This document shows positions 1 through 64,000 of a stretch of 64,000 nucleotides of DNA, piece after piece. How positions within the stretch are numbered: position 1 is the stretch's first letter; each line of letters starts with the position of its first letter. The notes under the pieces are model-generated. The model was not told the origin of the DNA. It saw only the letters and a program-made list of their open reading frames with translations, and made no database searches. The position numbers and the translations under genes were made by a program. The stretch lies in the NCBI RefSeq assembly GCF_963506605.1, contig NC_083279.1, forward strand, positions 51,956,001-52,020,000, read 5' to 3'. The stretch comes from Zootoca vivipara (lineage: Eukaryota).

Positions 1-140
1 AGTCATGCTGGCCACATGACCCGGAAAAACTCTACAGACAAACATGGGCTCCCTTAGCCAGTAAAGCGAGATGAGCGCCGCAACCCCAGAGTCATTTGCG
101 ACTGGACTTAAGACTCAGGGGTCCTTTACCTATACCTTTT
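1..140 (+). mobile_element. Sauria SINE, 3' part (cut by the window edge)
   Basis: catgctggccacatgacccggaa...ccccagagtc...cctttacctatacctttt tail, same family as the full copies below. Confidence 0.88.
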
Positions 141-716
141 TAATCTACATGGGTGGGTGTAGATGGTAGACAAATGTAATGAGGTCACTTATTTCAAAGA
201 ACATAGAAAGCTACCATATGGTGGGTCCATCTTTCCATCTAGGTCAGTCTTGTCTACATAGACTGGTGGTGGCTCTCTAGGATTTCAGACAAGGATACCT
301 TCCAGCCCTACCTGCAGTTGCTAAGTTCTAAGGAACTTTATGTACAACTAGGAAGGAGCTGAGCTTTCCCTATTAACTTTTCATACTGGATAATTTTGGA
401 ACACTGGAGGCTAGAACCAACTCAGGAGGACTCAGCTGAGATCACATGCTTGGATAAGTAGGGAGTGACTTCAACAGACAGTCTTTCTGTGCCTGTTCCT
501 CCAGACAATTTGTGTGCTTTGATAATAGGAATATAGGAAGCTGCCTTATACCAAGTCAGACGATTTTGATGCTTCTGCACTGCACTTTATTATGGAGTCA
601 TTTGATTCCTGGATGATGTTTTAAACTGAAATTGAATGACAGAAAAGACTTGGAAACACAAATTAACTTAATTTACTGAAAACAGGGCATCTGCACCCAC
701 CACCACTCTAAGTTCT

Positions 717-1332
717 TTGTTGTTGTTTAGTCGTTTAGTCGTGTCCGACTCTTCGTGACCCCATGGACCATAGCACGCCAGGCACTCCTGTCTTGCACTG
801 CCTCCCGCAGTTTGGTCAAACTCATGTTCGTAGCTTCGAGAACACTGTCCAACCATCTTGTCCTCTGTCGTCCCCTTCTCCTAGTGCCCTCAATCTTTCC
901 CAACATCAGGGTCTTTTCCAAGGATTCTTCTCTTCTCATGAGGTGGCCAAAGTATTGGAGCCTCAGCTTCACGATCTGTCCTTCCAGGGAGCACTCAGGG
1001 CTGATTTCCTTAAGAATGGATAGGTTTGATCTTCTTGCAGTCCATGGGACTCTCAAGAGTCTCCTCCAGCACCAGAATTCAAAAGCATCAATTCTTCGGC
1101 GATCAGCCTTCTTTATGGTCCAGCTCTCACTTCCATACATCACTACTGGGAAAACCATAGCTTTAACTATACGGACCTTTGTAGGCAAGGTGATGTCTCT
1201 GCTTTTTAAGATGCTGTCTAGGTTTGTCATTGCTTTTCTCCCAAGAAGCAGGCGTCTTTTAATTTCGTGACTGCTGTCACCATCTGCAGTGATCAAGGAG
1301 CCCAAGAAAGTAAAATCTCTCACTGCCTTAGA
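717..1332 (-). mobile_element. BovB (RTE clade) LINE, 5'-truncated 3' end
   Basis: Uninterrupted 198-aa ORF typical of the BovB C-terminus (HEIKRRLLLGRKAMTNLDSILKSRDITLPTKV...QYFGHLMRR...VHGVTKSRTRL), a (CAA)n tail, and a 12-bp TSD actctaagttct at 705-716 and 1333-1344. Confidence 0.95.
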
Positions 1333-1999
1333 ACTCTAAGTTCTAAGTAGCCCTAATTTTGTTGTTACCGAGCTTCCACAATTCTCTTAAATCAGAATTG
1401 TGCAAAATTATATTAATAAGCAAGTTGCAGTTTAATCCTGTAAACCAGCCTTCACCAACCTGGTCCCCTCCAGATTTTGTTGGGTTACAACTCCCATCAG
1501 TGCTCTGCCAGCATGTGCTACCAGTAAGCAAATTAATCAAAGCTTCAGAGATCTGTTTTTCAAATAGAAAAAGTCAATCTGGAACTGTGACTGGCTTTAT
1601 GAATATGATAAATGAGTTTGCAATGTGAGTACCTAAGTGTCCATTAGTAAACTCTCTGCACATCGTATCACTGATGACATTGGAGAGATAACATTACAGA
1701 CTGTGATGGTTAACTCTCAACATCAGCTCTGCTGAAAAGCCCAACTGCCTTGCTTCTCTCAACTGTAACCTAGCAGCAGCCATTCCATCAGGCTGCAGTA
1801 GAGAGGAAGAGAATGGAAGCAATGCTGCTCTATCAGCTCTTTTTAGAGACCAGCTGTCTTCGGCTCTTTTTCTCCCACATCTGATACCGAGCAGTAACCA
1901 TCCTGTCAGATATCCTGAACTGTTTCCATGCTACCAGTTGTTATCAGAACTGTAACTTTTAAGAACCTGAGTTTGGTTTTTTCCTTCACCCTCCCCATT

Positions 2000-2215
2000 T
2001 AGGGTTGCCAGACTCAATAGTGGACAGGACTTCTGTGCCTTTTAATTGCCCTGCTCTCTTTTGAGTCTGGAAACCTTAAAGAGAAACCAGCAGACCCTTT
2101 GCTTGGAAATTAAACAAAGGGTCTGCTGGTTTCTCTTTAAGGTTTCCAGACTCAAAAGAGAGCAGGGCAATTAAAGGCACAGAAGTCCTGTCCACTATTG
2201 AGTCTGGCAACCCTA
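2000..2215. mobile_element. Palindromic hAT MITE (Blackjack-like TIR TAGGGTTGCCA)
   Basis: 216 bp with near-perfect ~100-bp arms and a perfect 8-bp TSD tccccatt at 1992-1999 and 2216-2223. Confidence 0.92.
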
Positions 2216-4383
2216 TCCCCATTCCTTTTTCCTTTTGTGTTGTGTCTTTCAGATTGTAAGTCTAAATGCAGGGATTGTCTCGTTTTAAAAATTGATTTGT
2301 AAGCCTTTCCAGCTGAAAAGCATAATAAAAATGCTTTAAACAAACAAACTTATTTCTTCTCATTTTTTGCATGCTTAGCAAATGACGTCTCAGGCATGGC
2401 TGCCTCTATGCTTCTAATAGTACTCTGCCTGGTGGGAAAACAAAGGGGACAATAACTCTTCAAGGATAGCACCTACCTTCCCATTGCTAGCTGTAGAGGC
2501 AATGAGGCAGAGAGATTCTTATTCAACCAATTTTTGTTGGTGTAAGACTATTCTTTTCACACACTGCATTTCAGTGGAAGGTGCAGATTCTAATAAGCTT
2601 TCGTCTCAGTTTTATGTTAAACAGCAAATATTTTATGTAGGAATCTTGGGTGTCCTCCCCCCTCCCCCATCAGCCTTTCCTCTCGTCGTTGTTTTTTGCA
2701 TGATTTCTTGCTCAGCGTATATCTCTGTGGTGGCCTGATGGAAATTTCCTTTACAGAGTTGCAGAACAAGGTGTCAAATCCTTTATAGAGATTTGTGGGT
2801 GACATCAAAAGACTTCACTTCATTGCTGTGGCAGGCTCTACCCAAGTGTCACATCTGAATCTTAATACGAAATCCACATTCGCTTAATGCCAGCTAAGCA
2901 AAGAGCAAATCCTTTCTGCAAATGACATCCTTAGATGAGCATTTGAATTAGAGCGAGCAAAATGCCAGCTTAAATTGCAAGAGAAAATGGGAAAAATGCA
3001 TGTATGATGTAATGTATTTGCTCTGTGGCCTCCCCACCCCCAGGAGAGAGTCTGCTAGCAGGAGAAAGCAGATTACTACAATTTCAATAGCCAGAGGAGT
3101 CCCAGAAAAGATTTATCTGGCTGGGGACTACTTAGGGTAGCTGGGATGCTTGGAAGAGCAGCACAGGTAGACTTTATTACGGGCTTCATACAGGCAGGTA
3201 CAACTTGTGTCCTATCAAACTTATTAGCTGTGCTTTGGGGGGCAGCTGAGGCTTGGCAACCCTCCAATTTTGCAGTCTAAGTAGGCAGCGAAAACAAAGG
3301 GTATGGAGTCACTGGCGAGCTGGGTGTCTGGTGGGGCAGGCTCACAAGTTGCACAAGCTTTTGACTACACAACTTTTGACTGCAGCCGCTCCAGTGACAG
3401 TGCCTCATCAGTGCCCAGATTATTGCACAGCTTACCTGGTCTGTACCGTGATGTGTCAGCAGTGGGACCCAGAAATGTCTTTGAGAAAGATATTCACACA
3501 CCCATGGGTGCTCATATTACTGCATTCATGGTCTGCTTGTGGGTTTTTCAGTGACATCTAGTTGGCTGCTATGAGAACAGGATGTTGGAATAGATCCACC
3601 TTTGGCCTGATCTAGCATAGCTCTTCTTGTGGGGAAATTGCAGTGAAACATAACTATGCATGAGTGCTTGTTAATGCATGAAGGGGTTAAGACCACAGAG
3701 TTGTCATGCTAGCCTCAGTTAGGTTACACACCCTCACTTCTGATGAGGGAGGAAGTGAAGCTGCTTTTCTTCTTGTTTCTTCATTCTCTTCATGCCATGT
3801 AATTGACCAGAAAGGATGTGCCTGAGTTCGGACTGCATACTTGAAGATAACTTTATGTATTTTGTAACCCAGGAGTATTCTGTGTTCTCCTTGCAGCTGC
3901 ATGGAATAACACATGAATCAGACCTTTTGATTTTTTAAGTAAATCATTTTAAACTTAGCAAGGTGTGGTCTGCTCATTGCCAGAAGCATAGAGAAATGGG
4001 CAAGAGTTGTAAGCAAACTAAAAGGGATATCAAAAGAGATTTAGCAACCTTTATTTCCATGCTGTACTGCTGCTTAACTCTAAGACTGGTTTAAACTTTG
4101 CTGGGGGCTGTCACCTGCTGGAGAGTGTGCAAAGTCCCACATTTTGAATCCAGGCGTCCAGCTGATTTTTTAAAAAAAATTATTCACACATGTGCCATGG
4201 ATCTTATTTTCATCCCACACTTCTTATATGCAAAAAGGCAACCCCTACAGGTACCAGTATATTTGGAGCTTTAAAGCTTAGATCCTGCACACAGTATTGT
4301 ACTCAGAAATAGACCAGGACAAATTGTAGTTAAGACTGACAAATATATATTCCCTGTACGTGATCCTCGTCAATGTTCCAGCT

Positions 4384-4518
4384 CAGGCATCCCCAAACTT
4401 CGGCCCTCCAGATGTTTTGGACTACATTTCCCATCTTCCCCAACCACTGGTCCTGTTAGCTAGGGATCATGGGAGTTGTAGGCCAAAACATCTGGAGGGC
4501 CGCAGTTTGGGATGCCTG
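4384..4518. mobile_element. hAT (Charlie-like) MITE
   Basis: TIRs caggcatcccc-aaact / agtttgggatgcctg, an internal inverted ccctccagatgttttgg pair, and an 8-bp TSD ttccagct / ttctagct. Confidence 0.88.
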
Positions 4519-7500
4519 TTCTAGCTGCTGTGTTTTGTACCAATTTTAATTCTTGAACAGAGGTGGCCCCATGCAGAATGCATCATAGAGGGATTTTACC
4601 AGTACATGGATTACATTCCGAAAGCTAGTTTTCCAGTGATCATGAGAATATCTCTTGCCCCTAATTCCCATTGATGAAACATTAACTGATCATCAGCATG
4701 CCCTGAGCCTAATAAATTAACCAGTATTTCTAACACCACTCTGAGGAGTTATTAAGACAGTGACCCTGGCCTGAAGCTTAGCGCATGGTAGATGATTGGC
4801 AGAGGTGTGCATCCAGCCCCTAAAAGAATCCCTTTCCCAAATGCACAGATGTATCTCAATATTTGTAGTTCCTGTCTTTTGATTCCATACGTAATGTGTT
4901 CTTCATTATGGTGTTAGACGCTTTCCAAGTGGCAAGTAGACAAATAGTCTGCACACAATTGGCCTGTGAAGTACTATTTCAAATTCTTTGACTGCTTCCA
5001 TGGGACAGATCTCCCACACTACAGAATCACAGGGTGAAGAAATAGAAATAGAAAGCAGAACCTATAGTCTGTTATTAGTTGCGGCCTAGAATAACTCTGG
5101 CTCTATTCTCCCCCACCCAAGCACCAGTCACAGAAATGATAAACATGAAGTACAGCTGAAGTAAAAAAGAAAAAAAAGGGCTCACCCCACCCCAAGGGAC
5201 TTCTAGTGTAGAATTGTTGAATGAGGGATGTCCTCAGTTTCCTGTCACGGTCATGACAAAAAGGGGCTGTTTAAATCATTTCTGCTGCACAATTTCCTTT
5301 GGAATCAGAGGGAAAGCTTTGGGTGGTGGTAAAGGAAAGGAAGATTCAGGCCAACCTCTCCCACAATGGAACAGCTGCCAAGTCTACAGGGATACTGTGC
5401 TCTCCAGCCCTGGTTGCAGGCCTGTGTGTCTCCCTTTGATCTAGCAGCAAGTAGTTCTGTGGGCCCCAGGAGGCCTCAGAGGTGCTGAAAGCTTTGATTT
5501 GAGAAGGGCCAGTTCCACCACAGGCTTTGGATCTTCCAGCTGCTTCAAATCTCATCTGACTTGAAATTTAACAAACAAGTATCTTGAGCCAAATGCAAAC
5601 ATTTGCAAAGCATTATTCTGTCTCGGCAGTTCAGGATGACAGTTTATTTTTAAGTTCATTTCAAAAGCTTTTTTGTCTTTCAACGTTTTTTGTTTTTTAA
5701 GAAATAGCTCAGTGGATAGTTTTTCTCCTTTGTGTAGTGGTGGTCCTTTTGCAGCCTAAAAAAAAGGATAATTGGTTCTATTATATGATGGGGAAATGCT
5801 GCTGAATCTCCAAAGTTACCCTCTCACTGCTGCCTCCTTGATAAGGGTAGCAACTGAAAAGAAGGGCTGTACAGGGCAGGGTGGGGGGTACTACCTATGT
5901 GTGGGGTTTGTTCCAGACTCTGAGCAGATGGTGGCAATGATTGCCATCCTCTGCTGTCTACCTCTTCTTGCCATTGTGCAAGCACAGATTCTCCTGGACC
6001 AACAGCCCTGGGATGCTCGCCTGTTTCATATTATTGCTTTTAACGATGAGGGAATCAAATGCACAAAACACTCCAGCTGCAAGAAAACGTTTGCAACACT
6101 CAGAATTACAAAATGTTTATGTTGGAAATGTGTAATTTCCCCCTTAGCTAGAGTGACAAATGTGACAAGTGTGGTGTGTGATGCGATCATAGAAGCATCA
6201 TCACGAGCACTTATTAGATGGTGCCGATGACAAGCCAGACAGATGCAGAACATTTTATGAAGTAATTTTTAGTTTATTTTGGTTTTTTGAGGCTCTGAGG
6301 GTTTCCCATTGTCTGCAAGTATTCATCTAGATCTCCCCAGAAAGGCCCATTTTCCCCACAGCAGAGCTCTTTGTTAACTGATTCGCTTTGGAGGAAACGG
6401 CCTTGCAGTGGGGAGGAAAGCTGTATCGCTATTTTCCAACATTTGTTTGGGGGCTCATCCTGTTCCTGTCCTTTAAAAATCATTAGGGCACCAATGGACA
6501 TTGCAGTTGCTTTGACTCACATACCATTGCTCTGCTAGCCCCTTCATTCACCTCTTATAGCAAGTCAAAATATTTGCCCTAAAGTCAGTAGGATATGAGG
6601 TTGGGTGGATAGGAACAGAGGTTGGCTCAGAGCTCTTAAAGGGGCAGGCACCAAGTGAAGACCAAGCGTTTCTACTACCCACAATGGACAGTGGTGCTTG
6701 GGGAACAAGAGTGGCATTCTGCTATCTAAAACATGATTAATGTATTTTCCAGCAGTTGCACCAGTTTCTCATATAGGGTCTGGTTAGAAATAACAATAAA
6801 AAATATTTTGAATATACAGCCCTGTGGTGTGCCACATTTTGATGGCATTGTAGTAAACTTTAAAGACATCTAAAGCCTAAGACCTATTTCCTTTGTACTC
6901 AATCTTTGAAATCTGCATCTTTTGATGAAACGAACTGGCAGCTTCTAGGCTTTTAACTAACAGGCTAACGCTGCTTTGTCATTCCTGATTCTGGATCCTG
7001 TCTCGTGATCAAAAGAAAACAAAAGGAAATTCTATATCAAAGCTATCATCTTCCAAATACTTGTGTATTTCTTTAATTTCTTGCATGTGAGCTGATCCCA
7101 AAAGGAATTGTGCTGGGTATTTAATGTTAAGCATATGCATATACATGTTTATAGGATCATGGCCAAGGAGATATTCATTTCCCCATATCTAGTTTGCATT
7201 TGCTGTCAGAAGGTTTGTAGGCCTTTAAAGCAGTGTGCTCTGGGAGCTCTCCAGATCTTAAACATTTTGTGATGTTAATTACATTTAAAAGCTATTGGTT
7301 TTGCAGACAGTTTGGTTCCCTGCCAAGCTGTGTCTCCAGCTGAACTGTCTTGAGTTCTGTTTTATATCACTGCATTGGTATTGTCAGTCTTCCTGTCCCA
7401 AATCACCAAACTCCAGGTGTGTATCTGACTTGTCTGCATTTTGCTCAGGGTTACACAAACTTTTTAAAGGCTTAAGGGCTTCAGTGCAGAGCACAAGGCC

Positions 7501-7921
7501 TGGTTATACTCATCTGTGTGCATCATGACCCAGGGGGAGACCCTTCAAGATTTTCAATAGCAACCACAAGGAGTTAGCCCTGGAATTTTCATCTGTGCCT
7601 GAAATAGTTTATTTTGCAATCTGGCAATTTACAAAATGACACACACAGAGAGATGCAGTGGGTCTCCACTAACCCACAGGACTGGTGCTCTGGGAGTTGT
7701 TGCTTTCAACATTTGTCTATATTAAAAATATGTGCTTCATTTAAATCATTGTCTACCAGGGCTATATTTGTGCTGGAGTATTGACCATCAATTGAAGCTG
7801 GCTTCTGTAGCTCCAGTGGGCTCATACAAAACCATGAATGACACATAAATACTTTAGAGGAATGCTGCACACTTTACAGCCTTGCTGTATTATTAGCACA
7901 ATCATCACAGCGTCACTTCAG

Positions 7922-8276
7922 GTAAAAGGTAAAGGGCCCCCGACCATCAGGTCCAGTCGTGTCCGACTCTGGGGTTGTGGCGCTCATCTCGCTCTATAGG
8001 CCGAGGGAGCCGGCATTTGTCCGCAGACAGCTTCCGGGTCATGTGGCCAGCATGACAAAGCTGCTTCTGACAAATCAGAGCAGCGCATGGAAACGCCGTT
8101 TACCTTCCTGCCGGAGTGGTACCTATTTATCTACTTGCACTTTGACATGCTTTCGAACTGCTAGGTTGGCAGGAGCTGGGACTGAGCAATGGGAGCTCAC
8201 CCCGCTGCAGGGATTCGAACCACCGACCTTCTGATCAGCAAGCCCTAGACTTTGTGGTTTAACCCACAGCGCCACC
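7922..8276 (-). mobile_element. Sauria SINE
   Basis: tRNA-derived head with A box and B box (GGTTCGAATCC) on the minus strand, an (ACCTTT)n tail, and TSD tcacttcag at 7913-7921 and 8277-8285. Confidence 0.93.
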
Positions 8277-9599
8277 TCACTTCAGAGCAGGTATTAACTC
8301 CAATAACAAACCCATCAGCACAGTGACTCTATCACCAAACCCTAGGATCAGACTGCTTGGGAGATTTAAATATTTCCTTTACACTACAAAGTTGTGGTGC
8401 AATCCTAGAGCATATTTACTCAGAAATAAGTCCCACATTATTCAGTATGGCTTAACCCCAAAAGGTGTGCATAGGACTGCAGCTTCACGGGAAAAGTAAA
8501 GGAATTTGAAGTTCTGAAATGTACAATTCTGCGCAATTTAGTAAACTACGAACAGGCACAGACTACCATTGTTTCTCATTTCTTCTCTTCAGCACTGAGG
8601 GCGGGGAGAAGGTGTTTCAGTCAAATAAAAACTGCAGATAGACAAGTCACCAACCTGTAGTTACAAGTCATTGACCTTGCCTGCACCCTGCTGCTAGAAT
8701 TATTTCTGTGTACATGCATTTGCCTGAAGGGTCTGAATTGGGAGACTGTGTTCTCTGTAGTGCCCTGGGATTTCAGTCATTCTGTTTAGAGTGACATGAG
8801 ATTCAGCCACAGCAAAGAAGCATCAGCTCTGTTGCTCTAGTAACAAAGTGATGGACCGCAAGGTCAGTTACACGCATTAAATGGCAACTGTTGTCACTGT
8901 GCAGACCACGTATGTGCCTGTACAGACACTATGAATAACTACAGGTTATCTAACTAGCTTCCTCCATGGCTAGATAAATGTACGGTAATTCTTCCAAAAT
9001 ACTGGGTACGTTAACATTTGTTTTTTGTTTTGTTTTTTAATCAAGTTTATAAATAAGTTCCCTGAGACCTTGAAACACAACTCTCTCTGATTAGCACATT
9101 TGCTTCAACCAAAGCTGTGAAACTGTTCTTTCATAGCATTAACCTTTTGCTTAATTTGATTTTTTTTCCTGGAAACAGAGGTTTCAGTAGACCTATTGTA
9201 TTTGCCTTAACCTGCATTAATTAAATAACCTATTTGCATTAATTTTATTTAATCCAAAGTACTTGAATGTCCTTGATTGCTACATAGGAAATTATTACTG
9301 GCGTGACGGATGATTCTGTTGCTTTTCAAGGATGAATATTCTGGTTTGGCCACAGAGATCCTGTGAACAGGAGTTTTCCCATTAAAAACAGAGGCAGAAG
9401 CTCCATGCGTACATCCTTTTGGACATGCTAATAACTGAGCTACTACCTCAGGCCACTTCCAGATTGTTCCTATTTTGTGGGTGTGATTCATTTGTACAAT
9501 TAAAAGTGGATTTGGTGCTCTTGTGCAAAACCCTTGATTACAAACAAGAAATAACCCCAGGACAGGAAAATAAACCATATTTTGTGCAAACGAATCAGG

Positions 9600-9945
9600 A
9601 CAAATGCTCAATAAACAGGTTGTGTGAAAGAGGCTCAACTGAATTAAATGGGAAGTCAATGACTAAACAGGATGCTTTGTTAAATAGATAAAACATATTG
9701 CTGTGAAAAACTATGAAGTTAGGGGAAAATAACCACTCAGGGATTAGGCCTTGGGGTTGTTTCAAGCAGGGTTGTGGTTGTTTTCTCCCCACGAGTGACC
9801 AGGGGAAAGGAAGTAGAAGTGAGTTGATTAAATTTGCAGATAACACCAAGTTTGCAGGCATTGTTAATAAAGAGACAGATTTGGAAGTTATGTAGGAGGA
9901 ATTGGATGATCTCATGAACTGGAGTAAAAGAAATTTGATAGTACA
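9600..9945 (+). mobile_element. Old CR1-type LINE reverse-transcriptase fragment
   Basis: Translation LIKFADNTKFAGIVN...DLEVM*EELDDLMNWS resembles the CR1 KFADDTKL...DLD.L..W motif, with stops. Confidence 0.65.
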
Positions 9946-10435
9946 ACACATATGTTATACATCTGGAGACCAGTACTAAATTTTGTGTATGTGTGTCAGA
10001 GACTTACCAGCTGAAAATCATGAGAATAAGAAGGTATATTGGAGTAGTGGCAGGGTGGACTATGAGAAGTGTGTTTGTGTTTTTAAATGGAAATTCTTCC
10101 TCAGTGTTGGCTCTGTAGACAAGAAGCTCTCAGTGGTCCTCTTGCCTGATTACACATACTTCCTCGCTGCTGTTACCACTTGGTCCAGCATCAGAGGTCA
10201 GCATAGTTGGGCACATGCCAAGGGCTGGGGGCTTAGAAGGAGCCATTAGCAACCAAAACCTGCTGATCATTAAGGACCAATGCTCATTGCTGGGTTCCCG
10301 TGCTAGAGCTCTGAGCAGCAGTACTGCTGCCTGCTGCATCCAGCCCCACCCCTCATTTCACTTTCCAGCCCATGGGATACAAGCTTCCCCTTGGCTCTGA
10401 TTCATGGCAGCCACCCATCATTAGATTATCCTAAA

Positions 10436-10554
10436 TGAGGTCAGTTGGTTAGAGGATGATGCTGATAATGCCAAGGTTGCAGGTTCAATCCCTGTATGGG
10501 ACAGCTGTATATTCCTGCATTGCAGGGTCCCTTCCAACTCTATAATTCTATGAT
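10436..10554 (+). mobile_element. tRNA-derived SINE with CR1-like tail (internally deleted)
   Basis: tcagttggttagag...gcaggttcaatccc A/B boxes followed by an ...ggtcccttccaactctataattctatga tail. Confidence 0.7.
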
Positions 10555-10804
10555 ACCATCAATGTTGAGTTGGGTAATCTACATGGTGGACAGCCACTGC
10601 AAATCAGAGCCAAACACTGACTTGACTTTAATTCAGAAGTGCCAGCAGCAACAGAACATAGCAGCTGCCTCCCCAGCAAACATGTCCAGGGTAAGCAGAG
10701 TAACTGGAGGAATTGGTGGGGACATCACAGAGCAGCACCATGCAGGAATACAAGCTGGTGTTGGGTGAGGACCTATCAGCCGCACCATACCAAGGACCCA
10801 CAGA

Positions 10805-10951
10805 TAGGGTTGCCAGACTCAATAGAGGACAGGACTTCTGTGCCTTTCATTGCCCTGCTCTCTTTTGAGTCTGGAAACCTTAAAGAGAAACCAGCAGACC
10901 CTTTGCTTGGAAATTAAACAAAGGGTCTGCTGGTTTCTCTTTAAGGTTTCC
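10805..10951. mobile_element. Truncated second copy of the 2000-2215 palindromic hAT MITE
   Basis: Nearly identical left arm and loop; the right arm stops after ggtttcc. Confidence 0.9.
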
Positions 10952-12087
10952 TTGGCAGTTGCCCAACATTGCCAAAGCCTGGCACCATCCCTGGGCTGCA
11001 TGAAGGTGGTCGAGAGTCTGTCTCAAAAAAAAGCTGAACATTGAAAAGAAGCTCAAACATCTTCATGGGAATGGGGAGGCCCTACAAGGATGCAAAAGCA
11101 AAGAGATCTTATGCTGCTCCCTCTGCTTCCCCTCCCTGTTTTCCATCCCAATCCAGGATTCAAGAGAAAGATGCACCATCAGTTTGTAGAGCAGGAAACA
11201 AAGAGTCATCGGACATTGTTCCGCACTGGTTCTGCTGTAAATTTCTGCAATTCCCTGATGAAAAACAATAATTTGGTCTGTATGTCTTAGGGGAGCAGGG
11301 GTAAGAGAAGTGCAGTTAAGTTCATTTGTGCAAGAAAGCCCCATGTGTATTGCCAGCATGGCCTTTTCAGCTATTTATATATGATGAAATCTCTGCGTAT
11401 TCTCCAGACTTGGTATGTGTGCATTCAGCATACCTGGAAAGCCGTGCATAATGTCATTTTGCTGACACAATGCCTGTTTAGAAGCCCATAAACTATACGT
11501 AAACCTCGTTCTCCAAACCAGAAAAATAGCTGTCTGAGTGCTCAAATTGTGGTGAAGGCAGTAACAACAAGCAAGAGGAGATGTTGCCTGCCACCAACAC
11601 CCCACATGTTCAGTGGTGTGTCAAAGTGTACTTGTCAGCCAGCAGGAAATTGGCTGTTGAGTGCACTTTCACTACAGAATTACACCCAGCACAGAGAAAG
11701 AACTAAAGAGAACCTGCAGGCTCCATATATTGCTCTAATACATCATCAGACTTTGCTGGCCGAGGCTGATGGGAGTTGTAGTTCAACAACATCTTCAGGG
11801 CCATTGGTTGTCCATCCCTGAAAGCCTGGCTTATATGAAGTGGAACCAGGCAATATAGCAGATTGCACCACTTCAACTGAGAGAACCATTTTGTAAGGTC
11901 CCCTTACCTTGAAAAAGAAAAAAAGCAAGCAACAGCAGCAAGTAGTCACTCACTGCAAGTAAAAAGCTAGCATGATAAGGAGGAAGAATGCAGCTTTAGG
12001 CCATTCCCTGCTGTGCTAGTTTTCTTCTTAAAGGAAGAAGTTTTGAACAATGTGATTCCTCCACCTACTCTCTGAAATATTACAGTA

Positions 12088-12437
12088 AAAGGTAAAGGGA
12101 CCCCTGTCCATTAGGTCCAGTCGCAGATGACTCTGGGGTTGCGGCGCTCATCTCGCTTTATTGGCCAAGGAAGCTGGCGTACAGCTTCCAGGTTATGTGG
12201 CCAGCATGACAAAGCCGCTTCTGGAGAACCAGAGCAGCGCACAGAAACGCCGTTTACCTTTCCGCCAGAGCAGTACCTATTTACCTACTTGCACTTTGAT
12301 GTGTTTTCGAACTGCTAGGTTGGCAGGAGCAGGGACTGAGCAACGGGAGCTCACCCCATCACGGGGATTCGAACTGCCGACCTTCTGATCGGCAAGCCCT
12401 AGGCTCTGTGGTTTAACCCACAGCGCCACCCACATCC
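12088..12437 (-). mobile_element. Sauria SINE, full length
   Basis: Same head and tail as the other copies; 16-bp TSD ctgaaatattacagta at 12072-12087 and 12438-12453. Confidence 0.95.
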
Positions 12438-12517
12438 CTGAAATATTACAGTACCATCTCTCAATTTTGCCACCCAATTTCCATCTCATTCTGTTTAAAA
12501 TGTACAGCCCACTTAGA

Positions 12518-12575
12518 CAGGTCTTGTAAGGTGTTCCTACATCAAGCAGGTCTTGTAAGGTGTTCCTACTCCAAG
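12518..12575. repeat. 29-bp tandem duplication
   Basis: caggtcttgtaaggtgttcctac(at/tc)caag occurs twice in tandem. Confidence 0.9.
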
Positions 12576-13399
12576 CAGTGTTTCAGTATCCACTTGGCCT
12601 CCATTTGCTTTTCTTGATATATTATGAAACTGAAGCATGCTTGGAAATTAACTGGGGAAACTACAGCAGCATAATGTGTTAATGGTTGAGAGGATTCATT
12701 TGGAAATAAAAACACTGCTTTAGGTAAAAGTGGTGTACTGTTACTTTACATCTCACCCCATTTTAATTCCTGTTTAGGGTGGGCCCAAAACATTTTGCTG
12801 CCTGAGGCAAAGTGGAAATTAACCAAAGGCAAACCAAGTGATTTTGGTACCTGTTCCTGAGGCAGAAAATTGCACAAGTAGCTTTCCTTCTCCTTATCAG
12901 AAATAATCTTTTTTTAAAAAAAACCTCACCATTTGCTGCTCTTTCATAATGTCTCAAATCCTTTGACTTTCAGTTCATTAAAATGTATGGCTTCAGTGAA
13001 TTGCTTTAAGGCAATTCAATACAATACAACTGTAAAAACTGAATGAATGGTTAACAAACAAGAGGGTTTGAATAAAAAAAGATTACCGTCTTGAATCAAG
13101 GACCCAGTCTAGATGGATAAGGAGTAGAGCAGGCCCTACTTACTTCCCCGGGAGCTCAGATCATTCAAAGGTCATTGTGTATCTTGAGGGAAAATTCTGC
13201 TCACTTCTGCATACCAGAGATAACAATCCTGCTAATTGTGTACATGGTGATCACTTACCCAGGACCCAAGTTTGCCAGGAGTTTTTCCTTTGTTTCTCTT
13301 TTCATCTCACTTCAGCATCTTTATCATCTTCTTGAATGTGTAAGCAAATCAGAGGCTTGAGTCAGTTAAGGACTTTTTAACTAAAAATGATTGTTCATG

Positions 13400-13565
13400 T
13401 AAACAAATCATGGGTGGCTACTGAACTCATCTATGCTGTCCTATATCCATGCCCTTCCGTGGACAGAAGCTGATCAGACAGGCTGTTGACCCTTATTTCA
13501 AAACTGGTGATGAGACAGTGTCCTTCACTGCAGGCTGGCTTAAGAGGTTCAGGGCAAGCTGCGTG
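13400..13565 (+). mobile_element. Decayed Tigger/pogo transposase fragment (CENP-B-type HTH)
   Basis: Peptide PFRGQKLIRQAVDPYFKTGDETVSFTAGWLKRFRAS resembles the F.AS.GWL.RF motif. No TIRs located. Confidence 0.45.
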
Positions 13566-14666
13566 GCACAGAGCTCTATTCTTCAACTTCTCACAGCCAC
13601 TCCCAATTTTCTTCAGCATCTGCTGGCTGAGGCAGATGTATCGCTTTGCCTAATAGTAGGGCTGCCCCTACTCAGTAGCAGCAATAGTAGTATGGTACAG
13701 ATCCACCAGCAGAGCATACAGGTTGAGTTATAGCCACAACAAGAACAACAACAACAACAACAACAGGTGTTGCATGGTGCAGCCACCTTATAACTAGACT
13801 TATTCATTTGGTGTTTGGAGAGGAGTTTTATGAATACTTTCATGCGTTATGGATATCACCCTGGTCTACTTCCCAGTCAAACTGGATGTAGCATCTGTGA
13901 GTAAGACACAAGCGTATCACATGCTGGAACATTTGCTCCATCCATCATGCCAAAAACCTCTTGGAAAGGTTAACTTGAGGCGAGCCGCTGCATAATAGAT
14001 GTGTGGAAAATGTGATGATTCAATCCTCAAACCAGCACAGGGAGTAGTAAGTAGGGATTTTCTGTACCTGCACATATTTTTCTGTACCTCAGTAGCTGAT
14101 CATTAATAGGAAAGAATAGCTGCTGCAGGGGCAGCAAAGATAGTAAGGTCATATGCATCTAAGTCAACCTCTTCTAACAGCAATCTCTTTACAATCGATT
14201 CTATTTACAATCAAGCAGTATATAAATTATGTGAAATAAAAAATAAAAATATATACCTAATAATAAAAATAGCATTTTTATACAACATCCATTTTGGCCT
14301 GCTGGCTCAATGTTCTCCTTAATGTATAATATTTGGGTAAAAGGAACGCCCCATGACAAACAAGTCTGTTAGGCGAAAGACTGTGGATCAACCTTTTTTG
14401 TTTGCCCATTTCTCTGATAAACTGATATTGTCACAAAAAAACTCCAGGGGTGATGTTTAGAGAAAACAGAAGTTAATCCGATTTAATACTTTTTTATTTT
14501 AAGGAGAATGCATGCAATCTCCAGTAGTCTTAAATCATCAGGGATTACTTTAGGCTCCAAAGAGCAATGAAATGTTGTCCCAGCTTTTTAATAAGGAAGA
14601 TTTTATGGTTTTTATAAAAAAAATCTAATCAGATTGCATCTGCTGGATGTTTAGTTTGGTGTAGAC

Positions 14667-14775
14667 CAGGGATAGAGAACCTGTGGCCTTCCAGATATTA
14701 TTGGACTCCAACTCCTATCATCCCTGACCATTGATTTTTCTGGCTGAGGCTGATGGGAAGTTGGAGGGCAACAGT
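14667..14775. mobile_element. Degraded hAT Charlie-like MITE
   Basis: cagggatagagaacctgtggccttccagat...ggactccaactcctatcatccctgacca...gatgggaagttg, related to the 4384 and 17186 copies. Confidence 0.6.
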
Positions 14776-16572
14776 AGACTGATATTGTTGTGGAGGTGGG
14801 GGAATGATTAACAAAATCAATCCTCCCGGCAAACTGGGAATATCCCCTCATCCAAGTTTAGGATATTCCACCATTCTTCAGCAAAGTTTCTTTTCCTTTG
14901 AGAAAAATAAGTGTCTCACATATATGTAAAGTAAGCTTTAATAATACTGTAACAAAATAACATAAGGACAGAAACTAAATATGGCAGCATGAGGCAAGTC
15001 TGAGGCAAGAGGCAAGAAGAGGCAGTTGGTCCCTCTTAACTGACATTCTTAATGGAACACACATTGAAGCGAGGAGCTGATTCTGGAGCAAAACACACAA
15101 GCCCCACCCACCAGATACCAAGCACTCTACTATTCAAATTAGGCCCCAGTGTTTTTCTTACAGATATGCCCCAGGAATTTCATCTAGCTAGAGACCCACG
15201 TGCAGAAATCTGCTTCTATGCATGTATGGCTGTAACTGAAGCAATAGATTTAGTGGGCTTAAATGTGCTTCACCATTGTGGCCAAAAGGTATAAATAATG
15301 GCAGGACGGCCAGGCGATCTATAAATACATTGCACTTTTCACGTATTGTGTCACCGGTTGAACATCACTAGGAGAAAACGTTCTGTCTCAAGCTGTAACT
15401 ATCTCTGATGATGCCTGAGAGGAAAGAAAGGGGCAAGTGAGATGTTCCATCTTGAAAGATTACAGGAAACCAGAGATGAGTGTAAGAGACTGAACAGCTC
15501 TGTTGCTAGGTTATGGATTGTTTTCTTACGACAACAGTGAACTTGAATACTAATACTGTGCATTAGTATAGCAGCTTGGCTCATTCTGAACAAATATATG
15601 TAATATTGAACTGTGGAATATTCTAACATTTCACGGAATCTATTCTAGGACAATTCAACAAACATGCACATATACTTCCTGTAATTGTGTCAAAGAAGTT
15701 CCATACCCTGCGGTGATCTCTATGCACATAGTCAGTAATGGGAATATTATAAGACGTTTAAGAGCAGTTTCTGTTTAGTTTAATTTCCTCTGAGTAGCAG
15801 TTTGGGGAGATTGTAAATAGATTTACTAAGGTTGAGCTTCACCTGTCTCTTCACTATATTCTGGCATGGACTTTACCATATACAGTATAAGCCATTTCAA
15901 ATGCTGATTGAAATTGCTAGGAAGTCGTACATTGGCAACTGGGGATTTGGTCAGGGCAGTGGCCGACCTTGGGTTCTCAAAAATTAGTGGCACCCTGTGT
16001 GATGCCAAAATTCACCCCCCCACACACACACTCCATTCTACATCATAGTTGCAGCATCCCCTGCATCGCCCCCAAGGCTCTGCGCTCCCAGCGTGACCAA
16101 ACCAGTCGCACTCCCCTAAACCCATCTCTGGTCGGGGCTTGTATTTCAAAAACTGTAAGAATTAGAAACTTGGAGATCCCAGTAGATTTTATTTTATATT
16201 ATTTTAATCTTGGGTTGCAAACTGCTTTGAAAGGACAGTGGTTTTGAAAAGCAACATAAGAATCACTTAAATAATACAAATAAACAACCTAAGGGAGTTA
16301 TTCATTATGCAACCCACTGAAGGACTCGCTATAATGAAGAGAGAGTTGTAACTGAAATTTTCTACACACTTAGGGCATGTGTATGTTAGTGGCTTTAAAA
16401 GCAGTGAGATAATTCATCCCTTGCATTTCAAGTCCAGAGTTTTACATTGATATACTGTATGCAATATTACCTGATTTGTTTCCCCACACCTGCAATGCCC
16501 CTGCCAAAAAAACCTACTATTCAATGGAGCTGTCATGTAGGCATGTGCAACACTTCAGCTGAACCAGTGTTT

Positions 16573-16996
16573 TTTTTAATTAAAATAAATTTTATTGATT
16601 TCAAAAATGAAAAAAGTATTTACATGTAAATAAAACAGATACAATTGTAGTACAGATGTTACATTGTCTTGATTTCCCCCGTTCCCTCCCACAGTTCCCT
16701 CCCTCGTTCCCCCCCCCCCCCGCTTACTTCACGTCCTGTTCTGAGCTCATCCCTCCCCCCCCCAAATATAAATTGCATACTGTAATTCATACTCATCAGT
16801 CTATCATAGGTTATATACATTGATAAGCTACATTTTATTTTTATTTCTCCAACATAGAATTGTTATCTATCTGAGATGAGATTTGGTTTTTCTATTTTGT
16901 CTTTAATATACATATTAAATGGTTTCCACATTTTGATTGCTTCTTCTAAACTTGTTCCTTTAACTTCCTCGTATCTAATTGCTAAATTATAATAAT
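16573..16996 (-). mobile_element. L1/Tx1-clade LINE, 5'-truncated (ORF2 C-terminus, 3' UTR, A tail)
   Basis: Minus strand reads YYNLAIRYEEVKGTSLEEAIKMWKPFNMYIKDK...*, carrying the W.PF..Y end motif, then a G-rich 3' UTR, AATAAA and an A tail. 16-bp TSD agctgaaccagtgttt at 16557-16572 and 16997-17012. Confidence 0.85.
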
Positions 16997-17034
16997 AGCT
17001 GAACCAGTGTTTATGTTTTCAAATCAGTTGGGAC

Positions 17035-17124
17035 CATAGCTGCCAAGTTTTCCCTTTTCTCACGAGGAAGCCTATTCAGCATAAGGGAATTTCCCTTTAA
17101 AAAAGGGAGAACTTGGCAGCTATG
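17035..17124. mobile_element. 90-bp hAT MITE (TIR catagctgccaagtt)
   Basis: TIRs catagctgccaagtt / aacttggcagctatg and a perfect 8-bp TSD gttgggac. Confidence 0.92.
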
Positions 17125-17185
17125 GTTGGGACCTAGTTGAGGGGAAGTGCATCAGACAAGAGTGTTTCTTAAGAAACTACAAGAT

Positions 17186-17322
17186 CAGGCATAGGCAAAC
17201 TCAGCCCTCCAGATGTTTTGGGACTACAACTCCCATCATCCTTAGCTAACAGGACCAGTGATCAGGGATGATGGGAATTTGTAGTCCCAAAACATCTGGA
17301 GGGCTGAGTTTGCCTATGCCTG
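17186..17322. mobile_element. hAT Charlie-like MITE
   Basis: Long TIR caggcataggcaaactcagccctccagatgttttgggactacaa and TSD tacaagat / tacaggat. Confidence 0.9.
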
Positions 17323-17457
17323 TACAGGATACTGATATACTCGTGCTGTAGCAATGTCAAACACCAGCAGTGTGAGCAGGCTGGAGCTGGAGTAAGCAGT
17401 AATGAGTACATAGCCTTACTTCTGAGTAGACCTGGATATAGGATTGCACTGTTGTAG

Positions 17458-17458
<1 letters not shown>

Positions 17459-17507
<49 letters not shown>

Positions 17508-18285
17508 TTATTATTTATACCCCGCCCATCTGGCTGGGTTTCTCCAGCCACTCTGGGCGGCTTCAAACAAAATATTAAAATACAATAATCTATTGAACAT
17601 TAAAAGCTTCCCTAAACAGGGTTGCCTTCAGATGTCTTCTAAAAGTCTGGTAGTTGTTTTTCTCTTTGACATCTGATGGGAGGGTGTTCCACAGGGCGGA
17701 TGCCACTACCGAGAAGGCCCTCTGCCTGGTTCCCTGCAACTTGGCTTCTCGCAACGAGGGAACCGCCAGAAGGTCCTCAGCGCTGGACCTCAGTGTCCAG
17801 GCAGAACGATGGGGGTGGAGACACTCCTTCAGATATACTGGACTGAGGCCATCTAGGGCTTTAAAGGTCAGCACCAACACTTTGAATTGTGCTCGGAAAC
17901 GTACTGGGAGCCAATGTAGGTCTCTCAAGACTGGTGTTATGTGGTCCCGGCGGCCGCTCCCAGCCACCAGCCAGCTGCCGCATTCTGGATTAGTTGTAGT
18001 TTCTGGGCTTCAAAGGTAGCTCCACATAGAGCGCATTGCATCTCCAAGCGGGAGATAATTGAGCATGCACCACTCTGGCAAGACAGTCCGCGGGAAGGTA
18101 GGGTCTCATCCTGCGTACCAGGTGGAGCTGATAGCATAGCTGTCAAGTTCTCCCTTTTTTAAAGGGAAATTCCCTTATGCTGAATAGGCTTCCTTGCGAG
18201 AAAAGGGAAAACTTGACAGCTATGCTATTAGACAGCTGCCCTGGACACAGAACTGACCTGCGCCTCCATGGACAGCTGTGAGTCA
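17459..18285 (-). mobile_element. L2-clade LINE 3' end with (TTA)n tail, interrupted by a MITE
   Basis: HITPVLRDLHWLPVRFRAQFKVLVLTFKAL...RAFSVVA..LWN.LP is the typical L2 ORF2 C-terminus. Microsatellite tail at 17459-17507. Confidence 0.9.
18135..18224. mobile_element. 90-bp hAT MITE nested in the L2, opposite orientation to the 17035 copy
   Basis: TIRs catagctgtcaagtt / aacttgacagctatg and an imperfect TSD ctgatag / ctattag. Confidence 0.88.
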
Positions 18286-19453
18286 ATGCAGACACAAGTT
18301 CTCCCTCAGTGCAGTGGTGGCATGGGATTGTATTTTTTTTTCTTTTCTAAATGTCTATTAACACATTAGCAGATTTTCAGTGTTTACTTTTGTAAAACCG
18401 AATAAAGCCATTTTTAAAAGCCATAGGCAGGAAAGTTAAAATTTTAAATCAGAATGCATATTACTGTATCATTTGTAATATTTTGGCAGCACTGTCCAAG
18501 ATGTTGGGACACATGATGGACCTGGAGACAACTGGGGGAGGGTACAACATTTCCACTCTTCCCACTCAGCTGAACTAGATAGGCTTTATTATACACAGCT
18601 GAAAATCCAACACAAGTTAAAATGGCAGGGGGGAAATGCAGCATTTGTATACATGTAGGCCAGAATGTGTACATCACATTCCTATATCAGCAGACTGCAG
18701 CAGCAAACTAACTTCTACGTATATAAATATAGCTTTAAAGACAGCATTTCCTGCTGTGCCAGCATGTTGCTATGTAAAACACTCAGGGATGGCCTCCAGC
18801 AAAGTGGCCTGCTCTAAATATTTTCTTTCACTTCAGGGAAGCTTTTCAAAACCTTTGGAGCTGCTTCAGCATCTGATTGATGCTCCAAGCAAATTTCTTC
18901 AGCCCAGTTGTTGTTTCTGCTTGGTACCCATGTGCTGCCTCGAGCATGATAGGTGGGTCACATTCAGTAAATAGAAAAGGAATTCTTGTTAAGTGTACAT
19001 GTACCTGCTTCCTTGGGGCAGGGGAGAAAGGAAATTCCTTTAGGGTTTAATTGTTTCACAAGGAAATGAAGGGAGTGGAACATATTTTCATGTGTGCGAA
19101 GTCCCATTTTTGTAACTTGACTTTCTGCTTTAGAGCTTGTTAAAAGGGTACTAAATCTGACCTTCCCAAATGTGTGTAGATTCTTCAAATCATGGCAAGC
19201 AGTCTAGTCAGATGCAGAAAGAAGCTCCATTGAACACAAAAGGGGACCTAATCTCAGGCAAGTGTGCACAGGACTTTAGCTTTAGCTGATTAGTTAGGAG
19301 AATTGAGGTTTTTTACACAAAACATTTTACAATTCTTACACAATGGAAAAACCATTAGTTTTGTGCACCTTTTAAAGGATTTTATTTCCTAACAATATAT
19401 TCTGAAATTGTCAAGCAATTACAATTAGTTAAGAAGTGTTAATTGCAACTGCA

Positions 19454-20053
19454 TGTAAGCGAACAGGAGCGAGCCAGCAGTAAATCACACTGAGCAAGCT
19501 GGAGTTAACTCTTTATTCGCAAAAACAGGATCTGCACAGGAGTATTCAGCCTAATGGGGACAGCAACTCTTCTCCAGCAGATCTGGCCTCCATGAAGCAG
19601 TTGTTGAGACTGAAGGTCCCCTCCTCCTCACAGCCGCCCAAGTCCCCTCTTCTCCAGGGTTTCCCCCAAGCAATCTGAGACCCTGCCTGCATAAAGCTAA
19701 CTTCTCCTCTGCCCTCTTCATGCCTCTCCTGGTTTTGGGTGACCGAGAGGGGAGGGGGGGCTCATGAGAGCAAGAGGAGTCTGTGCCTATTCACCAGCAG
19801 AACTTATCTCTGCCTCTTAGCATCCCTCTTCTTCTCCTTCAGCTTCTGCCTTTGTTTCTGGATTTGTCTGCCACGGATTCCCACTGCTCACTAAACCCTG
19901 TTATGTTTTCAGCTTCTGAAACGTCCTCCCAGTCTTCTCCCTCTGACAACTCATCATTGTCCCACCACCAATCCCCTGGCTCTGAGCCTTATTCCTCGGG
20001 GGTCCCCAGCTGGTGCCTCCTACCATTCCTCTGTGTCCAACCAGTCTGTGACA
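19454..20053 (-). mobile_element. Probable solo LTR (Gypsy-like)
   Basis: 600 bp bounded by TG...CA (tgtaagc...gtgaca), minus-strand AATAAA about 60 nt from the 3' end, purine-skewed body. No TSD found. Confidence 0.55.
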
Positions 20054-20156
20054 TAGACAGTTAAGAACAGTTAAGTTTAGGAAGCATGAGTTTCCATTTT
20101 ATTGTTTCGTCCAAGAAAGCATGTCTGATATCAGATTTGAAGATCAGTATTTTTAG

Positions 20157-20272
20157 TTTAATGCTTCATCCCTGTAATCCACATTCCATTCTAATTTCCC
20201 ACAATGCATTGCTTTGGCAATGCATTGTGGGAAATTAGAATGGAATGTGGATTACAGGGATGAAGCATTAAA
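20157..20272. repeat. Perfect 56-bp inverted repeat with a 4-nt spacer
   Basis: 20157-20212 is the exact reverse complement of 20217-20272. Confidence 0.97.
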
Positions 20273-21872
20273 TGGCATTAAATGGCATTGCTCAGTAGCT
20301 CTTCTGTTGTTCTAGAATTATGAATGACAGTGTCCACAGGAGAAAAGCAAGCACTCACTTTCAGATAGAGAAGTTTAGAGATGCAAGCAATCCCCCATTC
20401 TCTAGGCCTGCATGCCTCAAAAACCACTTACTGAATGAGCTGTCTCATTGAGATCAAAAAGATTGCTGCTCATCTTTATCTTTAAAAGTTGCTTCCTTAT
20501 GTCTCTATGCCACACTCTGAGCTGCCGTGCTCAGGGTATGTCAGTGACAGAAGGCAGACAACTGTTTTGGAGTTTTTTGACCTCTTATCCCCAGCTCAGA
20601 ACCTAGCTTTGAAAGGAAGAGGAAAGGAAGGAGGTAACAGGTATGTGCAGATGACAATTTAAGGTAGATTTTATGCATCCTACGTGTGCATGCTTTCTGT
20701 GTCGCCCACACAATGTCCTCATCTTAGTGGCAGCCTACGCTCCCTCCATTTAATTCAGTTTTTTCCTAATACATGGATAATGCAGTAATTGGCAGGGGGG
20801 ACCTACAACATAAAATGCAACGTTATCTGAATGTAGATGCAGTGAAGCAGCTTGTGTGGGTAGGTTTCTTTTTTTCTTTTTTAAGTGTGATGTTCTGCAG
20901 GATGCTGTCAATCACCCTCCCCTCCACATGCTTGTTGCTAACCATAACCAACCATTCTGTTTGTAACAGCTGCAAGAAGCATGCTCATTTCCACTGCTTG
21001 TTGATTATGGGACATGCTGTGTGTGTCTGTGTGTGTTTAAAACAGCCCTTTTGTGCAGAACTGCTCTTCCATTGTACTGAATAGGGACAGATATTTTTTT
21101 AAAAAAATAATTGAAAAAATGGGTGTTTCTTTCTGAACCATAAAGCAAAACTGAAAGGTGCTAAGTCAAGAACTGTGACAAAAGGTCTGCAGCACAAGAC
21201 CTGAGCTTCAGGACTGGCCACCAGCGATTTTTCTACTGATCTAGCATTTAGAATGTTCCTCCCTGTGCTAGGGAATTAATTATCACAAGTAGATTTTACT
21301 TCACCTCCTACTTGCCTTAGGGTCTAATTAATGTATCTGCCTGGCTATTTGAATTCCAACAGTGGAAGGGCGGCTATACAAGCTGCTTGTGTGAATTGGC
21401 TTGCCAAATGGGACAATCATTTTAGCAATCTCAAATCCCCTCCCTCCCTCAAACTGGGAACAGCATAAGCTAAACTGAACCACAGAGACACTTCTTTACA
21501 CGGATGACTTGCCACAAGGATTTGCCTTGATGTGATTTCAGTGCCACGTGGCCACACACACTGCAGAGTGCCACCGCAAACTGGGCCTACAGTGCCCTTC
21601 GAATGGAGCAGAAGGAAAGACTGGAGACACCCGTGGTGACAGCACATTGGGAAAGAGTTTGGGTGAAGGAGCAGTTCTTTATGTGGAACTGCCAACTATT
21701 ATTCTAGTAATTTTGCTTCAAGGCTTGGTTGTGTACTGAAGACGGTGGGCTGTGATACTGCATCTTGGGAAATGCACCGTGCAAATTGCAGTAATCACAA
21801 AATGGATTGTGAATTTGTACAGAACAGTATGGTTCACACAAATGGCACCAGCCAAACAGAGTGCAGATGAAC

Positions 21873-22498
21873 TACCTGTTTCCCCTTTTTTAATACGTAG
21901 TCATAAAGTAAGCCATGGCAGGGTTTTTAAGTATTTGAGAAATATAAGACATACCCCGAAAATAAGCCATACTTCCGCGCCGCGGAAACCAACCTCCACA
22001 GGCACCTCCACTCACAGAGTCACTCCATGCAGCCAGCACTGCAGGAGCGCGATCAGCTATGATGAGGCGCTCCAAGAGCTCCGCTTAACAGCTGATCGCG
22101 CTCCCGCCTTGCTGGCTGCATCCCCGCGCTCTGCCTTCTCGTCCACCGCCATCCCTGCCACTTCCGTGCTTGCCGCCACTGCTGGGCTCACTGCTTCTTC
22201 CTTGCCTGGCCCGGCCAAGGAGCTTGGAGCGCCCTGCAGCGGCGGGCGGAGCGCATGAGCCAGCGGCCTCTGCCTGGCCCGGCCAAAGATGCCTGCCACC
22301 CCGCCACCCGGAACTGGGGGCTGCTGCAGCGCCGAGCACTCAAGACAGCCCAGCAGCGCCCTGAGCCAGCGCCCTGAACCGTAAAAACCGTACCGGTAAT
22401 AAAAAATATAAGACATCCCACCGAAAGTAAGCCACCCTGTGTTTTTTGAGGGGGGGAAAAGTTATAAGACGGTGTCTTAAAAAGGGGGAAACACGGTA
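21873..22498. mobile_element. Non-autonomous Tc1/mariner (Tc2-like) element with GC-rich core
   Basis: TA-flanked imperfect TIRs tacc-tgtttcccctttt / aaaagggggaaacacggta, with repeated subterminal aatataagacat...taagcca motifs. Confidence 0.75.
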
Positions 22499-23043
22499 TG
22501 AATCCCAACCGTGTCCCCACTCAAAGTGCATTTGCATGTGGGCTGTTAGCAAGTGTGAATCAGTCCTTAGGAAGCAGCTTGTAGGATACGTTGCATACAC
22601 AGTTATAGTTACTACCGTAATACTCATATTTCAGAATAAAAACAGATTGAGCAACAATATTATTTCATTCTGCTATTACATGTATTTACCATTTGTTCAC
22701 AAAAAATACAGCTCTCTCTTGCTTCCCCCAACATTTCATTGGGTTCCAAATAAACCTGAGTTGATAGTTCAAGTTAGTATTTGCAGGACATTCAGGTACA
22801 GAAGTCTGAAGCATGCACAGAACGGTATGCTGATTATTAGTGCCTTAATATTGTGTTCTATGGGGAAATGCCACCAATCATATTTTATAACTTCACAAAC
22901 ATCAGTGGTGTATGGGTCCTTATCAGAATATTTGGGGTTATTTTGAAGACACTACTTGAAATACTGAGGTTTTTCAGAAAGCATAGTTGAAGCACACACA
23001 AAACATGCCACAATCCCATTTTAACAAGGTAATTTTTGTTTAC

Positions 23044-23049
23044 TTTATT
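23044..23049 (-). terminator. Candidate HUNK polyadenylation signal (implies a ~2.4-kb 3' UTR)
   Basis: AATAAA on the minus strand with a GU-rich tract (tgttttgtgtgtg) about 40 nt downstream. An alternative AATAAA lies at 24110-24115. Confidence 0.4.
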
Positions 23050-25412
23050 TAACCAGTAAGCGGTGTTGTAAACTTGATTAAACTTACAATGCAGCTTGCT
23101 TTGTCTAAGGGGGCTATATGGATAAAAATGTAAATGAAACCACCCAGTAGAAGGGATAGTAGAGGTTCATAATGTAGCAGTTTCTGGAATGCATGACCTT
23201 TCAAAATTCATCTCTGGAGTCTGAAAAACCCTTAATTGTGTAAAGTCAAGTTCAAAAGGGCTAGAACAATCTCAGGCAGCTGAAACTGGGTGGTGCTGGC
23301 TAAGAATATGGGCATTTCTCCCTGTCTTTTTCTAGACCAGCTGCACATGAACATGCCTGCACATGGTATGTGCTTAAAAAAATTTTCTCGCACACAGTAG
23401 GATACTGTTCTTTCATGGTGAGGAATCTGAAACATTTTCAGCCATTCAGGCCTATGCCAATGCGGATGTTCATTTGACACAAGCACACTGCACATTGTTT
23501 CAGCCTGGCCTGCTCCCATACTTCTCCTTGGACTAGTTTTCACAAAGAGCAATGTATTAAAAATTGCACAACTTCAGGCTATGCATGAGCTTAAAAGCAG
23601 GCACGGTCTTCTCCCGTTTGTGCTAAACCATAGTTTTGCTTAGCATTACATGTGAATCGGTCAGTTTGTAGAGTTGGATTATAACATGGCACTTGTGAAA
23701 ATTCAGTGATCTGGACTGCAAGGTAGTCAGTGGCACTGTTATTGGATTAAGGTGCCACTACCTTTGAAGCAGAAACAACTGTTCTCATGCATATACCTAT
23801 TCCTAAGATGGCGTTACAACCAATGGGTGCTTCTACTTTGGATGTACTCCTGTACAAGCATGTGGATCCAATTTCAAGACGGCTGCAGCCAAAGAACTGC
23901 TCGTGCTCCTGACATCCTGTCTGCTGCTGTTCTTCAATCCTAACCTTTTAAGAAATATTTGGTGCTGAGCTGAGATTTCATGTGTATCAACAGAATCTCA
24001 GCGGGAAAAACCTGATTATCTAATCTCGGGGTTTCTTAAAGAAGGCATCAAACGACTCAGAAACATACCTTTAAAAACAATCTCTCAATAATTCCCCCCC
24101 CCCAAAGCATTTATTCTGATTCGTCTTCTATAAAGGCATTAACATCTAGATACTGTGTATGCTAAAGAAGAGGGGAAGCATATAAACCATTAGTGACTAT
24201 CTGCCACCGTGCTAGTCTAATGTTAACAACTATCAGCAATCCTGTATATATAACATGTGCTAGCAGGGAACAGGTAAACCATAGAATAGTCTTTGGTTAA
24301 AACCCTGTAAATTAATAACAAATTATTTGCACAAAACCCCCTATTTTCTTATTCAGACATTTTCTTTACTGTGAAATAAAAAGAGATGCAGAGTACAGAA
24401 CATGTTTGCCTTTTACGAAAGTTAATCACAGTTTGTAGCACTACTAAATTTTTGATGACAACTGCATTACCATTCCTGCCATTTGCAAATGGCACTGGAG
24501 CTAGCAGACGTGTCCTTTGATAACTCTTCTGAATGCAGTGCAGAGTTTCTCAGCAACACTTTCAAGTATGTCCAATGCTGTTTTGCTAAAACTGAAAGTA
24601 TACAATTTTTCTAAAGGCAGTTTTACAGAATAGCTATACAGATGACCGGGTGTTTCTTTTTTAAAGCACAGCATTTAGAAATATGGACTATTGTCTCATG
24701 AGGAGGATGAAAATGTGAACAAAGATTTCCTTACAGTCAAACTAGTTCTGAGATGATCATGTCTCTTTATAATAGCATCTCTTAACAAATGAACATTTCC
24801 TTTAGGAAAAATATAGAATGATTTTAGGTGTTTTGGAATTATTAGACAGTAAAAACTGCTTCAGTTATCAGCATCTTGCTCTGGTTTTTGTGCTTTTATG
24901 CCAAGTCCCTTCAGGTCTGTTTCTTCTTCATCTGTACATGACTTAAGAGAGCACATTTGCTTCAGAAATATGAAAAAACTTAAGTTTTCCTGTTTTTGAG
25001 TAATACGAATAGTGTGTATGCCTGTGAAATAGAGAACTATTGCCTGACAAGTACATCAACCACAGCTTTACAAACCAGAGGGCAATTCAACAAATTCTTC
25101 TTTCACTGTCCAATCAAGTTGTTAGGTCCAGTGATCTGTTGTTGACATAAACGTATGTGCAATATTAGAACACAGCCAAAAAGTATCTGCTTGGGAAGAT
25201 TACACAGATCTTCAAAAGTGAGAGTTTTTACATCACTTGAAATATTTGTCCTTTCCCACCATTCGCACTAGTCCTAGGCCACTGAAATATGTGGCCTTGT
25301 GATTTCCTTATTGGATGTGATAACAAAATACACAGAAAAAAACATTTCACTACTTCTATGGGAAAGTCCCAGAAAACAGCACTACACAAATTAGATTTTC
25401 AGAAAAGTCACC

Positions 25413-26080
25413 TCAGCACTGGCCATTTATAGGGTCCATTATATTGAATGAAATTTGTGTTGGGCTCATTTGCTGCAGCTGTGGCATTCTTGCTTCCAGC
25501 GTCTTCTCTGTTGGTGACCCTACTGACTGATTCCTTTTCCGCATCATCTGTCCAATACCCATCATTGGGAATCGACCTCTGCTTTTCACACAGTTAGGGC
25601 TCCCCAGAGGATTAGAGACATTACTTAGCTGAGTTGGAGACACAGCTTCCTCTCTAAAAGAACTGCTCTTTTCGTCATATGTGAAGGACAGTTGAGTAGG
25701 ATGAACTGGACTTTTAGTAGGACTGGGAGAAGTTCCTCCTGGCTGGAAGAGCGGTGACAATGTCCTTTCACTGGAACTTCTCCGGCCAAAATTGACTGGC
25801 GAGCTTAGCATTCGATACTGATGCGTGGGAGAAATTTGATCTATTTGGTCCTCTCTGTCGCCGGTTTCAAAAGAATGCACAATGTTCAGAATTAAAGGAG
25901 AATCCAAATTCTGGTTGCCAGGGCTTGAGGGCTCTTGCTGAGGTGAATCTTGCCGCTTGGTGAGCCTTGGGGTCCTTGGAACAGGTTGCTGGATTTCAAG
26001 GTATTCCAGAGAATAGGAGGTGACACAACCTGTCTTGGCTGTAGCTGATTCATGGAAGGGGCTCAAGCCACTAGGAGAAT
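25413..26080 (-). CDS. HUNK: HUNK terminal coding exon 11
   Basis: tgtag|AT TCT CCT, 668 nt to the TGA at 25415-25413. Contains the HUNK motifs PRTPR, RRSSSERTLS and PLGSPNCVKSRGRFPMMGIGQM, and ends in GQC*. Confidence 0.96.
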
Positions 26081-26380
26081 CTACAAAACAATATTTTAAA
26101 AGAGTCAAGAAAAACCTTTCATGGATGTTCCTGCCCCCCCCCCCCGCCCAGACAAGGCCAGTGAGAAACCGCCTGTTTAAAATTCAAATCCTAAACATAA
26201 ACATACCCTCAGAACAATACAGTAAATACAAGTTTAATCCAAAATGTGCTTTCCTTTAAGGTGTGTTATTCTGCTTATTTCTTCTCCGCTTTGTGCTTAC
26301 ACTTTGCCTGCCTGCCCCATCAGAAAGCTAACCTTCCTATTATTCTCATTTCTCTGTTCTGTCAAGGCTGTCTACCCCCT

Positions 26381-26385
<5 letters not shown>

Positions 26386-26468
<83 letters not shown>
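26386..26468. repeat. (CT)n microsatellite
   Basis: About 40 CT units, in HUNK intron 10. Confidence 0.98.
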
Positions 26469-26470
<2 letters not shown>

Positions 26471-27459
26471 CTAAGGGAATCTGTGGTCATGTCCCTTCCC
26501 AAGCTAATCAAACCTAAACCATCGTCCGGGACAGAAAGAAAGATAACTGTGCACTAAGAAGTTTGAACAGAGGAAGGAATCTTATCTGAAAAGCCAGTGA
26601 TAATTCAAACATACTGGAAGTCAGGAAACAGAACTTTTCAGAACATGCAATTATCCCCAAACACATTTGTCTTTCTGGGATGCATCTTGATGCCGAGTGC
26701 TGTAAGTCAACTGCTATTTCACAACTTATGCAGCAGTGAATGCTTACAGTATTTAAAACTGCCTAGTTCCTTGAATCCACGAATACATGCTTTCTGAGTT
26801 TATAATGTACAGTTTTATATTTACATGTAAACAATATTAAGTGTATGTGCAAAAAATGTAAAATATGGAATGGACCTCTGCTAAAACCATGCTCCTAACA
26901 GCTATTCTTTGTTATGTTTGTGAATGGCCTACAGCACTAAAATGAATTATAAAATCAAATGGCAGAAAAAGAATATGAGTGTGGGGCAAAACAAAACTTA
27001 AATGCCATCCCATACCTCTTGTGGAACAGTTTACATGGCTTCCCCAATGAATTCTAGCCTGGTAAGACTCCTGAGGAAATATCACCCTCATCAGATTACA
27101 ACTCCCAGAGTTCAAATATTCTATACCCCCACCTCCCTGCCACAATTAGGATTCCCTAGGGAGAGATAATTTGTGTTAAACAAGTTGATGGCTGCTATCC
27201 TATGCATCCTTACTGGGGAGTAATCCCACTGAACACAGTGGGACATACACCCGAGTAAAGATTAATTGAGTCACACAAAAATGCTGCAAGCCTATATGCA
27301 CTGACCTGGGAGTAATTCCTGAACACAGCAGGGCCAGCTTCTGAGCAGATATGTACAGGGTGGCAGTGAAAGTCTGTGATATGCCCTAATTTTCTCTGAT
27401 CTGCAACTTACAAAGCAAATCTAGATCACATCAAGAGCTTGAAAGATGGCTTCACTTAC

Positions 27460-27637
27460 CTTTCTCTGGTGCACAACCCTGGGTAGCTTTGTGATCATTC
27501 AGCAGAGCCTTTGTAGTCTGTATCTGTGTCAGAAGGCAGGTAGGAGGTTCTTTGAAGGTGGGGGAATTTTTCTCAGATTTCTTAAGAAGTGGGTGAAGAG
27601 GCTCTTCCTTCGTTTCTTGTTCCTTGACCTTTTTGTC
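27460..27637 (-). CDS. HUNK: HUNK coding exon 10
   Basis: 178 nt, ttgaag|GAC AAA AAG...GAG AAA G|gtaagt. Encodes DKKVKEQETKEEPLHPLLKKSEKNSPTFKEPPTCLLTQIQTTKALLNDHKATQGCAPEK, similar to HUNK DKKPKEQEK...TQIQ.TKALL. Confidence 0.92.
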
Positions 27638-28356
27638 CTTCAAATTTAAAAGCACATAAACAAAAATGGTTTGGTTTGTTGGAATCTGCTTTAGAAAGTT
27701 TCAAAAACAGGTGAAATAAAAACACTGCTTCTTAACAGCATTCCAAGTTTGAAAAGGCAGCATTAAGTTAATGGAAGCAAGTTCATCAGGCTGGAAAAGG
27801 CGCCCCAGCCCTGTTTTTGGGCCTATCAACCTTGTGTCCCCTTTGGATCCCTCTTCTTCCTGCCAGTAGTGCAGTTCCAGTAATTTGCCCCATGTGACTT
27901 TCTTATACAGTATCTTCTTTCTCCCAAAATGCAATTCATGTGTCTGTACAAGGAGCTTTCATATCATACCAGTACTAGAACTAGGATGGGAAAGTAGGAG
28001 CAGCTTTGGTTGGGTGGAGCAGAAGGAAAACATCCTGGGAGGTTGGTGGGACTTACACCACGTCAGGTCTTGGGCTGTACCACCCACCACCGACAGGGAT
28101 TAACACAAATTATTGGTGCATCAAGCTAATAATTGTAGCTGATTAGCCAAGAAGTGAAAACTATTTGACCCCCCCCCCGACTGCTATTGAAAATCGAAGG
28201 ATTCCAGAACACCAAGGTTGCAATCTGCTCTACCCCGACACCCAGATTTATAGAAGAGGATCCCCAGATTTCATATGCTCTGAGATGAAAATAAGGAGCA
28301 TTAATCAACAGCCTTGAAATCTAGCACTTGGCAGCAACTGGCATGTTATCACCTTA

Positions 28357-29578
28357 CTAGTGGAATTCAGCCCGTTTAAAAACGGGCGCTAGAACGCTGC
28401 TCTCGTGCAGCGCCGGCATGGGACGGGGGGTGGGAGAAGCATGGCATGGCATGGCTCCGCGCAGCGCTGATCAGCGCCGACCTGGCAGGCCGCCAGATCA
28501 AGGAAGCGGCCTGCCGGGTCAGCACCCAGCAGCGCTGCACAAAGCACCGGGGGACTGGTGGCGGGGAAGGCAGGCAGGCGCTTGCTCTCTTGCCTGCCTG
28601 CATTCCCCACCGCCTGTCACACGAAGATCGGTGGCCGCTGCTTGCCGGGGCTTGTCAACCCCAGCAAACAGCGCCCGCCTCAATTCGGCTCTGTCCCTCG
28701 ATGCGCTACGGCTCGGGGAAGCAGGCAGGGAGATGGCAACAGCCCGGGCTGTTGCCGTCTCCCTGCCTGCTTCCCCAAACCCAAGCGCGTGGGGGACTGA
28801 GCCGAATTGAGGCACGGGGGGGGGGGCTTTTCGCCATTTGCCTTCCCCCCAGGGGGAGGCAAACGACGAAAAACCCCGCCGCGCCGCACTTCGGCTCGGG
28901 GACTGGCTTGGCGGTGGGGGGAAGAAGGGGAGGAATTTCTCCCCTTCTTCCCGCCACCGCCAAGCCAGTCCGCAGCGGGGGCTTTTTGCCGTTTGCCTTC
29001 CCCCAGGGGGAGGCAAACGGCGAAAAACCCCGCCCCGCCGCAATTCGGCTCGGGGACTGGCTTGGCGGTGGGGGGAAGACTTCCCGCCACCGCCAAGCCA
29101 GTCCGCAGCGGGGGCTTTTCGCCGTTTTCCTTCCCCCCAGGGGGAGGCAAATGGCGAAAAGCCCCCGCCGCACCGCACTTCGGCTCCGGGAATGGCTTGG
29201 CGGTGGCGGGAAGAAGGGGAGGAATTTCTCCCCTTCTTCCCGCCGCCGCCAAGCCAAAGCCGCCTTCCCTTGGCGCCCGTTGCCGCTTCGGCTTCCTCCG
29301 TCCCATGCCGGCGGTGCGCGGCAAGGCTGCCGGGGGGAGCGCTTCTCTCCCCCGCCGCCTCACCGCGCACCTCCAGCATGAGACTGGGCTTTGCAGCGGG
29401 GGTTGGCGGAGCGGCGGTTGGCAGAGGGGTTGGGGGGAGAGAGAGAGCGCTCGTCCAATCCCTGTGTCCCTGGTTGTCTCTCCGTCCAATCCCTGTGTCT
29501 CTGGGGTACATGCGTAGTACCCCAGGGACACACGGGACAGCTTGGACGCAGGGACAACTTGGACTTTATTATATAGGA
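28357..29578 (-). mobile_element. Non-autonomous Helitron, intact termini
   Basis: Minus strand starts A|TCCTATATAATAA and ends CTAG|T (A/T target, no TSD). Subterminal hairpin gcccgttt-aa-aaacgggc at 28370-28387, about 10 nt from CTAG. GC-rich internal repeats. Confidence 0.9.
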
Positions 29579-30008
29579 TGTGAACCTGCTGTGTCTAGCT
29601 CTGATTGCACAGGGTGGGATGCTAACTAAAGTTCAGCAAGCTGTCGGACTGGAGGCTATGACAGCATTACAACAAATTACCTAGGATTAATAACAGTTGG
29701 TATAGTATTTAATGTAGCACTTTCAATGTAAAGCATGCTTTATAATTTTTATCCAATCCATCCTCATTACAAGTATTGGATATTGGTCACTATGATTCCC
29801 ATCACTCAGATGGTGACACAGAGATGTCTCACCAAAACCACTTGCACTTTGGATTGCGGTATCTAGTGGACAGAACCTTCCTTGGCATTTGTTTTTCCCA
29901 TTATTAAAATGATGCAGATGAATTTTCTGCAAAGTGCAGGAGGACCCTAGGAGATGTCTGGCCGCATCTCCATAGTAACACTCTGATGCACTTTCATGTA
30001 TCTCTTAC

Positions 30009-30055
30009 GTTCAGAATAGCTCTTTGCAAGTGGATGTCTGTAGCTGCAAGCTCGG
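30009..30055 (-). other. Candidate B for HUNK exon 9, or a frame-breaking cassette exon
   Basis: Good splice signals (ccttttcag|CCGAG...TGAAC|gtaaga) but 47 nt long. Phase-0 reading hits TGA. One extra G at the start would give an open 16-codon exon, AELAATDIHLQRAILN. Confidence 0.3.
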
Positions 30056-30364
30056 CTGAAAAGGATGCTTTGTCTGACTGTAGTAGCTGAACAACACTGA
30101 GATGTGTGTCTCATTCCCATGCCTGTATCAAATGAAATTATCGCGGGGCCCTTAAGACATGCTACCAACAATTGCTGGTTTCAGCTACACACATGTGCTG
30201 ATGATAAAGTTTTGCAATAAGCCAGAACATGAGACACAATGGAGATTGACCCCCCCCGGCATAATTATTAAATCTTTATATGATTAAATATCTTAGGAGT
30301 CACACACTTTCTATTAGTTTTTGATTGTATCCATTTGGGCTGGGGTGTATGTGCATGTGCACAC

Positions 30365-30366
<2 letters not shown>

Positions 30367-30395
<29 letters not shown>

Positions 30396-30420
30396 TGTAT
30401 GTATGTATGTATGTATGTAT
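30367..30420. repeat. (ATGT)n microsatellite
   Basis: About 13 tetranucleotide units. Confidence 0.97.
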
Positions 30421-31144
30421 CTCTGTATGTATCTGTTGCGTCTATATGTAGATGTACATATATGTCTACATACAAAAACACACACATACACGCCAGCAAA
30501 TGATTCTGAAAAAATGTGAAGCAAGAATATTTACTTGCCCAATTAATTTAATAAAAACACATCAGAATTAATACCATGGTTTTAACAGCAATCTTTGAAA
30601 AGTATTCCTTTTTTTTGCAAGTGCTGCAAGTTAAATTACAGCTATGAATGTTCACATCAGTCGAGTTACAGAAGCAGAAGGATGAGCTAACTAAATTGCT
30701 CTCCTTCAAGAACAGAGAAAGTGGCTGCATTTCTGGACTGTTGCCAGAGAGAAGCTATGTCCTAACCTGGTTGCTAAACAACACTGGCAGAATATCTATC
30801 TTGTTTTTCAATGAGTTATGATGGCTCATTGTTTTTAAGGTCTTTTTATTGTATTACTTCTATGAAACAATGAAGGAGCAATTTCCAAACGACGCAAAAA
30901 TGAAAGGGCGGCTAATAATTAGATTCATGAATTAAAATTTTCTGGTGCCCTGCTATATTGTCCAAATATTTAGTATTCAAAATAACCTGTTGCCTGATAT
31001 AGACTCCATCCCCTGGGATGTGTGCACCACCAACTCTGTGTATGCTTACATCAGCTTTGCATCTCCGTACATTTGCCCCATATGATCAGCACACTCTCTC
31101 TGAGCTGGAGCCAAAGAGCTGCATTATGGCTCTTGTGATAAATA

Positions 31145-31512
31145 AAAAGGTAAATGTAAAGGTACCCCTGACCATTAGGTCCAGTCGCTGACAACTCTGG
31201 GGTTGCGTGCGCATCTCAATCTATAGGCTGAGGGAGCCGGCTTTGTCCGCAGACAATTTTTCCGGGTCATGTGGCCAGCATGACTAAGCCACTTCTGGCG
31301 AAACCAGAGCAGCGCACGGAAATGCCATTTATCTTCCCGCCAGAGCCGTACCTATTTATCTACTTACACTTTGATGGGCTTTTGAACTGCTAGTTCGACA
31401 GGAGCAGGGACTGAGCAACGGGAGCTAACCCCATCGCAGGGATTTGAACCACCAACCTTCTGATTGGCAAGCCCTAGGCTCTGTGGTTTAGACCATAATG
31501 CCACCCACGTCC
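31145..31512 (-). mobile_element. Sauria SINE, full length
   Basis: 15-bp TSD ctcttgtgataaata at 31130-31144 and 31513-31527. Confidence 0.94.
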
Positions 31513-31947
31513 CTCTTGTGATAAATACATGGCATCAAATACAATGGTTCCACTTAGGTAAGTAGGCGGCAATTAGGGAACATGGCATTACAGCAAATGT
31601 TGGGCAGTGTGTTCTCTGTCATAGAATTATTCCTTATACAGAATCTGTTTTGGGAATTGCTGAAACTGCTCTAAATGAAAATAACAAGCTGTGGTGCAGC
31701 ATTAGCAATAGCTTAAAAGTTGTTGCTTTTTTAAAAAGAAGATACCAACAGCATCTATTGTCGACTTGTATTGATTTTGTTTCTAAAAATGGGAATAGTA
31801 TTGTTTCCCTTTATTTATTTATTGAATTTATATCCCACTCTTCCTCCTCAAGGATATATTCAGCATTTGCCAAACTGGATTACCCCATGTTGCCTTGGCA
31901 TGTTTTTGCAGTGAGTCATATGGTAAGCTTCTCTTGCACAGCCATAC

Positions 31948-32001
31948 TTCACAAGACCTCTGGGCATGGCTTTCTGTTTGTACTCTTTGTTGAACCAAAA
32001 C
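31948..32001 (-). CDS. HUNK: Candidate A for small HUNK exon 9 (unresolved)
   Basis: 54 nt, phase 0-0, caag|GTT TTG...TGT GAA|gtatgg. Encodes VLVQQRVQTESHAQRSCE. Would need a 73-nt intron with a weak pyrimidine tract. Only weak ExHA similarity to the mammalian exon. Confidence 0.3.
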
Positions 32002-32074
32002 CTTGTAATTTGAAATAACAGTCAATGGAAATGCCAAATATTGCCTGGTCCCAAATAATTGTAACCTGGTTTAC

Positions 32075-32155
32075 CTCGTAGGTGTCCTTGTTTGACTTGT
32101 ATTTTTCTATCCGACACCAATGGTTCATGTACACATTATCGGGAGCTTCTGTCTT
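32075..32155 (-). CDS. HUNK: HUNK coding exon 8
   Basis: 81 nt, phase 0-0, ttccag|AAG ACA GAA...TAC GAG|gtaaac. Encodes KTEAPDNVYMNHWCRIEKYKSNKDTYE, resembling the mammalian ...IEKYR..KESYE segment. Confidence 0.85.
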
Positions 32156-35100
32156 CTGGAAGGATAAATAATAACCGTGAGATATTTGTGGGGAGAATTA
32201 GAGCACAATTAGTTCAAATACTTGTTAAACAGAACTGCAATCACTACTTCCACTCTAAATATTGGGGAAGCCAGACTGGGATCTACTGGTGGATAGGTAG
32301 GTGATTTGCATAGTTTGGCAAGTTTTGGTTTTGACTCCCATTTGTCTTAAGAGCATCAACATCTAAAAGGCTTCCTCCCTATTCTAAATTAAGCTGCTGA
32401 AATAAAGAATGATTGATTAAAAAGCCAAGAGTGGAGTTTTGACCTGGGCTAAGCATGTGGTTAGTACTACTTTGCCTTCTGAAAATATGCCCTTTCCCAG
32501 AGTCACTATTCTCCACCTGGTTCCTCCTCTTCAGGCCATTAGTGGGGGGAAATCAAGTAGATCCCACAAACCTGAAGTCTTCCCTCCTCAGTTATTATTT
32601 GACAGTACAGTATAGTCTAACAAAATTACAATCTCATAATTGTCTAGTAACAGGTTAAGTCCAAATAACCATGGCAGGTAAACAGGTATAGGACTGTAGC
32701 CTCAATCTCACAATTATTTTACTTCAGAAATTGCTGTAAATAAATAGCCAGCTACACATCTTCTTAACATGCTTCCCTCCCAAATATAATCATAACCAGG
32801 GATGCATTTAACAATTCTTGTGACTCACAAAAATAATCACCTTCAGGTAAAATGGAAACCGGGTAAACAAGCACTAAACATGGGAATTAAATTATTTAAA
32901 AAATAAAACCAGTTTCCTTGATGCTTAAACTGGAAAGCCTCTAGGGCGCCCAAATTCTCGTTTAAACAAGAAACGGCCAAAGGGCAGAGGGCTTACAAAC
33001 AACTTCCTCATTAATTGCACCCCTACCTACTTTAACAGAAAAAGAGTCAGCTATCATGTAGCTCAAAAGGACAGGCGAACAATTCATTCCTGATAATCTT
33101 TTATATAGCTCTGAGGTAGCACTGCTGGGAGTTTGGACTTTTCAAAGAAGACAGAGATAACAGAGGAAAGTGCTCTTCATTATTGATGGAACCTTCCTCG
33201 TATGGAAGAGGATAAAGACTGGGTCCTCTCAAAGTGTGTCGCAGGTGACAGCTACAATCCATTTCTTTAATTCTTCAGATTGAGGTGACAGTAACTGAGT
33301 TATTGTGCTGGTGTTCACTGTCTGATAGAAATTTATTATGGGCACAGAAGGCTGGCGAGCGCTTTTTTTTTTACAGGCTCACAAAGCAACCAGGTATCCC
33401 AGCGAGTTATTAAGATTATAGCTATTTCACTTTGAGCACTATAACCAGCTTCTGGTACACCAAATTGGTTTTACAAACTAGATCTGATACTTTGGGTGTG
33501 ATGGCAATGCAGAAGAAAAAACATTTTTTAAACTGAGATGTTCTGAAGAGTAAATGTAAAAAGGAATGAATCTTGCAAAAATAAAATCAATACCACACCA
33601 CACCCACCCACCCATATGCAACTCTTGCCTATAAGACGACAACGTGTGAACAGTAATTCTAACAAAGAGCCCAGGTAGTGCAGGACAATGGACTCAACAA
33701 TACATCTGCAGCCCTGCTGGAAGGGTGGAGTGTTGGGTTGTTGTTGTTTACTGTTGTTGTACCAGCACCATGTTGGCGCAGATGAGGGGCTCGAGGATGG
33801 GGACCACTCGTGGATCCTTAAGGCTTTGGATCTAGTTTCGGAATTTTCTACCTGGCTAGTAGCCTTCCTCTCAGGCCAAAAGAAACACAAGGACTCACCA
33901 TCCTGATTCCCCCCCCCCAAAAAAACTTTTGGGGTTAGGATTCCGTCCTCAGTAGGTTAAACGGCTATATCAATAAAAAAATCTGACCAAAAAGTTGCTT
34001 CCAAATAATTGTCTTACATATTTATTTATTTTTAAAAATGTTAAATTTGTTAGTACAGGTACGGCAAAACCTGTGAGTGGCAGGTACAATTTTGAAAAGG
34101 TATTCCCCCCCCCTTTTGCGCTTAAATTCAAACTTCTATCAGTTTTTTAAACTGATTGATCAACTAATACTCTTATGATGAATTAAGGTTTTTGTTTCCA
34201 ACATAGGGGACTGCCCCCAAATGACAGTTATTGCTACCTCTAAGAGTAAACTCAGGGCTGAGTGGCAAAATGACGTGGCCACCGAGAAACAAGTGGGAGG
34301 TTATCAGAAGGCTCCGTGAAACCCTGACATTTGCATAAATACAAATTACAACTGTTTTAAAAATCTTCTCCCTTTTAACCACTCCCACTTCCCCCAGGAG
34401 TGTTGAGAATAGAAAAATGGGAGTGGAGGGGGGGATGCCTTGTTTTAGGCCTTTATAGCTTATAATCTCTTGGAGGACATGGCTACCTGATTGACAGCAA
34501 GGGCATCATTGCCACTTACCTGGATGTTGCAGGAGCAGCAAGTGAAGTCAAGGCAGTGTGGGCAAACTGGCAAGAGTGCCAGGACTGGCTTTGTCAGTGA
34601 GCCTGAGCTGACTGACCTTGCTGCTGCTCTGCCCTGGCCAATGGCAATGCTACTGCTGCTGCTGCCGAGAGACTGGCTCTTCCTCCTCACCTCTTACACT
34701 GGAGCAAGCTATTGCAATTTACCTAACTTAGTAAAACGGTCCCTATATAAGGGGGGGAAATCATACTTTTGTTGTATATGCATTGTTAAAGCAACAGTCA
34801 GTGGCGGATCATAAAATCTCTGTCCCACCACCATGAAACTTCCCCCTGGTGTCCATGGGAATTCTATGCAGGAAGTGAATGCAAAGAATGGAACAGATAT
34901 ATGTCCTGAAGGAAAACAAGTAATCAAGATTTATTGCATGAGGTCATAGGCGAGAACTGTTTTGTTTAAGTGGCTTGTGCTGTGAGCTAAAAGGGCACAC
35001 GAAGGTCAAGAAATGCTCTACAGTACAGGCTTTTACTTTCCAGTGCCACTTTAAAAAATAACAAATAAACTGAAAATCACTAGGTTGCTTTGACTTGCTC

Positions 35101-35808
35101 CCAACTCACAGAGCACATCATTTTACTCCTTTCTCTTACTTCCTGCATTTTAAGGACAGTTTTAGAATAGAGCTACGCCTTTGCTATCAAAATAAAGACA
35201 CTATAATGCTACGAGAACCTGCTTGGAGTGAGCTCTTTCTCCGAGGTTATAAAATTAAATTATTTTCTGTTGCAAAATTAATGCAAAGTGTGTTGTTTCC
35301 TTAAAGAAAAATATAAACACGATTCCTCCTAACTTTTAATACATCATTAAATAGTTAATCATGCAGATCATTTTCTTCTGATTGAATTAACTTCCTTGCA
35401 AATGTCCATATGATGAACTATCATCAGTCAAGTACCTATCTTTCAGTTTCACTAAAAATGAGGACTGCAACCTGTTATCATTGCTCCTGCGCAAGTGCAC
35501 TGGCCAGCCATGCCTTCATTCTGGATACCCCATTCTATACATTCCTCCTGAAGTTGTCTGGTCCTCCCTGCACCCCACAACAGACACTCAGTATTATGTG
35601 GCCATTGGGCTTTTATTTCCTTTCTTTTTTTGCGGGAGGGATCCCCTTAAGTTTTTTAAAATCTACTTTTTGCAAATCTTGAGGTACCCCAGAATGAGCT
35701 GGTAAGCTCCCTCTTGTTTTTCAGGAGCCCCATTTTGACTACACTGCCTTCAGAATTCAGCACCCGAGTTCAAGCTATTACTTGACTTGGGGAATGGTCA
35801 TTTAAGCC

Positions 35809-35809
35809 A

Positions 35810-35852
<43 letters not shown>

Positions 35853-35979
35853 TATACTGCTCTATACCCGGGGGTCTCAGGGTGGTTCACAGAATAAAAT
35901 CAAGACATAAAACCATAAAATACCTAATAAAAATAAAAACAACAGCCCAATAGCCCCTCAACACACACACAATAAAACA
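35809..35979 (-). mobile_element. Short L2-type 3'-end retroposon with (TAA)n tail
   Basis: Minus strand tgtgaaccaccctgagacccccgggtatagagcagtataaataataat..., flanked by catttaa on both sides. Confidence 0.65.
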
Positions 35980-35992
35980 CATTTAAACTTAC

Positions 35993-36161
35993 TCTAAGGC
36001 CTGCCAAATAGCGTTCCAACTTCTTATTAAGCAGGATGTAGATGGCCAGAGTGTGGCAAGCCCGGTTGGAGAGGACGGTATTGATCACATCACTGTTCTT
36101 ATAGCCAAGCTTTTCGGTCATGTACAGCAACACACTCTGGCTGATGTCTTCTATGTGGATT
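35993..36161 (-). CDS. HUNK: HUNK coding exon 7 (SNF1-homology/UBA-like region)
   Basis: 169 nt, tgtag|A ATC CAC...CTT AGA|gtaagt. Encodes IHIEDISQSVLLYMTEKLGYKNSDVINTVLSNRACHTLAIYILLNKKLERYLAGLR. Confidence 0.95.
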
Positions 36162-38717
36162 CTACATGAAGAGTAAAGGGAGGGCGTTATTTCTTCCAGG
36201 GAGAGCGTCACCAGGGAGAGGTGGCAACAGACATGCTATATAAACCACCATGTAATAAGAACTATTGTATATATGTACTGTTTTAACCAAACTGATAACA
36301 AAGTTGTTGAGACAGAATACTTTTTGTTACTTTTAAATTCTGCATGCACTTTGTTAAAATAATGTGCATATAAAATAGCGTTGGAAATATATATAAAAAA
36401 TGTAGCCTGCAACACAAATAATAAATAAATCTTATATGTAACTACGGTTTTTTGAGGGAAAATGTTTCTGTAGCTTGCATCTTCCCCTCATATTTTTCTG
36501 CTGTGCCTTCTCATTGCTTCAGAATACCCGCAAGACCAATAAAGGTGCTAAACAGGAAGCATAAATACTATATATAATGTTTAGTGCCCTAGAAGTAGCA
36601 CATCATGAATGACAGCCTCCCTGGGAACCTATCTTTGATTTGTTATCACTTTGGGCCAAATTCAAAGTGATGTTAAATGTGCCTTTGCATTTTAACACAC
36701 ATGTGGATGTTTGTTTGTTTTGTTTAAATGCAAATAGCACCCACTGTGGAAGCTGGTAATTATAAGGATCAAAGCAGATGGGAGTGGGGTTTAATCCTTT
36801 CCTTCCCCTGCTCCAGCCCTGATGAAGATGGCTTCTCCAAAGTGGACATTTGCAAAGAGAGGAAACTTCCCATTGGCACCACAGTGGTTTACATGGAACT
36901 ATAAAAGGCAATTAGACCAATTCATGAAATATCAGTAATTGCTAAATGGAACACCCTTGTACAAAGGCAGAGGACCTCTGGATACCAGTTGCTGAAGGTC
37001 AAACATAATTGTTTGGGGATACCTAGAAGCGTTTGGATGGCTGCTGTTGGAGACAAGACAATGGACAGGAGGGAACTTCAGGCTGCAATCCTAAATACAC
37101 TTGCCTGGGAGTAAGCCCTACTGAATTCAGAGGTGCTTATTTTTCAGTAGACATGGACTGGATTGTGCTGTTAAAATGATCAACAGGGCCCTTAGATTAT
37201 AGTGCCGGCAATTCAACATACAAACAAACAAACATACATACATACATACACACACACACACCCTGGCCAAGGACTGCTTGAAAAAAATATAATTTTCTTA
37301 TATGGAAAACATATAACACATTGGAAAATGCTTGAAAACCAAGCTGGGCCAACACATTTGAATGGTACGTATTCTGACTGCATCCATGTTTATGCAATGA
37401 AATAGATTTATGTGTGATCATCATGTGTGATGATCTATACACTATTCACTTTTTCTTCCTGTCTGCAAGAATGAATGAATCCATTTATTTCAGACCAGAG
37501 TGTAACATATACAACAGAGAACATACAAACAGAAATAAATAATAAAATTAAGCTCTCTGATAATAGATAATAGATAACTCAGATATAAAACAGGTAAAAT
37601 ATATAAGTTTAAACCTTAATCGCTAATTTAAAACATATTAAGACATTGGCCATTTGATCCACTCAAAGCTTGTCTCCTTAATTTTATAGCAGCAGCACAG
37701 AATTTAGCCACTTTTAAGGTAATCTCTGGTTCTCTGTCCTCTATTAAGTATTTTAAGTCATTCCTATCTGCAAGTGATATACTGTGTAGAAAATTCATAA
37801 CATCTAAAGTTCCCCAGAGAACAGGCAGTGGAACAACAATGTTTCAACAATGATTTATTTCATCCTCTGACACACCTACTAAAGCAGTCACTTCTCTCTT
37901 GCAGTTTGCACCCTTTGCAAACTTTTGTTGGTTAGAAGCAGCCAACCCATGAATTTCTTGGGTGGCCACAATAAGGCTTATATCCATCACATAAAAATCT
38001 GCAGTAGATGCTTAGAAAGGTACCAGCTTTCTCTGCTGTATTAATATCCATCCATGTCTTACATAACCCTCATTACCATAGTAACTAGCTCCTCACAATG
38101 ATTAAAGGTTTTTATCCTCACAAACCCCCCTTTTAGGTTGGGAAATATAATCCTCCGCACTACAGGGCTGGGACAAAGGCACTGGGGAAGCAATGCGACT
38201 TTGCACAAGGTCTCACCAGAGATCTGGGGCTGATCCAGGAATTGGTCCTAGCAACCCTAAAACCATTGCAGAATACTAATCTTGCTCCCTGCAGCTGAGG
38301 AAATATCAGAGACTGAGAAGAATCAAAAGTGAGAGCAGGCATAGTAAAGCAAATAAGGGGTGAGAACTGAAAGCCAGACAGCAGCAGGCAGTGGAGTGGT
38401 GCAGGCAGGGCAATGTTGCTCACCTGCCTTCCCATCACTGCTGGTTCCTGAGAGCAAAAGGAGAGGAAGGGAGCCTGGCATGTCAGGGCCAGTCTGATGC
38501 AGCTGCAAACACACCTACAGTGCGCTGAGCTCCCCATGCACCACTTGTTTCAGGAACCAGCAGTGATGCTCATGTTGAGAAGGCAGGTGAGCAACATACC
38601 CCTGTCTGTGCTGCCCTGCCAAACACTACTGGAGCCAGAGAGTCCTCAATCCAAATCTCCCAGCAGCTGCAGACAGACCACAATGATGCAAAATAACACA
38701 TGCTCAGCCTTTCACTT

Positions 38718-38830
38718 AGAATAATAGAATCTGAGCATTGGAAGGGACCCAAGGGTCATCTAATCCAACCCCCTGCAATGCAGGAATCTCAGCCAAAGCA
38801 TCTGTGACAGATGGTTTACCCACTTAACCA
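38718..38830 (-). mobile_element. CR1-type 3' end fragment
   Basis: atagaatc...ttggaagggacccaagggtcatctaatccaaccccctgcaatgcaggaat is a CR1 tail in reverse orientation. Confidence 0.7.
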
Positions 38831-39208
38831 ATATATAGCCCACTCTCTTGATTTCTTTTTCCTGCAAATGTTTTATGTTGCTGTCCCTCATCCAGATGGA
38901 AGATACTCTTGTACCAAAGTGTTTTTGTTTTGGGAGGGTGGTAATGGTAGAACGTTCTTGGTCATGACTGGTGCTCTGGGAACTACAGTTCTTAGGGAGA
39001 AATAAAACTCACGTGCTTGGCATCATCACAGTAAATGTACCAACATTTCAAAACAGGAGAGATCTCTTGGACAATAGAGACAAGCTTTTCTCGAGAATTC
39101 TCCAAGCTCATAAATGCCAACTAATTCAGAAGTGAGCCAAGGGGAATTCACCCATCATTAGGGCTTATGCTGAATTTTGCAGGATCAGAGTGTGAGAGAT
39201 AACATTTG

Positions 39209-39210
<2 letters not shown>

Positions 39211-39239
<29 letters not shown>
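39211..39239. repeat. (CA)n microsatellite
   Basis: About 14 CA units. Confidence 0.95.
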
Positions 39240-39241
<2 letters not shown>

Positions 39242-39342
39242 CCTCTGGCTCACTCCAGCAGCCCTTCCTCATTCAAGCAACCCTAATGACTTCAGTGGAA
39301 CTTTATCATGTTGGTAAAAAAGCCTTATCTTGCACAGTTTAC

Positions 39343-39472
39343 CTGTTTGGATATGTGACATTATTCAGAACTTTTCCATTCTCATTAAGCCAACGATTTG
39401 CTAAGGCTTGTTGGATGTTTGGCCTCTTTGCAGGATCTGGCTCTAGCAGAGATCGTAAGAAGTTCACAGCTG
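39343..39472 (-). CDS. HUNK: HUNK coding exon 6 (end of kinase domain)
   Basis: 130 nt, tttacag|CA GCT GTG AAC...CCA AAC AG|gtaaac. Encodes AAVNFLRSLLEPDPAKRPNIQQALANRWLNENGKVLNNVTYPNR. Confidence 0.95.
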
Positions 39473-42400
39473 CTGTAAAGACATTAAGGCAAAAAAAAAG
39501 TGTCAAATGTTTTGCAAATCATTTTTGTAGATGAGTACTTACAAGAAAGCAACTTTACCAAAAACATATCAGCTATTATCCCAAGCATAACATGAATGGT
39601 ATTCAGTATGAATTAGAAACATATGGCGACGAGACTGTACTGGCCTATTTACTTAGAATGTTTGTAAGTGATGCCAATAAAGGTTTTGATACTGATACAT
39701 GGTTTCCAAATGGAGGGCACACAACCTCTGGAAACTTGCAAATATGGGCTGTATCTTTTACAGAAATGGTATAAATAGCTCTAAGACTACATCATATGAA
39801 GCTACCTAAAACCGAGTTAGACCACTGGACTATATAGCCCAGTACTGTCTACTCTGACTGGCAGCATCGCTCCAGGGTCTCAGGCTTTCCTTATCACCAG
39901 ACCCTTTTAATTGGAGATTGCAGGGTTGATCCTGACATGCACTTTATACATGACAAAAGAAGCATTATGGATACAAATCAGATGCACCGTGAACAAACTG
40001 ATATCAACTAAGGAAGTCCATTATAGTGATCACTTCAGTAGGTAAGACAGATATAACAAAACAATATCTGATATATTCATAATTTATAAAGAACATTTCC
40101 AGTACTACAAATTATAATTTTAGCCAGTGTGATGCTGCAAAGATTTTGTGAAGTAGTTCACTATAATTATAATGTGTACATGAGGAACAAGGCTTTGTTC
40201 TACATTACCCCTTTAAATACTTAAATAAATTAATTAAACACACTTATGGCTGCAACTCTGATGAATCTGGTTTCTAGCTCCTATTGAAATAATGACACTT
40301 ACTACTGTGTGGTTTCATCAGTCTGATTTATGCCAAGAACAGCTCTGTGTTTACGGTATACAAACTGCTCACACCATCAGTACATTGTCAGCTTTAAGCA
40401 TGGTAATTTATTTCAAATGTTTTTAAATTAAATGTGTGTTTATATATGCTTAAACTTAAATTAAGAGTCTGGCACTTTCTTCTGTGATTTAAAGGAGGGT
40501 CACAAAGCCCAATCTTAAAAGGGCCATGTGCCTTTTTAAGTTAGGAGGCTTATTTTTAAAAAAGAAAAGAGAAGAAAGAAAGATAAAAAAAACCAAGTCA
40601 GTATCTGAGCTACAGAAAGGCTCAGTAGTACAAAACCTAAGACTGTGATCTCTAAATCCAGTGGGATAAATCTTGCTCTCTGACTGTATAATTAAATGTG
40701 TGCACCACAAGAAATTAATGAGGCTTTGCACTCAGCATAACAACTAATTTCTGCTTTGCATGTCACTTGTACCAAAACAGCCGTCACATGCAACTGTATT
40801 GAGTGGCCCATCTGGTGCATTCTCTAGTGACTAGAGGAAACATTTGGAGAGGGTGCCAAAATAATCTTGGATGAGTTCCACAACAAGTGCTTGGAAAACG
40901 TGACCACAGCAATACTTCCCCCTTTTGCTACAAAGAACATCAATCCAACTAAAAGTGTATTTCTGCACCTCACGTGTAAAGAGAGCTGTTCACAAGGAAG
41001 ATTCGCAGCAGCCTAAACAGTCTGTGATTTTTCCTTTACTAAACAGAAGGAAAGTTTGCCTTTAAAAGGTTACCATCTTCATTCAGCCACATTGGCATCC
41101 AACCCTCTCAGCACTATGCAAGGGCATTCCCTTAGCCATATTGACACCTGGCAATGATATCAGGCACTTTCCACATGAAGCCAGGAAAAGGAAATACATG
41201 CTCATGTTCCACAACAAATCAGGGTGCCAGGAAGAGAAAAAATAAAAGGCTTGTCCAATAAATCAGGATTGGGTGTTATCTAATCAGAGTAACAAGAGAT
41301 TTTTACAACATATAATCTTAACTAAACATTTTGTAAAAATCTTACTTTTGCTGCCCTGGGCCTGGAATTTAAGGCATTTATTATGTCAGAGATTAATACT
41401 CAGTGACCTGAAAATAATTCATGTTGGTGGGTTTTTTTGGGGGGGGGATGGGGATGAAGAAGTGACTGTGTGTGATTGGGGGGACTGATTCCTTTCCCCC
41501 CGTAAGGCACCAAAGGGGAGAGGTCTGAAACTAGGATCTCCAGCAGTCAATACCAGTACTTCCCGAATCACAAGCACTCTTGATCCTCAAAGGCCAGAAT
41601 GTTTAGAACAAGGAAAAGGGTGTCCTCTAGGCTCCATATCCTGCCTGAAAAGAGCCAGGCAAGCCAACTGGGGGCGAACGGTGCTGCTTGGCTGCCCAGG
41701 GCGGCATGATGCGCACGTGCATCATGACACATGCATCGTGATGTCACGACGCACATGCCAGGATGCACATGCACAGTCCATCCGAGTTGGTGCTGCTGCT
41801 CTGCTCGACCGGCGCACTCTGAAGCAGAGCGCGCTATGAGCGGTTTGCCGCCGCCCGGCAACCTGCTTTGTAGTGCGCTCTGCTTCTTCTTGCGGAGGAG
41901 GCGAGGGACGGGCCAGGGGCGCTGCCCCCGCCAGACTGGAGCTAGGGGCAGCCCGCTACACCCCTCCCTTGCTATGGGCCTGCGTGCAGCCATGTCAGAC
42001 CACCAGTTTGAGTGACTTGTCTTAAGCATGTCTATTCTGCCTACTCTCCTGCTTTGCTTTTTCTTGACTGCCACAGATTGTGACCTTGTGCCTGCTTCTA
42101 CCCTCTCCACCCCTCTATTACTGCCTTGGAACTCACCTTTCTGCCTTGCTCTGGCTCCATACTACTTATTGATCTTTGATCCATTTCCACTTAACTTGCC
42201 AGTGACCACCATGCCAATTGTCCCCATGTCTGTTGGTCCTCATATGCCTAATCTGTGCCTGACCTCCTGTATCTAATGCCTTTCTGCTCCTTTCATATGG
42301 AACCACAGGTGCATCCTGTCCTGGAGCTAGGAAGAAGACTGACAACCCCCTTCCTCCCTGTCATAATAAATCCCAGCTTCCCCTCCCTTTATGATCTTTT

Positions 42401-42807
42401 TGACAGTGAAAGGGCAGGGTCTCCTCACTACTTAAAGGGAAGGGGGGGGACTGAAGGAAACTGGATTCAGAGGATGCATGCCAGGATATTTCTCTGGCAG
42501 ATTGAAGGCAACACACCTGCACAACCTTCGCACTTTACAGGATTTTAGGAGTTGGAAGAGAATGCAAAACACACCCACCCTGCATTAGATGTGAAGTGCA
42601 CATGAATGTGTTTTGGGCACTTGACTTTTTAAAAAAGCATGGGAGGGGGCTTGAGCCACTCATAAGCATTTGAAAGGGGCAACCAGCAAAAAATATGTGT
42701 GCGCATTTCACATGAGATGCAGAGCCTATGTATTCTGTACCAGTATCCTACTCAAGAAGGGAACTTTGTCATATGAATAAGACTTAAGAATGTCCAACAA
42801 ATCCCCA

Positions 42808-42809
<2 letters not shown>

Positions 42810-42839
<30 letters not shown>
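42810..42839. repeat. (GT)n microsatellite
   Basis: About 15 GT units. Confidence 0.95.
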
Positions 42840-42842
<3 letters not shown>

Positions 42843-44510
42843 AGTTTAGTTTCAGATGTCACTTAGCTTCAGACGCTCAAGTTAACTGACCCAGAGCAAG
42901 GCAGGGAAGCGAAAGCTGGAAACACTTGTTCCATGCTAAACATACAACAGATGTTCAGTCTACCTCTTGAAACCACTTTGGCAAAATACGGAGCCACTGT
43001 TCAGAACCAACTGAATGACTGGCATGCATTTATTAAGCTGCAAGTGTTTCAAGATGGAACCAAACAATCCAGATCAGCTTCCTGTTTCAGTGTGCAAAAT
43101 GACCAAAGGTCACTTCCTACGTTATGAGTTTCCACTTAGAGGAGTTTTCACTCCTGTGAGCAAAACTGTCACGCAGAAAAACACACACATTGCTTTAGGC
43201 CCGCTCACAAAGTAAGCCTATGTACGGATACAGATCCTGCCTATAATATGGGAGTGCAACTGCTGCCACAGGCCTCATGTATGGAAAGTGGCCCTGACTT
43301 AGACCAGTTTAGTGTCTAAAAACACTGCAATAAATTACCATTGCTCCACTCTGGCAAGTGACCAAGCAGCTAACAAGAAAATCCAGAAATACAGGCCCCT
43401 CCTTTACAGATGCTTGGCTTGTTATATGCAAGTTTTACCAAAGCATAGCTTCCCAGGTATTTTCTTTGCTTCTTGCTCTGGCAGAAACAGAGAAACTGTA
43501 CTGCTAGGGGTGGGAATGATGCGTCACTGAAAAATCCTGTTCTGACATTGGTCCTTACCACATGCACTTGCAAGCATGAATCACAAATCCAGAGAACAGA
43601 TACACAGCCAACATCTGAGAAACTTCCTGAGCACATGTGCTCATCATAAGAACCACATCAATTTCTCCAAGCTTGTGCAACACAACAGGATAAAAGAACA
43701 ACTTGCTGCTTAGCTGGGATGCAAATCATCAGAAAAATCAAACTATTGTCAAAAAGTGGATTCAAAAACCAGCCAGTGTGCCATAGATCAATCAGCTTTG
43801 GAAATGGAGCCCCTTGTATCTATATCTTGGCAAACTGTACCATATTAAGTATCTCTCATTTTTTGAATAAAATACAGCAATAACAAAATAAATCACGTGA
43901 AAGGACGTTGACATCATGCCAGAAAAAAACAGGAGAGAGGATACCAAGGAAGATCAAAGCATATCATCACATATGTTACAAATTTCTATACCATAAACTC
44001 AGTTAAGATTATATCTATCAATTATTCCAAAACAACAAAACACTTAAGGGCAAGCAGAATACATTAAAGAAACAGAAATTGTAAACACAAAAATGAATCA
44101 TCTGAAAGGAGGCTAAAGAACTATAAATCATTTTCATAAGAAGGCTTGATGAAAAAACAAAGTCTTAATTTGGCACCAGAAGCTCATTATAGATGATGCC
44201 AACTTGATTTGGGTAGGCACAGAGGTCCGTAATTCCAGAGCCAATTTATGGTCTCTGCAGGGGCAACACCAGTACCAAAGGGTCAGTTTCTCTCTTAATT
44301 ATAATTTACTCCAATTTTTTAAAATGATCTTTGTTTCTTTTCTTCTAACTCTTTCTTGTGCGCTTGAACCTGTTCTATCCTCTTTATAAAAGCGTATTTT
44401 TCCTATTTTTTTCTACTGCTATTTTATAACTATTAACTCTTTTCTGATGTTTACCCTTAACCCGAGTGTGTTGCTTTTGTTCCTTTTCTCAGCTTCATTC
44501 CTTCTCTTTC

Positions 44511-44668
44511 TAGAATCACAGAATTGTAGAACTAGAAGGTACCCCAAGAGTCATCTAGTCCAAACCCCTGCAATATAGGAATCATGCACACAGCTGTCCT
44601 TGAGTGGGCTTGAACCACCAACCTTCTGGTTAACAGCCCAACGCACTGGCCCACTGCACCACTGGAGG
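44511..44668 (-). mobile_element. tRNA-derived SINE with CR1-like tail
   Basis: Minus strand: tggtgcagtggg...ggtggttcaagccc head, then attcctatattgcagggg...ttctacaattctgtgattct tail. Confidence 0.75.
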
Positions 44669-45244
44669 CATCCATTCTTAATTCTACTCTCAGTTTGGTG
44701 TTTTCCTCCTGCTTTCCTTTTGTTGCAACGCTTCATTGGGTTCCATTTCCTTATTAGACACAGTGTGAGCTGCCACGTTTTGTTCTTCATACAATCACAT
44801 AATGTGAAGTAACCTTAAAGCTAATCTAATCTAAGCCCCTGGGAAACACAGGAAATTTACTGCTATGGCATCCTAGTTGATAAGAAGCCATCCATTCTCA
44901 GCTTTAAAATCCCTTATGTGAAGATGGTGGTCCCAATATGAGAACAGCTCAGCAAGTGACTTATACCCTTGCATGGCGTTTCTGTCCCATCAGATATTCC
45001 TGTTGGCAGCTTGCATCAGTGTAGAAAAGTACACAGTAGGACCTATCCATAAAATTAGCAGCTCTGCACATTGTGGCTGGTGCATGGAACAGCTGCCAAA
45101 CAGAGGGTATTTTTTAAAAAAGCACCCTGACAGCATTCAGCCAACAAAAGCCAACACACGACTCCAATATACAGCTCCCATTGATCCACCAGTGGGTCAG
45201 AGACAGTGGTGAAGCCTTCACTGGGATAGACATGCTAGTTGTTA

Positions 45245-45592
45245 AAGGTAAAGGGACCCCTGACCATTAGGTCCAGTCGTGACCGACTCTGGGGTTGCGC
45301 GCTCATTTCGCATTATTGGCCGAGGGAGCCGGCGTATAGCTTCCAGGTCATGTGGCCAGCATGACAAAGCCGCTTCTGGCGAACCAGAGCAGTACATGGA
45401 AACACCGTTTACCTTCCCGCTGTAGCGGTTCCTATTTATCTACTTGCATTTTGATGTGCTTTCGAACTGCTAGGTTGGCAGGAGCTGGGACCAAGCAACG
45501 GGAGCTCACCCTGTCACAGGGATTCGAACTGCCGAGCTTCTGATCAGCAAGCCCTAGGCTCAGTGGTTTAACCACAGCGCCACCTGGGTCCC
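45245..45592 (-). mobile_element. Sauria SINE, full length
   Basis: TSD core atgctagttgtta at 45232-45244 and 45597-45609. Confidence 0.94.
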
Positions 45593-47684
45593 TGGGATGC
45601 TAGTTGTTACTCTTTATTAAAAAAAAACTTATTAACTGCCTTACAAACAGTCTCAATGTGGCATGGAATAAAAAAATAGCATGCATCAGTATAAAAATCA
45701 CATAAAATGTAAGGTTTAACACAAAATAAGAGCAGCCTATACCAGTGATCACACCAATAAATAATAACACAGTAATCAACACAGCTACCCCCTCTAACAA
45801 TACGGCATGATCACAGGACCCAGGAAACACAAAAAGCTTGCATATTTGCATATTGACTCTTGCACTTACATGTGTTAAGATGATCAACAAGAAGTGTAGG
45901 AAATTCTCATGTATCTCAAGTTAATGTGGTGGCCTCCAGATATTGTGGACTATGCCCTCTCATCATTCCTGACCACTGGCCATTCCAGCTGGGGCTAAAG
46001 ACAGCTGTAGTTCAAAACATCTGAGAAAACCACTTTGGCTAGCTCTTATCTAATACAATTGTTCACAGGAGGATCTAGCATAATTGCTGTCTGGGTTGCC
46101 TGTGTATACGAAATGAGTTAGCAATGTCACTCAGCAGCCAAAGCCTCATTTTAATTTAGCTTCCATGTTTACCAAGTTTGCTATAAGATGAATAACATAT
46201 CTGTAGTGTTATATATAAACTCAGTGGTAGCTGGTGCTCATTAGGACTTGTAGGGCAGCCAACAGTAGGTGGAGCCAATGAAAGGCGGAGCTGAGTAATT
46301 CTAGTTTTGTCCCACCATTCTCCTCCCTGCTGAATTCTACAAGGGCAACAATGAGACTAGAGGAGAGACCTTACCCCTGGACTGGCTGTTAAGTAAGAAG
46401 ACAGGTAGGTGGAGGTTGCCCGAGGGCAGACTGGAGTTGGCACAGCAGCACCTCATTTGGTCTAATGGACCAGCCTCCACTGTAAACTGCTATAAATGCC
46501 AGAACCTAATTCTTCATGAAGTTGGCTTAATGGACCATGCATTTGCCTACGATCAATATACCATTTTTCATAGTTGATCCCTGGGATACAAGCAACTATG
46601 TTGTAGCGATAAATCTGTGGCGTATCCATTTTCAATAAATGCTGCATCCAATGCGATCTGAACTGGGGAGGAAGGAAGGCTTCAGAATGAAATGGGTACA
46701 CAGTTAAAACTTCAGTGCTCTGTATGAACAATACTTCTGGAGGTAATTCCACTAACCCTCAAGTTTTTTGCAGATGGAACACATCTGAAGCTCAGCAGTC
46801 ATAAAAAGAGAAACCATGAATTAGTCTGAGGTTTCTGCCAAGTTCCACAATTCTGGAATCCAGCCCATTTAAAATCACTAACAGAATAACAGTATTTCCT
46901 GAAAGGCTTTGTGGAAAGTCTTCTTCAAGAAGGAGGGGTGAGTAGCCTACAGAAAATGTTGCTATTTATTTGACATATTATTTGGGGCTAGGGGAGGGGA
47001 GACGTATAATGGTCAGAGACTTCTAGACTTATATATAGCCTGATAAGCTACCATAGACTGGTAAAAGCCCTGGGCTCGATTCCTGACATCTCCAAGAAGG
47101 GCTGAGAAAGAACCCTGTCTGAAACAATGGAGATCTGCGGGGGAGTTTCCTACATGCTCAAGCCTCAGAACCCTATTTGAGCCCGGGAGGGAACATCAAC
47201 CCCTGTGATCAGGTGGCAATCTGAAGCCTCAGATTGGCCAGGTTCAATATAAATACCAGGCAATTGGCCTTCTGCCTTTGGCCCTCCAGGTTCAGAACCA
47301 GTATGCCACATGTCAATGGGGTAACAGGGTGGGTGGCTACTGCCTCCCTATCTTTTGCTTATGGGCTCCATGGAAGCACCCAGTTGGTCAAAGTGGGAAA
47401 CAGAACATTGAACTAGATGGAACATTGAACTAGATGAACTGATCCAGCAGGGATCTTTTTATTTTCTAATGCCTGGTCAACGGACAATGATTGCTTGCTG
47501 CATTTAAGGTCCCAGGTTCCAGCTCAGGTCAATGGTTCTGAACTGGAGATGCACCTTCCACATCTGGATTTCAAGTACAATTGCCAATGACTCCAGCTTG
47601 GTTGTGGCACACAAAAACAGCAAATGGGTGTATGGCATTTCAAGCCTAGACATCACATTAGTGCCCCCCCTCTTTTTTGTCTGG

Positions 47685-48030
47685 CTGCCTATGGGGAGCC
47701 CCAGGCAGACCAACTCTGTGTTACAAATATATCTGCAAACATGACATGAAGGCTGGCAACATCAACCCTGTCACGTGGGGAATCCCTTGCAGACAACCGC
47801 AGTGCCTGGAGACAGTCAGTTTGTGTATCCTCAGCAGTGACCAGAGGAGAAATGATCTTTGGGAGGAGTGCAGAGAGAAGAAACACCATGGTGCATCTGC
47901 AGAAGAACAACCGGACCCCTTCACCTGTATCGGTCTCTACAGCCACAGCAGGCGCTGTAACCTTCCAACAGTTGACTTCATCCCCAAAGGCACACTCCTC
48001 CATTGTCTCCCGAAACAGACAGATATCAAC
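47685..48030 (+). mobile_element. RTE-clade LINE 3' end (non-BovB lineage), degraded
   Basis: GRPTLCYKYICKHDMKAGNINPVTW / SLADNRSAWRQ and ...IGLYSHSRRC are RTE C-terminal motifs, with frameshifts. Confidence 0.7.
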
Positions 48031-49320
48031 ATGGATGGATGGGTATGTGAAAGGGAGTAAGCGTGCAAATGCACACCAATCCTTTGGTGAAGCCTACCAG
48101 CTAATTTAAACTTTGCAATGTGCCATCATCCACTGAGAAACAATCAAATAAATATAAAGCCTTTCACCCTGTTTCTCAAACTTATCTAATGCAGCAATTT
48201 GTGAAGCATTGCAAAGAATTTCTACTGTTAAAAAGCACAAAGAGATAACAAGAAATGTCATATGAAATCAGTGTCTGAAGAATCACCAAATATGCAGTAA
48301 CTGAATGTGACTTTAATCAACGTTTGATGTATAAAGTTATGTAACACGGCATAAAGGCTAGCAACCTTAGGTCTGCTCTATTAAGTAATATTGCCAATAC
48401 TGCTGCAATAGTGAACAGGTAGAAGTAAGAGCATAACAGTGAAGTAAGTTTAATTTCTGCAGTAATACTGAACAGAAACTTGTAGAAAGAGCCTACTGCC
48501 AACATGCCACGCTTATTTTCTCCTTTTTTTAGTGTAAATCTTCTGATACCAGTAACAGTAATAAAATACCCCACCTAACAAAACCAAAGAAAGTAACAAA
48601 AAGCAGCAGTAATTCCCACCCCAAACATGCTGTTGAAGCAAAAGTGAAACTTTCCATTTACTCCATTGGGACATGAAAACTACTCAAACATGCAAATATT
48701 TGAAGAACTGGATTGGTCAAATTACTAAGGTTTCAATAGCTCTGACAGAGAAACAAAGCAAGCAAAGTTATGTTTGCTCTAACCCACTTGCTGCTAAAGT
48801 ACAAAATTGATCATTAAGGAACAGAGCTTCATAACCATTATGACACTAATTTATAGCTTGACACACCAAAGACACTTCAAACAAATCCTATGGGTAATTC
48901 TCACTATCATCTTATACTGAAACCAAGCTTGGAATGTAAAAAAGAGGAACCTTTCTATTTAGGCTTTTATTTATTACTCCTAATGCATTGGAATAATACG
49001 ATTTATTACTTCCATAGTGAATTGGGTTAAGTGAATTTCAAATCATTCTGACTGCAAACTTGCCTAGGAGGGAATATCAGGAAGATCAATAGAATTTACT
49101 CTTGGGAAGAATGTAGCCCTTCCATCTTGATTAAACCAACACAGGGAGAAAGACAGAAAGCACAAATTGTGTGAAATTACAGACCAAATAGGTTCATTCA
49201 GCAATTCCATCAAAAGTTCTGCCCAAACACTCTGCCCACCAGAAACAAAAGTTGTACAGTACAACATTAAGAGCTGTATGGACCTAAATGGAGTATCACG
49301 TAAGTAACGGCATTATTTAC

Positions 49321-49448
49321 CTGTGGAGAGCTGAGTAGGGAAAGGATTCATTTCTTTGTCTACCATTTTCTGGTACAGTGCTCTCAGACTGAATGGCTCC
49401 ACAGTAAACGGCAGTGTCCCAGTCAACATTGCATACATATTCACACCA
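49321..49448 (-). CDS. HUNK: HUNK coding exon 5
   Basis: 128 nt, tacag|T GGT GTG AAT...TCC ACA G|gtaaat. Encodes GVNMYAMLTGTLPFTVEPFSLRALYQKMVDKEMNPFPTQLST. Confidence 0.96.
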
Positions 49449-50932
49449 CTGTAAAAGAAGAATGGTGGGGGAAACTGTTAAAGAGAAACAATTCCCTTAT
49501 AAACAAGACAGGGCATGCAAGAATGAATTAAGTTTACTAGCCTATGGTTTATCACACTTATGAAACATACATGAACATATGTTACTATTGGTCCATCTAA
49601 TCCACCACAGTTTATTCCAAATGACAGCAGGTCTCAAATGTTCTTTAAAGGCAATGGTCTTTTCCAGCTTTGGTATCCAAGATCCTTTTCATAGGAGAAG
49701 CAGGGATTTAACCTGGGACTTTCTGCACCCGAAGCACATGCTCTATCACTGAGCTCTTCCCATAGGAGCCATAACACAATGTTCTCTAGAAGGGCAGCAA
49801 CAGTCAGCTGGATCTTGTGTCTCAGTCATGTTTAGAGTACACTCACTAAAACTAATGGAACTTTAGTGTGGTTTAAGTCTGAATCCAACCCAGTAGCATT
49901 TAGCCTCCCTTCAGAGTATCTGCATAACCAGTTTCTTGAGAGATAAAACCATTCATAGCATGAAGGGTCACATTACCTAAGAATCCATTCTGATTTGAAA
50001 AGTTCAGAGTTTTAAGGGGTGATTCGGTTATATGGAAATAAGATTTGCTTATGTGCAAAAGGACTGTACATGGGATTGATTCACATTATGCTGCTTCCAT
50101 GCACCAAGCAAGTGCAAAACCCCAAGGACTAAGCAAGTGCATTATAAGGTATATCCTATAATACAGCATTCTCTGTAGACGAACAAGCTATGAGTCAACT
50201 GTCTCTCTCCTTAAATTAAATGGCAGAGGATGTTATTGCCTGAGAAGGTTAAAGGACAAGAAAAAAGCACGATGGCATTCTCTGTTTGAATAATGTCACA
50301 GTAAGGGCTTCTTCATTCAGCAGCTCCAGCTTGCTGTGGATGGGTGACCCTATGTAGGAGCAACCAATTAAGAAGCAGTGTGACAGTTTCGATTTGGATT
50401 TTCTCGAAGCACATACACTGTAAATTGGGCTTCAACATATAAAGCTCTCTGAACTAGCTGCTTGCAAACAAAGGACAAAGCAAAACAAAAAATCCCCAAG
50501 AAGGAAACTCATTTCTGCTCTTAACTGCACCGAGATCAATGGAATTAATTCAAATTTCCAGACAGGGAAGTCTGAACATTTCTTGAAACACATTCATCTT
50601 TGTTTGCTTGTAGTACCCTGGAGTATTAAGATTTCCACTGCAGTCACTGAAAAGTTCCTATCAGTTCCTATAAAAGCAAATTATTTGACAAGTTTCTTCA
50701 GCCAAACATATCTCCTTGTTTTCTGACAACATCATTATGGGTAACTTCTGTCCCTGCTCCACAAACAGATGTAGACCACAGTTTGTAAATCCCAATGGCC
50801 AAGGTCAACTAAACACACTAGGCAGCAATTACTTTGGAGAATGAATTGAATCATCTTACGTTTGGAAATTCCTGGCAAATTGAAATCCTGACATTGTAAA
50901 TGCTAACATTTGCAATCATCAGCACTGTAAAC

Positions 50933-51022
50933 CATAGCTGCCAAGTTATCCCTTTTTTACAGGGATTTTCCCTTATGCTGAATAGGCTTCCTCGCGAGAA
51001 AAGCGAAAACTTGGCAGCTATG
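50933..51022. mobile_element. 90-bp hAT MITE (third copy)
   Basis: TIR catagctgccaagtt and a perfect TSD ctgtaaac at 50925-50932 and 51023-51030. Confidence 0.92.
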
Positions 51023-51157
51023 CTGTAAACTATTTTTCCAAAGTTACATATTTTTATTTACTAACAGCTCCAATTAGAACTTATATAAAAAGTCAAGCAA
51101 GAGAAGTCAACCCCCACCCCCCGCATGCATGTAGCTTTTTCAATTATAGTAACTCAC

Positions 51158-51293
51158 ATGGACCAAACATCTATTTTGGGACCATATTTTTTTCTTGCAA
51201 GCAGCTCTGGTGCTGCGTAGGCTGGACTACCGCACTGCGTGCTGAATGGATCAGAGTATCCCAAGATACTTGCACAGTTGCTCAAGCCAAAAT
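51158..51293 (-). CDS. HUNK: HUNK coding exon 4 (DFG, activation loop, APE)
   Basis: 136 nt, cag|AT TTT GGC...TCC AT|gtgag. Encodes [46 protein letters not shown]. Confidence 0.97.
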
Positions 51294-53088
51294 CTGTGAA
51301 AAAGAAAATAAAGCTTTCAACATTGCACAGGAGAAACAACCACCTCGCAATATTTGTCCTTTGCTGCAATCAGCATGATTTCATTTACCCAGTTAAAGGC
51401 TTCCTTTTTAGTTAGGAGCTTTTTATTTGAGTCTAGGGGAAATTTAAATATAAATTTAGTCAGGAAACTTAGGAAAAAATATGACAGTATGAGCTCAAGT
51501 GTCTTAAGTAAATGTACTGTATATAAAATAGCTTTCTCCTTGCCTGGCAGAACTATTTGAGAGTCTGGAATCTTAAGAGTACAACCCTGCTCTCCTAGCA
51601 TCTTTGTAACAATGTGTGTGGTTGCATGCTACAGAACGGAGTATAGCCCTACCTATAACATCATGAGGATTTCACCAGATACATGGGTAAGGACTTGAAA
51701 CCTATTTCTTTGGATCATGGATGAAGTGATAGACATATAGAGGATTTACACGCCAAAACAGTATTTCCATCATTGGAGACCTGGGATTCTTAAGGACATC
51801 AGGAGGGCTAAGGGAACTTGAAACCTGTACTTCAGATGGAGAGCACACTGTGAGGTTACACAATACCATGAAACAATATTTTTTTGTCATTGGGGCTCCC
51901 AAGGTTCTGGGTCAGAGGGAGAGACCCATTCAGGGGCAACACTATGATCGCACAGAGGGGTCACAATGCACCCCCCAAACCATGTTAAAGGCAGAACCCC
52001 AATATAGTATTTTCAGGGGGAATCCTAAAGCAATCCTAAACAGGGGGGGCAGGGCTTATAGTCAAAAGGGGGCACAGCACCTGTCACTTTTCAGTTTGAT
52101 GGATGGTAGTTCTATGTATGCATATGAGTGTATATCTCCCTTAAAGGTTTTATACGCTTTAAACATTCAGAAACAGTCTCACACAGAGCTTTGTGTAGTT
52201 CACAATGTCTTGTTCGCTTTTTACTTTTGGTCCCATTTTAGGCAACAATTTTCATCACCTCAGAGGTGATGAAGCCTCTCTGATGAAATCATCATCATCT
52301 GGCTTCTACTGTGCACCCAGACTCATTGCTGCTAGAAAATGTGTAGGCATAGAATTAAATACATAAACAGATGTTCTGCTAAGGGGAATATTTTCCTATC
52401 AATGCCCACAACTAGCATTAATGGGAGTTATAAACAGATAGTAGAATAAGATGAGTAATCCTATCGTGTCTGCAAAATGTGGAAGAACAGTGCTCTGAAT
52501 GAAGTTGATAGGCAGTTGAAGAATCAATGGGCCATTGACAAATTAGATATAAATATAAAAGGCTTCTCAAACAGTTTCACATTCTAATTCTGCAGATGAG
52601 TAAGCCAATCATATGGAGTGGGTGGGGTTTTGCCTGATGCTGTGAGACTAAGGCTGTGTTCACACAACAGTGTATTTCATTTCCACAATGTTACCTAATT
52701 TTAATTGCTGCATTATATTTGAGCATTCACGTGACGTAAAAGCCATTTCCAGAAATGTAACAGAATATAGCACACGTTTAGTACTCATCTATGTGTAATT
52801 AACTTCCAGGGGAAAAAATCTATTTGCAAATAAAACAGAAAGGCAAAACTTTCTTGGAACTGAAGCTCTCAAATCCACACATTAAAAAACAATGGTACAG
52901 TGATAGAAGTATATTCACACTCCAACGATATTTGCAATGATATGGCATTATGCATGCTCAAATTTTAGATTCCCTGTTCTTAAAAACACCATGCTTCCAG
53001 AAACAGCCCAGGTGCTGTATTTGTTTGTGGCAAAAGGAGTGATTAGGGCCCGAGAATACACATTATTAGGACTACATTTGCATGCAAG

Positions 53089-53438
53089 TCGCAGGTGGCA
53101 CTGTGGGTTAAACCACAGAGCCTAGGGCTTGCCGATCAGAAGGTCGGCGGTTCGAATCCCCGCAACGGGGTGAGCTCCCGTTGCTCGGTCCCAGCTCCTG
53201 CCAACCTAGCAGTTCGAAAGCATGTCAAAGTGCAAGTAGATAAATAGGCACTGCTCCAGCGGGAAGGTAAACGACGTTTCCGTGTGCTGCTCTGGTTCGG
53301 CAGAAGCAGCTTTGTCATGCTGGCCACATGACCTGGAAGCTGTACGCAAGCTCCCTCGGCCAATAACGCGAGATAAGCGCCGCAACCCCAGAGTCGGTCA
53401 CGACTGGACCTAATGGTCAGGGATCCCTTTACCTTTAC
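53089..53438 (+). mobile_element. Sauria SINE (antisense to HUNK)
   Basis: ggtggcactgtggg A box, ggttcgaatcc B box, ...ccctttacctttac tail. Confidence 0.94.
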
Positions 53439-53793
53439 AGGAAAACAAGCATCAACCATTTCAGCTGATTATTTTTCAGGGACTGTTAATCATATTAAAA
53501 ATGGCATTTTCCCATACTGCTTTAACCTCTCCATTTTTTTGTTAAAAAATGTTGACATCCCTTGTGAAAATGGCTTTTATGACCACAGTTTTATGAGGAA
53601 GTAGCTTACTGAAGTCACCAAATGGTAAAAACTTGCTGGTTGAATCTGTCTCTCGAGTGAGAGATAAGAGGGGAGTGTGTACACCCTAGGTGATAAATAG
53701 AGGTGGATGTTTTTTCTGTTACTTGTCATAGGGTGAAATGACATTCCTAACATACATCCACTGTGATGATTTGTACTTTGTAATTTTGCCCAT

Positions 53794-53990
53794 GTGGAAT
53801 AATGGTTGGACTATGACCTGGGAGACTGAGATTCAAATTTCCAATCAACCATGAAGTTCACTGGGTGACCCCAAACCAGTCAACATCTGTTAGCCTAACC
53901 TACCTCACCAGGTTGTTGTGAGGATAAAATGGGGAGAACCATGTACACCACCTTGAGCTCCTTGGAAGAAAAGGTGGTATATAAATCTAA
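53794..53990 (+). mobile_element. Old CORE/MIR-like SINE
   Basis: Degraded tRNA head, the core ctaacctacctcac-agg-ttgttgtgaggataaaatgg, and an L2-like tail. Confidence 0.7.
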
Positions 53991-54338
53991 TAGTATTGTA
54001 TTTTTGTTGTATATTGCTTTTAGGTCTTGTTTTCATTTGTTAATGCTTTGTTAGTGAACTCGTTTCTTTTTTAAAAGGAGCATACAGATGTGAAATTTAA
54101 TGAAATCAAATCAATTTAAAGTGTCTTACTTGCAAGTAACACGTTTGGGGCTGTGTGCTACTTACCAGTGCTCATTGACAAAAAATTATATACGCTTAGA
54201 TTAGAAGATCGCAACTTCTTTTGCCACACTCCTACAAAAAGCACTGCTATATATTGCCACACAGAATGTTACAGGACATCTAAGGCTCCCCTTATAACAA
54301 AAATACCAGTCAACAAAATTGCAATACGAGTTTCATAC

Positions 54339-54394
54339 CAATAAGCTTGATATTGTTGTCGTCATCAAGCAAGAGATTTTCTATCTTCAAATCT
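54339..54394 (-). CDS. HUNK: HUNK coding exon 3
   Basis: 56 nt, tttcag|A GAT TTG AAG ATA GAA AAT...CTT ATT G|gtatga. Encodes (R)DLKIENLLLDDDNNIKLI(D), completing HRDLKxEN. Phases match exons 2 and 4. Confidence 0.96.
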
Positions 54395-56224
54395 CTGAAA
54401 CAGACAAACATGTTTAATGAGAATGCAGGCCATTAAGCTTTTGATTTTTTCAAAGTTTCAGTAACCACTGTCATTTTCCACTTGCATCAGATTGTTATTA
54501 GGATCTTAATGTTATGATCTAGAGATGGTAGAGTTATAGTCCAATGTAGTTATCATGCGGGTACACCTGGTCTAATATGTGTGGGGGCACAATCCATCAA
54601 ACAGTTCTATTCCACAAAACTGACTGAAATTAATTAGAGTTGCACCAGAATATTGTGGCTGGGAAGTCTAGTGGTATTTCCCTGCATTGCAGTATGTGTT
54701 ATGAAACCATATTAGATAGTCTCCATTTGAAAAAACGCGAGAACAGTTTTTGTACAGAGAAAACAGTTTTAAAGCCTATGTACATTTGATTTATGCTACC
54801 AAATGATATTTACTGGGTCTAGTCTTCTGCATGGAAAAGAAATGCAGGCACAATCAGGCTGAAAAACATATATCACCATAACGCAAGTGGAAGAAGGAAA
54901 GTGGTTCACTGACTTCAAAGCAGAGTTTGGGATATTCGTGGCCTTGTGTTAAACTGCATTCCTAAGGCAAACCTACAGAAGAAAAGCTAACTTTGCATTT
55001 CAAAAGGAAGCGAATCTCAGTTCTGCAGAATTCTGACATAAATATTGCACCAGCCATCAGACTGTACTTAAAATTAGTTGGCTGAATGCATCTAGAGATC
55101 AAGCAATGGGTGTCAAGAAACAAAATCTAATATGCCTGGAATAACTGTACTTGAGCGGTGCTATCAGAGACTTTCAAATGTTTTTGTCATTGGTTGCATT
55201 TTATTTCCATAGCCTCTGCAATGTTCAAAATGCTTTACAATCACTATCTCTGCCATCCTTGTAATAACCTACCTGAGGGCCTATTAATGTTACCTCTTGG
55301 AACAGAACAAGTTGCCAAAAATGCCTAAGTATTTTACTATCCTGCTAACACTTTGTTTTACTTAGCAAGAAGGAGCAAGGCCAAACTGAATGTTGTAGAG
55401 ATTTAATGTATCAACTTTAAAAAAATGCATATAGCAACAGCTGCAGGGTGGGGGTGGGAGGTGGGGAGAGATACTACCAAGACTGCACCAGGCATGGATG
55501 AGGAAATTTAACCTTTTCCTCCCCTGGAGATCTCTAAAGTAAAGTATCTCTTCTGAAGTTGCTTATGTGCATTAGAAGAAAAGTTGCCCTTATTGGGGGC
55601 AACTTCAGAAGAGAAGCTTGCAAGTTAGAGGAAGACTTATGTTTAAGTTGTACCTTCTTCTCTACCAGTACCTGCAAATAGGCTTCATCAGCTGTAAACA
55701 GCCATTCATTGAGATTCAGAACTTCAAAAAGTCACACTTTTTGAAGTGAGAGTCAGGATGGTTTAAATACCTCAGCAATGCTTCAGGGGTGATTAGAAAG
55801 TCCTTTGTTTTTATGTTTTATTGTAATTCTGTTGGTGTGAGCCGCCCTGAGCCTGGTTTTTGACTGGGGAGGGCGGGGTATAAATAAAAACTGTGGGCAA
55901 TAATGTGAATTGGAAGTCATAACAAACAAACAAAAGAACATTGTTGTTGTATTGTATGATAATCTATAAGGAAAGACATCTTTGACATTATCCACCAAGG
56001 TCTAACAAATGCCATGAGTGACCCAAGCAGATAGTATGGTGACATGGTGAATAACAAAATAGATGTATTTGGAAAGAATTAGGAATGTCCTATGACTAGT
56101 TGTTGCCTACATTCTCAACTGGTGTATCCTCTAAGTCTTCCATTACATGGCCCAATGGAGAAAACTTGGGCTATTACCAGACATAAGAGGCTGTCTGGCA
56201 GCACCTATGATGCAGAGAATGATA

Positions 56225-56641
56225 CAGTGGAACCTCGGTTTATGAACACCTCGGTTTATGAATTTTCGGTTTATGAACGCCGCGGACCCATCTGGAACGG
56301 ATTAATTCACTTTCCATTACTTTTAATGGGAAAGTTCGCTTCAGTTTATGAACGCTTCAGTTTATGAACAGACTTCCGGAACCAATTACACCCATGTTTC
56401 AGTTTATGAACGCTTCAGTTTAAGTACTTCGCGGACCCATCTGGAACGGATTAATCCACTTTCCATTACTTTCAATGGAAAAGTTTGCTTCAGTTTATGA
56501 ACGGTTACTCCGCGGACCGTCTGGAACGGATTAATCCACTTTCCATTACTTTCAATGGGAAAGTTCGCTTCAGTTTATGAACGCTTCAGTTTATGAACAG
56601 ACTTCCGGAACCAATTGTGTTCATAAACCGAGGTACCACTG
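56225..56641. mobile_element. Tigger-like (Tc1/mariner) MITE with internal tandem repeats
   Basis: TA|cagtggaacctcggtttatgaaca...tgttcataaaccgaggtaccactg|TA, containing three copies of cgcggaccc.tctggaacggattaa...ttcagtttatgaacg. Confidence 0.92.
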
Positions 56642-56756
56642 TATATGAAAAGATAATTCTTAGTTCCTTTCAAGATAGGAAATGAAGACGGAGCGACAGT
56701 GGCTTGTCCAAGGTGATACCATGGAGGTACAGCATTCAGACTTTGATCTCTTACCG

Positions 56757-58475
56757 CACGGGTGTCAGACCCAAGGCCCGCGGGCCAAATGCGGCCCGCG
56801 AGACCTCGCCATGCGGCCCGCGAGACCTCGTCATGTGGCCTAGAGCGCCAGAATGCAGGGGGCGCTGAGCAGCCCGCCCGCCGCCCGCTGGCGCCACTGC
56901 CACCGCCGCCGCCGCACTGTGCTGCCTGGGGCCGACTCCCGCGTCTGCAGGGGGGCGTAGTTGGCCCCCTGCACCAGCCCCTCCCCGCCGCCGCATCATA
57001 CCCTCTGCCAGCCAATAGGGCTCAGGGGGGCGGAGTCCAGCTGCAGCGGGAGAATTTCTCTTTGCTGGGCTTCCGGCGAGGCATCACGGCGCGCGCCACG
57101 GAGCTCCTGAGGGCAGCCAGCGTGTTCGCGCTGCCCAAAGGGCTCCTAAGCCACTGAGACCGCCGCCGCGTGAGTGCCGGGGGTTCCTGTTGGCCCCCCC
57201 CCAGCTGAACAGAGAGAGAGATCGACCCTACTGCGCAAGTGCCATTCATTTCCATGGGAGTTCGCCCTGCAAAGCCCCCTGAAATGAATGGCGGCGGCAA
57301 GAGTGGGTCGTTTCCTGAGCCATTGAGCAAGGTTAGTGGCCGCTGGAGACGCAGGGAGGGAGGGAGGGAGGCTCTCAGAAGCAGCCGGAGCCCACCCGGG
57401 CAGATTAACCCTTGGGCTGCTGGGTACCATCAGCTCATTCACCCGCTGCCTTTCTTCCGCTGCTTTCGAGAGAAGTCCGGTTAGGCGGCAAGGCTGGAGT
57501 TGCAGGCTGATGCAAAGGAAGGGGCTTGAGGAGCTGGGGACGGGGAAAGAGATCTCTGCTGGCACCAGAGAGGGATGGCTGGTCTGGCAGTTTCAGCTCA
57601 CGGAGGATTGTTTTCTGTTTGAGAAGTGGGGAGGCTATTGACAGGGAAGCGATCGCTCACTTTCCCTCTGGAGAGCTCAACAGCTGCTATCGGGCTGGCA
57701 GCGCCTTGAAATCAATTTTAAAGAGAGGGAAAGGGGAGGAGAACAAGCGGGGATGGATGGAAAGAAGGCGGGAGGGAGGGAGGGAGAGAGAGGAGGGAGG
57801 GAGGGAGAGAAGGAGGGAGGGAGGGAGGGAGGGGAGGAGGACAAGCCGGGAGCCTCTGAGGGGGAGAGCGAGAGAGCTAGGAGACAACGGGGAGCAGCCG
57901 CTTTGCAGCCGGCCTCAAGATCTCACATCTATACACTCTCCGATCGATGGCAAGGAGGGATAATATTTGTCAGCTGCAGTCCTCCCCCACCTTTTCCATT
58001 CTAACCCAAGAAGGGAGGGAGCTAATGTCTAAGAGGCATTTCCTCTCGGTTCCAAAAACAAAACAAGAATTAGCCCATTATAAAAGAGGAGAGAAGAACC
58101 CCGCAAGCGAGTAAAATCTAGTCAGAAAAGTTTAAAAAAAAGTTAATGCCTTGTGTTTGCCATATGTGTAATAAACAGTGTTTGGCAATATTTGTATGTT
58201 TTTTAAAAAAATTACTCTGTTACCAAAAATCATTTTTCAATAAATTGTACAATAATTGTACATTTGAATACCTACTTGCCATTATTCTGACTATGTTTTT
58301 GCTTTCAGAGCTAGTTATTACTTACATTATTACAAAAAACAGTAATAATTGAATGCAGTGACAATAATTTATAATAATAAAGAGTGGACACATAGTCCTA
58401 CAGATACAACCGGCCCTTTGAGGGTGAGCAAACTGCTGATGCGGCCCCCCGATGAATTTGAGTTTGACACCCCTG
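56757..58475. mobile_element. 1.7-kb non-autonomous hAT (Charlie-like) element with CpG-rich cargo
   Basis: TIRs cacgggtgtcagac / gtttgacacccctg, subterminal gcggccc motifs, and a perfect 8-bp TSD tcttaccg at 56749-56756 and 58476-58483. No transposase ORF. Confidence 0.9.
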
Positions 58476-60189
58476 TCTTACCGGTACATACATATACTAT
58501 TATAGCTCACAAAATACAGATGTGTGTATATTTTACTATCTCCCAAAGCATTGCTTAATAAACCAAGTTCAAGTGATATGCATCTTGTTCCACACTGAAA
58601 GAAATAGTGGAAAAAACAGATACACAGGAAGCTGTCTTTGCCACTGGTACATTATTAAATTCCTTTCTCTGACATTCTGACAGTAATTGCACTGAATAGG
58701 ATTGAATTTGGTTAAAATTACTTTAAAAGGGTTGTTGAGAATTTCCTGTGGGATGCTATTGCAAGCACCAAAGCCTTAACTTCATTGTCTTTGTTGTTCT
58801 TACTCCCTTAGGAGGCTTAATGCTCATCCTGTTTTTGACAGCATGAAGGCCTCTGTAAATATCTTCTAAAAAGAAAAAAGCTTCCCATATATTGCCATTT
58901 GGAATTGTTTTGTTGCTGTCAGACAAAGAGACAATGACTGCTATCTAATTCTGATTTGAGATTGATGCTTCTATGGCTTCAACAATGAACAAACCACAGG
59001 CCAAAGTTTACAGACCTTCTCAAAATGACCCCACAGAGACAGGACAGGCATCAGAAATGACTGCTTGGCAAGAGCTTTTGGCTATAAAAAGGATGTACTG
59101 TACAGTATTCTTAAAACGGGATTCTCAATTTGGCATTACAAACTTCATTAGGTCAAGGGAAAATCAGCCAAGCTTCCTCAAATGTTGCTAGGACAAGACA
59201 AACACAGACTGACAGTCATAGAATCATCTTTTACAATATAATCTGGCAACAAGCAATCCAGAAGAGCATGAAGAAGGCTACAGTACCCATCTTACATGCC
59301 TTAAAGTCCAATCAATGATGGAAGACCCTAGGGAAGCCAATAGCTCCCAAGCAAAATGACTGGGCATGGTGACTGTGTTAAAAGGAGCAGCCCTGGGCTC
59401 CTTTGGAAGGAATGGCAAGGTAGAAATAAATAAAATGAGCTCCTCTGGGATGCTACTGCTTTGGCACTTTGAACACCAAAACAGATTCTGAGAACATAAC
59501 AAGCCCTGCTGCAGCTGACTAAAGGCCCATATAGTCAAGCATCCTATTCTCACAGTGGCCAACCAGATGTTAATGGGAAGCTGACAAATTGAACAATAAA
59601 AGCACTCTTCCCACTCTGCAACTGGTATTCAGAGGCCCTCCAACACTGGGCAGAGAACAGAGTCATCACTACTAGCAGCCTCTGCTTATCCTCCATCAAT
59701 CTGCCTATCCCCCTTTTAAAACTGTCCAAAGATATCCACACTGAACACACTGAACCAAAACAAAAACAAACCATGGGGCAAACTGCACATGACAGGAACC
59801 TATGAATTTCTTTCAAAGATATTGTTAACCTCATCTCTTTGGGAAAAAACGCCCAAGGATGACTGCATTTTGTGGACAAACATTAGGAATTAGCTAAGTA
59901 AACCCTCCTTTTGGGTCCTGATTTACAGCCTTTGATTATACTTCACTGTTAAAAAAGGAAATTAGAAAAGCAATTTGGTGTAATGTTTGCCCCATTGTCC
60001 CTTCGAGTTGTTGGGAATGGGAAGGTGAAGCAGTGGGCTCATGTAGTGGCAACTCTCTGTTCTCTCATAGGATAACAGGATTCATATTATGTGAAGTAGC
60101 GGCTTTGAAATGACTAGCTCACCACCCAGAAAATTGCTGGATACTGGTGGATTGGCTACTAGGTAGCATAAGTGAGTTTACAGAACACA

Positions 60190-60947
60190 GGCTGTGCTCA
60201 CGCACCTTTCTAAATCAAACCATGGTTTAACACGAATGCATGAATGTGCTGGCTCCCAGGGAGGAGACTGCTTCCATTTTCCTCCTCCTCAATTCTTTTA
60301 GCTCAATACAACACGGCAGCTAAGATTTGGCTTAGTGTGTCATCTGAACGTGGGACTGTGCTTAAAACTCTCCCCTCCTTTACCATGATCTGTAAAGGTA
60401 AAGGTACCCCTGACCATTAGGCCCAGTCGCGGACGACTCTGGGGTTGCGGCGCTCATCTTGCTCTATAGGCCGAGGGAGCCGGCGTTTGTCCGCAGACAG
60501 CTTCTGGGTCATGTGGCCAGCATGACTAAGCCACTTTTGGTGAACCAGAGCAGCACACGGAAACGCCGTTTACCTTCCTGCCAGAGCAGTACCTATTTAT
60601 CTACTCGTACTTTGACGTGCTTTCGAACTGCTAGGTGGGCGGGAGCTGGGACCGAGCAACGGGAGCTCACCCCGTCGCGGGGATTCGAACCGCCGACCTT
60701 CTGATCGGCAAGCCCTAGGCTCAGTGGTTTAGATCTGTAGCCAAGAACAAACCTTGGCTAGATGTCATGGTTAAGAAGAGAGCTTAACCAAAACCCCATG
60801 TTTGGATGACACACTAAGCCAAACCTTGACTTAACTATCACAGCACACTAAAAACTAAGAGGACTAGGGAGGAACAAAGGAGAATCAATATGTTCAGGCA
60901 GTCTCAGTAAGCCACAGTTCAGTTTACTGTGTGACATGTGAACCAGG
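60190..60947. mobile_element. Degenerate palindromic MITE-like element interrupted by a SINE
   Basis: 60326-60349 matches the reverse complement of 60800-60823 at 22/24 positions. Central stem tagccaag-aacaaac-cttggcta at 60738-60760. Outer boundaries are approximate. Confidence 0.6.
60395..60731 (-). mobile_element. Sauria SINE, slightly 5'-truncated
   Basis: TSD gatctgta at 60387-60394 and 60732-60739. CpGs largely retained. Confidence 0.94.
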
Positions 60948-62244
60948 TTACTATAGCTCACAAGGTTAAGGAGGTTTCACTTTTAGGCCAAGTACTGAAA
61001 ATGACAGGCAGGACAAAAGAATAAATATTTCCTTAGCCGAAGAGTTGGAAACCTTGAGCACTTCTTTTAACCTTAAAATACCTAGTATTTTCATATGATA
61101 GTAAAATTTTCTATAGCTGAATTCTAGGTCACAAAAGTTTTAAGGTTCTTCAATAATTACAATTCACTATTATCAATTTTCAATAACATGACTCATGTTG
61201 ATTAGATGACTGAATTTAATCACTGCTCTCCCTCAATCTACGGTAATTATTTACCTACTTTACCACACAAGGACAAATAATTTGTGATAGAGCCGGCTGA
61301 ATAATATCTCTAATGAATTTGATTTTGTTGGTGGTGGAGGAGGAAGTCCTCACCTGTTCTGTTAAACAAGCTCAGAGATCATGAGTACATATTGTAAAAG
61401 GTACAGCAGCAAGAAATTCCATCCTGCAAGAACAGCCATGTCTTGTTTATCATAAAGAGAGAATGTGAACACCTACAGATCTCAGATGAGGTGCGAGTGC
61501 TGTTATTTTTAGAGCTGATTTAAAATAACTTTATCACCAACTGCACTTAAGGCAAGAATGAATTGTGACTTTCTAAAACATGGATTTGGCACTCCTTTTT
61601 AAAGGGTCCATTATAATTAAAGTAATAGCAAACTGCTTAAATTGATAGGTGACACATAGTGCTTGCACACTTTTAGAGCCTGCCTATAAAGCAACTCTCT
61701 ACACTCTTGGCTGGATATTGTGCCAGTCAACTAAATCACACGAAGTAGAAAAGATAGGTATATAATTTAACCATTTAGCTTGCCTTTTCTGCCATTAAGT
61801 CTTTCAAACTGGATTATAGCCTATAGTTAAAACAAAATATAATTTAAAACACTTAAAATTAATCAATTACCTAACCAGTTAATTTTTTTAAAAAAAAAAC
61901 AACCACTGGCATATCAAGAATTAACAGCAAATTATAAAAAATATAAAATCGGAGTCCACAAAAGTTCTGTTGTAAAACGTTAAGTTTCAACCGACCACCT
62001 GAAACTCTGAACCAAACAAAAATGATACAATTTCCCTTGGGAAAACGTCACATACAAGTTCCATCTTGTTTTATTTATAACTGCCACTGCTTAATTTATG
62101 TAATGACAGATTGCTTTTATTAAACTACAGTACTGTTCAATAGTTGCTGAATGATATTTGTAGCTGTGAATATACTGTAAACATCTCTGTGAAGGCTGGT
62201 CTTCAAAAGCAGAACATTCATGTTAAATAAAAAAGCAAATTCAC

Positions 62245-62537
62245 CTGTGAACCACCCCTGCACGATGTAGGTGTTCAACAGCCAAGATAAGCTGCCGGAT
62301 GTATTTACGTGCTTCATGCTCTTCCAGCCTCTTTTTCTCATAGATTTTGTGCATCAAGTTGCCTCCTGGGCACAGCTCCATAACAAGGTAGTAACTGTTT
62401 TCCGTTTCCAAGATATCCAGTAGCTGAGCAATGTAAGGGTGTCGGATCATCTGCTGGATCTGTCCCTCCCGCCTCAGATTCTTGGTGACATAAGTGTCCT
62501 TTTTGGCTCTTTTCTTATCAATAACTTTCACTGCCAC
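62245..62537 (-). CDS. HUNK: HUNK (hormonally up-regulated Neu-associated kinase) coding exon 2, kinase N-lobe to HR
   Basis: 293 nt, cag|GTG...CAC AG|gtgaa. Encodes VAVKVIDKKRAKKDTYVTKNLRREGQIQQMIRHP...LHRAGVVHR, which matches HUNK and includes the catalytic Lys (VAVK). Confidence 0.97.
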
Positions 62538-63721
62538 CTGATGGGAAAGAAAGACAGGCCATAGTTATTATTACCATTCTTGTTATTGCTCCTAACTCCA
62601 ATCGTTCTATCATAACATTAACCTGAAAAGGGGGGGGGGGACAAGGAAAGAAGGAACTGGAAGGGGGGGAAAGTGAGTGCTGAATTATATGAATAGAATC
62701 TTAATCCTCCAGTGATGCACCCTACAAGCTTTTAAACATTATCTCTCTTTTTAAAAAGAAATGCCCAAAGGTCTTACATATATGGCGTTTGCTTTAAACA
62801 GTTTTCAATTTTGTGTTTAAAATTGTTGTTCCTACCCTGAGACCCTATGGTGAAAAGTGGCTAGTACATTTATAAATATTATTAATATTAATATTACCTC
62901 CAAATGCAATACTAATTTAATTATGTCCAACAGTTGTGTAAGAAGGAATTTGTGACTTCTAAGCAATCCAATGCTAAGCATTTGCTGGTCAGCAGAACCC
63001 TCAAAAGCAAAAGTTATGGTACTTAATTCCTACCATATTGAATGTTATTTTTCTAATTTACACGAATAAGTAAATGTGAGGTATCCAACAAATACCCTTT
63101 TATTTTAAATTGACTTCTATATCTTGATTCCAATTATTTAATTATTAAGCATTTGTATTTACATAACCTAAAAGCAGATTTCTAGGTCACAAGCATCTAC
63201 TGATGTTTATTATGACATCTGTGGTATGAGCAGCAAAGGAATTATGCTAATAACCATTCCTCTTTTGCAGCCTATTTCTGCAGAGTTCTATGGCAAAGGA
63301 AATGATCATACCTTGCAAATGAGATCTATTAGCTCGTTGTTCATTACTGCCTTATTATTAGAATGGAAAAGGGAACTCGCTGTTCTTTCATGTTGTTGAG
63401 CTTTGCACTGAAATCAGTTTAAAAGGTTCCTGCCCATACAAAACAAAATCCAAAGCGGTGAAGACTCTTAAGTTTAGTGGTAGAGTACAAAGTCTGCATG
63501 TGAAAAGTCCCAAGTTTAATCCCCAGCATCTCCAAATGGGGCTCTAGCTTTGATGGACCCCAGACAACCTATCCTCTGGCAGGCCAACCTACATAGCTGC
63601 AACAGAAATGTTTCAATCAGTGCTGGTGCCTGGGTCTAGCTACCCTTTCCCATGATGCCTCTGACCATTGTGGAACATTGACAGGATGGCTGGATTCAGT
63701 CACACAAATCACTTCTTGGAA

Positions 63722-64000
63722 TAACAACAACAACAACAACAACAATTTATTATTTATACCCTGCCCATCTGGCTGAGTTTCCCCAGCCACTCTGGGCGGC
63801 TCCCAATCAAGTGTTAAAAACAATGCAGCATTAAATATTTAAAACTTCCCTAAACAGGGCTGCCTTCAGATGTCTTTTAAAAATAGGATAGCTGCTTATT
63901 TCCTTGACATCTGATGGGAGGGCGTTCCACAGGGCGGGCGCCACTACCGAGAAGGCCCTCTGTCTGGTTCCCTGTAACCTCACTTCTCACAATGAGGGAA
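63722..64000 (-). mobile_element. L2-clade LINE 3' end (same family as 17459-18285), runs off the window
   Basis: (CAA)n followed by tttattatttatacc...ccagccactctgggcggct...gagaaggccctctg, highly similar to 17507-17760. Confidence 0.9.

What the first reader, a model, noticed from the sequence alone, without database searches (positions are those of the whole stretch)
56757..58475. Pack-type hAT transposon apparently carrying captured host sequence
Seen: intact TIRs and a perfect 8-bp TSD enclose about 1.2 kb of CpG-rich sequence that does not resemble a transposase, inside an otherwise AT-rich, CpG-poor intron. The cargo includes CCAAT followed by a GC box (gccaatagggctcaggggggcggagt, ~57011-57036), a strongly GC3-biased frame ending in a stop (AQGGGVQLQRENFSLLGFRRGITARATELLRAASVFALPKGLLSH*, ~57020-57157, preceded by an acceptor-like ...ccaatag), and a GGA/GAGG purine tract (57770-57840) of the kind found in 5' UTRs. 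Known: DNA transposons can capture host fragments (Pack-MULE/Pack-TIR). Inference: a recently mobile hAT derivative moved promoter- or exon-like host DNA into HUNK intron 2. I cannot name the donor locus.
Basis: partly seen in the sequence, partly recalled or inferred. Interest (0 to 1): 0.7.

Follow-up and report, generated by a model that had tools for sequence, protein, structure and literature searches.

The report
Lizard transposon spreading a BCOR CpG-island
A young cut-and-paste jumping element in an intron of the lizard gene HUNK is one of about 30 copies carrying a 0.9-kb piece likely copied once from a CpG island upstream of the developmental gene BCOR, and its sister elements carry the starts of three other genes, a kind of capture seldom reported as many copies in animals, though no effect on any gene is shown.

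Summary
Confirmed; donor found. The 1719-bp element (18-bp TIRs, 8-bp TSD) lies in a HUNK intron and is one of 30 copies (29 with both TIRs, each with its own TSD). One copy 63 kb away is identical, so the family moved very recently. The interior is two modules. 57211-58118 matches one TIR-less stretch in a CpG island 120 kb upstream of the BCOR start codon (5% substitutions; continuous with its flank in another species). The right end is the last codons and 3' UTR of a hAT transposase, and an intact 604-aa parent copy exists. Sister subfamilies with the same ends carry the starts of centlein, a RimK-family gene and an MBT-repeat gene; all four named cargoes read sense to the transposase. It is a multicopy Pack-TIR, a known but rarely reported kind. 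This scan noted the same kind in other lizard genomes. No expression or function is shown.

The parts
56749..56756 (.). left target-site duplication (8 bp)
   Evidence: identical to 58476-58483
56757..56841 (+). left end: TIR (56757-56774) and subterminal repeats
   Evidence: first 65 bp 88% to the left end of the autonomous copy L185, 82-92% to sister subfamilies
   Evidence: every other locus inspected that holds it looks like another transposon by its ends: a second hAT family, a third family (L112, 8-bp TSD) and, for the 3' 100 bp only, pogo/Tigger-like elements (family labels recalled from TIR form)
57211..58118 (+). host cargo: copy of G000 C4:45,380,435-45,381,400 (minus strand), in a CpG island 120 kb upstream of the BCOR ATG, sense to BCOR; starts in a (GA)n repeat; donor-like site at 57332 (8 of 9 consensus positions)
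   Evidence: 847/984 with gaps; 38 of 755 ungapped columns differ; BCOR; continuous with its flank in organism B
58116..58475 (+). right end: last codons and 3' UTR of the parent transposase gene, right TIR (58458-58475)
   Evidence: 93% over 363 bp to L185:7444-7799; 3-bp microhomology at the junction with the cargo
58476..58483 (.). right target-site duplication
62245..62537 (-). HUNK exon upstream of the host intron (293 nt)
54339..54394 (-). HUNK exon downstream of the host intron (56 nt)

Best explanation
This is a non-autonomous hAT transposon with a 0.9-kb piece of a BCOR-upstream CpG island between its ends, likely acquired once by a DNA template switch during repair and then spread to 30 sites, likely by the transposase of its intact parent. 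Shown: shared ends with an uninterrupted 604-aa transposase copy, a single TIR-less donor, 29 separate TSDs, stepwise loss of donor segments, and four named genes captured by the same family. Inferred: capture by template switching (gap repair or FoSTeST), mobilisation in trans by that parent, and that the HUNK copy, which points antisense to HUNK, is a neutral passenger.
For: Donor: all 32 of 32 candidates for a 361-bp cargo probe were scored, giving 30 element copies, the donor and one old duplicate. The donor has no TIR/TSD pair and lies in a 7-kb CpG island. A contig of organism B aligns for 545 nt across the right breakpoint with 13 differences and 15 gaps. Direction: the donor holds 6 of 6 marker segments, and copies keep 3, 2, 1 or 0 of them (12 of 29 copies scored). 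Copies differ from the donor by 4.0-5.3% and from the window copy by 0-2.3% (28 of 29; the L030 value is an alignment artefact). DNA-level capture: intron-side sequence after donor-like sites is kept, the 600-bp internal deletion of the MBT-gene cargo is not GT-AG, and 3 of 4 right junctions show 3-4 bp microhomology with the transposase gene. Parent: L185, 5343 bp, same TIRs, 8/8 TSD, open frame with Spin-doc zinc finger and acidic and CxxH motifs in place. Recent activity: four pairs of copies are letter-identical, two of them 63 kb and 16 kb apart with different TSDs. Family trait: TIR-less CpG-island donors for three sister cargoes; centlein named by a 100% hit plus an in-frame exon 14 kb on; RimK and MBT exons 25-35 kb and 54-58 kb downstream.
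Against: Whether the BCOR piece is promoter, first exon or intron is not shown; the link to BCOR is position and strand only (no other host coding frame seen in 177 kb in a scan for frames of 170+ aa, which would miss short exons and non-coding genes). Two RNA runs (about 6% of each read) gave no reads on the 345 bp of the captured piece that was laid. Organism D showed no contig over that part. Microhomologies of 3-4 bp can be chance. The intact parent is 93% identical at the right end, so it need not be the copy that moved this element, and its activity is untested. No empty site was seen, as it was not tested.
Confidence: 0.82

Rival explanations
1. Promoter theft: the family takes up host promoters and first exons into the leader in front of the transposase splice acceptor, where they would drive the transposase; the non-autonomous Pack copies are deletion by-products.
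For: 4 of 4 named cargoes read gene-sense in the transposase direction and each holds a donor-like site. An acceptor-like site lies 40 nt before the transposase ATG. The two autonomous copies compared share only about 90 bp of left end; the intact one has a 3-kb patchwork leader with a GC box, a donor-like site and 1.2 kb copied from a TIR-less host locus on C8. The four cargoes join the transposase gene at four different places.
Against: n = 4 and the direction was not predicted beforehand (two-sided coin p = 0.125). No autonomous copy with the BCOR, centlein, RimK or MBT cargo was seen among 5 transposase-bearing loci. The C8 piece is AT-rich island shore. No RNA test of the leader was made. 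Open chromatin or GC bias explains the choice of donors without any benefit.
Confidence: 0.15
2. The 'donor' is itself a decayed transposon copy, and the interior is ordinary transposon sequence.
For: The left module is in fact shared among several transposon families; a second, 72-83% identical copy of the BCOR piece exists on C12.
Against: The C4 locus has no element ends, holds all the segments that the copies lost, and continues into the same flank in organism B. The C12 copy runs on past the breakpoint into donor-flank-like sequence, so it is an older duplicate of the host region (read by eye). Neither autonomous copy matches the cargo.
Confidence: 0.04
3. The HUNK copy is functional: it adds an antisense promoter or a cryptic exon to HUNK.
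For: CpG-rich, promoter-like motifs; two acceptor-like and several donor-like sites on the HUNK strand.
Against: Identical to a copy outside the gene, so too young to show selection; the sites are consensus matches only; no reads on the laid part of the cargo in two RNA runs, whose tissue is unknown.
Confidence: 0.07

Closest known systems
Multicopy animal Pack-TIRs, e.g. Pack-hAT-N8_XT with 291 bp of the CAPSL 5' UTR (Tan et al. 2021, PMC8277862; read: abstract, sections 7, 9, 12, one supplement row)
   Same: hAT ends around host DNA with a TIR-less parent, distinct TSDs, GC-rich 5' cargo, proposed template switch followed by transposition.
   Different: [quoted passage not shown] Here there are 30 copies of one cargo, four named donor genes in one family, and an intact parent transposase in the same genome.
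hobo_AC and its non-autonomous families in Anolis carolinensis (Novick et al., PMC3014272; read: 12 passages from a term search)
   Same: Lizard hATs with similar ends and very different interiors; autonomous copies also take up genomic DNA; interelement recombination.
   Different: In the passages read, the filler is described as genomic DNA often holding old transposon fragments; no CpG-island gene starts or donor genes are named there. Sequence relationship to hobo_AC not tested.
Plant Pack-MULE / Pack-TYPE elements, including Pack-hAT (Gisby and Catoni 2022, PMC8903248; read: 9 passages)
   Same: Non-autonomous TIR elements shuffling host DNA; local same-orientation insertions (here the identical copy 63 kb away has the same orientation).
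   Different: Plant genomes; defined there by captured coding DNA, whereas this cargo shows no coding sequence.
Buster/Charlie/SPIN branch of hAT (features recalled; one search gave no paper that I read)
   Same: TA at TSD positions 4-5 in 26 of 29 copies; Spin-doc zinc finger in the parent.
   Different: No tree was built; no Repbase or Dfam name could be assigned.

Membership tests
hAT superfamily, non-autonomous | short TIRs and 8-bp TSD | tested here: met
   28 of 29 copies 8/8, one 7/8
hAT superfamily, non-autonomous | ends shared with an element encoding a hAT transposase | tested here: met
   L185: 604 aa, zf-C2H2_12 above cut-off, DUF4371 below cut-off, no hit to the hAT dimerisation model; motif positions read by eye
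hAT superfamily, non-autonomous | no transposase of its own | tested here: met
   6 frames scanned, 0 Pfam hits; only the last codons remain
hAT superfamily, non-autonomous | mobilised by that transposase | not testable with these tools
   needs an excision assay
Buster/Charlie branch | nnnTAnnn target preference (recalled) | tested here: met
   26 of 29 TSDs
Buster/Charlie branch | transposase groups with Buster members in a tree | not tested
   no reference set fetched
Multicopy Pack-TIR (Tan 2021) | internal non-transposon DNA with a parental copy lacking element ends | tested here: met
   57211-58118 against C4:45,380,435-45,381,400
Multicopy Pack-TIR (Tan 2021) | several copies with distinct TSDs | tested here: met
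   29 distinct TSDs in 29 copies
Multicopy Pack-TIR (Tan 2021) | cargo is genic (exon or UTR) and transcribed | tested here: inconclusive
   0 of 208 candidates at E<=1 (weak by the tool's own note); no donor among the loci inspected; only the best 40 of 96-233 candidates were scored per search

The most novel reading that the evidence does not exclude
A lacertid hAT family systematically swaps host CpG-island promoters and first exons into the leader of its transposase gene, in sense orientation, using them to drive or unsilence itself and seeding hundreds of portable promoters, including one from the Polycomb gene BCOR, across the genome within the last few million years.
Probability: 0.15. 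Interest if true: 0.8.

Novelty: new member of a known kind. Interest (0 to 1): 0.5.

Why it matters
Multicopy Pack-TIRs were reported as rare in animals and none was listed for the one lizard row found. Here donor, intermediates, 30 copies and an intact parent sit in one genome, so the order of capture, trimming and amplification can be read directly. The family also offers a natural experiment: the same CpG-island fragment at 30 positions shows whether island identity (low methylation, Polycomb binding, initiation) travels with the sequence or is lost inside a transposon.

Tried and rejected
Segmental duplication or assembly artefact for the identical copy 63 kb away: rejected, different TSD and no flank similarity. 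Coding cargo: no protein or Pfam hit. Structured RNA: 0 Rfam hits in 5 loci. Host donor of the left module: four searches and inspection of the loci fetched from the first three gave only other transposons; the best candidate, L112, proved to be a TSD-bounded element. C12:25.417 Mb as donor: rejected, too diverged. Parent by Pfam PF05699: none of 30 loci fetched (of 74 matches) carried these ends; it was found by a DNA probe instead. No solved-structure hit for the transposase. No RNA holder was listed by the run search. Donors of the L114, L210 and L035 cargoes and the gene at the C8 donor were not identified (L035 not searched). Literature: searches showed no listing on Pack-hATs in lacertids or on BCOR capture; one search found no paper on BCOR promoters; subscription journals are not covered. 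PMC12001565 was seen as abstract and outline only and is not used as support.

Full report
Observation. The element spans 56757-58475 with 18-bp TIRs (83% complementary) and a perfect 8-bp TSD. Its interior is CpG-rich against the flanks. The host gene is HUNK on the minus strand; the element sits between a 293-nt and a 56-nt exon, which is intron 2 by recalled human exon sizes. The genome is a lacertid lizard's: a nearby-family exon is 100% identical to a Zootoca vivipara protein.

A young family. The whole element found 30 long matches besides partial ones; 29 have both TIRs, each with its own TSD, 26 of 29 with TA at positions 4-5, and one is truncated at the left. Two cargo probes were scored exhaustively (32 of 32 and 31 of 31 candidates), so 30 is close to a full count for this cargo. 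Four pairs of copies are letter-identical; the window copy's twin lies 63 kb away in the same orientation with a different TSD and unrelated flanks. With a recalled rate of 1-2 per billion sites a year, no difference in 1719 bp suggests well under a million years; this is an inference.

The donor. Positions 57211-58118 match one locus without element ends, C4:45,380,435-45,381,400 on the minus strand, 6.6 Mb from the window (847 of 984 columns, 94 of them gaps; 38 of 755 ungapped columns differ outside the purine tract). It lies in a 7-kb CpG island. The BCOR Pfam model hits 138 kb further on, on the same strand, and the BCOR start exon, found with a recalled motif, is 120 kb away; between them is a chain of CpG islands with no other long host frame. 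A contig of organism B crosses the right breakpoint with 250 bp of flank and 290 bp of cargo, so the stretch is host DNA in another species; organism D showed no contig there. The donor holds six marker segments, of which copies keep three (L030), two, one or none (12 copies scored), and in the tree rooted on the donor the copies that keep more markers lie nearer the root. This gives one capture, then trimming and bursts. A 72-83% copy on C12 runs past the breakpoint and is read as an older duplicate of the host region. Two RNA runs, about 6% of each read, had no reads on the 345 bp laid; the other 620 bp, which hold the most start-like motifs (recalled YY1- and NRF1-like words and an 8-of-9 donor site), are untested. 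The cargo is therefore BCOR-upstream island DNA; 'promoter' or 'first exon' is only an inference.

The left module. It had 233 candidates, 40 scored. Each non-family locus inspected looked like another transposon: a 1.4-kb hAT family, a third family with 8-bp TSD, and pogo/Tigger-like elements that carry only its last 100 bp (labels recalled from TIR form). The frame has no ATG in this copy, a marginal GC3 excess, no protein hit and no Pfam hit. In its favour, two indels against a sister version are multiples of three (read by eye), but L112 breaks the frame. It may once have been a host gene start; no donor was found.

The parent. A probe from a sister element's longer right end found five new loci, all with transposase sequence. 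One, C14:30,461,456-30,466,798, is whole: 5343 bp, same TIRs, 8/8 TSD, an uninterrupted 604-aa frame with a Spin-doc zinc finger. The element's right 360 bp are its last codons and 3' UTR (93%), joined to the cargo over a 3-bp microhomology. The parent's own 3-kb leader is a patchwork that includes 1.2 kb copied (94-95%) from a TIR-less locus beside a CpG island on C8; a second, broken autonomous copy has a 355-bp leader instead.

A family habit. Elements with the same ends carry other interiors. Among 50 TIR- and TSD-bounded entries in my loci (two are duplicates of BCOR copies), 29 carry the BCOR cargo, 6 an MBT-gene cargo, 5 centlein, 2 a RimK-gene cargo, 1 the transposase and 5 other interiors; this sample is biased by my probes. 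The three donors are TIR-less CpG islands: centlein's first coding exon with its donor site and in-frame next exon, and islands upstream of RimK and MBT exons (RIMKLB and SFMBT1 by recall; the link is by position and strand). All four read sense to the transposase. Another subfamily has at least 40 copies (40 of 423 candidates scored).

Mechanism. Shown: shared ends, donors, copy numbers, polarity of loss. [quoted passage not shown] (PMC8277862, sections 9 and 12); kept intron-side DNA and a non-GT-AG deletion argue against an RNA intermediate. Two other family copies lie 28-39 kb from the BCOR donor, which fits but does not prove a nearby founder. The bolder reading, promoter theft for the transposase, rests on four orientations and one patchwork leader.

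Standing. Tan et al. found four multicopy cases (1.4%) in 100 genomes and list none for the anole; Novick et al. describe anole hATs that take up genomic DNA. My searches showed no listing on lacertid Pack-hATs or BCOR capture. Unchecked notes of this scan report the same kind in other lizard genomes and a Helitron with island cargo in this one. Verdict: a real, well-resolved new member of a known kind; interest 0.5.

Noticed in passing
window 56222-56644: Pogo/Tigger-like MITE (28-bp TIR, 96% complementary) 112 bp left of the element (label recalled).
   Followed up: no
L028, L029 (C7:40.70 Mb, C3:118.31 Mb): A 90-bp palindromic MITE with an 8-bp TSD nested at the cargo/right-end junction of two copies; the same MITE occurs in the BCOR island.
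   Followed up: partly
C4:45,341,585-45,343,890 and 45,351,138-45,352,913: Two family copies of another subfamily inside the BCOR upstream island chain, 28-39 kb from the donor.
   Followed up: partly
L114:389-1861 (C3:49.49 Mb): Sister subfamily with a 1.2-kb CpG-island-like interior and at least 40 copies at 94-100%; donor not found.
   Followed up: partly
L210-L212: Subfamily with a triple-CCAAT promoter-like cargo whose exon-like end also appears in the leader of the intact autonomous copy.
   Followed up: partly
L051:5038-5900 (C12:25.417 Mb): Old CpG-depleted duplicate of part of the BCOR island and its flank, with no element ends found.
   Followed up: partly
C4:45,308,606-45,312,637: A 1344-codon open frame of a copia-like retrotransposon (label recalled) upstream of BCOR.
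   Followed up: no
L161:200-480 (C6:34.61 Mb): Intronless WW-domain-like sequence resembling a WWC/KIBRA retrocopy (recalled) beside a broken transposase copy.
   Followed up: no
window 28360-29580: A second GC-rich, CpG-rich (o/e 0.68) internally repeated block, probably another mobile element.
   Followed up: no
L049:548-1367: A whole element of another family is nested inside the MBT-gene cargo in some copies.
   Followed up: no
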